The notes under the pieces were generated by a model that saw only the letters and a list, made by a program, of their open reading frames with translations, had not been told where the DNA came from and ran no database searches. A DNA stretch of 62,861 nucleotides, filler included, from Sphacelaria rigidula (Eukaryota), in NCBI GenBank assembly GCA_964200075.2. It is 10 parts of 10 records of this genome, joined end to end, with 100 filler letters (N's around TTAATTAATTAA, not from the genome) between each part and the next. Parts side by side here need not be neighbours in the genome. Positions count along the whole stretch, not along the records: positions 25,187 to 31,382 come from CAXNAA020021592.1; 9 more parts are not named here. One strand, given 5' to 3'. Below, one piece after another: positions 1-62,861 of the stretch. Every line of letters starts with the position of its first letter. Position 1 is the stretch's first letter. Position numbers and translations under genes: made by a program.

Positions 1-1112
1 CACGGGAACGATCCCATTTCCCATTCCCGTGGAAATACCGCGGTATTTTTCCCGCGGGAATATTCCCGAGAGGAGCCTTGGTAATTTTGATCCGAGAAAT
101 GTTCTGAAATGTTCCCTCGTCAATAACTCGCGAGAAGAAAAAAATATCACGGAGAAAATAATAAGTCTTTGCACACACGTCCGGTATATCGTGTCAAAAA
201 TTCATCGCAAGCGACTCAAAATTGAGCTCAGGAACCAACGAAAATCCAATTTCAGCCGTTTTTTTGCTGGTTCCGCCGCACATGGTACCGTCAACTCTCT
301 ACACTTCGCACTTGACTACAGTTTGGTAATTCGTTTGGTGAGACCTTGTCGGATCCCAGTGCTACATGGATTTGAAGACGCGCGCTGGTTTGCCAATTAC
401 CACGATATGTCAATAGTAGGCACAGGACGCGATACATCGTCAGTTGGAACGGGCTGGAGGAAACTAAGCTTCTTGAACGGCCCAGCCTGTAGTGATCAAT
501 AATCCATGGACCGAATCCAAGTGCAGACTTTCAAAATGTAGGAAGCTACTTGGTGTACTCTAACCCCGGTACCGGTGAGGCGCGTATGTGTGGCGTCGTA
601 CGAATGCACATAAAGCTTCATCGCCTATCGATCAAATGTGACTGCAGGCTTCCGAGATGTGCGAATTTATAGTAGTCTGTGTAGCGTAGCCTTCGAATCA
701 GCAAGCTGGGTGCGTATGCATGATGTCATACAAGCGGACTTGAATAATAGATGGTCCATCGATCGAATGCCAGTGCGGGATTTCGGGAGATGAGGATCTA
801 GTCCACGTACCGTGACCTCGTGCCAATGCAGGCTGTCGGGAGATGGATATCTAGTTGGCTGTTTTGAAATCACACTCCGGACAATGAACACAATGATAGT
901 CCATTGCTTTAGCAATAGACACGGGGGGGAAACCTATATATATATATATATATATTATCGAATACGATAGATGGTGAAACACATCTATTGATAGTATGCA
1001 AGTGACAAGAGATGTTGCAATAGTCGATCGATAGCCTATGGCAACTATACTGGTTGAAGATCACTCGGCATCGATGGAAATCGTGTATCGCAATAGATTC
1101 TGGGGTGTATAT

Positions 1113-1620
1113 ATCGATAGCCATTGCCGTACTCAATAGGTGTGGTGAGCCATTCATCGATATTCATTGCCGTTATCAAGAGATTTGGTGAGCCATCTAT
1201 CGATAGCCATTGCCGTCATCAAGAGATTTGGTGAGCCGTCTGTCGGTAACCTCTACCGCCAACGATAGGTTTTGATGAATATATTGCTCACTGCAGTGGT
1301 CTGATGACATCAACGGCAATACTCCTCACACATGAACAGGCAACTACCTGAGGCTATAGCTGGCCATAGCTCGTGTGAAGTAAGGTGGAAACATCCACCG
1401 AAAAATGTGCTTAGATAGCTAGTGACCGACGTCATTCAGCTACTTTTGTGGTCAGCGATATACATTGGTGGCCTCGATTCAGATTGCATGGTGACCAGCG
1501 ATATACGTTGGTGGCCGCGATTCAGATGATATTGTGACCCTCAATAGACATCGGTGGGCGCAATTCAGATCCTGTTGTGATTCGCAATAGACATTGGTGA
1601 CCGCTATTCAGAGCCCATTG
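1113..1620. repeat. Two related 43-bp-period minisatellite blocks within an ATCGATAG-rich region
   Basis: Units start at 1113/1156/1199/1242 (atcgatagccattgccgtcatcaagagatttggtgagccatct) and 1454/1497/1540/1583 (agcgatatacattggtggccgcgattcaga...). Degenerate units recur at about 2320-2440. Confidence 0.8.
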
Positions 1621-4600
1621 CAACAAATAATATGTATCGATAAAAAATTTGGCCCCTCCACTGTCACGGCAATGATGCATTATGTCCCTTGTCCTGAATC
1701 TATTGTCGCCTACAACAGCTATCGATAGACATTGATGCCAGTCGATTACGGCTGACAATGGACATTGGCAGTCAAGTTTTCGGGGCTATTGCAGCGCCAA
1801 TGTTCCATTACATGGTCTATTGTCCAGGGTATAAGCATATCTCACCCACACACAAGAGTACTGTAGGCGCACACGTCCATCAGAGGGACAACCAGAAGTA
1901 CCCACACCACACCGACAACAAAACTGGTAAACTTTTGTCCACACAAATTGCGGGTTCCTACAAAATACAAGCGTTCACCAAAATTGTAGAAACGTGACGT
2001 CATATTGATTGTCACACTTTGACTGACCCCCCAGGGGTCCAGCCATGATCTCATGTATTCACAAGTAGTATCATTATGTGCTCACTGCATGTCCACCTGC
2101 GACTTCTCCACTGTACTTCAACGTAGTACAGTATGCTCTATACGTGGTATGTTGCGATGTCGGTGTGGCAATAGACGACATGGAAAATCTGTCGGTAGGC
2201 ATTGTATACCGTAGTAGATTCTGGTATGCATCTATCGATATTCATTGATGGCATGCATACATGTTGTACCCAAGCTATCAAAAGCGATTGCCATCATGAA
2301 TAGATCGGCATACAATCTGTCAATAGCCATCGTCGTCATCAATATTTTTGGGACACGGTATGTCGATGGCCATTGCCATTATGCATGGATTTTGAAAACT
2401 ATAGATCGATACATTTGGTCGGCCGCAATTGATTTCGGTGTAGGGGCACAACAGGCTGCTGCCCGGACAAGAGTGTGGAAAACGGGTCTTGCGATAAACA
2501 TTGCCGACAACAACAGGAAGAGAAATTGCCGATCGAAAATTGGCATCTACTGCAGCAGGTTCTATTGCTACTGGAATAGATGCCGTCTTTTGTTCAGGGT
2601 GTGTTTGAATAGGATCATCACAAAACTTTTCTCCTGTCCAGCCTATCTTTCGTCTTTTCTATGCTGTGCCATCTCAAATATCCTGCTGTCTCAAACCCGT
2701 GCACCATGTGGCCCCGTAGGAGTCTGAGTACTGCAGCAATCGGCACGTGATCGCCGGGCGAGCTGAGCAAGCTCAGCAGTGCAACAGGGCTGGTTGCTTC
2801 AGGTGAGAGGGGAACTTGATGTCCTGTTTCTCGCGTCGTTTTGTCTCCGCCGTTTTCAAAGGAAAATAAGGAGGGGAAGAGTCCTGCGTACCGTAGAATA
2901 CGATGTATACGACCCCCGCGTGATATCATTGTAGGGTCCTTGTCGTTTTCACCCGGAGGTGGTATGCGGGGGTGTTATACTACTTCCCCCGATAGAGTAC
3001 TTCAGATACCGACATGTTGAGCCCAATAGAAATCGACAGGCTGCGGCAGTGCGGGGCCAATACTCGGAAGGTAATAAATTGCCGGGCAAGGAACCATGGG
3101 ATGGATTTGAGTGATTGATTCGTTGTACATGAACAAGTAATGTGCTGTTATAGGAATCCAGTCGCGGTGGCAAGTTGGACGGATGTACCCACAAGGTGGA
3201 GAAACGGAAACTTAAGCTCTTTGAATTGCGAACCTGTCCTGTGGCACAGAAGGGAGGCTTAAAGTATGGCCGAGAAAGGAAACGAACGGGTTAGAAGTTG
3301 CTGTGATTTTTCGCTATTTTGAGCACACCGACGTCGGTTTGGAAAGGGAGAGAGACGAATAAGCACTTTTATTTTAGTAACACCCCGTTTTGATGAAATA
3401 TCGTTGATGAGGGGGCAATGTAAGTGGCAAGTACAGTATAGTTGATCTGTACTCCGCAGAGCGTCCGCTGAATGCACACTGAAATCCGTGTGTTTGGTCT
3501 GTTCTGGTTGAATATGATTTTTGTCACATGCGTACGCATGTACAGTGATGGTGCTATTTTCACTCACGTTTCGACGTGGCTGTCGTTTGTAGAAGCCGAC
3601 AAATACGCCATACGTATGTCGCCACGCCTCGGTGGTCGAATGGGTACTTCACCGGCCAGTTTGGGCGGAGTAGAAGTGGTGGTGGTGGATTCAAATCCCG
3701 ACAGTCGATGGGAAGATGGTCCGGAGTGGACGAAGCAATGGTGTCGATAGTCCTGTACGAATTAAAGCACAAACTCCATCACCAGCAGCTGTCGTGTCCC
3801 TGAGATCGAATGTGTACTGCGACGCATGTCAGGGCTACTGGGAGACCAAAGGGGCTTCAGTCCCCGAGCAGGATTCTCCGCTGGCCCACCACCTTCATTA
3901 CCCCGACCTTACATGCAAGGTGGTAGGAGGGCGATGTTGATTTTCAGAGAGTACCTGAGAGTACGGTATAGTGGTTCGTTCGATGCAGCTTGGAGAAGCG
4001 TACGATGTGTGAGGTGGTGCATGACCGGTTACGAATCGACCCACACACTCGGGCCTAAAATATAAAGGTGCGCTTGTATATATTTATTCTGCGAAGCCCC
4101 GTAGGGTGTACGAGCGCGCTCGTGTTTGTGTCGATGGTGGGTACGAGTCGTCGAGGAGGGTTCGAGTCGAAGCTCCATGTCTAACCTAGCTCGAACAGTC
4201 GTCTGTGCGTCCTGCTGTGCCGACGATGTTGTGTACACCTTCAGCTGTTTTATGTGCTGGCATTCAAGGTTCGACAACGGCGAAATCGTGCAATATATGT
4301 ATAAATGTATACTTGGGAGTACAATATATGCACACACAAAATCTAAATTGAAGACGTGAATACACGCCTGGTAGGAGGGTACTCGGACTACTTTACTTAG
4401 CCTCCGAAAGTTGCACGCGTCAGGAGTTGACTCTTTGGAGTATGTTCTTGTATTGGTTTGATTCATATATGAAAGATGGTCCTCATTCGTCGCCGAAGCC
4501 ACAAGTCTGGCTTTTTTTTTACCCCTTGACTTACAAGGAAAGAAAGAGTGAGGGCAAAGGATATAGATATGTTGCAGTTTATGTCGAAAGCTGTTGGTTT

Positions 4601-5396
4601 CCCTGAAGAGCTACTGAGGTGATGTTGTCGGGCAATCCGTTTTGGTCCGCGTTACAACAACGACCACAGCAACCAGCGAAGCAGTGCCTACAGTACACCC
4701 AAACTAAGAAACAGTACATGATACGGTACGACAGACTTGAATCTATTCGTTCCCTTTGCAGTGCTCGACGAAAAAGGGGAGTTCATGAACGACGGAGAAG
4801 GAAATAAGATTTTGGAACCCAGACAACGCTCGAGTGTGAAATCAGCCCCCTTTGGGCAGGGGAGAGGCGCAGCGAGGACAAAGGTTATGTAGCATCTCAT
4901 TACAGCGTAGCAATAAGGAGGAGACACGATAAACTGAAAATGACCGGGGAGCCCATCACAGTCTGCCCGTCAAAAGCCCCAAGATTTTTGTTCCGAGACT
5001 TGGTCCGCCGACGGTCCCGCTAGTTTTTGGAGAATGATTTCTTTAGGCGCAGATGGACGCTGCAAGGATCTGGGCGCTTGCGTGGTGGGAGTATTGCAAA
5101 AAAAAAAAATTGCGATATCGATGCACCCGCAGTCATTCAGACATCCTGGGGAATTACAGTACAGAAAAGGGTAGAGTATGATGAAAGGTCACGGTTTGCA
5201 ATTTGTGCTATGAATGAAGCCCGTGGCTCATAGGTGCGTATGATTTCGTCATCATTTACATTACTCAATATCAACGTATTAGGATAGATCCATTCTGTAC
5301 CCGATTCTGTCAGCACAGCCGCATGTACGTACAGAGGAACAAAGACAAGTGCAATTGGGTGTATCGTTTTCCACCACACCCGACCCTTCTCGGCAG

Positions 5397-5604
5397 AACC
5401 GCATGGATCGACGAGAGCACGGGCCATCCGTTGGACTTCTGCGGCAGCAAATGCGCCGTAAAGGCCGGCGTAGGAGGGTTCGAGGGTTACTCGCGGTGCA
5501 GCCTGCCCGGTTGCGTACAGCGTTCGATGGCCGATCCATCGACCGGTCGAGATCTGGGGTACTGCTGTGAGGAACACCGTTTGCGTGCGACTCAGCGCCA
5601 CTTG
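5397..5604 (+). CDS. Internal exon encoding tandem Cys/His zinc-binding-like repeats; product unknown
   Basis: Pyrimidine tract plus cag acceptor at 5396 and gtgagt donor at 5605. Translation TAWIDESTGHPLDFCGSKC...CSLPGCVQRSMADPSTGRDLGYCCEEHRLR has two copies of D-x-STG-x2-L-x-[FY]C-x3-[CH]. Confidence 0.7.
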
Positions 5605-5684
5605 GTGAGTACAGTGAAATTTAGTGTAGACTGTAATGGGGTGTTTTACTTTTATATCTCCCCCCCCCCCCTACAAGACCAAAT

Positions 5685-6197
5685 GTAGAGACGTCGAAAC
5701 GGGAGGATAGAGGCTCGACAGAAGTGCAGAGAGAGTTTACTAGAAATGAAGTAAAGGAGTGCGTAGCTAAACTCAAGACGAGAAAGGCAGCAGGGGCAGA
5801 CGGAATAGTGAAGGGAATTCTAAAATACGGGAGGGAATGAATGATTGCCATGATAGTCATGCTGTACAACTGGATCTGGGAAAACGAGTACACACCCAAG
5901 AGGTGGAGAGAAAGAGTCGTCAATCTTTAAAAATAAAGGGACAGGGCTAACCCAGGAAACTGTAGAGGAATAACGCTATTGAGCACAGTAGGAAAAAAAA
6001 TCTGTAAGGTTCTGACCGATAGAGTAGGAACGATGCTAGAAAAGGAAGACAAACTCAGCGAGGCACGAGCAGGTTTCAGACCAAACCGTAGTTGCGTAGA
6101 CCATGTGGACACACCAAGTAAGATTGTTCAGGGTAGGAAAGACACCGGGCAGACAGCGTACTGTTTCTTTCTAGACGTGCAAAAGGCTTATGACACA
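5685..6197 (+). mobile_element. LINE (non-LTR) reverse transcriptase fragment, disrupted, intronic, cut by the scaffold end
   Basis: Translates to FTRNEVKECVAKLKTRKAAGADGI...NCRGITLLSTVGK...AGFRPNRSCVDH...CFFLDVQKAYDT, matching RT domains 0-3 of APE-type LINEs. Contains stop codons and a frameshift. Confidence 0.92.
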
Positions 6198-6297
6198 NNN
6201 NNNNNNNNNNNNNNNNNNNNNNNNNNNNNNNNNNNNNNNNNTTAATTAATTAANNNNNNNNNNNNNNNNNNNNNNNNNNNNNNNNNNNNNNNNNNNN
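6198..6297. other. Artificial scaffold linker N44-TTAATTAATTAA-N44 (first of nine)
   Basis: Equivalent 100-bp linkers at 6198, 12495, 18791, 25087, 31383, 37679, 43975, 50271 and 56567. TTAATTAATTAA gives stops in all six frames. Confidence 0.98.
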
Positions 6298-6484
6298 TTG
6301 TACCGCTGAACTGAGTCATGGGGATTCCTTCATCACTAGTCAACTTATTATACGAAAAACATGTAATTTCCTGACGAATCATTTTTTGTCCTAACCGTGA
6401 AAACTTTGGAGATATCGCGATGGTCCAAGAGGCGACCTAAAGAATGGTACGTAAGCAATGGTTGGTACAATGGAGATGCGGACA

Positions 6485-6570
6485 ACTCTAACGCTAACGC
6501 TAACCCTAACCCTAACCCTAACCCCGACCAAGGCATACCGAGAACCCTCGGGCAAAGGGGTTGCAAGGTG
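6485..6570 (+). repeat. Dispersed repeat with (CCCTAA)n followed by a ccaaggcataccgagaaccctcgggcaa core, copy 1
   Basis: The same core occurs at 7229-7356, 9360-9445 (diverged) and 49470-49590 (reverse strand). This copy is cut by the TTAA MITE at 6575. Confidence 0.75.
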
Positions 6571-6574
6571 TTAA

Positions 6575-6772
6575 CCCTTCGACCGCGAGCGTAGTTCACT
6601 TCCTGAATCGGCATCAATTCCACTTGAAGGAGTATGAGTGGTCCAGATACTGTAGACTACCCGCATCGCGATTAACCCTTAGACCGCGAGATTAGTCTTC
6701 CAGGACCATGCATACTTTTTTCACTTGAAATTGATCCCGATTCAACAGAAGACTACCCTCGCGGTCCAAGGG
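6575..6772. mobile_element. piggyBac-type MITE (TTAA target, CCCT...AGGG termini)
   Basis: ttaa|cccttcgaccgcgag ... ctcgcggtccaaggg|ttaa, with imperfect inverted similarity over about 50 bp. A second left end, ttaa|cccttagaccgcgag, lies internally at 6672. Confidence 0.8.
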
Positions 6773-7228
6773 TTAAAATGCGCGCTGCCAGAGTTCAAAT
6801 CGGCGCCTTGGAGCCGATTTTGGACCAAAACATTTTCTGAAGGAACTGGGCCTACTGGACGGGTTTCAAGGTTACTCACCAAGCTTCGCCCATGCCCCTC
6901 CAGTTCATCCGGATGCACCCGGCCTCTTTGGCCGCGATCCAGCATAATGTCAATTCCCCCGCTGAGCGCAGTGTTCTCAAAATATGTCCCACTCCTGCAG
7001 AAGTCCTCTGCAGCGGGGCGCTGCGGAGTGGTTCTGCTTCCCTCGCCTCCTGCAGGATACATCACATGCAAGGAGACCGAGCTCAAGGTCACAAACGAGA
7101 AGATGGTGTGAACAACCGTGCTGAGCTCCCTGCATTTCACATTTGGTCTGCAGACGATACACAGTTTCGCGACAGATTGCTGTACCATCTGAGGTTAGCT
7201 TCCCACTCGGTAAGTTAGCTTAGACCAC

Positions 7229-7356
7229 TTGGGAGGTATCGGAAGTTCTTCGGAAATTATTTCCGATTTCGAATAACCCTAACCCTAACGCTAACCTCAA
7301 CGAAGGCATGCCGAGAACCCTTGAGCAAGGGGGGTGCAAAGTGTTTCCCAGGCAAA
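7229..7356 (+). repeat. Telomere-repeat-containing dispersed element, copy 2
   Basis: aaccctaaccctaacgctaacc...ggcatgccgagaacccttgagcaag...cccaggcaaa; collinear with the reverse complement of 49470-49590. Confidence 0.75.
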
Positions 7357-10300
7357 ATGTGCGTTGCCACATCTTACTCAGAGAAGAAAGCGTTCAGCGC
7401 ACAGTGCACGCTATTGTGGGAGCACAGCATTCCCATTAAAGATCCGGATTTCCATGACACAAAAATCCAATACCTACTCGTACCAAGTGAGAAACTCTTC
7501 TGTACCTCTATAGTGAAACAGCGGTGCGTGAGGTGAAATCATCAGTTTTGTTCTCCCGCCTGGATGCGTACCAGTTAGTGGCGTCCGACGTGTCCACGTA
7601 CGCACGAGGTGAAATAGAAAGAAAAGCGCACAGCATAAACGAGAAAATCATGCTGAGTCGACCAATACATTACCCTCTGTGATCGCCAAATGGATAAGTC
7701 AGCGATCCCGGAGGTGGCGATCGTGCATCTGCACTGATGGTGCAGATAAAGACGCAGGCTTCGCAGCAAAATCGTGTCGACGTGTCTTGAACGTCCCAGC
7801 GCCGCACTCCCTTTACGGGGCAACGGCCAAACACGAAAGTCACGCCAGTCCCGGCTGAATTTGGGTGCAACGTAACGGAGATCTCAGAATGCACAATTCA
7901 GACAGTCCTTGTACCATATACTGTTCGAACAATTCATTGGTGAGGCGCTACTTTGTGAAATCGGATACCTTCGGGGGTGACATGAACAGCAAGGCGGCAC
8001 AGGTCGAGCTTTCGAGTTTTAACGTCAAAGACCAGGGAGCGGCACCGCTGTTCACGAACCCCCATGGCAGGAACAACCAGTTAGAGCTAACTACTAAGGC
8101 CTATATCCGCCACGCAAAAGTAGCTCACACAGGGTGCACTTCGCGAAATGGTTCGCGCCGGCGCTGGGAAAAGCGGGCATGAAAGAGAATGGGCGACCTG
8201 CAGATAGTGCAATGGTCGGTCTGCTACGGTACAACAACCACGTCTCGATCATTACATACACATAGTACAGATCCAAATAAGAATTATGTGCATCCAAAGA
8301 ACACCAGAAGTCCACACTCGACCCAGTCAAGATATACTGTAGGACCGTCATTCTCTATACTAGGCACGTCGAACTCGAGGTTCCCGGTATATTTGACAGT
8401 AATTTCCCACTGCATACAATACATGAGGAAACCTCGAGTTTTGGAAACCCCAAACAATTTCTGCACTAGGGCGAGTTATCTCGGGCATTCGAGCAGCCAA
8501 AAACTTGTCGAGAAACACGAGATATCCTGTCACTATGCTCCGAATGCCGAAGCCACCATACGAGCTGTTTGTGGTGTACGAAGAAAGGACGCGGCTCCTG
8601 GCCGTAAGACAAATATGTATGGACGTCTTTCGAACCATCACCCACCACCCCCGCTGCATTTTCGGCAATAGGAGAGAAATGATGTGCACGTACCGCATGC
8701 CGAATGACCGAGCATCTTTCCTCAAACCAAGCTTGCTTGTCCCGCGTCCGGGCGTATAGGATGCAAAATACAAGTAGAGCAGATAGAAAGACTCCAGCAA
8801 CAGGGCACAACACGGCTTTGAAAGAACGATGCCGTACCTTGTCGAAGGGGCACACCAATCAAGGACGTGAACAGGGCAGCACACGCCGAAAATCTGATGA
8901 AAATACCAAACGACACACTCCTCGTCACGGGGCTACGAAAAGTTTGGAACACGTACTCACAGACTCTAGTTCTCTTGGACACCTTCAGGACCTAGGATGA
9001 TGAAGTAGACGAGAGGTTCCTGTCCACACATGAAATCATTAGAGCTGTCCACGTCCGAGCCACGGTGCGCGGTAGTACTATCTTCAGTGCGCTGTACTCT
9101 ATTGGACTGGACTGCACAACTGTCAACCGTCTGTACCATTCGAACTCTCAAAAGAAACTAGTCGGAGTTTATATTCGTATAAAGGAACATTGCCACTTGG
9201 AAACGGACAACAGTTACATCATAGGTAGTTGGTTGAAGACTCAAGACACAGAGATCCGGAGTAATAGGGTGGTACCACAGCGACTGGCTCGCAGCGATTT
9301 TCCCACGGTTCAAAGACAAAATACGATGGTTGACACCTACTACAGTATCCTGTTTCCGCCCACCCTAATCCTAACCTTCGCCGAAACCCCAACCCAAGGC
9401 AAACCGGGCACTCTCAGGCAAGGAGGGCACTTAGCGCGTCCCAGGGGCCGCTTTCAACAATAATGCGTGCTGGTCATCACGCTCCGCGCACGCTGGGCGG
9501 GTGCTTGGGATCGTGAGTCGAGATTGAAACCGTACAGGCAGTGTACACATTCAACCACCGGCAAAACAGAAGCTTGCAACCTCTGGTTGTCCGCTAGGAA
9601 CGGCCAGTATCAGTCGCAATGAGAGAGCACCGAGGGATTGTCTTTCAAGAGCGGTGTTTCTTTTGCACGGGACGTAATGCCAAACAGGCCCGAAATCTCG
9701 AAAAGGTAAGGTGGTGTAACTGGAACACGTAACTGAAACGTGAAACGCGCACACTCATACAACCGCCACCGAGTCTAAACAAACACGCACAGACACCCGC
9801 CCTACAATGACATTGCTCCTAGCGATATATATGTTGCTCATCTCCCAACAGTGGTGTTTGCTCACGGCAATTCACTCTGTGTTACTTTCAAGGGAGACAT
9901 ATTGCTCAAGATTTAACCGTTGACTGTTTGCGTCAGTATTATCGTATAAACTGCTGTGTGTGGTGGCGAACCACCAAAAATGATATCCAATGTGGCCATC
10001 GGCTACGGCTTGATTCATGTGCTGTTATTCTCATCGCTATTATTGCAGTGGCGCCTATTCTCAGAAAGAGACAGAATGATCATAGGTTTCTATGTCTTTG
10101 TGCCCCAGGTGTGGGCTGTGTGACAAGCAAGCGCCTTGAAAGGCGTATGCGTAGCAAAGCAAGTTTGGCGAACAGCCCAACCTCCTTTCCGAGGATTCCA
10201 GGGATGCCCGTCAGCCGTCATCTGACGGCGATCCATTGACATCACAGTAATACCACATCATTAGTCATGAGTCATGCGCACCGCCGACTTGGGCACTTGT

Positions 10301-11095
10301 TGTGTGGGAATTTCAAGGCTGGCATGTGATGACTCAATGATGCATCGATAGGATACAACCTCAAATCCAAATAATACCGTATCAGGCCGATTCCCGAACC
10401 TGCATCTCTTCATGATTCAAAAGTCACTCCTGACATATTCCAGGAAAATAAAAATAGACCCGTTTCTCTCAAACAAACTACCTCCTCCTCCTGCTTTTGG
10501 TGCTTGGGGGAGAAGGCGGAAGTGGTATCTTGTCGACAAAACGCCAGCCATCTGGGTCCTGCGATAATATTTGAAGTGAAGGATGTTCCGATTTAACAGA
10601 TTACTCACTCACCTGGGATCAAAAGGCGGGCACTTTTTTTCGCTGCCTGAATAAAACGATATTATGTCCACCGCTTATTTACATACTATAATACAATGTT
10701 CATGAGATTAGGAACGTTTTAATTTTATCGGAAAGAACGGGAAATTTTTCGTGATAGTGTGTCTTCGGGCGTGTCTCAGCACATCTATCTGTTGAATCGG
10801 CATCAATTTCAAGTGAAAAATCTGTGCTCGCCGACCACCGCCAGTTTGCCCAATAATCTGTGGATCGGAAAGCACAGATTTTTGCGCACGATTTTTTTTT
10901 CAGCGGCCAATCTCGAAACCTCGGAGCCAAGCGAATCTGAAAAGCAGACTAGGCTCCTCCCTGTGGGGTGATGCGAAGTCTCCGAGACGTGTGTTGGCGG
11001 CTTTCTTGGTTCGGGGGTCAAAGGGTGGGTCAAACGTCCCAAAAGTAAACAATCCGTGGGCCACAAATCTGTTTGCCATAACATCCATCCGGCCT

Positions 11096-11262
11096 AAATG
11101 CAAGGGTAAATGCAAATGCAAGTGCAAATGCAGGTGCAAAAGCAAAAGCAAAAGCAAAAGCAACTGCAAATGCAACTGCAACTGCAACTGCAAACGCAAC
11201 TGCGACTGAAAATGCAACTGCAACGGCAACTGCAATTGCAAAAGCAACCGCAAAAGCAAATG
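11096..11262. repeat. Compound hexamer microsatellite (TGCAAA/AGCAAA/TGCAAC)n
   Basis: Read directly. It produces spurious poly-CK, poly-QL and poly-HL ORFs. Confidence 0.95.
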
Positions 11263-12791
11263 AAAGTCGGTCGGGTCGGTCAATCGATCGCTCATTCTAT
11301 CCTACCGAGGTGTTAGACCTATGCAATGGGCATTCGTGTACGCAGGGCTCGGATTGCGTCGCATGGGCATATCATAAAATGCCGATAAGAGCTCCTTCAA
11401 GATTGAAGAACCTGGGCATGCGGCGTACGATCTTCTCCAAAGCAGCATAATTTCCGCTGTTCTGTCGTACTACATTCCGGGGCAGAAAGGGACGGATCCT
11501 CCCCAGCACGGCAAACACAAACACACACAAACACAGACACGCAGAAACACACAACATTCATTTCAGATTGCAAATATCTTAGGAGGCTCGGAGTGTCCCA
11601 AAAAAGGATTCCCCCCTCTTCGCCCCCCCCTCCCGTCCAGTGTGGTATCTCCCAACTTTTTTTCGATGAGTTTTATTTTAGTTCATTCTGCACTCTGATC
11701 CTGCTGAAATGACGGAAAAAAAAACGTTCTCCCAAACTCTCTATTGATAGATCGATTTGTCACACATCATCTGGCTCCCGACGAATGCAGACTATTATAG
11801 GCCAGTCATTGGATATACGAACCCAAAAACATGTGGTACCAACAACACTATTATACCACACAACAAAATATTTCACACACACACGTCGGAAAGCTTACGA
11901 TGAGAGTGATGCTACGGCAGGGGTACACAAATATTTTCTGAGGTTAGAATTGTTAGAAGCCCTTTATCTTATCCAAAATACGACGTATGAAAATATGCGA
12001 GAGTACGCCAGGATTACTATTCCGATGTGCTGGGGATATCCCGAATGAATCTGCAAACGGGGATGCCCTGGCGCATATTCTTGTGCGTCTAGAATCGTTA
12101 GGAGCCCCTGAACCAGACGAAATTTCGCGAAGAAAGTGCACCCCTACCGTAGCATTGCTCAGGAGCTGACTGAAATTACCAACCGACGAGAACTCTCAGA
12201 CCCGTTGTCCAAAAACACAGAATACGTGACCGCGGGGTCAGAGAAGCCAAAGCGATACCTTTGCGCTACTCCGCGTGCTGGGCATCCAGCGCTGTAGGGG
12301 GGAAATATGAGAAAGGGGGTCAAACGAGGTAGCTCATGATCCGATTCAGTACGGCAATAAAAAGTAATACTCAGGTAGCTCATGAGCTGTCCATCGTGTG
12401 CAGTATTTCACGGTTAGGACGAATCATCACGACTACGAATCGCCAAATCCACGATTTCTTCGGCCTGATTGCTCAAAAGGGAGAAAAAAGTTGANNNNNN
12501 NNNNNNNNNNNNNNNNNNNNNNNNNNNNNNNNNNNNNNTTAATTAATTAANNNNNNNNNNNNNNNNNNNNNNNNNNNNNNNNNNNNNNNNNNNNGGAGGA
12601 GGGAGGAGAGGGGATGGGAGGGGGGGGGGGGGGCTCGAATATAATGAAGACGAACTTCGGAGCTTGATTCTTGTACATGTGCAGATATATATGTATATGA
12701 ACTTGAAGGTTTTCAGGTTCAAGATCATCCAAGAGCTCACCACAATTATTTGCTCGTCGGATTGCTGACTCCTCCACTCAAGTCGTTCATC

Positions 12792-12995
12792 ACGAGCAAT
12801 GACTCAAGCGCTCGTCCTTTTAACTTTTTCCACGACGCGCGATTGACTTGAGTACTCGCCTTTTTAATTTTCTCCACAACGAGCAATCGCTTGAGTACTC
12901 GCCCTATGAACTTTTTTCCACAATGAGCAATGACTCGAGTGCTCGCCGAACTATTTTTCCACAACGAGCAATCAATAACTCGTGTGCTCGAGTCA
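12792..12995. repeat. Five-unit tandem array, 41-44 bp period
   Basis: Units start at 12792, 12835, 12879, 12923 and 12964. Consensus is roughly acgagcaatgactcgagtrctcgcc...ttttccaca. Confidence 0.85.
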
Positions 12996-15007
12996 TCAAT
13001 TTTTATGGTCAACGGGCAGCCCAACGAGTACGAGTGCCACGAGTCATACTCGTGTTCGTCCGACATGTGAAGGTCTTCTCGCTTATACGAGCTGGGCCAA
13101 CTGACGGTGATATTTGGACGAAGAGCGGAGATGCCATTGGTAATTCCAAGAGTCGGGCGCGGAAATTTTGACACGACTTTTTCTTGTCAACCCGCACAAC
13201 CCCATTGGGGGTGCAGAGAAGAAAAAAAACGGGAAGTTACCTGTAGAGCGAGTTGAAGTTTCAGCAACAACAGGAAAAATACTGATACTTCCTCGAAAAT
13301 TGATGAAAACGACGACAACGCTCCAGCACATGCGGGCACTCGCGTCAACGACATTCTGGTATAGTTTCTGCGAAAAAATGCCTCAAATTGGGCGCGGCAT
13401 CGCACTTTTCGTGTGACGCGGCCGCGCCCATTTAATTCAAGTGATGCAGGGGACTCCAATTATGGAGGTCATGAGTTCGAATCCCAGCAGATTCTCTTTT
13501 TTTTGTCGTCCGTCGTTGAGGTTATATAATATGCAGTACATTCTTCAATTTTTTTTCTTCATTCAGTGGCGGTGTCGTGTGTTAGCAGGTTGGTCTGCAC
13601 TTCACAGTGGTATGCTTGAGTCCCGCTGACTTGGCATACTTTGGAAGTTGTGGTGTGGGAAGCAAATGAGGGGTTTACTGCTGGCCCAGCTCGTACTACC
13701 GTTCACTCCTGACTTGGCTGTTGAACGGGACAGAGGACAACGCACTTACACTGTTGTTGCTGTGTCCGTCAGTTTCGTTCCCAGAGACTGTTTCTCTATC
13801 ATTTATACAAGTTCAGGCGCCGATTCAAGGGACACCTTATGTTTGATGATGCTGAAACGTGAGTATATGGTGGGTGATGCCACAGGCGAGATTTAAAGCT
13901 ACAGGTTACGTATCGCTGAGGAAGGCGCTCAGGGCGCTGTGTGGGGTGAAACGGTGGTTGATCAATACCGCAGTATATATATATATATATATGTACGGCG
14001 TATATTATTTGACTCATAGTGTTGTATAATTATGAAATTATGGAGGGTACGATATCAAGCCGGCGAGGGATCAGCAACAGATCCTGCCAGCTTTTTTATG
14101 ATAGTTAGCCCAATCATGGATGAGCGTTTGAAGCAACGCAGTTAGCGAGCACTTTTTGGGTTCCATTTTATATATCTGCGGGTACTGTGATCAACGTTTC
14201 CGCTCCCACTCGCGCGACAGCCCGACTTTTTGCTTGTCTGATGCGAACTGTGGGTTCTGCCAAGAACCCCCGCATCACCCCCTGGCAAGAGGACGACGTT
14301 CCCTTACCGATAGCACAAGGGCTCGTTGGGAGAAGATTTCCGGACACGGAGATCGCCCCCCCCCCCCCTCCCGGAGGGCATTTTTGCGAAGATTGAAGAC
14401 TGTCATGATTTTTTTTGTTGATATTATTGGAAAAAATGATTGAGAAACACTGACATAGACCGAAAAGTCCAGTAGGCGTTGCGAGGTTCGTATATTTTAT
14501 TCTGCTCCTTGCCCGCTCCTCTGTCCCGATGACCTCGGATGCCGGCCACCCTGACAGATATGAATTTACACGAGTGCACAGTAGCGACAGCCTGCAGCCA
14601 AAGTAGCAACTTAATTTCATCCCTATAGGTGAGCACCGGATACGCGAAAAAAAAAAAAACTGTTGCAGGATGGTGACCGTTTTTTTGAGCAACGTCTAAC
14701 CGGTTCACCGGAAAACCGGTCTAACCTGATGAGCACGTGAAGAACGCCTCCAGATCGTTGAAGCGTAGGTGAAATAGGCAACTGTTGTCGTGATGAATAT
14801 ACTCAAAGACACCCATTGCTGATGACGGTAGGGTTTAATATCACACCGCTTCACCCGTGCATCACCTGTCGAACTTGCAGCACAGTGGCTGGTGACAACT
14901 ATTTTCATGCGTGATTGGAAATGGTGTTGGTGATTACTTGAACAGCTGCTGTTCAAATCTGGCACCTGACCCCAGCCAACACAGGGTGTGTCAAAGGGAA
15001 AATCTAC

Positions 15008-15420
15008 AGTAGTAGGCGCGTTAATGATGTGTTTTTTTTGCAGTTTATTCATGATTGGCGATTTTATTTGGCTATTTCGCTTGCCATCGCTCATCACCTT
15101 GGGAATCTGGAGATACTTGAATCCGTTCCACATTCCAAAAAAAAAAAGTTATCTGTACTCAATATCTCTTTTGGGATCCAACCCATTGACGTTTTTTTTG
15201 TGAATCGGCATCATTTTGACTTGAAAATGACTGGAAATGATTCCGATTCACAAGAAAGAAAATCGTCCGAGGGTTCCAAAGGAAATATTGATTCACTTGC
15301 GGGCTGACCGGTCATCGGGGGTCCTGACACTCTTCAGTCCAGACAGATTCTGATTCTTCGGTATTCTCGGTCGATCGAGCCTGTCGCGATATTATTTGTG
15401 ACGAAATTCACCGGCTTTTT
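15008..15420 (+). mobile_element. Partial second copy of the 17466 MITE family, carrying a small palindromic insertion
   Basis: Collinear with 17466-17740 (ttggcgatttt...ctgtactcaatat...gggctgaccggtcatcgggg). An extra segment of about 120 bp at 15166-15288 has aatat on both sides. Confidence 0.65.
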
Positions 15421-17465
15421 AGTTTCAAATTCCACCTGCTCATTGCACTAGAGTCGGATAACTGTTTATGGTCAATAACATCCTCCTGATACACGGTACC
15501 TACTCGAATCGCCTGATAACACCAACTAGCACTAGCTTGGGCATTGTGTTTTGAGTACAATCTGCTTATTTCACCAAAATCCGCGTGTCCACAAATGTTT
15601 TTTTGACTGACCCTTGAAACGCACCAGAACTTATGTAGGCATCATGACAGCTCGATACTCACGCAGGTGGTGTCTATGAAACTCCTCCCCCAATATCAAG
15701 TTAGAGTAAGGTGGATCAAGATCTGTACTTCACTATATTCCTCCGTGCAACAGCCTGCTGTACGTCCGCTTTCGACCGCGTAATGCAGCTGGAAGAGGCA
15801 ACGCTATGCTGTTTTCACCCATCAAACTTGCGGTTACTGTTGTATTTGATACACGCGAGTTTGCAGTCCAGATATTTTTATCCTCCGGTAGCCTGGTAAG
15901 TTCCAATCCGCTGAGCCCTTGTGGAGTATTTTATGATGAAACAAAGCGACGTGTTGTGAAAGTCTTGTTCCACACCAGGCATGGTCAGCAGTACATGGTA
16001 CAGACAATGGTATTCGTGGGGGCGGGGTGGGTGGGGGTAGGGGAGACAAATTTGATACGGTGCCACAGCGGAAATCGCTCTTGTCAAGTCAAGGCGACGA
16101 CAAAGGCATGGTACGCGCTTGTCTTCCGAGTGGAAGAAAGTGTTCCAAGGTGCCGTCGGATCTCACCATCGTGGATGCGAAACCTTCGGAATTTGGTTTC
16201 GTGGTGGAGTGTGAGTCCGTCACTGGACATGTTCAGTCCCTTCCCCGTGGTGTCTCTCGTGCGGGAACGCTTGATCCTGTGCTTGGCGTCTGAAGACGGC
16301 GTCGCGCCGTGGATGTCGGTGTTCGTGTCCAAGGTCCCAAATTTCGCTACTCATAGTTTTCCATTCCCCTGTGGGGGGGTGCAACAGCAGTGCGTATGAA
16401 GAGCCATACCCCGCTCACACCATCGCCATCTGGGGCGACGATAGCGATGAGCCAGATGCTGTCGCGAAGCCTTGGATCTCGTTCCTGAATCTCCTGTATC
16501 TACGACGTGTCGGCATGGCATGGTGAATAGGACAGCAAATTCCGCCGCACTTGATGCACTCCCCGGTAGGGGCGGCGTGCACTGCACGCAGGGGCCCACA
16601 ATCTGGCAAAATCTATTCGACGCGAGTTTTGTGCGTTTGCGGGGGTACAGTATCGTGGACTTGGAAAAGACGAGGCAAACATGGTGTATGCATGTGCTGA
16701 ACCATGTTGTAGTTGTTGTCGTTGATGTTGTCTTCACATCAAAAACCGTTCCGATATTTGCGTGGTCCATTCGTACTGGGCATCTGATGCAGACGCCTTC
16801 CGTGGTCATAGGCTAGCAAAAAACCAAAAAAACCAAAATAGACCCGGATTAAAAATTCACACAACGCGATACGAGCAAAACAGGGATGAAAAATAAAGAA
16901 AAGAGTACGTATGGCTAACCTCAGAAGATCCGGTGTTGCAGGTGGCCATTCGGACTCCAAGTGGTGGCACCCGGGAACCATGTACACGAATATGGTCATC
17001 ACTCAAAACCGTTTTTCTATGGTTTGTATTTGTTGGGGGTTGTACTTTCCACTTTTGGGACATTTTAACACGATTTTTGGCGTTCCAAACAGGGAGTATG
17101 AAAATATCTGCAGGCACCGCATTTTTTTTTTCTTTTTTCCAGCCGTTTTTTCGCGCTGAGGTATTTCTGGAAACCTCGGAGCCAAGCGAATCTGAAAAAT
17201 GGGCTAGACTTGTCTCGGTTGGGCGATGCAGAGTGTCCGAGACCTGTGATGGCGATGTTTGAACCGTGAGAAGCGGTCTTACCGTGTCATTTTCTCTCTC
17301 GTATCTTGCGCCTGTTGCCGCAGCGACGTGGTGATTCTGCGCCATGAAAATCCTTGTGATGGTACCGAACAGCGGCATAATGTGCATCAGGTTAAACCTG
17401 AGCCCTTTGAAACCGTTGATGGAGAAGTGACGATTCACAATTGACGTTTCCTTGGGCAAGAGATA

Positions 17466-18015
17466 CAGTAGTGGGCGGTCTAACTTTTCATTTTGTGACA
17501 TTTTGTGATTTTTTCGTAATTGGCGATTTTCTTGGGCTCTTTTCCCTTGCCACCCCTGATCACATCGGGGATCTCAAGATATTTGTGTCCGCTTCACATT
17601 CCAAGAAGAAAAAATCCTCTGTACTCAATATTATGTGACTTACGGGCTGACCGGTCATCGGGGTCCTGCCACGTTTCAGCCCATATTCTTACTCTTCTGT
17701 ATTTTCGGTCGATTGAGCCGGTCCCGATCATGTTAGTAAAGAGATGTACAGTTTTGTTTTTTCAAAACTCTGCCTACTCGGTGCACCGGGGCCGAAAAAC
17801 GGTGTCTCACCGTCAAAAACACCCTCCTGATGAACGGGGTATTTACTCGTTTCACCCGATAACACCAACGAACACTGACTTGGGCACCGTGTTTCGAGGA
17901 TATCTGCTTTGTTGTACCAAAATCTAGCGACGCTGGCAATTTCGAGCTCTATCGAAGAGTAGTACGCGAGGAAAACCCCCAAAACACCCCTAAATAGTTA
18001 GACCGCCCACTACAG
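17466..18015. mobile_element. Tc1/mariner (pogo-like) MITE
   Basis: ta|cagtagtgggcggtctaact ... agttagaccgcccactacag|ta: a 20-bp TIR with one mismatch and TA on both sides. Confidence 0.8.
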
Positions 18016-18728
18016 TATGGTTGTTTTGTCTGCAATTGTTGATGATGCAGCCCACCAAAGCGGTGCACAACTCTGATTTTAAGTAATATAGTGTGACAGA
18101 TTCGTGCACCGAACTCGAAGTGACGTTTTTCCGGTGATGACAGCTCAAGATATGGCAGTTTGTAACGTTTTTCGCGAATTCCAAGAGGGTTAATGGCGCG
18201 ACTAAGACGCTCCCTAGTACCTGAAGCGCACAGGATGAACCTCGTCTGTGAAGGTCGGTTGGAAGTTATCTTCAACAGCTTGTCCGGCCAAAATATGCAC
18301 CGCTGAGTCATCTTCCATTGCTCATCCAGCCAGAATATGCACCGTTGAGCTTTGCTGCTGTAAGTCGCAGGAGAGCTGTGGGAAAAACGAGTCCACTGGA
18401 GTTAGCCTGAGTTGAATTTTTCGGCGTGTTGTGTATTGTTCCTTTTCATTTTTTGGGTGCAGCCAGGATAATGAGCCGTTGTACTGGTGCAGCAGCCTTC
18501 CTCTGTGTACTTGCGTCGCGGCAGGAGCTTTTGGCAACGTATTTTCGCGAGTGGAAAGAACCATTGCTGCAGCTGGAGGCGCCTTTCGTCTTGTGCTGAA
18601 CTCTTTTGTTCTCAAGTTTTTTTTTACCATCTTTTCCCGAGACTTGGACAAGATGAGATTTCATCCGTGGGGCCGATAGTAAAGCACTCGCGCTCGGGTG
18701 TGTACCATTTCTTCCTCACAAGAGTATG

Positions 18729-18790
18729 TGTGATGCGTGAGAGGACCGCGTGCTTAGAGGACCGCATCGTAGTTCAAAACACCTCAGGAT
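18729..18790. mobile_element. Truncated end of the TGTAATGCGTGAG MITE family
   Basis: tgtgatgcgtgagaggaccgcgtgctt... matches the reverse complement of the right end of 40231-40413. The scaffold ends inside it. Confidence 0.8.
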
Positions 18791-19815
18791 NNNNNNNNNN
18801 NNNNNNNNNNNNNNNNNNNNNNNNNNNNNNNNNNTTAATTAATTAANNNNNNNNNNNNNNNNNNNNNNNNNNNNNNNNNNNNNNNNNNNNACGAGAGCGC
18901 CCCCCCCCCCCCGTCCCGGAGGACGATTTTTCGAAAATTGTCACAATTACGAGCTGAGTCAGCCTGAAAACGGATTTAAGTTCTAGAAGCAATATCTCAT
19001 CGACACAGTGAGCTGCGCCGTGATCCGCATATCGTATTAATTGTTCAATCAAGGGGAAGGTGCCCATCTGCTCAAAAATCTGGGCCAATATTTTCTCGTT
19101 GGTTGAACCCCATGTCTAGTAATTCCTATACCGTACGACGATAGCGCCCACACTAAAATCCATATGAGACCCCGAACAATACATTCAGCGGATGATGATT
19201 TTTGGTGTAGACCTTCCCCGGAGCACGGGGAGACGATAGGTACCCTCACTTTCACCTAATTCATGATCTATCTCGAGATATGGCGCACATAAATTTCCAT
19301 ACTAAAATCAATATATTACGAGCGGAGGCACCGGATAAATCAAATCTGGATATCGCGTCTCAGTTATTGCGAATTGTTCAATGAAATCTCGTAGGGAGAA
19401 CCGCTAGTGCATAATAATGATGAAAACAGCTTTTTTTTTTACATTTTTTTGTTTTTTTCGTGCCTTTAGTGGAGTTTTGAGGAGAAATGAACATTGCTCT
19501 TAGGCCTCATCTCAATGCATCAGCCCAATTTTAAAAACTGTGATTTGAAACTCAGCATGGAGAACCACGAAGATGTGCCGAAAAAAAATGGGCCTTTTTT
19601 TTTTTTTTCATAGAGCTCCCGTGAAGAAATGGACTTTATTATCTAGAACGCCCTAAACTAATGAACAAATAAAAATAAACAACCTGACCCACTGAGTTTT
19701 GTCAATTATGCCCTAGCGAGGACCCACACAAGATTTCAATACACAAAAACCAAACGCGGGCCGGTGAGTGGCTTGCGAAATACTGTTCCGATTTTCGACC
19801 GACCCGGTTTTTAAA

Positions 19816-20574
19816 AGGCGAATGCGCCAGCCAATATTTAAAGTTGGAGCTGGTTGGAGCGTAAAATTTGGTATGGGCAATGCATAGCGTATAAAGAAAA
19901 AAATACATGAGCACCAGAGGGTTTTTTTGTTTTTATGAGTTAGGCTATTTCTTGTGTATCAAATAAATGAATCTTGTTGAAAAGAGCATTTTTGGCCCTT
20001 CCTCGTCGTTTTCCCCCCGAAAAGAGGGCTAGACAAATGTTGACTCTGTGGAATGACTTGCTCTACTCGCTGAGACGGTTCCAGAGCACCTTGGCGTTTC
20101 CCGTAGGTCAGAGGTTCGCTCTCGGCCAAAACTGCGTTTTCAATAACAAACGGTCAAGTTATCAAAACACAGGAGGAAAACTGACATTTTTTTGGTCACT
20201 TGACAGTTCGTTATTGAAAATGCAAGGTTGACCAAAAACCAAACCGTGACCTACGGAAAACGCAAAGGTGCTCTGGAACGGCCTCAGCGAGTAGAGCAAG
20301 TCATTCCAAGGTGTCAACATCCGCCTAACCCTCTTTTCGGGGGAAAAACGACAGAGAAGGGCCAAAAATGCACTTTCCAACGAGTTGTATTTTCTTATCC
20401 ACAAGAAGTAGCCTTCAGGGCAATAATCAGTCTTCAGGTATCAACAAGATGCCCTTAACTCACGGAAAAAAACGAAAACCTTCTGGTGCTTCTGTAAAAA
20501 AAAAATCATGCCCGATGCATTGTCCGTACCAAATTTTACGCCCCAACTCTAAATATTGGCCGGCGCATTCGCCT
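19816..20574. repeat. Imperfect palindrome of about 760 bp (foldback element or internal arm pair of a larger TE)
   Basis: aggcgaatgcgcc...ggcgcattcgcct. The arms align inward (e.g. ggaatgacttgctctactcgctgag / ctcagcgagtagagcaagtcattcc) to a centre near 20180. No clear TSD. Confidence 0.85.
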
Positions 20575-21785
20575 GCAAACTTCAAATCCGCCTCTACGCT
20601 GGCCAAGCTCGTATTCAGTTTTTGTTTATTATTGTTGAAGGAATTGGTCAAGGAACACTGACAAAAAACCCCGAAAAGTCTGGTGGACTATGCGAGGTTC
20701 GTATATTTGCTTCTGGTCCTTGCCCGCTCTGTTCCGATTACCTCGGATGCCGGCAACGCTCACACACATCAGTGTACAAGACACGAGCGCACGGTAGCGA
20801 CAGCCTGCAGCCAAAGCAATAGCATTACCTCACGCCTCGCCGAACTTGCCCGGACTACTGGTAGGTAGGTACTCGAGGCACACGACACGGAACATGATCC
20901 CATGAATGTAATCATGGTGAATAATGAGCTTGGAGGGGGGGGGGGGCGTGTCCGCCATCTCAGCGATCTCCATGCCAAGGATCCCTGTACACGGCAGCTG
21001 ACCGCATCCGTCAACGCCTCGGCCAAAATCATACGCATTAATGTACCATGCTTCTAGTGCGTTTGATAATCTGTCACGCGAATGGGTCTGAAGAAGCCAG
21101 TGGATCTCGATATACTAGTGCATGGGATGATATCAGGATGATATCAGGGTGATACCCCTTGCCATACTGCACTAGCCAGGCGTCACCTTTTTTGCGCTAC
21201 AGATTTTTTTTCTAATAACAATGTTTTCAAAATATTGAGAGTACAGGATACGACAGCGAGTGAAAAGCGCTCAATTAGTGAATAAATCGTTTCAGTTCCG
21301 AAATACCCCTCCACGAGGCCCTATATGCTTTCTGTAGTAGCTCGCCACTGAGGCCCTTGATATCCCTGAGTAGGATATCGACGTGAAGCTGTAAGCACCT
21401 GCAAGTGATGGAGGCAAAAAAAGCACACACGGAATGAAAAGTTGGCTAAGTTAAAGCGAATGATCAAAGCCACTCTCAATCAGCGCTCTACTGTCAATCT
21501 CACGAAAGCGTTGTTTAATGCTGTACTCAACGGTACACAAAATATATATATTTTTTTACACCTGTGTCCACTGTCTTAATTTGGACCTCCCAGGGGACGA
21601 GGGCACCAGACCACCATCCCCCGCCTCAAACGCCAAACCAGCTCCTATATAAACCTACCCCATACTTAATCCGACACACAAGGGGGCAGCGTCGGAGGCG
21701 GGTAGCATACTATCCACGTACCCCCCATGGTACGTTGGTGTAGAAAAAATGGAATAAAAAAAAGTGAGAAATAAAGGATAGAATA

Positions 21786-22957
21786 CAAGAGTGAGTACAT
21801 CACCTATTTCAGCCCAAAAGTAGGCACAGGTAAACGCGCAAGTTGGAACTGTCCGTGCTAGGCCCAAACCTCTCAAAAACCAATCCCGACGCTACGGCAA
21901 GGCGCCAACAGCCCATGCAGAGCATGTTTACCAACTTTCGAAAAAAATATGGCGCGATCCAGGGCCGAGCAGCACCGCGGGAACCAAGAACCTCCAGAGT
22001 ACCCTACTTTGTCCGACCGTGGGGGTAGATACACCCGCCAAAAACTCATATGTTTATCTTTTGCCCTTTTTTGTCTCATAATGTTTCCTATCATGTCCCA
22101 AGTGTATACCCCCTATTTCACCACTATCGGCCTGACACAGCCGCCGTCCAACCCACCGCCCGACACAAAATCGCGAATGACCGAAGAACATCTCCAGCGC
22201 TTCTTTGTACATGTTTCTACGGCCTGGAGCCTCAAGACCCCGCCGTCGGCATGTTCCATCCAAACAAAACGAAACTCCCTGTTGAGTGATTGACACATCA
22301 CATGACCAGTGGGCGGGCGCGCGCGGAGACGGCATAACAAGTCGCGACATGCGCAACACGATGCAAACTGCACAAAAACTTGCGGATCCGGAACACAGCA
22401 TAAACGGCACGACAACTTGTTTTGTATTTCGCAACTTGTTATGCCGTCTCCGCGCGCGCGCCCAACGCGCGTGCGGTGTGTCAATCACTCCGCAAGGGTC
22501 TCGTTTTCTTTGGGGTGGAAAACACCGACGGCGGGGTCTTGAGTCTCCAGGCCGTAGAAACATGTACATTCGTTTTTGTGCCGTGCGGTGGCTTGGACGG
22601 CGGCTGTGGTAGGCCGATAGTGGTCAAATAGGGGGTGCACTTCGGACATACTAGGGAACATCATGATACAAAAAGGGGTAAAAAATGAGCACATGAGTTT
22701 ATGGCGGGTATATCTACCCCCATTTTCGGGCAAAATAGGGTACTCTGCGAGGTTCTTGTTTCCCCCGGTGCTGTTCGGCCCTACGTCGCGCTATATTTTT
22801 CGCAAGGTTGGTATGAATGCTCTGCATGGGTGTGCGCGCCTTGCCTTAGCGTCGGGATTGATTTTTGAGAGGTTCGGACCAAGCACGGATAGCCCCAACT
22901 TGCGCGTTTACCTGTACCTGCTTTTGGGGCGAATAGGCGGTGATGTACCCACTTTTG
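21786..22957. mobile_element. Foldback non-autonomous DNA transposon of about 1.17 kb, TA-flanked
   Basis: ta|caagagtgagtacatcacc ... ggtgatgtacccacttttg|ta. The arms align over more than 500 bp to a centre near 22390. Confidence 0.85.
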
Positions 22958-23869
22958 TATTTCCTCAGCAATAAATAGAGTAAAAAACCAATGAGAAGTT
23001 AAGAACGATCCATTTTGTCGGAACATTCTACACACTGCCCCTGTCACAGGCTTATCGTGAGTCCCTTCATTACCGATTTGCACAACCTGAGATGTCAGTT
23101 ACCATTGTTGTTGTATGTAAATTATGTCCAAGATTGTCGAAGGGGATGGTTTTGGTTGGGGATCGTGTCCAAGCACGAGTGTTGAGTATAGCCTTGCAGT
23201 GAGTAGGTGTTTAGCATGTGTTTGAGTAAGTAGTTGCTCACAGTATGTAGGTATTTAGCATGTGTCTGAGGAATAATGTGCCGTGCACACACATATTGAA
23301 ACGGTGAAGACAAACAAGTAAGGGGGAAAGTCAGGAAAAAATAATAAATTTTGGCCCTCTGGCGGAGGGGAGAAAGCGGAAGGGGTACATCGTTGTGCAG
23401 GATACCTTTCGTCGTGTACCCTTGCTGTACACACGGTTACCAGTACCCACAGACAATACGCGTGCGGCACATTACCGTACGGTACAGTACATGAACTGCA
23501 CCATGCGGTACAATAGTGGTACCGTACGGTATGGAATGGAGTACTTGGAGCAACATGATATTGTTTTCCCAAAATTGAAGTGTGAAGAGAGCAACGGCTT
23601 GGGAGCGCAATGCTCCGACGCAAGCGGGCTCTTCTGCACGGAGTTTTCTTCACTCAGTTTTCTGGTACACGTGCTGAAGGGACCCTCTGAGTGCTCTGCT
23701 GTTCAACTTCGGCAAAGTGACCAATAGTGACACACCTTGGGCATACGGTATTTATTGTTTAATCGTCTTGGCTTGAGCGAGAATGCGCCGGAACACGCGG
23801 TTGTCAGAGAAACTCGCCTCCCTTCCCCGTGTTGCTTCTCTTGTGCCTATGCTTAACTGCCTGCAACAG

Positions 23870-24036
23870 GGGTGCTGATTCCGCGAATGATCCCAGCAAT
23901 CCGCACGATGCCTCTCCTGGCGCCTACAAGTGCTTTTTGGCTGACTCGTTCCGTATTTCTCAGATGCCTCGGCGGAATTTTTTCTATCGCCTTCACGGTG
24001 GCTCTATTTCAAAACAAAGCGCTTATCGGGGACAAG
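23870..24036 (+). CDS. LMF1: Lipase maturation factor (LMF1-like) N-terminal exon
   Basis: FWLTRSVFLRCLGGIFSIAFTVALFQNKALIGDK matches the LMF N-terminal motif (FWLTR..LR....Y..AF.VA..QNK.LIG..G). Pyrimidine tract plus cag acceptor at 23869 and gtgagc donor at 24037. In-frame ATGs at 23887 and 23908. Confidence 0.88.
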
Positions 24037-24054
24037 GTGAGCATACGATACCTC

Positions 24055-24102
24055 CTACTGCAAGCTACTGCAAGCTACTGCAAGCTACTGCAAGCTACTG
24101 CA
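24055..24102. repeat. (CTACTGCAAG)n tandem repeat, about 5 copies, intronic
   Basis: Read directly. Confidence 0.95.
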
Positions 24103-25186
24103 TGCGAGTTGGTAGCTTTCCCGTTCAATTTGATTGTCCTCAGGTTGCTTGTCCTAGCGGGAGACCTGTGCCATCAACAGCAATCAAGATTCCGTCGGAA
24201 CATACCAACAATTCACTGTCCATTTATTTTTGGAGAATCAAAGATTCTCCAGCACAATCCAGGCAACAACGGGCAGTGAACTCCGTAGTACAGTGGGATC
24301 TCCGGAACCAGATACATCTTTGAAAGCATCCACAAGTCATGTCTTTTCAAAAATTCGGCGCGGCTATTGCAGTAATCGACCACCCGATCGGTCGTTCACT
24401 CGAGCTCGTCCTATCCATCTGGCGATCAAAGCTAAACTCGGCTCTCACTAGATATTGCAACATGCTGCGAGGGCAACACTTACCGATACGGCATAGTAGT
24501 AGCTGGATTGAAGACAGCTTGTTTTCGTTCGACTGAATTTTGTTCAGTCTGTTCTGCAACGGCCGTATGGTTCAGCAGGAATCCGCCTCGATGTTCACTC
24601 TTCATCTGGTGCAGAAAATCCCTTCAACGCATGGCCACGCGGCATACGGTGCAGTGCTGTGCGCTGAGCACGAGAAAAGAGTGGAAATTGATTGTTTTCA
24701 CGTAGCAAGCGTTTCCAACGAGGTTTCGTGAGATTGAGAGTCTAGCTCCTGATTGAGAGTGAGCTTTTTAGCCATATGCGGAATCCGCATCATTCCTACT
24801 TGAAAATTTTCTGCGTGACCCTGATTCGCAATCCTGGCGATCAGAGGGTTAATATTTCAGAAAGTTAGTCGTTGGATGCATGATGTGGAAGCTAATAAAC
24901 GCAGTTACACGATTTTTTGGAATCGCGACAGATCAAGCTCTATACTTGCATCCAACATATTAATCGGAAGAATTTTTTAGGATTACATGGCATTATGTAC
25001 GGCAGGTAATCATAAGGTGCTCAACGTACACCAGCGCATTGATAAGGGGGTGTACTCATGATCATGCATGCCATAGTCATAAGACCNNNNNNNNNNNNNN
25101 NNNNNNNNNNNNNNNNNNNNNNNNNNNNNNTTAATTAATTAANNNNNNNNNNNNNNNNNNNNNNNNNNNNNNNNNNNNNNNNNNNN

Positions 25187-28100
25187 TATTTGCAGGATCC
25201 GTGCAGCCCAGGAGGAACTCCCCCGCCCCCTTTGGCATGCATGATTATGAGTACCCCCCCCCCCCTCCGTCAAATGAATGAGTACGCCCCCTCCGTCAAA
25301 CATGACCTCTGGTGTCATGGCAGAGCACCGCGCTCCCATGACGCCACTGGCAGAGACACGGGCGGATGTTTTCACCATCTAAAGAGAACGATCTTTCCAA
25401 AGCAAGAGGTTGTGCTGAAATCCATCCATGCAGATGAAACGAGTTTACTGAGGTTGGAAAATCTAATTTTTCTCCGCACCATTCATGGGCCAGCCATCTG
25501 GACTGCTCTGTGCTGCACATACAGCACAGCACATTTAAGTTCAACGCAGTACAGAGCATTGTGCTGTCGGCGAAGTATATATGATCAGCTTTTTTGTGCC
25601 CAAGTGCGTCGATAACAACAAGAAAACACCATGTGCTGTACAAGTGCTGTACAAGTGTGTACATGGCAGTATGATAACAACGCACTTAAGTCAGCTCCTG
25701 CAAACCGCGAGGGTGGTTTTAAATCTGGGGGTCGCGTTGTACACGCAAGAATATACAACCCGCTCTTAGTGTCCCTAGCGGGAGAAAGAGTGCAACTTGG
25801 GAATCTCACACCTGGAATCAAACAATCTTCGACGTGGATAGACATATCCCAAGTTGACATGAGCACAGGTTTCGACATGTCAATTCAAAGGTACTACCGT
25901 CACACACGATAGAAAACATATGCCTCCGTTGCCATAGGCCGCGGCAACATGAGAACAGCAGGGTGGATGACAAGCTCCATAAACAAAATTATGTCCAACC
26001 GTCCACCCGACCACCCTCTTGGACATGCACTCGCGGGAGATGTGGAGGACCCCTAGGGCTAACTCATGGGGTGCAACGTCCGGGCGCCTGATGAGACGCC
26101 GTCCGGGGCAGTGTGAGTGTCACGTACGGCACCAAAACAGATCCCGAGGTTACAGCATCTTCAGCTCACTGTTGTGGTGATACCCTGCCAACTATCGAAG
26201 GTGATGATCGCACGCTCTTCGCTACTTCTTTCACGTGATTGTGGCTTTCGAACGAAACGCGGGACGCCTGCATGCATGGACAATATACGCGCACAAGAAA
26301 ACCCCGACTCCGACTCTTGAACTGTTATGATGGCAGAGAACTGAGATCTTGCCCCCATATGCCGGTGTTTCATGTAATTCGGGTAGGTAGTGAAACATGT
26401 GCATATCTTCGGCTATCATCCCTCGCCAACACATTCCACAAACGTGGTTGAGAGAAGTTTTCGACCGATAAACATTGAACGTGCAGTGCCGATGGAAAAA
26501 GACACGAGGGCGATCGCCGGGGGCCACGCCGGCCACGCGGGCGCAGTGCGAGAGGATCTGAGCCCCCAGTCCTACGGGAAACACAGGGCGACTGCACTGT
26601 TCAGTGACTCTCGGGCGCCAGGATGTGCATCGCCGTGGTATACCGGTGTTACAATTTTTAGTAAATATCCTCCGTAAATATTCTGAAGGGGCGAAAAAAT
26701 CAAAGCATATCCCCCTGACACACATTCATATTTCGCCATTATCACCCCGTTGCCCGCTTGATTCGTTCCCGCCGTGTTACCTGCTCAGGTTGAGGGCACT
26801 CGAGCAAGAGTCTTGTTGTGCAATGGATAAGATCTACCTGCCCCGGCGCAGAGCAGCTGGATCCGTACTACGTGGTGCATGGTCATGTCGTCGACTATGC
26901 CGTCGAGGCGTACAGGGAACCTCCTCAGCCCATCATGGCGTGTGGATACCTGGCAGTCGAAGCCTACCGCGCGGCAAAGGTGCGCACTGAATAAGCGGAC
27001 GCCAGGACAGGGCTGGTTGTGCTTGCATACGACGACCCTAACACAGCGGGAATTATCAAGGTGCACAAACAACGAGGGCGAATGGATAAGCTCGAAAAAT
27101 GCGGCACGAGCTTCCATCCAACATCCACGAAGCCTCTTCCCCGCGGGCCACGCTTCCGGAGCCTGGTTCGCAAGACCAGCAAACATGTCCGGAATTATCG
27201 AGCCGCTAGTGCGTTCAAGCGGATACTACTCGAGAATAACGAAGGACCGTTGATCGTCACCTACGGGGTCAGCATGCCGCCTATTCTAAGTGGTTTGACG
27301 CCAACGGCTGTGGCGGGAGTAAGAGGGCACGTTGGACGGGAGCGGGGGGAGAGAGTGGGAACGACGGCGGCCGCAAGGTGCGGAGGAATGCGATTCCGCA
27401 GTGGAATGCGGCAGTAATGATGGGTGAGCTACCGTGGAGCGTAGAGGGGGAGGAAACGATAGTGGCGACTTCACGCGCGAGCATTTTTGGCGGCGGGCTG
27501 GCGGTTACGGCCCGCCAGTGGGATTCACCGGTTGTATCAAGTGGATAGGGGGAGGGAGGAGCGGCGATGCCGCCGATGGCGGCAACTGCGGCATGCGGAG
27601 GCTTCGACGACGGAGGTATGGCAGGGGCGGCCCCGCGGACTCATCTTGCGGCGGTGACGGGCCAGCAATCAAGCGGGGCTCCGCCGGTGTCGTTGTCAGC
27701 GCCGAACGCTGGTTTTCGCACCCGGGCAGGGGTTACGGCGATCACACAATCGTATCTTGCCGCGTTGATAGGCAGCGAGAGGGGGGAAGGCGGCGGCAGG
27801 AGAATCACAAGCGCCAAGTGCGGCGCTCCCCCACCCTTCTACTCGTGGCTCGCAACGTCACCTGTTTGTGGTGGCTTCATGGTCGTGATCCTGATCGGAG
27901 TATTCACAGCGCACCTGGACCCGGCATAGGTGAGGGAGAGATGTCCACAGTCCACTTCATCATACACTCCGGAAGGTTGTTCGGGAAATCTATGAAGAAG
28001 TGGCTCTTGGCTTCCATGGATACTGATCAGTGGATTATTGTACTCCTGGCCACGTCCTCCCGATATATCAAGCCGCATGGCTCAGACGCTGTGCAAGTCT

Positions 28101-29500
28101 CTGTCAAACGCGTCGTGAATGGTGACCCCCGGTACATACTAGTGAACCGGGTACACAGTGCGCTCGAGAATTTGAGGGACGGGCGCGAGAGTGCTTGGCC
28201 GCCCGACGGACAGTACGGTTGGCTGACACCGTCACTCAAGGTGGCACTGTTCGTCTTCACGTATATGTTGGCCGGGTACGAATTTTTACCACATGTGTCC
28301 GGGATTCCTTTCCTGAAGATGCGGAATTCCGTCCTGAAGGACATTCGCACGCCACATATCTTCACAAGAGCGATACTGGTGGACAAAGACGGGGTGATGA
28401 GGGTGCATGGGGACGAGGGCATAAAGCTGATGGCCACAGTTTTATTTTCAAAGTACGAAACGCTCTTGCACACGTCGCCGCGGATCCGGGACTTCTGTTC
28501 GCCACGTGCGGGCAAGACTTGGTGTCGTACGTGAACAAGATCCGCCTGTGTATCACCACCGTGCATGGGCGTCTGCCTTCCCGCTGCTGCCAAGACTTGG
28601 ACGCCTGTAGGAAGCGCGTCAGTAAGTCCGATGCAGTGGCCGAATACTGGGGGAGGAACTTTCTAGACAGGATGCCCATAGTAGAGTCCAACAGACGCGG
28701 GTGGGGCATGGAACCAGAGAGGAGGACTCAACGAAAGGATGGTGTAAAATCGACGGGCATAGCGGCGGTGGAGCTCGCACGCGACAACCTTGTCGTGTAC
28801 TTGTCGAGCCACATGTACGTCGACACATGCGGGAGCGTGCGAACACTCAGATAAACATACAACCCGGAAAAGGCGGCGACAAAACACAGATGCCAGAGTT
28901 ACAGGTGTTTGGGGAACTGCATGCTGAGCTGCCGTTGCCAGGGCCACTGCTTCCTGCCCCAACCCTCTTTACGAGCGACCGCCGACAATCCCAATCGTGA
29001 AACTGGCGACGGACACAGCGGTGCACGCGGCCGATCTCACAACGGGAGAAGCCGGTCAACAGCAAAGCATACAAGGGGCAGGTCGACTGCACCACGTGGA
29101 AGGGGCGCGGCGTCTGCAGCGAGCAGCGCGCCAGGGGCACCTGTTGATATGGCTGATGGTGAGAAGCCTTGCTGGCGCGACGCGGGGAGGGAGGTGGTAG
29201 GGAGAGATTTTCCGGGACCAGATCCGATCAGTGCAACCGGCGGTGGAGACGGCAGTGCACGCGGCCGATCTCGTAACGGGAAAGGCTGGTCAGCAGCGAA
29301 GCATTCAAGGGCCGAATCGGCTGCACCACGTGAAAGGGGCGCGGCGTCTGGAGGAAAATGGGTACGGGTAGCGTATCCCAAGATCCGATCAGTCGCAGCT
29401 TCTGCAGTGGTGGATGAGATGAACCCATCGGACCGAGTCGAACTGTTCAGCCGGGATCTGGATTGGAGGCTTAGATTCAGAATTCAACTGGTCCGGGAGT
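25187..29500 (+). mobile_element. Degenerate AcademX-like DNA transposon coding region (transposase remnants + PIN/XPG nuclease + CXC finger)
   Basis: Motifs occur in order across stops and frameshifts: VVDYAVEAY (~26887), LAYDD..IIKVHKQRGR (~27020), GIGEGE (~27925), SMDTD (~28015), YMLAGYEFLPHVSG (~28260), RVSKSDAVAEYW...RGWG (~28620-28710), RCQSYRCLGNCMLSCRCQGHC (~28890-28950). The upstream transposase-like motifs are weak and no TIRs were found. Confidence 0.6.
26881..28960 (+). pseudogene. PIN-fold (XPG/XRN-like) 5' nuclease with C-terminal Cys-rich finger, frameshifted
   Basis: The GEGE, D-x-D and G-x-[DE]-FLP acidic motifs parallel those of XRN/FEN-type nucleases. Stop at ~26992, frameshift at ~28480-28490, stop at 28852. 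Confidence 0.75.
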
Positions 29501-31331
29501 GAGGACTCGGCATCAGAAGCGGGCGACGACCATTATGAAGATGTCGAGTATTCATTTCAGCCTGTAGAGCATGCTGGGGTTGTGTTTTCTGTAGATAGAT
29601 TGCAAACAAGTTTCTGTACGATTCAAGGTTTTTTTTTCCAGGTTGTAATCTTGAACTGTGCCTCGTGTACACAGCGATGATGATTCGTGCATGCGCGGTG
29701 CACCCAACCTGTAGTGCGTGAGGATACGCAATGATTTCAACTGAGGGAGTGTTTCAACGCAAGATGACAAATCAAAACCACACCATGATATGCCATTCGA
29801 CCTTTGCAGATACTGCAGAGTACTGCCAACGCCCGCTCGTCGATTCTATGACGTTCGTACAGGGAGAGAACTGCTGGGAATCATCCGTTTGACCACTGTC
29901 CTGAGCGCTCGGACAAAAAACGTCGGTATCCTTGATACTGCACCATTGCACCGAACCGGAGGGTCGTGTCACCACTGGTCCTCCGAATCACACATCGGGT
30001 CCGTTTCCGCCACGTCTCCCTTTATACCGCTTATTATGGCAAACACAACATGTTGACAACTGCTTTCATTGGTCCTCCTGCTTCGCTGTTGGGCCTGAAA
30101 TATATCTGGGCGGATGTCGCCTCCTTGAAATGCCTTGCTATCATCGTTGGCACCAGTCAGAAACAAATCTGCGGCCATCGGGGAAGGCAACGGTGCCCCG
30201 GATTTTCCTCCCGGACTTGGCTACTTGGGACAAGAGTGTATGTGTGAAAAAAGAAGAGTGCCATCACTAGAAAACATAAAGGTGTCCTGGAGTTTTCTCT
30301 ACGAGTACAGGAAGGCATTTGAAGGTCTCAACACCCCCCTAGCCCCCGTTTAGGACGCAACATGACACAGAGAGACAACGAATTAGTCATGTAGTATTTC
30401 CTCGCTATTGTTTGCTTGCCATAAGAACCGGTCTTCGACGCCAAGAGGTGTCGCTGACGACAAAATGGGTCGGCACAGTACGTGTGGGTATGTACGTTAT
30501 ATCTTGCGCGGCGATCCCATGAGCACACCTCGCACGCCACTCCAGCAACAACGCCATGCACATATTTGTACCGTCCTTTCTATCGACGGGCGGCGCTGAT
30601 GTTTCCACGACCGAGTGCGGAAGAACATATCCACGACTCTGAACACGCCTGAACGCGGCGCATGAGACTGCCCGCTCATTTTGGATACCAGCTCTTTATC
30701 TGATGCGCGTTTTCACCGCATCTTACGTGTCCCAACATCCCCCACTCAGATGGCAATATCTCGATGCACACAGCAGCTGCAGGGACAAATCATGTTGTTC
30801 TGTGTAGCCAAGATGCATATCTATCGGCCCTCCACGTTCCGGCTGCGCAGACCCTTGCCGCAGATGAAAATGTTGAGGTATAATGAGGTTAATCTATCGC
30901 AAAATTTGCACGATCCCGAGAATTGATTGGTGCGATTTTGATGTTGAACGATGGCTGTTAGCAAGTATTACCTGCCTGTTGAGTTTCAGCTTGCTGCCAA
31001 TTGTGAGTCGCGAGTAACAATTGATCACGTGTAGGTCGGCCATATTGGAAAACGACTTTTCGGGTTGTACATATTTCGCCAACTTTTTCGTGTTATCCAT
31101 CGCTCGCTGGTGTGCTGTACTGGGTGGAATTGAACCGGACCTCGACGGAGGCGTAGCTTCAGATATGTGCTGCAGCTGTGTATCACCACCATTGTCATTA
31201 ATCTGCCCCGTCAACTACTTTTAGTCCGTCTGGTCTCATTTTTGGGGTGGTGCTGAACAACGTGACAGTTTCCATGGCGTAACACTGCTCCTTGCAAGCT
31301 CCTTGCGCGATATTCAAACAGAGTAGACTGA

Positions 31332-31382
31332 GCCGGTCGCCCCGGTGGCTCAGTTGGTAACCTCGTAACCTTCTGATGATTG
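31332..31382 (+). mobile_element. tRNA-derived SINE head, truncated by the scaffold end
   Basis: Nearly identical to 43898-43948. A-box TGGCTCAGTTGG present. Confidence 0.7.
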
Positions 31383-31774
31383 NNNNNNNNNNNNNNNNNN
31401 NNNNNNNNNNNNNNNNNNNNNNNNNNTTAATTAATTAANNNNNNNNNNNNNNNNNNNNNNNNNNNNNNNNNNNNNNNNNNNNCGAATTCCCCTAGGTAAA
31501 CCCCGAAAACTGAACCCTGAGAAGAGACATGCGCAGCAACTCAGGATTCATTTTCAACTTTCCAAATAAACCCTGAGTTGCTAAACACCCCAAAGCGTTG
31601 GTGCCAGACTCAGGGTTAGGAATCGGAACTAGACACCCTGCCCCATAACGACCAAAGTTACAGAACACAGCGGTAGAACAAATATCATAAGTGAGGCGAT
31701 AGCGGATGACGTGAACGCCCGCGACAGCGCTGGTGATGGCAGCTAGTTCACAAGGGGGACCCAAGACTACGAGA

Positions 31775-32055
31775 AATACTTGGAAGCGAGCGGGGGAGCC
31801 GAGACACCAGTCGACCTGGCTTATGATGATGCGGAAGGGTGGGAGTCGGCCGCTCAAGCAGCTGCTACGAGGACTTGACAAAACGGCGACCCAACGTGAA
31901 GCGTGCGTTGGCTCGCGCATGTACACCACCGTTTGGTGGCCATTTTGTCGAGATCCTCGTAGCGGCTGCATGAGTGACCCACTTCAGCCCTTCCACGTCA
32001 TCCTTAGCCAGGTCGAGAGGTGTCTCTGTTCACCCTTTCGCCTTCACGCAGCTAG
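31775..32055. repeat. Imperfect hairpin of about 280 bp, possibly two tail-to-tail LINE 3' fragments
   Basis: gagacaccagtcgacctggcttatgatgatgcggaagg pairs with ccttccacgtcatccttagccaggtcgagaggtgtctc. The arms continue inward to about 31920. Confidence 0.75.
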
Positions 32056-33573
32056 GATTACCGCGTATTGTGAACCTTTATCGAGAACGACTGTATTTTC
32101 TCCAAGTATGCAAACGTACACACATAGGCATGTGCACACTTGTACTACAGGCAGTAAGTAGTACAGTACTAAAGACACTAGTACAAGTGTACAGAACACT
32201 TCCCACAGAAAGTATACAAAACTGTTTACAGACAGTGCAGCAGTGCAGTAGTACAACCCTCCTCTGTCTCAACTTGAGCTGTACCACGCACCGACATTTG
32301 CAGCACTTGTGAATGACTAGCGGGCGCCGAGGCACACTGCCTGTGTGCCCAACGCTGTGTACTGTGCCGGGTTCGTACCCAGAGGCTGTGTTGGCGATAC
32401 TGTGTGTGTGAGTTGTCGTCCCATCTATTCTGGACGCCGGTCTACACCTTGCGGTATATGTGGGCGCACCAGTGGGGGTCACACAGGAGGAAGGTCAACA
32501 CAGAAGTTTTTTCCTCTTGTGTTCGTTTTTAGTACTCCACCTTTCTTCCGCGGTGCTTGCCTTTATATTCCATCGCGAGAGGGGTTCAGCAGTCCCTTTC
32601 CCTCGTCGACCGTCAAATCGAATATACTGCTGCCGCGTATTCAACGGTACGGGGACAGCACAAACATCTAAAGTGATGCTAGGATAGGACCGGGGGTATT
32701 TTGGACCGTTGCTTGCACTAAATTCACCTTCGAATCGATTTTACGAGCAACGATCTTCAGAACGCGCGTGTTCCCGATAAAGAACGCTATCCATAATCTA
32801 TACAGTACTGCTTGAGGCCGTTTTACCCAAATACAAGCGCACGGCGAGTGTGTCAGGTTGTCCAAAACATCTATGAGCCTTTTCTCCCTGGAATCAAACA
32901 CCCAACCTGTGGCAGCGCGGCTCTGTACATGCTCTCCTGCGCTGTACGGGTAACACCGCATGGGAAAGCACAGAGTACAAGCGCAGAAAAGCACGGCGCG
33001 ACTTGTACCTTTTCAACTCATAAAATCAACCACGTGGCATTCGGAACGGAAAAGACTAAACCCTGAAAAGTTGGCCACGGTCCACATCTGCGTGGTAAAA
33101 AAAGAAAAACTGGGGTTTAAGCGTAAACAATCCAGTCGTTTCTCGCTTTATCCCTGAGATCTGATTTTTTTCCCCGAAAATCTCTATTAACGGGTCTATG
33201 TGAAGTTTTGAGCGTTCAATGTTTTTTACACTGGTCGTCGGCCCAACAGGTCGGATCACGGACAACACACAAACAGAGCGATATGCGACAGCAGGGCATT
33301 TTTCGCAGCATCTTCGAAACAACACACATCGACACCCGCAGCCCGTGCGTATTAACTCCCGGCGCTATTCCGATGCTCACCTACGCGCAGCAATTCTTGC
33401 TTCACCGGAATCCGTTAACTTTTGAAGAGCGGGCGGTCGTACGCACGTAAACAAGTTGCGACAAGTGCAATTACCAAAGGTGGTTATGATAGGATACCGT
33501 ACCCCGAGTTTCCACGGTATTCGCAGTACTGGGGTTCTTGAGGCATTGACCGCCGAAAAAAAAGAGAAATTCA

Positions 33574-34933
33574 TAGGGCTGTGAACTGGCTGCTCTGGCC
33601 AGTTAAGTTTAAACTGGGCGCGCCAGCGGCCAGTACATCGATTGTTTTGCAGTTAATCGGCGAAGCCGATTAACTGGGAAACAATCGCCGGCGAGCGGCG
33701 AGAAAAATTGCGGTATATGGCTAATTTTTCCTTCAAAAATGTGAAAAATTGTAGGAGATGTGACCCCTCACATTGAGGAGCTAAACGCCTCGGGTGACAC
33801 AGGAGTGCCCGACAAAAAGTCCTTCGAGATCCTATGTACCCCTCCCCCTCTCCCCCCCTTCCCCCCTTCCCCCTGCGGCGGTCGTTGGGTTTTGTTTTTT
33901 TTCACATTAAGAAACACTCAATATATAGCTATTTTGGGGCGACTTGGGTGAGGTAGCGCCCATGATTGTTGGCCTCATCTGCTACTACAAGATGCGACGC
34001 ACATTGGGCGCAAATTGACGGTGCAGATAGTTGCATCTAGCTTGATTGAGCAAGCGTTGCAGAGCGTTGTGGTATTTGTCTGGTCTTGTTCTTGTCGTGG
34101 AAGTGTGATTTACGATGTACTGCCGAAACCCATACATATAACTCGGCCTTTCTTGGCTCCGAAGGTATGCGAAAAATTAAAGCTTCATGAACACGAATTT
34201 TATATTTTTCTATACTTTGTATTTTTTTTACTTTATTTTCTTTTTCTTCTTCTTACTCATTAATTATGTTTAAGGTTTAGTACCCCCCCCCCACCCCCCA
34301 CCCGAAAGACTGCAGGATTCAAAAAAGGGGCATAGGGTCTCGGATTGTTTTTTCTGGGCACTTTCGGATGACATTCAAATCCCATTCAAAGCGGTGAGCG
34401 ATTCGAAAACCATAGATCTGTAATATGCAGCAACAGACTCTACATGAGGAGAGGAGGATGCAAACAAGCCAAGGCTGGCAATACGCGGAGATAAGAGCGC
34501 AAAAGTGATTGACGTCCGGACCCACAAGCAAGCATGCAGTTGAATTGCAAGCCATGGTGTACTTTGTGTTTTGTGGTCGCGGATTACCGTTTGTGTGCTA
34601 TTTGTGATTCCAGATGTATGTCGTGCTGTGAAACGACAAGCCTGGCATATATCCGCAATATCACTTCAAGGTGTAGTGACCACGAGTACTGTACTGTACT
34701 GTACTGTCTGTACCTGAACTGTTGTCAGGTGCAGACCCCAATCCTATTGTCATTTTGCTCATAATCATGTAAGCATCTTCGTTATAAACGAACTATACTC
34801 GAAATGGTATAAAGATAGCCGGTAACGGCAAACTTCAAATAAACTGGATAAACTGGAGTCCTCATCACCAGTTCCAGTTAAACTCCAGTTCCAGTTTAAA
34901 TGCCAGTACAAACTGGTCCAGTTCACAGCCCTA
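33574..34933. mobile_element. Non-autonomous hAT element, 1360 bp
   Basis: Perfect 16-bp TIR TAGGGCTGTGAACTGG, perfect 8-bp TSD GAAATTCA (33566-33573 and 34934-34941), AACTGG/CCAGTT subterminal repeats, no transposase ORF. Confidence 0.93.
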
Positions 34934-35184
34934 GAAATTCAGGGTGTCCGAATACTGAGTCGCACCCGTAGCTCACCCGATGGTGACCATATTTGTAGTT
35001 TTTGACCGTTTGCGTGTTTTCGCTTTGGCGCGCGTCTGGCAAGAATGATCGCCTCTAAGTTTTCACTGTTGTACGGATTGATCCCAGAAACAAGCGAAAA
35101 CGCGTCTTGCCCAAGCTAATGAACAGCCTGCAATGATTTTGTTTCACACCCCATTCATACTGTGCAATCCTTATTTTGCAAAAG

Positions 35185-35501
35185 GCATACGCCATCACCA
35201 ACAACGACAAGCCCAGCCCTGAACCTAACCCCAACCTCAACACCACTGCAACCAATCCAGCAGGGGCCATGCCGCTGCATACCGGGCTTGGCACCCGCTA
35301 CGTAGATGCCCAAGTCGGCACGCCTCCGCGGAAAGTAAAGTTGGTCGTCGATACCGGGAGTTTCAACATGGCGTTCCCGTGCGCTGGATGTCGAAGCACC
35401 GGGGGAGGGTGTCGCGGAGGACAGGCGGATTTGTGGGACCCTTCCATGTCGTCTACGGCTGCCGTTGTCGAGTGTGGCGACTGCCGTGGCGCGTCTTTCA
35501 C
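35185..35501 (+). CDS. Pepsin-family (A1) aspartic protease, plasmepsin V-like; exon containing the first catalytic DTG
   Basis: GLGTRYVDAQVGTPPRKVKLVVDTGSFNMAFPCAGC...WDPSMSST. aag acceptor at 35184 and gtgagt donor at 35502 (phase 2). Confidence 0.93.
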
Positions 35502-36584
35502 GTGAGTCTGTTTTTCGTTGTGGGTGCACCGTGTTCGTCTATCCGATGTGGTCATGTGTATATGTCCCACATTGATATGATACGAATTCAGCTACGGTCA
35601 TTAGATAGATGTGTCCTACGGTGGATAAACGGAGATGCTCGGTGGAGAATACTAGGTACGTCGGAAGTGGGATCTGTCCAATACCTCACTTGATATTGAA
35701 GCAAGATTACCCCGCACAGGTGCGGATAGTGCAACATTGCAGCACAGACGGTGCTGTACCGTAGTGCAGTATGCAGCGGAACGCAGGAGAGAGCGAAAAT
35801 AGTCGGAGGCGTGCTATGGTACACAAGACACAGATGACGCCTGCCTGGCTTCTTGTGGCGGGGTAATGAGGAACAAGCGCGGGGAGCAGCCACGGAGAAG
35901 TATCACGCGAAGTCACCCCCCCTGGGGAAATGCCTGTGACTCTGTTAGCTCCCTCTTGCGTGCCGCTACGTACATCTTGTACGTACTGTACGGTGTTGTA
36001 CTGTCTGTGCTGTAATGTTGTACTGCCTGTACGTATACGGGGTGCCGTACTGTACTGCTGCCCGGAAGGTGTACTGTCTGAACGTACCGTTCGAACTGCA
36101 CTGTGCTATTGCCGGGAAAACAGTGCAACCGCTCTTGCAGTGCTCACGCAAGTGCTCCAAAAATGTCTCGTATTGTTCAGGTACCACTGTCTTGGTAACG
36201 TTAGGAATCAGAAGGGTGCACGGGATGAGACTCATCCAAGAACTGAAATTCATTCTGCGTGCTGGGCCGTTTTGAGTGATGTGATATCGTCATGTGATGT
36301 CCTTCCATCGGCCAATTGGATTTCTTTTACTAGGACAGCGTATAACCAGTGAAAAGTACTGCGTAGCTCTCTGCAAAGATATCTCTTAGCACGGATGACC
36401 CCGGGGGCGTGTGTCAGAACCAAGCATTCACCATGTAGTGCCCGGTCTTGCTCTGCGCAGTGCTACTTTTACTGGTCGACCAAGGTTATTTTTGTCGATG
36501 TGCTTGTTGTGATGATGATTTTTTCTTTGTTTGTCTTCGGTCATCACCGTTTTGTATTTATTTGTCGTCTCGTCCACGTGGCAG

Positions 36585-36657
36585 GTGCAAAGAGAGCTCC
36601 CAAGAGTGCACGTACAGGCAGTTCTACAGTGAAGGTAGCTCGTGGCGAGCATACCAG
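36585..36657 (+). CDS. Aspartic protease, next exon (flap region)
   Basis: cag|G TGC... is in phase with the previous exon and gives CKESSQECTYRQFYSEGSSWRAYQ. gtgagc donor. Confidence 0.9.
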
Positions 36658-38127
36658 GTGAGCACTGAATGGCTGATTCATGAGCAATGCTATGGTTGGG
36701 GTTGCACTTTTTTAGCGAAAATGTTTCTCGGGGCTGCTCGGGGTGTTAGACGAGATCATTACGAGAATCGGCATCAGTTTTACCTGAAAAATACTGAAAA
36801 TGATGCCGATTCACGAAAAGGCTCCCTAGTGTAAACACCATGTTTCTGGGAGTCCGGTCTCCGGAGATTTGGGTTGCACAGTAAGCCCCATATATTTGGG
36901 CTCCTACAAAAAAGAGATCCAGACACAAAAAGTGCAACCTCTACCGTAGCACTGCTCTCATTTTTCTAGGTACTGCTGCGCACTTTCCGATCGTCTACAA
37001 ATCTGTGCGTGACCACGAGATAGACGCACCCACTGTAAGTTCACGAAAACACCCGCTCAAGGAAACTCGAGAAACGGAACAAAATTGCAAACCGAGAATA
37101 GGAAAACAATCAGAATAAACCAACACGAACGCCAGGCTAAGGACTACTGCTGTGAAAGTTTCAATAACCTTCCCCCCCCCCCCCAACGAGTGCTTGCCAT
37201 GGCTCCGGGTAGGAGCATGTATAATGAGCACGGCCGTTGGAAGCAGGTGACGAATTTGCTATCTGAAGACCGCATCACTGGGTAGAGACTGTCAGCCACC
37301 AGCTGTGCAGGACGGAGACACACGCATTGGTACAGCAGGGTCATAAAGAACAAAATAGGAACAAAGTGAAGACACAGAGGGGGCAGAAGAGGATAGAAGC
37401 AAGGAGAGGGAAGAAAATACGAGGGAATAACAAAGAAAATGAAGAGGAACAGGGGGACACAGTCACAAAGCAGAGCAGTGATGGGAAGCACAGAGGATGG
37501 AGCATACCTACGAAACAGGGCGAAGAGTATGAGTCAAAGAGGGAAGGCAACAAGCGATGGGATAAAAAACAGGGATACCAGTTGCCGTGTAACCCTTCCC
37601 CCCCCTCCCCCCTCCCCCCTTCAGCACGCGCCCGCGCGAACCACGCGCCCCCCGCCCCCGGCTCCGGCGGGGTGGCCCNNNNNNNNNNNNNNNNNNNNNN
37701 NNNNNNNNNNNNNNNNNNNNNNTTAATTAATTAANNNNNNNNNNNNNNNNNNNNNNNNNNNNNNNNNNNNNNNNNNNNGTGTCTGCGCTGCGTGTACCTG
37801 AGTTGCAACGCTGAATTAAAGCTATGGGATTGATTCATCACGAGTCGACTCATCATACTGAAACCTAGTAATGATTGGACGAATCATTATTTGTCCGACC
37901 CTTGGACATTTTGGTAGCCTCGGCACGATGATTGTGTGAACCTTCTTATGTGTTCTCGTCCAGCACTCACCCTTTTTTCAACAAGCATCTGATTCCAACC
38001 GTTGCACGTCGTTGTATCCGTCAAAAAACAAGCGAAAGATATTAAAGCAAGAAGAAACCGCGGAAACATCGTCTACGCAAATGTAACACCATCATGTCTA
38101 TTGTCCCGAATATATTGTACCGCGCAG

Positions 38128-38345
38128 AAGCAACCTGGGGCGATGATATCGAGGATTCTACACAATCTGCATCACCGACCCAAAACATGAGCCGCTACTG
38201 TCCCACCGAGGGCCCAAAACCCCTTGCACGAGCTCCTTCGTCTTCCCGTTCTGACGGCCCTACATGCGAGAAAACGTTTCTTGAAATCAGAAATGAGGCG
38301 GGCTTCAGGGTCACGGTGTATTGGGTTGATCCTGCAGCACGGGAA
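38128..38345 (+). CDS. Exon of a VHL-beta-domain-like protein
   Basis: ...SRSDGPTCEKTFLEIRNEAGFRVTVYWVDPAARE resembles the first half of a VHL beta domain (F.N.....V.VYW.D). cag acceptor and gtgagt donor. Confidence 0.75.
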
Positions 38346-39336
38346 GTGAGTTTTGTTTCAACAACGGACAACGCCTTTGTCTCTGGATCAAGAACGTTGT
38401 TCTCTTTGAGTAGAAACATGCTGCCCTTGAGGCACCATGCGAGACTATATCGGAACAGAATTGGTAGGTAACCTGCGCGCATTGCCCGCCCTGTTGTATT
38501 GACAAGGTGGCCAATCAAACCGTAGTTGCTAACCACCTCCATTGCTCGTCCTGTTTTTCTTCCCATAATGTTGATGGCGTATCGCGTTTTTGAGTACCTC
38601 ACGTCGTTTGTAGGGTTTTTCCAAGTGTGCTCGCCATACTTGCAGCCGTGTTCGTATGTGTCGCAGGATGCGGTCTCGTTTGTATTTTTTCTCTCGATGA
38701 TACCGTAATCACCGGCTTCAAAAATCCACGTCTCAGAGCCGAGTAGCATGTATCGCAAGACGTGCTGCAGGGGCCAACCATCACTTGTTCCTCGCCCGTT
38801 GCTTATTTTCCTTTTACAGTCTGCCATGCGTGGTATTGCTTCCGTTGGGACCTGCCATTGGCCATCTTTTCGTCCCGTCTTATATCTTCCTCTTTGTCCT
38901 TCTGCTTGTCTCTGGTGTTTTTTTCAAATTTACTCTGTTCCATCGTATTTCGTCTTCCCCCTTCCTCGAGATTTCCTTCATGATGACGACTGTTACCGTT
39001 TTTTCTTTTACTTTGGGTGGGTAATGTTTTGTGGATGATGACCTCGGCTGGATTCTTCCAAGGATCCGTCGATGTGAAAATATCAAACAACCTATATATT
39101 AACGCACTGCATGTGTGGTAGAGCCGGTTTTGACACATGGATGGCAGTTCAACTCACTTGCTACTCTGACAAATGCAAGTCTCTACACAGATGTATCCGA
39201 CGTCGAAGCACTGGCTGGGTGGTAGTAGTAATTGATCCGAGTATTGAAAATATACGCACAGAGCATCACAGTCTAGTCATGATGTAAGAAATCATACGCA
39301 AACTTTTGTTGTTCCCCATTTAGGTTTGATGGAGGG

Positions 39337-39559
39337 TGTAATGCGTGAGCGGGCCGCGTGCTTTTTTGAACGCATCGGACTCTTAACGCTCCTATGGTTA
39401 GGGTGAAGGTTAATGCTAGTGTTAGTGTTAGTGTTAGAGCTAGCATCAGGGGCGCGGTCCATGCATGGACTGGCCCTAGTGGTCTTGAAAAATGTTGGTG
39501 CCGGGGTGTTTTGAACTCCGACGCATTCCAAAAAGCACGCGGTCCGCTCACGCATTACA
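39337..39559. mobile_element. MITE with TGT...ACA termini, 4-bp TSD (Ginger-like) and internal telomere-like repeats
   Basis: aggg|tgtaatgcgtgagcgggccgcgtgctttt ... aaaagcacgcggtccgctcacgcattaca|aggg. Internal ggttag/tgttag repeats. Confidence 0.9.
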
Positions 39560-40040
39560 AGGGGACGCCGACCTTTCCAAGAACAGCAACAATAGTGTCG
39601 ATACCAATCGAAAAAGAGATTATGTCAGGTTGTTCCCCGAGAACTTCGCGCACGGGGTACTTGGAATTCCTGTGTGCTTCCCGAAATATGAATCCCTTTC
39701 AACTAACGCGAGAGCAGGGTCAGTCCAACCAAATCTTCATCGTCTTCGCCGCCGTACTAGATTGCCTTCCTGTTGGATATGCTGGCACAGCCCAGATATA
39801 CGACACTCTGGTACGCGCGTGCTATGTGGACTCCTAGACGGGGTACCGTACTGTAGGTATGATTCAAGGTATGGCCGTTGTGTGTATAATTACGGAACGA
39901 AAAAGGAAAGTAGTGGTTGGCAGTTACCGGCGGCTTCAGGGGGTAACCGGCGAATGGATGACACTATTTCTATTCTCGAGTAGAATACTACGTTGCCTGC
40001 CTCTTTCATCACGCACACATGCAATGCTTTGCTGTTCCAG

Positions 40041-40173
40041 GTTCAGCAAGTCTCGATCCCAGCCGGAGATACAAATCGCAGAGTGGCCTGTCGGGGTCAT
40101 CACTGGAGAGCGCGCTCTTCATCACCACTTTCTTCAAGCCGCGGCCGATTGCTATCCGAATTCGTCGTTCCTG
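40041..40173 (+). CDS. Second exon of the VHL-beta-domain-like protein
   Basis: A phase-0 join gives VQQVSIPAGDTNRRVACRGHHWRAR...GRLLSEFVV, which completes the P.G.......GH.W..R motif. ttccag acceptor and gtgagg donor. Confidence 0.75.
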
Positions 40174-40230
40174 GTGAGGCGAAGGAAACCGTTCAGTACC
40201 CAGAGGTCTCCGGCGCGAGTGCTGACATGG

Positions 40231-40413
40231 TGTAATGCGTGAGAGGACCGCATCGGAATTTGAACATCCCTATGGTTAGGGTTAGTGTTGGGGTTAGGGT
40301 CAGGGGCGTGGTCCCTGCAGGGACTGTCCCGATCGGTTTTGAAATACCTCGATCTTGGGGTGTTTTGGACTACGGTGCGGTCCTCGAAGCACGCGGTCCT
40401 CTCACGCATTACA
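40231..40413. mobile_element. MITE of the same family as 39337, with 4-bp TSD
   Basis: atgg|tgtaatgcgtgagaggaccgc ... gcggtcctctcacgcattaca|atgg: perfect 21-bp TIR. Internal ggttagggttag. Confidence 0.92.
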
Positions 40414-42079
40414 ATGGGCCCACGACAAGAACAGGATCAGAGCGACGCAAAGATGATCACATCTCCTTGCGGAAGAGGAGTGGGTAATGCCGCGCCAAAT
40501 ATCGTGCATTGATCGTTGAGAGTGCCCTATTCACCGTTCGAGGCACGTCAGTATCTTTTCTTGTTTCCGTCAGTCCGCGTATTATTGCTGCTCTACTATT
40601 GTCAAGTGTTCGACCCTCGACATGGCTCGTTGACCCTAGGGAAAGTAAGCTTCCTGCTTGCCCATCACAGCAACACTACTCTGCTTATCACGTATTCGAG
40701 GAGCCCACAATGAACGCGACTAGACAAACGAAGCTCCATACACGGACGATTGCTTAGCACGGTGATCAAAGTACTCTGACATCCCAGTCAAACGTATTTT
40801 GACACATCGACATTCCGTGCATCCAACCATCCCGGCGAAGGTATTATATATTCGCTCGTCGTGTTTCGCCCATTCGTTTTCAAGCCATCCGCTGAAACGG
40901 TTCCGCCGGTGGCCAGCCCTGTTGTACATTTCCGGCGACCTTTTCGTGTCCGTGGCTGCGCTTCAACCGACCGGAAGCCCTCGGTGGCCCGGCACCCATG
41001 CAACACGCTCTACTACCATGCCTTCATCCCCAAAAATAACTCTGCTCATTCAAAGCTAGCCAGCAACCTTGAGAGAGGACATGACACGAATCGGTACGCA
41101 CGAGAGGAACACTTTGCTGTCACTCATATCCGGCCATCATATCCGGCCAAATAAGCGTGTCGAATCTTGTAGAAGTGCGTGCTTGAGAGATTGCGATGCC
41201 CTCGATCTTGAGCATCACGTGGACGAGATGCTTGTTTCGGCAGCAGTCCACAGAAGCAAGCAATCTAGCGCGACAACGAACCGTGCGCAAAATATTAGTC
41301 GAGGAGAACCAGTCGACCACGAGTGGCTCATCTTCCACTGTTTGTGTTACGCGCGTTTTTGAATCTTGCAAGCAAAAACACGCCACGGGTTCTTTGACGG
41401 CGGAGGGGTAGCGGCCGAGGCGAGGGCAACAGATGTTCCGGACCAGTCGGAAGATGTTCGTGCATCTTACGAAATATCTCCGGAAGATCTCTGCGCAAAA
41501 TATGTTGTTGGGGATATTTCGGGACCGAGCTTTGGGCGTACGACTGCCAGCGATAATGGAATCTGCCGTCCATACATTTGGACAGTGCTGGGGTGCGTGG
41601 GATTTCCGCTACCGAAAGCTTTTGCGGTGGAATCCTCTCTGGGCGGAATGGGAAATTTCAAAATGTCGAGGCGAGTGTGTTTGTAGTGTTGACATGATAT
41701 ACATCTATGTGCATATGTATATTCAAATGGCGATAGGATTTTGTGAAACGATAGAGCACCATGGGGAATGCAAGGGAAGCAGTAATTCCAGGGAAAGTAT
41801 CAATATGAAATCCAGCTATTGCCTCTCCCATTAGTCATTTTCCAGAAGTCGAGCGCCCGCGGTCACATTGCCGCGGCACGGAGACGAGTACAAGAAAAAC
41901 GACAATACACAGCATACAACACGTCAGCGAAGTTAAACAAGCACAAAGATATGCTTGTCACTCGAAAGAACACAAACAACTAAAATAAGAAAAACCCGTC
42001 GGCGTATGGCACGTGGGCGATAAGACGCCAAAAGGTAAAAATGGAAGAATACATAGATCGGCGTACCGAACATTTCAGG

Positions 42080-42385
42080 GCTAGGCAAAGCAAAGCAGGA
42101 CAAAGCAAGGGAAGGCAGGGCAAGGCAGGACAGGGCAAGGCGAGTCAAAACAACGCAAGGCAAGGCGAGGCAACGCGCGGGAAGATCACGCGACGAGGAC
42201 CAAAGGATGATATGATCCAAGTGCAAGCCCACACAGAGGAAAAACGATAGAACATAGCATGACCGAACAGAACAGGACAGAACACAGCACAACACAACAC
42301 AACAGAACACAACAGAACACAACACAATAAAACAGAGCAGAGCGGAACAGAGTAGTACAACGCAGGACAGGACAGGGCAAAGCCA
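42080..42385. repeat. Compound pentamer microsatellites (GCAAG/GCAGG)n and (ACAAC/ACAGA)n
   Basis: Read directly. Confidence 0.85.
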
Positions 42386-42690
42386 AACCCTCCCCCCAAA
42401 AACAAACCAAAGGCATTAATAACAGGACAAGTCGAGAGGGAAGGGGAAAATGAGGGAAGCAGGGAAAGGGTGCATAGACAGGGAAATATCTCAGTAGAAA
42501 TGTCATTTCACCACAAGCGCACAAGTGCGGAAGAATCCCGGATGAAGAACCTCCGATGCAGGGGCGAATTTTAAGATGCAAAGCGCGAAGACACACCAGA
42601 TGAAGCGTCAGATGAACATGAATTTAGAATGCCTCTCATTGTGGTGTAACTATGGCCACCGTAAGTGCAGAAAGGTAATGTATCAACGGA

Positions 42691-43203
42691 GAGTCATCCT
42701 ACGATAGTGCGCGCGCGGGGGGTATTTTGGGCCACTTCTTGCACGAAATTCCAAGTCAAATCGATCGACACCGTGTTGAATTAAATACAAGCGCACAGCG
42801 AGTGTGGCAGGTCGTCTGGCACACTTATGACCCTCTTTTTCTCTTGCAATCAAATTCCCCCCCCCCCCCCGTTATCTCATGACTATGACATACATGATCA
42901 ATAGTATCTCCCTCCCCTTATCAAATCGTTTGATGCATTAGACTGTAGGAAGAGAACGATGGCTATTATATATACTAGGAGAAAGATGGTGGCATGAGAC
43001 GGCGAAATAGGACGGAGGTAAGATATGTCAAAGGTTTTTGTGTCATGCATGGAAGAACCGAAATGAGCGCCGGAATGTTGAAGGTAGCTCCATTAGGAGT
43101 AGAAGTGGTGCTTGGTCACGAAAGGGATGCGTGGTCAATGGTCAAACCACTAAGGCAAGCAACAAATGAGTAAGCCCCCCCCCCATCTATCGTAGGATGA
43201 CTC
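42691..43203. mobile_element. Sola2-type MITE containing a nested insertion of about 300 bp
   Basis: cgga|gagtcatcctacgatag ... ctatcgtaggatgactc|cgga: GAG/CTC termini and a 4-bp TSD. Foreign sequence at about 42871-43173 sits inside the poly-C run. Confidence 0.88.
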
Positions 43204-43566
43204 CGGAGGAATACAAACGTTTGGACAGACGAAGTGCTTTGTTCGCGAAGAAATGGCGCGGCTTTAAGGTCTGTGGTGACGCTTGGTGTGGATGGGTTTG
43301 AACGCGTGGAGGGGAAGTTCACGTTCCTGCTAATCACTGCGGAACGAATACCGCACTTCATAGTCGAAGGGTGAGCCTTCCAAGTGACCGACTCTCACAA
43401 CGGCCGAGCAAACCGGTTTCAAACGGGCTCCGATTGTTGACAACTCTTTGCTTGACCTCCTGATATTCCGTGTGACGAGAAAGCGTCCCCGTTGCGGATA
43501 GGCCGTTTCCCCAGTCCCTTCAAAAACTGGCGTCATCTTGGCCCTAAATTGCACTTACCACGATAG

Positions 43567-43601
<35 letters not shown>

Positions 43602-43897
43602 CGGCAGGAACGCATGCCGGAATCCAAAGGGTAAGGGTTAGAAAAACGAAAAAAACAGAGAAAGACAACAGCNNNNNNNNNNGCTGCTGCTTCTGCCCCG
43701 CCCCCTTCCGAACCCTGCGTCCTCTCCGCCCCTGATGGCTCTCTCTCCCTTCTGCCCCCCCCCCCCCCCCAATATGCCCGGTTTGGGGAGGCAAAATCTT
43801 CGTGAATCGCAATGGTAAAAGTCGAGCACAACGAGAAGCTGAGAATTCTCACGCTTGGGTTCATTATCGCAAATATCGCCCATATGAGGTGTTTCAA

Positions 43898-43974
43898 GCC
43901 GGTCGCCCCGGTGGCTCAGTTGGTAACCTGGTAACCTTCTGATGGTTGAGGTGGGGGGTTCGATTCCCGGAGCG
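43898..43974 (+). mobile_element. tRNA-derived SINE head (Pol III A and B boxes), truncated by the scaffold end
   Basis: A-box TGGCTCAGTTGG, AACC-ttctgat-GGTT anticodon-like arm and B-box GGTTCGATTCC. The D arm is non-canonical. A second copy is at 31332. Confidence 0.75.
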
Positions 43975-44332
43975 NNNNNNNNNNNNNNNNNNNNNNNNNN
44001 NNNNNNNNNNNNNNNNNNTTAATTAATTAANNNNNNNNNNNNNNNNNNNNNNNNNNNNNNNNNNNNNNNNNNNNGGGGTTAGGACGTGTTCTCTTCCGTT
44101 CTATAGAGAAAGCGGTCCCTCAGGAGTTGAGTTCAACTTTCCCCCCCCCCCCGGTACGAGTGGTTTGCAGTCAATACCGAACATTGGGTTAGAATCCCCC
44201 CTCCGCCGGAGTTGGATGGGATTGCCTTGTAACTTCGTATTTTCTTGTTTCTCACGAAAAATATCCGAGTTCCCATTGACTCGGAGCTCGACCGACTTTG
44301 TAACATACAGGGGAGAAGAACAAACACGGTAC

Positions 44333-44377
44333 CTGGGGGCAGGGGTGACTCGTCTTCTGCTGTTCCTTCGTCAATCG
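44333..44377 (-). CDS. WW-domain protein exon (start of a further WW domain)
   Basis: cag|CG ATT...CCA G|gtaccg gives AIDEGTAEDESPLPP-G, phase 1-1. Confidence 0.75.
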
Positions 44378-45811
44378 CTGACACAACGACCAACGGGCAA
44401 GCGATGGGGGCAACGGGGAGTAGGATGGGGTGACTACAACTCAATGCTGCTGGACAGCCGATTTGAAACCTCTCAATACCAATCTCGCAGAGCGAACGTC
44501 AGGGTAGCTCGTTTCACTTCACGAATCTGGAACCCCTATTAACTGGCATGCAAAACCCGAAAGACTTCATGAGTGATTTTTTTCGGCGATGCCTCATAGT
44601 ATATGTGTCCAATTTTCAGAGTCAACCCTTGGACAGCGACCGCCCCCGCAGGTGGAGTGGCATGGACCAAGCCACATTCGGGGTTCAGAACAGCTCCTTT
44701 CTCGCTGCACAAAACGCCTTTTTTAATGAACATGTGGATGTTGGGCATCTCTAAAAAACTAGAACAGGAGAACCCCTGACCGGTTTTGATCCTGCAGTCT
44801 ACTGCGCGCAGTCAGTATGTATACCTCCGGAAGCCCGTACCATTACAAATATTGTATGCTCTGTCAGCCTGTGAAACTATTCCGAGGCGACGCTTGCTGT
44901 CCAAGGTTATGCTTCAAGAATCAGCATGATCATTTTCGATCATGTGCAATGAAGTGAGCTTGAAAGAAACGACCTCATATCTTCCTGAGTCTAGAGAGAA
45001 CATGTCTTTGTTGGGTATCTGTACAAGCTACTTCACGGCTTGACCCGAAACTCCCCGGTCAGCAAATGCCTTCGGCAATATCTACCCAGTAGTCGCATAC
45101 GTGGTTTCATACTGACCGTCATGGATGAATACCCGAAGACGGTAACATGGCCTGATTTTTCGAGGCGAAAGGGGCGGCGCTAGGGGCGAAAAGGTATCTC
45201 GAACAATCAGCAGCCTTGAAACTGTTATGAAAATTACAAAGACGAATTCCCAGCCCTACTTTTACCCAATCTCTACATGCTTCAAACTGTAAATATCGCC
45301 ACCAGCTCGCGAATCTAACGAAATTCCGGCAAAATGAAAAAAACTTGAGAACAATTTTTTGTTATAATCCATAGTAGGACACATTTCTTGTTGCTTAACG
45401 GGAAGAGGACACCCGACCCAAGACCTACTTCGCAAGCGAGTTTCTGTGCCGATTACCCGAAGGCTGAGCTACGGACCATGTGCAATTTTTCAGAGTCTAA
45501 CGCCCAAAAATGGCGTGAGGTTTTGTAGACGAGTGTGCTGAAGTCCACCGTGCCCGGTACAACTTCCTGACTAATTGATTGGAGTATAGAAAAGCCATTT
45601 TCGAGTACGTTCGACGTGAAAATAACACCCCTTGCATCACTTTTATCGAGCTTTAGAGCTTGACGTCATACAACCGTTCCTTGACTTCACCGGGATGAGT
45701 CCATATTTATTTTCTTCTCAAAGACATTCTGTACGGGCTTCTGGAGGTATCCACGCCAGGACCCCCGAAAGGTCTTACAGAGCGTAGAATATTTGTAATG
45801 GTCTTCATCAA

Positions 45812-46069
45812 GAGTCATCCTACGATAGGGAGGGGGGGGGGGGTATTTTGGGCCATTTGTTGCTCGAATTTTCGAGTCAGATCGTAGTTGAAAGCAGCAA
45901 CGGTTGTTCGAACAAGCTTGTTGTGCATCAATAACGCTTATCCATACTGCCTGAAACGATTCGGAACTAAATACAAGCAACACAAGTGTGGGAGGATGTC
46001 TGACACACTTATGAGCCTCTTTTCTCGTGCAACCAAATACCCCCCCCCCCGCCTATCGTAGGGTGACTC
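45812..46069. mobile_element. Sola2-type MITE, uninterrupted copy
   Basis: tcaa|gagtcatcctacgatagg ... cctatcgtagggtgactc|tcaa. A further diverged copy lies at about 32670-32910. Confidence 0.9.
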
Positions 46070-46847
46070 TCAACATGCATTTTTCCATCCGGGTATCAAT
46101 AACTGCCAGGTTGAGGGCGATCTGAAATTTTATACGTCCGATATGAAGAGGGTTTTGCGGGTTTGCAGTGCGTACAATCGGTGGTAGTCCGACGACGTCA
46201 AAACTACACATGGCCGAAATACCACGGTTTCGGATGTAACTCCATCTCACAGTAACCGTTTTCAAATTCGTTTTCTTGTCAGATTCTCGAGCTAATGGCG
46301 ATCACTACAATTTGAAACATGTGGAGATTGGGTAGAACTAGGGCTGGGAATTTGTTGATGTAATTTTCAGAACAATTTCAAGGCCGCTCAAAAAATCAGG
46401 CTGTTAGACCATCCTTTCTATATGGCAACGAATCTCGATTTTTTCGAGACTCCGATTTTGAGTTAGCGAATTTGAAAAATCAGGAGGGCTGTTTCATGGT
46501 ATCACAGATTTGTGAAACAGTTCTGTACAACGTCATTTTTTGCATGAGTGTGGTATCGCGTACTCGTGCATGAAGGCGGAGAGCAGGCAGGCGGTGAATA
46601 ATCCCTCGAGTACAGGGTCGTACCGTGGTACGCTAGGGTAATACAGTGCAGAACACTCCATCATTACAATACATGATGGCAAAGTCGGCATTGCGAGTAC
46701 AGTGAACACGCAGTGCGCGAAAAGAGTTCAGCAGTGCAGTGCCATACATCGCCCTGCAAGTAACGCGACAACAGGCTAGGATACTGTAGTATGATACCCT
46801 TCGGTATAGTGGTACATATGGCAGCGTGGTGCAGCATGAAATATCAC

Positions 46848-46937
46848 CATCGCCGCCGGGTACGGCGTCAACACTCACTATCCCCTTGTCGAACCCCGTG
46901 CGAAGCTGCTTCAGCAGCTGGCGCGGGCAGGCGCGCC
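46848..46937 (-). CDS. WW-domain protein linker exon (tentative)
   Basis: cag acceptor; GRACPRQLLKQLRTGFDKGIVSVDAVPGGD. A 90-nt phase 1-1 exon keeps the frame. An alternative gtgagt donor at 46878 would need another exon. Confidence 0.5.
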
Positions 46938-47778
46938 CTGCGTTGTCACGAGACTATCTTCTGCTGCGGTTGCCAAGATATCAAACGCCTCGTACCCTGC
47001 CATTGTACGTCAATCCACGTACGTCACCTCCTCAAAATCGGGGGAACCTCACCTCAAGATCGTAACACCCAGATTTTTTCTTCCCTGATTTGGGTCAAAT
47101 CGGGATCCATGAAATGCGTTCCCCCTATTTTTTTCCCCCGATGCTCGAAAAAATCGAGGTTGGTGACTGCCATAAAAAATAGCCTCACCCCCTCCCGTTA
47201 TCCATGGCAGTCAGTATGAAATAATGTATGCGACTACTGGGGAGATATTGTCGAAGACATTTGCTGATCAGATATTTTGGGGTGATGAGGAGGGTGGACC
47301 AGCTCGTATGATCCCTTGAATGTTTCCTGTCAGATGTGGATACTTGCAGCATTAGTGGAAAAGTAGACTTGTAGAGATCGGCTCTTCGCCTCTTACGCGT
47401 TTCATCCGTCCAGGTGTTGAATCGATAAGCTGAGAGAAGACAGAAAGTTTGTTACTTATAGTACAACGTAGCGTATTTCAGTCACGTCCCTGGCTGCCGG
47501 TCGACACCGAAACCGACATCTTTGAACCCATTTTTGTGCCTTCTCCCAGTGCAAAGAAAACACTCTCTGCCAAGAAAAGAGAAGTATTTGTGTGTGCTCA
47601 GTGAGACTCAAAGCAGTGATTGCGGGCATACCAACTTCGGTAGTTTTCTTCTCTCCTCTTTTTTATAACGTCAAGGCAGCCTGAAAAAAAACGCCATATA
47701 TATTTTTTCCAGCACCAATGCGTACAAGAGGATGGAGATTCGGATCTTCGGCTGGCCGTACGCCACGTGCGTCCTCAC

Positions 47779-47916
47779 CTGCACCCTCCGCATCCAAATC
47801 GAGACTGGCAACTCTCGCTCCACTGCCATTGCTCCCCAAAATGTCCGCGGGGCTGTCCGTGGTTACGAAAGAGATGCCCGTAGCTAAGCCACGCTTACCG
47901 CTTGGCATCCGGGTGG
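47779..47916 (-). CDS. WW-domain protein linker exon (tentative)
   Basis: Strong pyrimidine tract plus cag; ATRMPSGKRGLATG...LDLDAEGA; gtgagg donor; phase 1-1. Confidence 0.55.
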
Positions 47917-48656
47917 CTGATACAAGAGAACCGGCAACAGGCAGAAGCAGTTGTACAGTTGTACGACCAATACCGAGTGAATCTGACGTCATGCGCACGC
48001 GCGGGTTTTCTCACCTCCGCACCACACCCTCGTCGGCCTGCGAGTATCCGTTACTTTGTTGTGGGTATCGTACGAACGCGATATACGGTATGAATGAAGG
48101 ATTGCGTGGCAAAAATGACCGTGACACGGCGCGCTCGACGAAACCTACAAAAAGAGGCAAGATATCCGAAAGAATGATTCGCTTGACACCCCGCAGAAGT
48201 GGGAATCGTGACTGGTATCACTCCCCACAATTAAAAAAAACGCAATACGCCTTCAGCAAGTTTCAAAGCGAAATTTTAAGGTTCGACTATATTCCATTCC
48301 AGAGACATTTCCCCCCAGTCTTCGACAACAACAAAATGAAGCAACATCAATCAACCGTGAAGCAAAGAGACATCGTCATCAACCCTTCGACCGCCAGGGT
48401 GGGTCATCTGGGTATTACAATCGTTTTTCAAGTTAGAATCGAACCGATTCAACGCATGATCGACCGTGGAGGTCAGACCTCGATTACCCAAGCCTCAAAG
48501 TGGGCCACCGACGGAGGACGTCCCCTCAAATACTCGCCCAATCATATCTGCATTCTAAAGACAGGGGTTCCCGACCCGACAGTAGCGGCGTCCATATACC
48601 CCCCCCCCACCACCCGTAACTGTGCACGCTCTCAAGACAGACACACATACACACAC

Positions 48657-48783
48657 CTGTATCCTTGCGATATGCACTACTGGGATCGCTCTCATCCACA
48701 GCGTCAGCATTTGACCCATAAATCCCCGCCGGCAAGGCTCCAGTGTGAGGAGCCGCGGCGGTAGGTTTCTGGAACTGAGTCGT
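48657..48783 (-). CDS. WW-domain protein exon (end of the WW domain)
   Basis: cag|ACG ACT CAG TTC CAG AAA CCT gives TTQFQKP, completing the WW domain in phase with the 49620 exon. gtgtgt donor. Confidence 0.8.
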
Positions 48784-49469
48784 CTGGCAGACCCAACAGT
48801 AAGCGTTACGTCCGAGAGCAGGGGTGGCCGTATGAGATGTGCGAACAATTGGCTCCTATGATGACACAACCCATACTGCTGTCAAGACTCCATTAAGCCC
48901 GTTTTCTACGACACCGTGGTTGGCCTTGCTTGTTCCCTCGTTACTCTTATACCCCTCATCGTTTAAGGGGGGCGGAAGAGGCTTGTTGCATGTACCCTCA
49001 GGTATTGACAAGAACACTCGTATGCTAGGTGGAAACCAAGATTTGAAAAAAAAAGAGTCTTTACTTTGACGTACTAAAGTTACGATATGCCCCGGAGTGC
49101 CTCACTTTTTCAAAATTTGTTGTCAGCCGGGGCGACAGAAACAAAAACACGAGTTCTCTCAAAATGAAAAAGGATTGAAGACTGAAGCCCCTGGCATTCT
49201 GTACGCAGAAATGGCATGGACACCCCGAAATCAGTCCTGTCAACATCTGATTGTACATACTGGAATACGTCCATAGCGCTACCAAGTTCAGAGCTGCGTA
49301 TCGGAGCAAACGTGTACATGAACATGGGAAACATCGATCGTTTCGCGACCAACGGCTGGCTGTTATCATCATGTTCAGGTACAGTCAACGCTCTTGCCTA
49401 AGTTCAAAGCGGAGCTAATGTATCGTTCGCTGTTCTGACTGCGCCGATTTGAGGTCTGCCAACGCTACA

Positions 49470-49590
49470 CTTTGCCTAGGGAACGCTTCGCACCCCCGTT
49501 GCCCGAGGGTTCTCGGTATGCCTTGGGTTGAGGTTAAGGTTAGTGTTCTTTCGAAATTATATGTTTCCGAGAAACTTCGTCATCGACCAA
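49470..49590 (-). repeat. Telomere-repeat-containing dispersed element, intronic copy
   Basis: Its reverse complement matches 7229-7356 and 6485-6570. Confidence 0.75.
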
Positions 49591-49619
49591 GTTGCAGACA
49601 CACCTCTCCTAGCGCATAC

Positions 49620-49675
49620 CTGGTTGGCATGGTCGATGTACACCTTCCTGCCGTTGATCACCTTACACTCCCATC
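49620..49675 (-). CDS. WW domain core exon
   Basis: tgcag|GA TGG GAG...CAG|gtatgc gives GWECKVINGRKVYIDHANQ. Confidence 0.85.
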
Positions 49676-51198
49676 CTGCATCGAAATAAAGCCGCCAGAC
49701 AAAATTGCAACCGGTACAGCGCGCAGGGAGGGGGGCCAAGGCCGTTCAATTTTTGAATCGATTTTCGGCAGCGTCAACGTGCATGGATCAGCGAGCCTGC
49801 CTCACTACGCAGCAGATGTGCTTCCGATTCGACTTAGGTTATTATTGCTCAGAACACGCGGGGTTACTTTCTTCAGGAAGTTGTGTAAAACGGCAGGAGA
49901 CACCGCCAGTCATCTCTATTTTCCCTGTTTTGCCCACAACTTATCAAATTATCAACTATTTTTGTGCGGACAAGCAACTGTGTAATGGAGTTTCTAGGTA
50001 CGACCAAAAAAATGTACGTTCATTTCACGGTTACCCCCCGTCTAGAAATGATTTCCGTTGATGTTCAGGACGAGCGGTATCGTTGCGTGTTTTTTTGTGC
50101 GCTCAGTCCTTCCATGAACTGTATATTTGCGCTCTGCTGTAGCGCGCTTCCCTCAACTGGATAGTCGCTGTCGCTGTTCCATCCTTCTGGCTACTATTCC
50201 ATTATTATTATTACTATTATTTCCGCACATTAGTCCGATCTCGCGAACCCGTGGTCAAAGACGTAGGCTCNNNNNNNNNNNNNNNNNNNNNNNNNNNNNN
50301 NNNNNNNNNNNNNNTTAATTAATTAANNNNNNNNNNNNNNNNNNNNNNNNNNNNNNNNNNNNNNNNNNNNTGCCCGAATGGTACTGATATGAACGGTATC
50401 TGGTGACGACCTAGGGTGGGGCAGTTTTCAATATGCTGCTGTATGCTAAATGAAGAGAAGCTCGTATAATCTTGTTCGCGCAGGAACACAGTCGAATAAT
50501 ATTTGTGCGGTTTGCACGTACTGACTGCAGGATATATGGATTGCTGCTGTTTGCGTAAAAAATGAGCGAAAAAAGTACGAAATGCAACTTGAATAGCGGT
50601 TTGAGTCATGGCTTTCCTTTAATTGTCCGAATAAAATGATGGCAAGTTGAAGCATTGAAGCTCTAACGGCGCAGAGGCATGCGATACATACGTTGTTTAC
50701 GTTGTTGCAAAAGTAAGAGGCCAGGTGCGTTTTAGACGTGTTGGGTGCATATTTCCTGCTAGCATGAGGATGATATATCATTCGCCTATTGGACTTCGTT
50801 TTGCAGGTGTTGAACGTACACAGAGTGTATTTTGAATGTTGAGACGATGAGTCACGAATCTTCTGGAGTTCGACGTTTGCTGACATTTGCGGTTTCTTGC
50901 CGATTAAGAGTCAAGAGACTTGTTTTGGGCGAAGATTTGAGAATTCGGCGCTAGCTATCGCTTTGTAACTCGAAGTGGTGCAAGTTGCGTGATTCATGCT
51001 TATGATGGACGATATTTTCTCGGAATCTCTTTCGAGTTGTTCGGAAGTGGGATAAGCTTGTATGGAGCTGTTGTCGAAAGCAGCGGAAGAGATTGCTATT
51101 CTCTACGGAAAACGACGGTACTATCTGGCACCAATGATGTCTGAGTTTATCAAGCTCTGATGTAACTACTCGTTGGTAGTAGAGAGCTTTGAGGGTAC

Positions 51199-51455
51199 TG
51201 TAGACCTGGCAACCATTATTACCTAAGGTCAGGGACATTGTAGGTGGAGTTGCGGATCTGATCGCCGGACTCTGTGATGGTGACCTCCATGACGAGTAGA
51301 GCCGGTTTTGCTACTCTGTTGGAGAGAGGCTATAATCCTGTACTCCTGTACTATTCTGAGGGTTAATACATAAATAACCAAAGCTGCTGAAGTCCATGTG
51401 CCCGTAATGGGAGAAGTCCACATGGCAATCTAATGTTGAGTGACAGAAGTCTACA
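51199..51455. mobile_element. Probable LTR (TGTAGAC...GTCTACA)
   Basis: 7-bp terminal inverted repeat with purine-rich sequence upstream. No TSD and no partner LTR on this scaffold. Confidence 0.5.
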
Positions 51456-51459
51456 GACA

Positions 51460-54247
51460 TCGGGGAGTTGCTCAGAGCAGGCTACTCGCGGCATAAACTT
51501 CACTCGGCGAGCAGCGCATGAAAACACCTATTAAAAGCGCAGAATAATGAGGCTTCGAAGCGTCAAATGTACAGGAATGGTTCACCAGCGAGTGCGTGAA
51601 AAATGCTCCAGGGAGGATTTTTCCCGAAAGATGCGATCCATAAAGAATTTTGGGAGAAGAAGTTCCGAGATTGCAAAATGAAGAAGGCATTTAACCCTGT
51701 TGACTTCTTCTCTGAATGAGAAGGGATAGTGGAAATTCTTTGGGGAATCGGCATCACGAAGGACGAATGCTCGATTGTACTTTGTACGCTGGAGGAGGTT
51801 GTTGAGGGGTTCCTGGAGCTGAAAAAACCTTGACCCTATCCGAGAAGTTGTTGACTGCACTCGTTCCAAACGAAGATAGAAAGCACGGAGGGTAGGGGTC
51901 AACGCTCTCATACAAAGAGCGAAAATCGAGACGAAGATGTTGATAAGCCAATATCATTTCCAGGGAAGCGCTACTGCTGCCAGCAAACAGGTCACAAGCG
52001 GACGCAGTGTAATGCACGCATCATCTAGCCAGGCACAACCAGACGGGAACGGTGATGACTCCACGGACGGAGACAAGGCACACAAAAACGTTTCTGGTGG
52101 GGTTATGTCTGCATCAAATAAGACTATCGTCGTTGCAGTCGCAGCGTAGACTTTCAGTACTACAGCGTTACCCCCGTGGCTATAAAATGGCTCCTCTGAT
52201 GATCAAGAGTTTTTTGTAGGAGGTTGGGGTGCTTTTATGTTCCTGACGCACTCACTCCCTCACAAGTGTAACGTGCGAGACTGTGACATCACTGTAAAAA
52301 GAATTAACGAGACAGAAAAGAAGGGGCAAAGAATCGGGGATGTTTCTTTTTTATCGTGTTCGATAATGGTGATTTTCAAACAGAGCTTGAAGACGGTGTT
52401 GTATGTACCTGATCTTGGTTTCGATTTGTTTTCACCAAATGCTGTTTTTGACGGCAAAACTTGGGAGAGACTATAGGTGGCCCTCACTCGGTCATGACTG
52501 CATACAATGGAAAAGTGGGCTTCTGCTACAGAAATAGACTACTGATGGCATCTGCTTCCCGTTTGCCTTTCGAGTTTTTCGCGTTACCTGCTTTGGTTCC
52601 AGCCAATCCACCACAATTGTGGAAGACCTCGATATATGATTTTCATGTGTTGCACTTTCACGCTAATCAGCATTTTTTTAGAGATACTTCCACAAGGCTA
52701 CATGTCAAACTTTTGGGCAAACAAGAACCTTGCGCAGGATCTTAAATGGCCAAGGAATACCGTAAGGCTATTCCCGATTCCGCTACGAAAAGAGCCACCA
52801 CGACACTGGGAAGAGTATTCGTTGATGTTAGTGGAAGGAAAAGGACTGCGTCTCTTCCAGGAGCGCGATATGCAATGATAGTCAAGGATGACCACACGCG
52901 ACACTCTTGACGATATTTCTTAAAACACAAGAAGTGTGACGCTGCTCCTGCTTTGGAGCGTATCTTACAGATGTTCGTGCGGTAGGACTACCCTCTAGGC
53001 GGTAGGTTGTGCACTCAGACAATGGCGGAGAAATGTTTTAGAGTAGGTTCGAGCAACTGTATGGAGCAATGATGATTCAGCAGGAATCTTCCTCGGGCGA
53101 TAGTGCAGAAATCGATGGCGTTGCAGAGCGCGGCCTCGGTATCATCACAGCAGCGGGTTTGGCGGCGAGGATTCAGGCTACGCAACTGTTTCACAATATT
53201 CAACTCCCGCCAACCGAGCCTTTTGGGCCGAAGACATGCATTGGGTTTGCGATACACTTAACCATACTTCAACTACCGCTAACCGTGAAAATATATCTAC
53301 GTTTGAGATGTGGCACGGGGTGGCTGAGCCTGCTGCCCCATATCTCAAACCTGCATACTGTCGTCGGAGGCGACCAAATAAGTCGTGTTTCTACTTGGGA
53401 CCGTCGATAAACCATCCGAAGGACTGTGCAGGAGTCCTGACGCGAGGCAACATGGTAATTAAAACACGTGACATGACATGGGCGGCAATACCTCCGTAAA
53501 CGCCATGAGAATATCAAATTGGCGACCCCCGAGGCGCCGTTGGACTTGGAGTTCGAAGGAAGCGACGTCGACAACAACGAAAACCATGGAAATAGTGACA
53601 GCGATGACGATAAGGTGATTATCATGACAAAATATCCAAGGGGTACTCCACACATGCCTTCACCAACAATCGTACAACGAAGGAAACACGGCGACGACGG
53701 AGTCGCACGCGATGACGGAAATGAGGGGAAACGCTTCCCGCCACGCAATCTCCCGCCGTCAACAGATCTGGACATGCCGATTCCACAAGGCAACAGCGAG
53801 AGCGATTTAGACAGCGAAGACAGTGGAACGGCATCCACTGAGACTGAACATGATGAACCTCCTGGAGCCAGCACCGCCAGACGCCAACTAGCTCAATTCC
53901 TATCTGATTCCGAAGATTGTGACGAGGTCGGGAAGGGCGTGAGTTTGGACTATGCGACACTGTGGGGCCCGTCGAGGAAGACCAGATCGGCAGAAATTGC
54001 AGAACAAGACCCCAACATCATCATGGTCGAGGACCTACTAACTTGCCCTATACACGAAGTTGAGCCGGAGCCTGAATCATACACTCAAGTTTGCGCATCC
54101 CGCTACGCTGCAATCTGGACTAAGGCTATGAATGCTAAGATAGTGGACGGCGACGATGTGGTGAAAGGGATACCATTTCGAGAGGTGGTTGGGAGTCTCA
54201 TGTGGATTCCAAACCGGTCGCGACCCGACATCTCGAACGCTGTTCGC
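51460..54247 (+). mobile_element. Ty1/copia retrotransposon remnant (gag-PR-INT, RT almost entirely deleted)
   Basis: gag SPASA*KMLQ..KFRDCKMKK (~51580); protease region LKTVLYVPDLGFDLFS (~52390); integrase RVFVDVSG, DGVAERG; EPESY...WTKAM joined directly to PFREVVGSLMW..RPDISNAV. Many stops. Confidence 0.9.
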
Positions 54248-55720
54248 TGTAGAGAAAGTACAGTAGCACCTCTAGCATGAGGAGTACGGTAGCACATGGA
54301 TATCAGTTTGGATCTTGTGACGATGGGTTAGAGGATTATTGTTAAAAGCGTAGCATATTGTGTTTGCGTGGAGAGCAAACAAGGGTTACTTCTGGTTAAT
54401 GAAATCTGCTGTTTGTATAAGTGCTTGAGTCTTAAGATCTCTGGAGCCCGTGACAGGGAGGAAGCTTCTGGAGCAGCACTGTGACCTTGTTCTGATTTAA
54501 GACATGCCTACAATGAACGTTTTTTCAGGAAAGTTGTCAGTTCCTGGATTGGGTTTGTGAAGCAGCACCTATCGTCGTAGAACCTCGGGATGCTCACGTT
54601 GAATAAAAGGAGAGGAGGGAGCAGCCGAGAAAGAGGCGCAGACCACACAAATCCAAGGTAACTGCGGTGACGGAAGGCCGTTGGAAGGATGGCAGCGCGC
54701 AGAAAAGGTGATACCAGCTAGACGGCTGATGAGGTGAAGTTTGCGGTAACCGAGTTGACTCTGGATGGATCACTGAAAGTGCTCGAATATGGACGAGTGT
54801 TCATGAACAAGCAAAGCCTCAAGACGCGTTTACCAAAAGTATCGAGATTACGAGGAGACGGTGGAAAAAAGTAACAAGGGCCGGTCGGTCAAGTGCGCAC
54901 TGTTGACCATGCAAGAGTTGGTGCCCAAGCACATCCAGAACTGCGTGTCTGACCCCACCTTTGACGGGCTGATACTGGACGAAGACGAACTGCAGCAAGG
55001 GATTGCACGCCACGCGAAACGCTGGATCGATATGGGAATTGATCCTTCCGAAACTGCATATAGACCCCTCCTGGACTTAGAACAAGGTCACAAGACTGCT
55101 CCAAGGGCTTCCTCCCTCACTAAGGCTTGGAGACTTCAAGACAGTTGTTGTTCACAAACACACAGTCTTTGTTATCGGAAGTAACCTTGCACCTCCTTGA
55201 ACACGTATACTGTCAAGCAGTCAAGGTCATACTCCAGGGAATATCTCATGACCTAATACCATGATGCAAGTTCATATCCAAACCTCCATGGATCAACCTG
55301 CAGCTCCTCATTCATGTGTACGAATACTAGAGGTAGAGACTACTCTACATGCAGCAGGCGTGAAAAAAGCCGTCTCCGCTCGCTCTAAACCAACTGCAAT
55401 GGGTCGAGTAGAAGGGCAATGGAGTTCATTACAGGAGTACTTTGCCGAAAATGCGGGCGTGGAGTGCGTTTTCCTCGAATCTGACCGTATGTTCAAGGCT
55501 GGCCCAGCACACATCCTTACCGGAGCTATGGTCGCTGCTGACCCCACATGAGTTCAAGAATAAAGTTCAAAATATACTCTATTTGAAACAAGACTGCAAA
55601 GAGAGCCCGAGGGTGGTTTATCAGGTTGCTCATGACTTGGCGGAAGAATGGAAGACTGTTGAGTAGGTTGGCAAGCACCCCCAATACTCGAAGTAGAAAG
55701 CGAGTTTGACAAACAGTAGG
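54248..55720 (+). mobile_element. LTR (54248-54512) plus gag-like fragment of a second LTR element that truncates the copia
   Basis: A TGTAG...CTACA segment starts where the copia RT stops. Downstream is a degenerate ORF (VKCALLTMQELVP...RVEGQWSSLQEYFAEN...EFKNKVQNIL). Confidence 0.65.
55059..55349 (-). mobile_element. Solo LTR with TGCA TSD, related to LTR 54248-54512
   Basis: Its reverse complement aligns with the 54248 LTR (agggaggaagc...tggagcag...tgtgaccttgttct). tgca lies at 55055-55058 and 55350-55353. Removing it restores the frame DPSETA-AGVKK. Confidence 0.85.
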
Positions 55721-57009
55721 CACCGAGGATCACGTTCATGATACCTTTGTCCGCTTGTTAGTGACACATGACCATGCAATGTCATGTTGACAAACAAAAT
55801 GATCATTTGCAAAAAGCTTAACAACGACACTTGAACACAGCGTCTCAATCGAACTGAATGTATTCAATAATTCAGCCGCGGCATACTCACAGAAAGCAAA
55901 CACGTCAAGCACAATACCATTTCGAACCGTAGAATTCGATCACATCACGCACTCAAAGCTTGATACCGTACTTTGCCAACAAACGTGCCAGCACCTTTTG
56001 ACTCTGTTCCAACTGACGCAGCTCAGAACAAATACGCGGTGCTCCTTCCAGACAAATGAGTACACCATCCACGTTCTCCGTTTTTCAGATGCGAAACATC
56101 ATCCATGCGCTTATCCAAACACACGACAAACCATCAAAAGACGTGCCACAGTAAAAGATCACTGTATTCGCGCATGATTCTTTCTATCGTCAACCTCTGG
56201 ACATACTCACGTTATACTTGTTCACATAAAAGCCAACGCATTTCGTAGTTTCCGCTCATATTCACGCCAACAGCAGCAATCACCATCTCCTATAGTCAGT
56301 TTCTGTAACCGCACAAAGATTATTCCACTTTTCTGCGCAGAAAAGAGTATGCGAGCTTTATTTCATTCAGCACACAGCAGTGTGTTGACAACTGCCCCAC
56401 TCTGACTCTTCACCAGACACCATGCACATCAGTCACACATGCATGCTAATATTTTACTCAGCAGCTTCTTTGCAGAAACCACCATGTATCATGCGTGCCA
56501 ACAAGAGCAACACAACACACAGATCCAGGAACGACATCACCACCACCTACAATCGTCCGCAAAACGNNNNNNNNNNNNNNNNNNNNNNNNNNNNNNNNNN
56601 NNNNNNNNNNTTAATTAATTAANNNNNNNNNNNNNNNNNNNNNNNNNNNNNNNNNNNNNNNNNNNNCATGCCATAGTCATAAGACCATTGACCTCTCATC
56701 CCTACTAAGCCGGGGCGGAGCACGGAGCGGAGCACAAATGGGGGGGGGGGGAAGGGGGAGTAGAAACATTACAACAAACAGATTTACAGGAACGGTCAGT
56801 CGAAATGTTTTCGGTGGAATTCATTGTTATGTGATGGGTTGAAGAGGGAACGAGGGTCCGCAAAACGGATTCCCAGACGTTCGTTTCTGATGGCCGTGTG
56901 ATACCTCGTCGAACCGAAAACTCATCAACCACAATACCTCGTGGCGCCATGAGCAATGCAGGAATCACACGTTTTGAAGAAAGGGATTGGACATAATCAG
57001 GCTAGAGTC

Positions 57010-57257
57010 TGTGACGAAATTACGCCGTTACGTTGAGTTGTTAGTGATGATGTGGATAATGACCGTTGGTAGTGATGATCTGGATAATGACCGGGGACAC
57101 CAGGTTGATACCCTGACGTGTTTAGGAGGCTGTGCCTACGAGGGCACTCCTGAATAATGAGAACGCTGTAAAGGCTGACAACTGAAACTAGGGCCAGTAA
57201 GACTGGAGTTCCCTTAAGAGCAGTGATCCACCAGTCCTTCTTCTGGCTGGCGTCACA
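57010..57257 (+). repeat. 5' LTR
   Basis: TGTGAC...GTCACA; aligns with 61211-61431. Has an internal duplication of about 27 bp (agtgatgatgtggataatgacc). Confidence 0.93.
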
Positions 57258-60200
57258 ATATCGATATTAGTGCTAGTGTTAGTGGTAGAAATATCACCTA
57301 GCAAAACCTGCTGGAGGATTTCGGCGGAGAATCTGGCGACTTGGGACAACCTAAAGTAACATGGACGCGCAAAGGGGGTTCAAGCTGATGGTAGCTGCAG
57401 AAAGGCGGCTGACCTGTGATTGATCCAGACTGGAGACTTGCTGAAGCTGCGTGCAGCGGGAGTTTCGAGGCTCCTACGACTGTGTAGTGCGGCGATGAAG
57501 CAAGGAAGCGTGCAATTCGCGAAAGTTCGCTGGCCTGTCAAAATTCGCAGATAGTCGGTTGCAGCTATGGCGACCGGTTCGCGAAATACGTTCAGTGTAA
57601 CGCTCGTGGTCATGCGGGAAGAGTTGCGACCTCCCCAATAAGGGGATAGGTACTCAGGCGGTGCATCTCGCACTTTTTATACGAAGTATTTGGAGTACAA
57701 GGAGCGTGTGGAGCACGCTATCGCAAGGGGTGCTGTGCGGCATCAGGTAGTGTCAATGGCTCAACAAGTGCCAACTCATGTGCAGAGAGTGTTTGCTCGT
57801 TTGGAGCATAAAAAGAGCACAATCACCCCGCCGCAATTCGTTGCGGCGATCAAAAAGCATGCTGTCCATGCGACGGGCACTTGCCACTGTTGTGACGAGG
57901 TCGGCCATTACGCGCGCGATTTCCGGACGTCTTCCGGTGGAGAGTCTGGGCGAGTCTCATACCGCGCGCCATCAGCATCGTCAGCACAAGGGTAAAAGAC
58001 GAGGTAATCGTGGTGGCGGCGGCGGATCCTCCGGCGGTGGAGGGTCGTAGTCGAGTTCTCAGTAGCAGCAGCAGCGGCAGCGGCAGCAGGGGCAGAGGCG
58101 TCAGCATGGGCCTGGCTCGGGGTCCGGCGCCGCTGTAGGTGCTGCTACTCCGCAACGGGCGGTGCCGGTGGGTTCGACTTCTATAGTGTCGAACACTCCG
58201 CCGGCGCCGATGGTGGCGCCGGCGGCGACACCGGCAGCAGCGCCAGGCGTGACGCCTGCTGGTACGCTGGTCGGAGGGTCACCAAATTCTTGGTCTGCTG
58301 GCTGGGGTCGTACCCGCCGGCGGTGCCGTTTTAACCTGCCTGGTTGTCTTTGTCTACGCAGCTTACGTAGCCTGCGCAGCCTGCGCAGCCGGGGCGTCAC
58401 GTGGGATAAGCGGCGCATCGGTCGGCGAATAAAGTGCCAGTGGAGTCTGCGCACAACTACGTTCCTGCGGAGCTGTGTCTTCCAAATCAACGGGAGCGTG
58501 GAGCCATCGCGGTTCGGACTAAGTGGGATTCTGGCGCCCACTTGACGGGTCATGTGAGTCTGTTGGTACAGATTCTAGAGATGTTGGAGCGTCTTCTCCT
58601 GGGCGTGCCGCTTCGCACGCCGTTTTCGCTCGGGGTGCGGCAGGCCGTCACCGCGTCGGGTCAGCATGTTTACGTCACAGAGCGTACTGTTCCGCTGCAG
58701 CTGACTTTCACGACTTCCTGGGGGCCGACACAGTTGCCTCCAATCTCGTTTGCGATAATCCCGGGGTCGGATGGCGCCATTTTTCTGGGGTTGCCGACGC
58801 TTCAGAATCTAGGAGTCGACGCTCGGCGGTTGTGGGACTCCATAAAGACGCGAATGTCTCCGCCTGGTCCACGCTTGGAGATGCCCGTCCTTTTGGGTAG
58901 TCCTCGCGTGAGTTTGTCGGTGGATGTTTTTCAGTAGGCTGGAGGGCAGGTGACCGAGGAGCGAGATGCTGCGGTGGACCGCCCGGTAGAGCGCGGCCCG
59001 GAGATGTTCATGTTTCCGGCGGAAGAGGAGTCCGTTCAGGAGGTCGCGCTGGAGGAGAGCGTGACGGATGCTGGGGCGACAGGCCTCAGCGCCTCAAAAG
59101 CGGAGCGCCTGCGCGGCATATTGCATTGCCACATCAACGCGTTTCGTCGTGCGCTGTGGGGTGATCCCCCTGCGCGCGTCGAGCCCATGCGTATTCAGCT
59201 AAAACATGAGGGGTCCGCGGCGAAGACGAAGCCGCGGTGGTACGATCCAGTGAAGTCGAGTTGGTTGACGTCATACATGGCGGCTCTTTTGGCGCTCGGA
59301 TTGGTGTTACGGAATATGCAGGTGGGGTGGTCCAGTCCAGATATGGCGTTTTCGAAGAAGGCTGCACCGTGGACGAAGGGCAGGCTACAGGCGTGGGCGG
59401 CAGCGAAGGATCTGGTGGCTTATGCCGTGACGCTGTTCCATCCTCGTCCTGATTGTCAGGTTTTCATGTTTCCGGATGCGTCTGAGTGCTATTGGGGTAG
59501 TTTGGTCATGCAGGTGCCTACAGTTGAAATGCAAATGTCTGTGCGCGCTGTGGCTGTGTATGGTCCGTGTGAACCTGATGACTCGATGCCGTCCAAATTT
59601 GTTGTCTGCCAAGCGCAACGAAAAGACCTTGGGGCCGAGGATGCGGATGTGCAATCTTTCGAGTCGGATGTTGGTACTGCTATCTTGGACGATGAAGGTC
59701 TGTTTCGTGTGCATGTGCGTGGTCGAAACCTTTTGTGGATTCCGAGCTCTGACAAGCAGTTACAGGCACGTCTGACGATTTGCGCACACATGCGCGACGC
59801 CGGGCACTATGGTGTGGCTGCGACGCTCGTGCGCTTGTAAGAATTTTGTGTCTGGCAGGGGATAGAAACTCAGGTGCGCGAATTTGTCCGCCAGTGTCTT
59901 CACTGTGCTGACTCGAGGGCGGGCGATGTTGTTCCCCGCCCGCTCGGCGAGACGATCCATGGGACCACGCCGAATGAAGTCGTTCATTGTGACTTCTTGC
60001 ACGTGGGCGAGAGTGGCCCGCTAGCTTCCTAAGGTCTGTAGGAGGATGCTGGGTTTCGATACATTTTGGTAATCATGGATGATTTGAGCAACTTCGTTGC
60101 TCGGGAACCAGTAGCAGTGTGTACTGCTGAATCGACTGCTGCATGTTTGCTAAACTGGTGCAAAACTTTAGGGGTGCCGCGTGTGTGGGTGAGTGATACC

Positions 60201-61210
60201 GCCACGCATTTCAAAAATGCGATCTTAGCCCGATTGCGAGAGGCTTTGCGCGTTGATCACCAGTTTGCGGTGGCGTATTCTCCGTGATCTAACGGTACGT
60301 GCGAACGCATGGTAAAGGAAGTAGTTCGTGCTCTTCGCTCTGTTCCTCTCGAGCAGCGTAGAGCGATTTGCAAATGGGTGGCCGTGTTTCCTGCGGTGCA
60401 ATGGGCGCTCAATACAGCGTATCGTCGTCGTTACGATAGTCTGCCGTACCACGTGATGTTTGGTCGTGCCCCTCGGACGTCTTTCTTCGTGCTGGCGTCT
60501 TCGTCGGCGGGGGAGTGGAATTGTGATGTTTTGGACGATGTTCAGATTAAGAGTGCTTTGCAAGGCGTCTTGGACTCGCAAGAACGTTTCCACATTCAAG
60601 TTCAGGAACGTGTTGCCGCTGAACGTGCGTGTAGACGTGAGGGGTCCTCGTCGGGGCTGGAACTGCCGAATTTTGAGGTAGTCGACTATGTCTTGTATGC
60701 ACGCGTGCGTCGTTCGGGTGACACGCCCAAGTTGATGGCGACGCGGACTGGTCCATAGAGAGTGGTTGGTGCTCACCACCCGCGCGTGTTTGAGATTCAG
60801 AATATTCTTTCGGGTCGTGTTCAGACCGCCCATGTAGCTCGTTTGCGTTTTTATGCAGCCTTGCAGCTTGATCTTACGGCTGACGTTAAGGACATGTCCC
60901 AGCATGCTTTCAGTCAGGGGCAATTTCAGATGGATGGTATCGTCGGAGTGACAGAAGTAGACGATCCTTCATTGACCTTGTTGGTCGACTGGGTTGGTTT
61001 CGACGTTGAGGAGCGTACTTGGGAGCCTTTCAAGAATGTTTTGGAGCCGCTCCGGAATTTCTTACGAAGGAGTTGCGTAAATTGCGCGTGCCTCATGTCG
61101 TCTCGCATTTCGAGTAACTTTGGTATTCAGTTGTGACTTACTCATCGTTTTGGCATTTTCCATGTGTCAAGCTTGTTGATCGATTTTCGTCCAACGCGCT
61201 TTGGGGGTGC

Positions 61211-61431
61211 TGTGACTGAATTACACCGTTGCGTTGAGTTGATTGTGATGATCTGGATAATGACCGGGGACAGTAGGTTGATACCCTGGCGTGTCTAGGA
61301 GGCTGTGCTTCCGAGGGCACTTCTGAATAATGAGAATGTTGTAAAGGCTGACAACAAAAACTGAGGCCAGTAAGACTGGGGAGTCCCTCAACAGCAGTGA
61401 TCCACCAGTCCTTCTTCTGGCTGGCGTCACA
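61211..61431 (+). repeat. 3' LTR
   Basis: TGTGAC...GTCACA, preceded by a G-rich PPT remnant (ttgggggtgc). The flanks agtc/actc may be a mutated 4-bp TSD. Confidence 0.93.
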
Positions 61432-62556
61432 ACTCGGAACGGGATAAACGAACAAACCTCTCGTAACTGCGATGAAACCTGCAGGCCGGCACGGATGATG
61501 GGTCGTCCGTTGTGAACGGAATTGATGCTTGCATCAAAATAGTAATACGTGAATAATACCTCGTAAGTATACAGCATTTTTTCTTCGAGGTTGATTCTGT
61601 ACAAGTAACGAGACAAAAGCGGCCCAACTGGCATAGCAGCATTTCGTTCACCATGCATCCTTCAAAACTTTCGCTTGGTGGCAAGACCATCACATAATAC
61701 AAGATTTGTATGAGAGATACCCCTAACATGCATGGCACATCAATCCCCGGCCTTCTGACGATATACTCGTCGCCGATGGCGGGGCAAAGAGTCTTGACGT
61801 TTCACCTTGCATGGGACGTCTTGGCAGCTGCCACCAGCGACGGCGACAAAGTAGTTGTGATGCGCAGACAAAAGAAGAGGAAGGGACAAACGCACAGACT
61901 GGAACCACGGAAAATACGGAAAGGGGGCCGGCCGAGAGGGAAAGAGGGAGAGAGAGGAGGGGGGTGAAGATTGCCTGATAATTGTGTACAACCTGGCAAG
62001 AACAGACCAATACTGTTGGAAGAGGAATCGCACAGATCAGATAGTAACCCATATCATCACCACCTATACCTCTTTTGCGCGGGATCGCTAGAGGGGGGGG
62101 CGAAGATTACGAGGGTGTTTGTGCTCTGAGTGGTGAAAGCCCATACTCATCGCAAGGTGTATCACGTAGGATATGCGAAAATTTGTAATTTCATGTTACC
62201 CGGACCCATCACTTGCGCGATACCGAGCACTGCTGGGTAAAGGCACGCAACCAGCACCAGTATACACCGTTCGACCGGCTGAGCCAGACCCCACGCTCCA
62301 ATGAAAGGAGCGACGCACAGCACTGTGCGGATATACTGCACCGCCAGGGTACTGCTTGCATCCGTCAGCATGAGGGCTGCTGCCGTTGGCATCGGCGCCA
62401 GCGCTCGCGGCCACGGCAAGACAAGGCACAGGGCCCATACATGCCGATAATTTTGTAGCAAATAAAATTATTTGCGCGAAGGGCGATTATGTCCGAGCGT
62501 TCAAGATCAGCACCCTGCAAAAACTGAGGGCTCGTTCGGAATCAGCCGAAGACTAA

Positions 62557-62796
62557 TGCCGAGATAGCCCCCCCACAGAAAGTGCACCGCCGCCGTCCAA
62601 CAAACCGGCTGCGATCCTACTATTGGGCTGGTTTTCAGCAATTGCGCTCAGATGAAAGGCGTGGTGTAGCAGTCCGAAATCAGCTAAAACGCCCAAATGG
62701 GTCACGTCGTGCAGCACGAAACCAGCTCTAACGACATTTATCACCATCGCCTCCATGCACGTTTTTAGCCGTTTCGGGGGGGGGGCTATCTCGGCA
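62557..62796. repeat. Small TIR element (tgccgagatagccccccc / gggggggctatctcggca)
   Basis: 18-bp inverted repeat with no TSD seen. Similar gaga-x-gccccccc ends occur at 14349, 18893 and 43562. Confidence 0.55.
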
Positions 62797-62861
62797 GCAG
62801 TCCGAAGAACTAAAACATGAGACATGTCTTGTCTCATTGTACTGCAGCACAAACGACACTT

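Follow-up and report, generated by a model that had tools for sequence, protein, structure and literature searches.

The window, the whole stretch of 62,861 nucleotides from Sphacelaria rigidula that was analysed, is made up of 10 unrelated stretches, each some 6.2 kb long (8 are complete and measure 6196-6197 nt), chained by nine 100-nt linkers of the form N...TTAATTAATTAA...N. Sequence beyond 25187-31382 is therefore not genomic context for the feature-bearing contig. On this contig, positions 26794-29551 (perhaps from ~26430) probably hold a dead, 5'-truncated copy from a family of AcademX-like cut-and-paste DNA transposons that is abundant in brown algae. The original prediction had placed the feature at 25187-29500; its start is simply the first base of the contig, whereas its motifs lie on the plus strand within 26794-29551, all of them being located between 26884 and 28950. 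The features are as follows.

25187-31382: feature-bearing contig, 6196 nt, ending on both sides at artificial 100-nt N/TTAATTAATTAA linkers
26429-26793, plus strand: possible remnant of a transposase-nuclease linker, putatively in frame 1, with homology that is not significant
26794-27372, plus strand: N-terminal half of the 5' nuclease, frame 1, with GHSSKS, HVVDY and LAYDD and a TAA stop at 26992-26994
26884-26898, plus strand: HVVDY (first Asp), frame 1
27022-27036, plus strand: LAYDD (second Asp), frame 1
27052-27081, plus strand: IIKVHKQRGR
27373-27865, plus strand: linker within the nuclease, rich in Gly, Ala and Arg, read in frames 0 and 1 against the relative P0002
27866-28468, plus strand: C-terminal core of the nuclease, frame 2, with GEGE, SMDTD and the helix-turn motif AGYEFLPHVSG
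27929-27940, plus strand: GEGE, frame 2
28013-28027, plus strand: SMDTD
28271-28303, plus strand: AGYEFLPHVSG
28441-28851, plus strand: conserved post-nuclease domain, frame 1, with AEYWG and RRGWG
28639-28653, plus strand: AEYWG, frame 1
28693-28707, plus strand: RRGWG
28852-28960, plus strand: decayed CXC-like cysteine cluster, opening with a TAA stop at 28852-28854
28885-28950, plus strand: Cys motif of this cluster
28961-29551, plus strand: low-complexity tail with an acidic stretch at its end, a direct duplication and two further frame changes
31331-31382, plus strand: start of a very abundant tRNA-like repeat, outside the element at the contig end, with loose ends and a summed depth of 481,360 in the DNA run X1

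Frame 1 enters the nuclease from upstream across a TGA stop (26791-26793). The G+C content is lower upstream of 26797 and reaches 62-70% in the intra-nuclease linker, and the direct duplication in the tail pairs 28988-29119 with 29222-29353 at 80% identity. ARAGORN found no complete tRNA in the window (0 tRNAs), and Rfam gave 0 matches on the contig at E<=1. The frame is colinear with predicted Sphacelaria rigidula proteins at 65-74% identity. A tblastn search with P0009 matched 27866-28468 (74% identity, E 2e-95) and 28441-29352 (65%, E 4e-107), and P0022 matched the N-terminal nuclease half at 26857-27372 (E 1e-10).

Relatives of this copy are numerous. A phmmer search with P0009 retrieved 268 cluster representatives (50% identity clusters) at E<=1e-3, with 142 passing E<=1e-10, and nuclease-core matches were found in 7 of 200 scored candidates and in 1 of 1034, six of these eight being named Sphacelaria rigidula. 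The family is mostly fragmented, with lengths of 62-605 aa among the 150 relatives listed. Names were present for 10 of the 20 proteins looked up, and all 10 come from brown algae (Sphacelaria, Ectocarpus, Pylaiella, and Nemacystus), in keeping with the predicted brown-algal origin. Related contigs that lie on the feature contig at >=80% likeness number 10,379 in X1, 8,341 in X3, 10,522 in X4, and 813 in X6, where X1, X3, and X4 are DNA runs and X6 is taken as RNA by guess only; transitions are commoner than transversions among these contigs. Those of X6 cover parts of 26947-29637 at 80-90% likeness, with no cover at 26222-26428 and low figures after 29741, neither of which is evidence of a boundary. 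Summed depths, which are not copy numbers, are lower upstream of 27464. With 268 clusters and thousands of related contigs, the reading of the locus as a decayed copy of a repeated family, and not a single-copy host gene, is borne out. The family is dispersed, multi-copy, and decaying, as expected of the Academ superfamily.

The frame is as fragmented as had been predicted: besides the two TAA stops it has four or more frameshifts and damage to key residues. Frame changes occur near 27767-27802, 27866, 28441-28468, and 29352-29429, and an extra base at 27865 shifts the frame; this base is omitted in 5 contigs of X1, 5 of X3, 8 of X4, and 3 of X6. Most related contigs carry G at both 26993 and 26994, which replaces the first TAA with TGG. 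Where relatives have KHANK, the window copy has GHSSKS, and since relatives read GCDFLP where it reads AGYEFLP, it has undergone Cys-to-Tyr and Asp-to-Glu changes. In its cysteine cluster the first C-x-C of the relatives is lost and one Cys has become Tyr, whereas the relatives keep an intact C-x-C...C cluster as well as GCDFLP. The TGG codon, the missing base at 27865, and the intact motifs of the relatives point to decay that is particular to the window copy. This copy is a pseudogene unable to make protein, which retains only the nuclease, CXC, and tail portions. Taken alone, it is an ordinary dead fragment without function.

The nuclease had been described as a PIN-like 5' nuclease of XRN-style character, and fold searches with a model of the relative P0015 agree, ranking XRN first. 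The AF2 model, built from 20 sequences, is of moderate quality (pLDDT 61.5, pTM 0.62). In a Foldseek search of the PDB its first 15 rows are all XRN1, XRN2, or Rat1 (E 4e-3 to 8e-2, probability about 1). VIA-align places XRN1 (3pie_A) first, with a Z of 8.5 and an rmsd of 4.7 over 257 aligned residues, although, by the tool's own caution, a Z of about 8 may stem from a common arrangement; four further XRN chains follow at Z 7.2-7.7, making the top 5 rows all XRN type. The flap nucleases score lower, with EXO1 at Z 6.8, XPG at 5.8, GEN1 at 5.6, and FEN1 at 5.5, which is consistent with a superfamily fold in common. In BFVD, giant-virus XRN-type exonucleases occupy 11 of the first 12 rows. The modelled fold thus assigns the nuclease to the FEN/XPG/XRN 5'-nuclease superfamily, with XRN1 and XRN2 as the nearest solved folds. 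The acidic residues of the relatives occur in the order D (VDLPV), D (YDR), E..E (GEAE/GEGE), D.D (DTD), and D (GCDF), and the window copy keeps all of them save the last (D to E); they were matched to the catalytic residues of the solved enzymes by motif order only.

Sequence profiles of known nucleases do not recognise the family. Pfam XRN_N gave no match for P0009, P0002, P0015, P0157, P0161, or P0162 at E<=10, nor for window pieces at E<=1. None of the members tested matched a nuclease or CXC family of Pfam, no relevant family came up for 11 window pieces at E<=1 or for P0009, P0002, P0015, and P0157 at E<=10, and a PDB sequence search with P0009 returned chance rows only (E above 6). The LLAGCD[FY]LP helix-turn motif is common to the brown-algal nuclease and to metagenomic eukaryotic EXO1-like genes; the family, however, has no Pfam XPG_N or XPG_I match and lacks the MGI-type N terminus of the EXO1-like open reading frames L004 and L005. 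A metagenome scan with the family alignment gave eight loci that have only ~50 residues around the helix-turn motif in common with it; the two inspected, L004 and L005, hold ordinary EXO1-like genes and no members of the family.

Downstream of the nuclease, a Cys-rich, CXC-like cluster is present where a CXC finger had been predicted, in decayed form in the window copy. Relatives carry nine Cys here as CxC...C..CxC...C...CxC...C. In one Atlas lead, TCR is found on 36% of the members of the Atlas cluster (score 0.84); Pfam TCR (PF03638) itself gave no match at E<=10, and there was no PDB sequence match. The nine-Cys pattern and the Atlas lead suggest a possible CXC/tesmin-TSO1 (Pfam TCR) domain, although the spacing is different.

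A transposase had also been predicted in the window, and this part of the prediction is not supported. Neither tblastn with P0161 and P0162, two predicted proteins of Nemacystus decipiens, nor an HMM built from the two sequences matched anything upstream of 26797. This profile, of their transposase-like region, was searched against all 2347 six-frame window pieces and had a best E of 0.63, on another contig. The two upstream segments put forward earlier, QYDN (25667-25678) and FRTKRG...QEN (26246-26302), exist as strings and are not better than chance. Neither convincing terminal inverted repeats (TIRs) nor target-site duplications (TSDs) were found: inverted pairs in the contig number 8, all short and none bracketing the element (the best is 42 nt at 71%), in what is a truncated copy on a 6.2-kb contig. 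As no transposase is detectable in the window copy, it is filed as a truncated relic and not as an autonomous element. The Sphacelaria rigidula subfamily may nevertheless also carry one.

In Nemacystus decipiens, P0161 (1802 aa) and P0162 (2285 aa) each have about 1130 residues upstream of the nuclease in one gene model, and the two are colinear at 37-38% identity across the upstream region and the nuclease. Both are predicted gene models from one species and not cDNAs, and they were the only long fused proteins among 8000 scored candidates. P0161 was compared with the Academ profile RNase_H_Academ.hmm (465 nodes; supplement of PMC5751038) by eye and ungapped, 76 of the 465 nodes being placed after 246 had been read, in place of a full HMM alignment. 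Four blocks were placed.

P0161 residues 688-697: nodes 186-195 of RNase_H_Academ.hmm, 15.0 bits
P0161 residues 719-744: nodes 220-245 of RNase_H_Academ.hmm, 17.2 bits
P0161 residues 853-886: nodes 375-408 of RNase_H_Academ.hmm, 36.6 bits
P0161 residues 919-924: nodes 449-454 of RNase_H_Academ.hmm, 9.6 bits

These blocks are colinear with the profile and sum to 78 bits, and each of the near-invariant Academ nodes H223, R375, Y401, D450, and E454 has its match. No residue of P0161 could be assigned to the first catalytic Asp, and nodes 16-40, 67-91, and 322-347 have no clear anchor. P0162 has the same Academ motifs, with the middle of the core missing; nodes 198-205 had at first been set against an "AVEAW" stretch further upstream in P0162, and the colinear placement was preferred to this. 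Pfam DUF6589 (PF20231) aligns with P0161 residues 685-935 over profile positions 104-369 of 410 (22.3 bits, E 6.3e-5), below its curated cut-off of 27 bits, and does not match P0162; it is found in 20 of the 30 nearest Atlas clusters, on 18-31% of members. An AF2 model of the transposase-like region from two sequences was unusable (pLDDT 35.5). By this hand-placed, partial profile match, the relatives appear to encode an Academ-type RNase H-fold DDE transposase core, and in the predicted Nemacystus models an XPG-type (FEN/XPG/XRN) nuclease and this transposase lie in one protein. Given the Nemacystus fusion and the fit to the Academ profile, the family therefore looks AcademX-like. The predicted joining of transposase and nuclease is supported in the Nemacystus relatives, with their fusion and profile blocks, and not in the window copy, in which no transposase is detectable.

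Intact relatives would encode one long protein composed of the Academ-type RNase H-fold (DDE) transposase core, the 5' nuclease, the CXC cluster, and an acidic tail. The fused nuclease would be a metal-dependent FEN/XPG/XRN enzyme whose fold comes closest to that of XRN. As the catalytic roles and the mode of transposition may be pictured, the transposase would cut and join the element ends, the fused 5' nuclease would process the other strand or 5' flaps at the donor or target, and the CXC-type zinc-cysteine cluster would bind DNA. A bolder version of this scheme can be offered only tentatively. The family could be an undescribed, possibly still transcribed brown-algal Academ lineage that combines a transposase with a 5'->3' exonuclease, XRN-like rather than XPG-like, and with a CXC DNA-binding cluster, where the exonuclease would resect or trim 5' strands at the cut ends, so that second-strand processing would fall to a dedicated exonuclease and not to the transposase, and where DUF6589 would be the Academ transposase core.

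Other origins have to be weighed against an AcademX-like family. The nuclease-CXC unit could be a selfish gene in its own right, or a repeated module of some other mobile element that has yet to be described, with the Academ link in Nemacystus being lineage specific or an artefact of gene prediction. This would account for the undetectable transposase upstream in the window, for the 150 listed relatives that never exceed 605 aa (those fetched being nuclease and CXC parts only), for the start of P0015 and P0160 with a Met just before the nuclease, and for the rarity of fused long proteins. Yet two gene models with about 62% difference between them agree in order and junction, P0159 continues upstream beyond the Met at which P0015 supposedly starts, frame 1 of the window likewise extends past the nuclease on its upstream side with one TGA in between, and short gene models are what decayed repeats are expected to give. 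Such a module or stand-alone gene is considered unlikely.

Far less probable is an origin from an endogenous giant virus (a phaeovirus or other NCLDV), of which the locus would be a fragment with a viral XRN/FEN-like nuclease. Integrated giant viruses are known in brown algae, according to PMC12993054, giant-virus XRN exonucleases head the BFVD matches (E from 7e-4), and Pox_G5 (0.80) and a viral XPG_I cluster (0.79) are among the Atlas leads. The viral proteins, however, are only 11-16% identical and none of them is phaeoviral; the IMG/VR scan gave one weak locus (L009), whose likeness is confined to 49 residues around the helix-turn motif; the 268 clusters, along with diverged contigs by the thousand from a single organism, are what a transposon would give and not what a viral insert would; and relatives are fused to a transposase-like region. 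It is also very improbable that the locus is a pseudogene from a host family of XRN-like or asteroid-like repair or RNA-decay genes. Cellular XRN1, XRN2, and Rat1 are indeed the nearest solved structures, but Pfam XRN_N, XPG_N, and XPG_I do not match, copies of the family are very numerous and for the most part broken, and a CXC cluster and a transposase-like N terminus stand in place of the XRN C-terminal domains.

Few superfamilies of eukaryotic DNA transposons are as little characterised as Academ, and an AcademX-like family at this locus would extend the group to brown algae. A well-sampled transposase-nuclease-CXC lineage would provide material for asking what makes a 5' nuclease necessary to certain cut-and-paste transposases, a large share of brown-algal gene models now "unnamed" could be annotated as transposon relics, and an identity would be suggested for Pfam DUF6589. 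No account of Academ in brown algae or other stramenopiles was found in the literature searched, a scope that lay outside Repbase Reports and Kojima 2020 and leaves absence unproven.

XRN1 and XRN2 (Rat1) are 5'->3' exoribonucleases. The brown-algal nuclease matches them best in its modelled fold and has the order of their acidic motifs, and its G-E-G-E and D-F-L-P-H style motifs resemble those of XRN. In contrast, identity to these enzymes is 12-18% and Pfam XRN_N does not match, the XRN-specific C-terminal domains are lacking, a Gly-rich insert splits the domain, and the nuclease shares its protein with a transposase and a CXC cluster.

AcademX elements reportedly encode one protein with a transposase plus an XPG nuclease. 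The relatives likewise have, in one gene model, an Academ-profile transposase region followed by a nuclease of the XPG/FEN/XRN superfamily, and the family is likewise multi-copy and decaying in brown algae. It differs from AcademX in its brown-algal hosts, in a nuclease fold nearest to XRN and not XPG, and in the CXC-like nine-Cys cluster after the nuclease, and the window copy differs in being without the transposase part. No Pfam match to a helicase domain was found in P0161 or P0162. PMC10045372 gives TSDs of 3-4 bp for AcademX and of 9-10 bp for AcademH, and AcademH elements are reported to encode a helicase. The transposase superfamily of AcademH is expected to be the same, whereas its accessory enzyme is a helicase and that of the brown-algal family a nuclease.

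The frame under study lies on the plus strand at 26794-29551 and is confined to the 6196-nt contig at 25187-31382. Two TAA stops (26992, 28852) interrupt it, and together with several changes of frame across 26794-29551 they bear out the fragmented frame of the original prediction, whose named motifs were all recovered on the plus strand where it had placed them. The coding segments are as follows:

26794-27417, plus strand, coding segment in frame 1
27594-27867, plus strand, coding segment in frames 0/1
27866-28468, plus strand, coding segment in frame 2
28441-29352, plus strand, coding segment in frame 1, with two further shifts up to 29551

The homologue P0009 (628 aa), also from Sphacelaria rigidula, is colinear with 27866-29551 (E 2e-95 with 74% identity; E 4e-107 with 65%), and the N-terminal half of the nuclease in the window matches P0022, another homologue, with an E value of 1e-10. 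Judged from these alignments, the homology of the frame is far from chance. Most related contigs have G at both 26993 and 26994, giving TGG instead of TAA, and the additional base at 27865 is missing from some of them, which indicates that this stop and this insertion are private to the window copy. Its helix-turn motif reads GYEFLP where relatives have GCDFLP. Intact relatives carry nine cysteines (CxC...C..CxC...C...CxC...C), and then a low-complexity tail whose end is acidic; in the window the first C-x-C has gone, following a stop, and a tyrosine stands in place of one cysteine. The nine-cysteine cluster resembles in sequence the CXC zinc clusters, a likeness not backed by any profile or fold test. 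The window copy is a relic truncated at the 5′ end, in which only the final portion of the gene survives. Within the low-complexity tail there is a direct duplication (28988-29119 and 29222-29353; 132 nt, 80% identical, 234 nt apart), and P0009 has the same repeated peptide theme.

Word-indexed searches retrieved relatives of the nuclease core 7 times among 200 scored candidates and once among 1034, with Sphacelaria rigidula as the named source of six of the eight matches. An exhaustive phmmer search with P0009 reached 268 clusters (50% identity) through their representatives at E ≤ 1e-3; of these, 142 also passed E ≤ 1e-10 and 33 passed E ≤ 1e-30. Lengths range from 62 to 605 aa among the 150 matches listed of the 268, which implies that most of these are fragments. 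Source names were found for 10 of 20 relatives looked up, and all 10 are brown algae, the named hosts being S. rigidula, Ectocarpus sp. CCAP 1310/34, Pylaiella littoralis and Nemacystus decipiens. Six sequencing runs, some labelled as an algae metagenome, contain the contig or part of it; in four of them, 10,379, 8,341, 10,522 and 813 contigs match it at a likeness of at least 80%, spread over all identity classes and with transitions exceeding transversions. A single-copy host gene, the alternative that the original prediction had set against a transposon, is the opposite of what was found: the homologues are not single-copy and form a decayed multi-copy family.

The surroundings of the contig are set by the assembly of the window. 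The sequence TTAATTAATTAA recurs every 6296-6297 nt, nine times in all and always within a 100-nt run of N, which identifies the window as unrelated contigs, each about 6.2 kb long, strung together:

6198-6297, 12495-12594, 18791-18890, 25087-25186 and 31383-31482, artificial linkers (100 nt, N around TTAATTAATTAA)
37679-37778, 43975-44074, 50271-50370 and 56567-56666, artificial linkers, continued

The contigs between linkers are nearly equal in length (6196-6197 nt). Adjacency across linkers is meaningless, and the contigs flanking 25187-31382 provide no genomic context. At the contig end (31331-31382) a tRNA-like repeat of extreme abundance begins, and in each run hundreds of contigs carry it on into T-arm-like sequence; on the upstream side of 31331-31334 the contigs sharing it diverge into A/T-rich DNA. 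A tRNA-derived SINE or a family of tRNA genes may account for this repeat. Another high-copy repeat forms the contig start (25187-25393) and recurs inverted at the end of the previous contig (25046-25076; 31-nt arms, 90% complementary), and repeats appear to be where the assembly breaks. In each of the four runs, a short stretch upstream of the nuclease (26015-26221) is matched by many more related contigs than the sequence around it; this stretch, which has no Rfam match, probably represents a small repeat of its own. The previous contig holds nested long inverted repeats at 21808-22933 (arms of 35-118 nt, 79-89% complementary), making an imperfect palindrome of about 1.1 kb, and a separate hairpin-like inverted repeat of 163 nt at 20005-20352, all of which may be foldback or MITE-like elements. 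A short tandem array with the 10-nt unit CTACTGCAAG lies at 24055-24104.

Pfam recognised no nuclease family in the window pieces or family proteins tested, and the nuclease domain is a sequence member of none. In Atlas, a protein-cluster similarity resource, a Pfam family is absent from all 30 nearest clusters (score 0.95, mostly arthropod records); TCR, Pox_G5, XPG_I and XRN_N, named at 0.78-0.84, serve as leads only. The relatives P0015, P0013, P0022 and P0016, N-terminal half included, present the ordered acidic motifs VDLPV-IHQG, YDR, GE[AG]E, DTDQ and GCDFLP. The AlphaFold2 model of P0015, built from 20 aligned sequences, reaches moderate quality (mean pLDDT 61.5, pTM 0.62), with pLDDT of 70-93 in the C-terminal half. 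In Foldseek no PDB structure passed E ≤ 1e-3, and the best 15 rows are all XRN2, Rat1 or XRN1 (E 4e-3 to 8e-2). VIA-align over 48,161 chains places XRN1 at the top (Z 8.5, 257 residues aligned), followed by four further XRN chains (Z 7.2-7.7) and, below these, EXO1 (6.8), XPG (5.8), T5 exonuclease (5.7), GEN1 (5.6) and FEN1 (5.5). In BFVD, 11 of the 12 best rows are giant-virus XRN-type exonucleases. These XRN-first rankings point to a 5′ nuclease of the FEN/XPG/XRN superfamily, as modelled nearest to XRN, so that the PIN/XPG-type nuclease with XRN character originally proposed holds at the level of fold and not of Pfam membership. A scan with the family alignment also reached two metagenome contigs with long ORFs that have an EXO1-like N terminus (L004, 1585-5070; L005, 9383-12256). 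They were rejected as family members, having only the LLAGCDYLP helix-turn motif in common, and are ordinary eukaryotic EXO1-like genes.

Of 8000 candidates scored in a profile search confined to long proteins, two matched: P0161 (1802 aa) and P0162 (2285 aa), both predicted gene models of Nemacystus decipiens. They are colinear at 37-38% identity over the nuclease and the region upstream of it (P0161 478-711 and 846-1137). In the window, neither tblastn with these two proteins nor an HMM built from their upstream region and searched against all 2347 six-frame pieces found any transposase upstream of 26797, and the upstream segments originally proposed there (QYDN, FRTKRG...) find no support. 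The proposed fusion of transposase and nuclease is thus missing from the window and present, as far as testable, in the two gene models, whose sequences suggest that the family has a transposase upstream of the nuclease.

Pfam DUF6589 (PF20231) matches P0161 685-935 with an E value of 6.3e-5 (22.3 bits, under the cut-off of 27), and in Atlas it is found on 20 of the 30 clusters nearest to residues 560-1010. According to Muszewska et al. 2017 (PMC5751038), their profile HMM for the RNase H-like transposase domain of Academ derives from the Yuan & Wessler alignments and Repbase entries. Ten parts of the profile printed in its supplement (246 of 465 nodes) were compared with P0161, placed by eye, gapless and with no gap costs. 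Four stretches lie colinear on it, with bits as summed log-odds from the printed emissions:

P0161 688-697, nodes 186-195, hydrophobic strand, then G-D-x-x-x-Y, 15.0 bits
P0161 719-744, nodes 220-245, G-x-x-H ... G-x-G-x-E, 17.2 bits
P0161 853-886, nodes 375-408, R-T-G-D ... P-I-F-x-x-T-G ... Y-Q-x-L, 36.6 bits
P0161 919-924, nodes 449-454, L-D-E-x-x-E, 9.6 bits

P0161 matches all the near-invariant nodes (H223, R375, Y401, D450 and E454), some of which we infer to be catalytic; no position for the first catalytic Asp emerged from the 246 nodes compared. The 36.6-bit block has a chance expectation of about 5e-6, an uncalibrated estimate that takes the search space as roughly 1,137 × 465. P0162 retains the motifs G-D-E-Q-T-Y, R-Y-Q-F-L and L-D-E-x-E-E. 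Since P0161 685-935 matches both DUF6589, below threshold, and the published Academ profile, DUF6589 may be the Academ transposase core. Its reported enrichment in rust fungi and its Atlas taxa (Mucoromycota and Arthropoda) would fit this assignment.

The element would be a cut-and-paste transposon, in which the transposase would cleave and join the element ends, the fused 5′ nuclease might trim the complementary strand or flaps, and the CXC cluster could add DNA binding. Outside Repbase Reports and the supplements of brown-algal genome papers, a literature search returned no account of such Academ elements in brown algae among the papers judged by title or content. AcademX elements, as Kojima is said to have described in 2020, have transposase and XPG nuclease in one protein. 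The observation in the window is real, and calling it an AcademX-like transposon was right in kind and overstated its content, a dead fragment with no transposase. According to PMC10045372, target site duplications measure 3-4 bp for AcademX and 9-10 bp for AcademH, a difference linked there to the encoded enzymes, helicase and nuclease; the literature also states that Academ can carry a RecQ helicase and that fungi are hosts of AcademH. Among these known elements, the copy in the window is filed as AcademX-like, present as a dead fragment.
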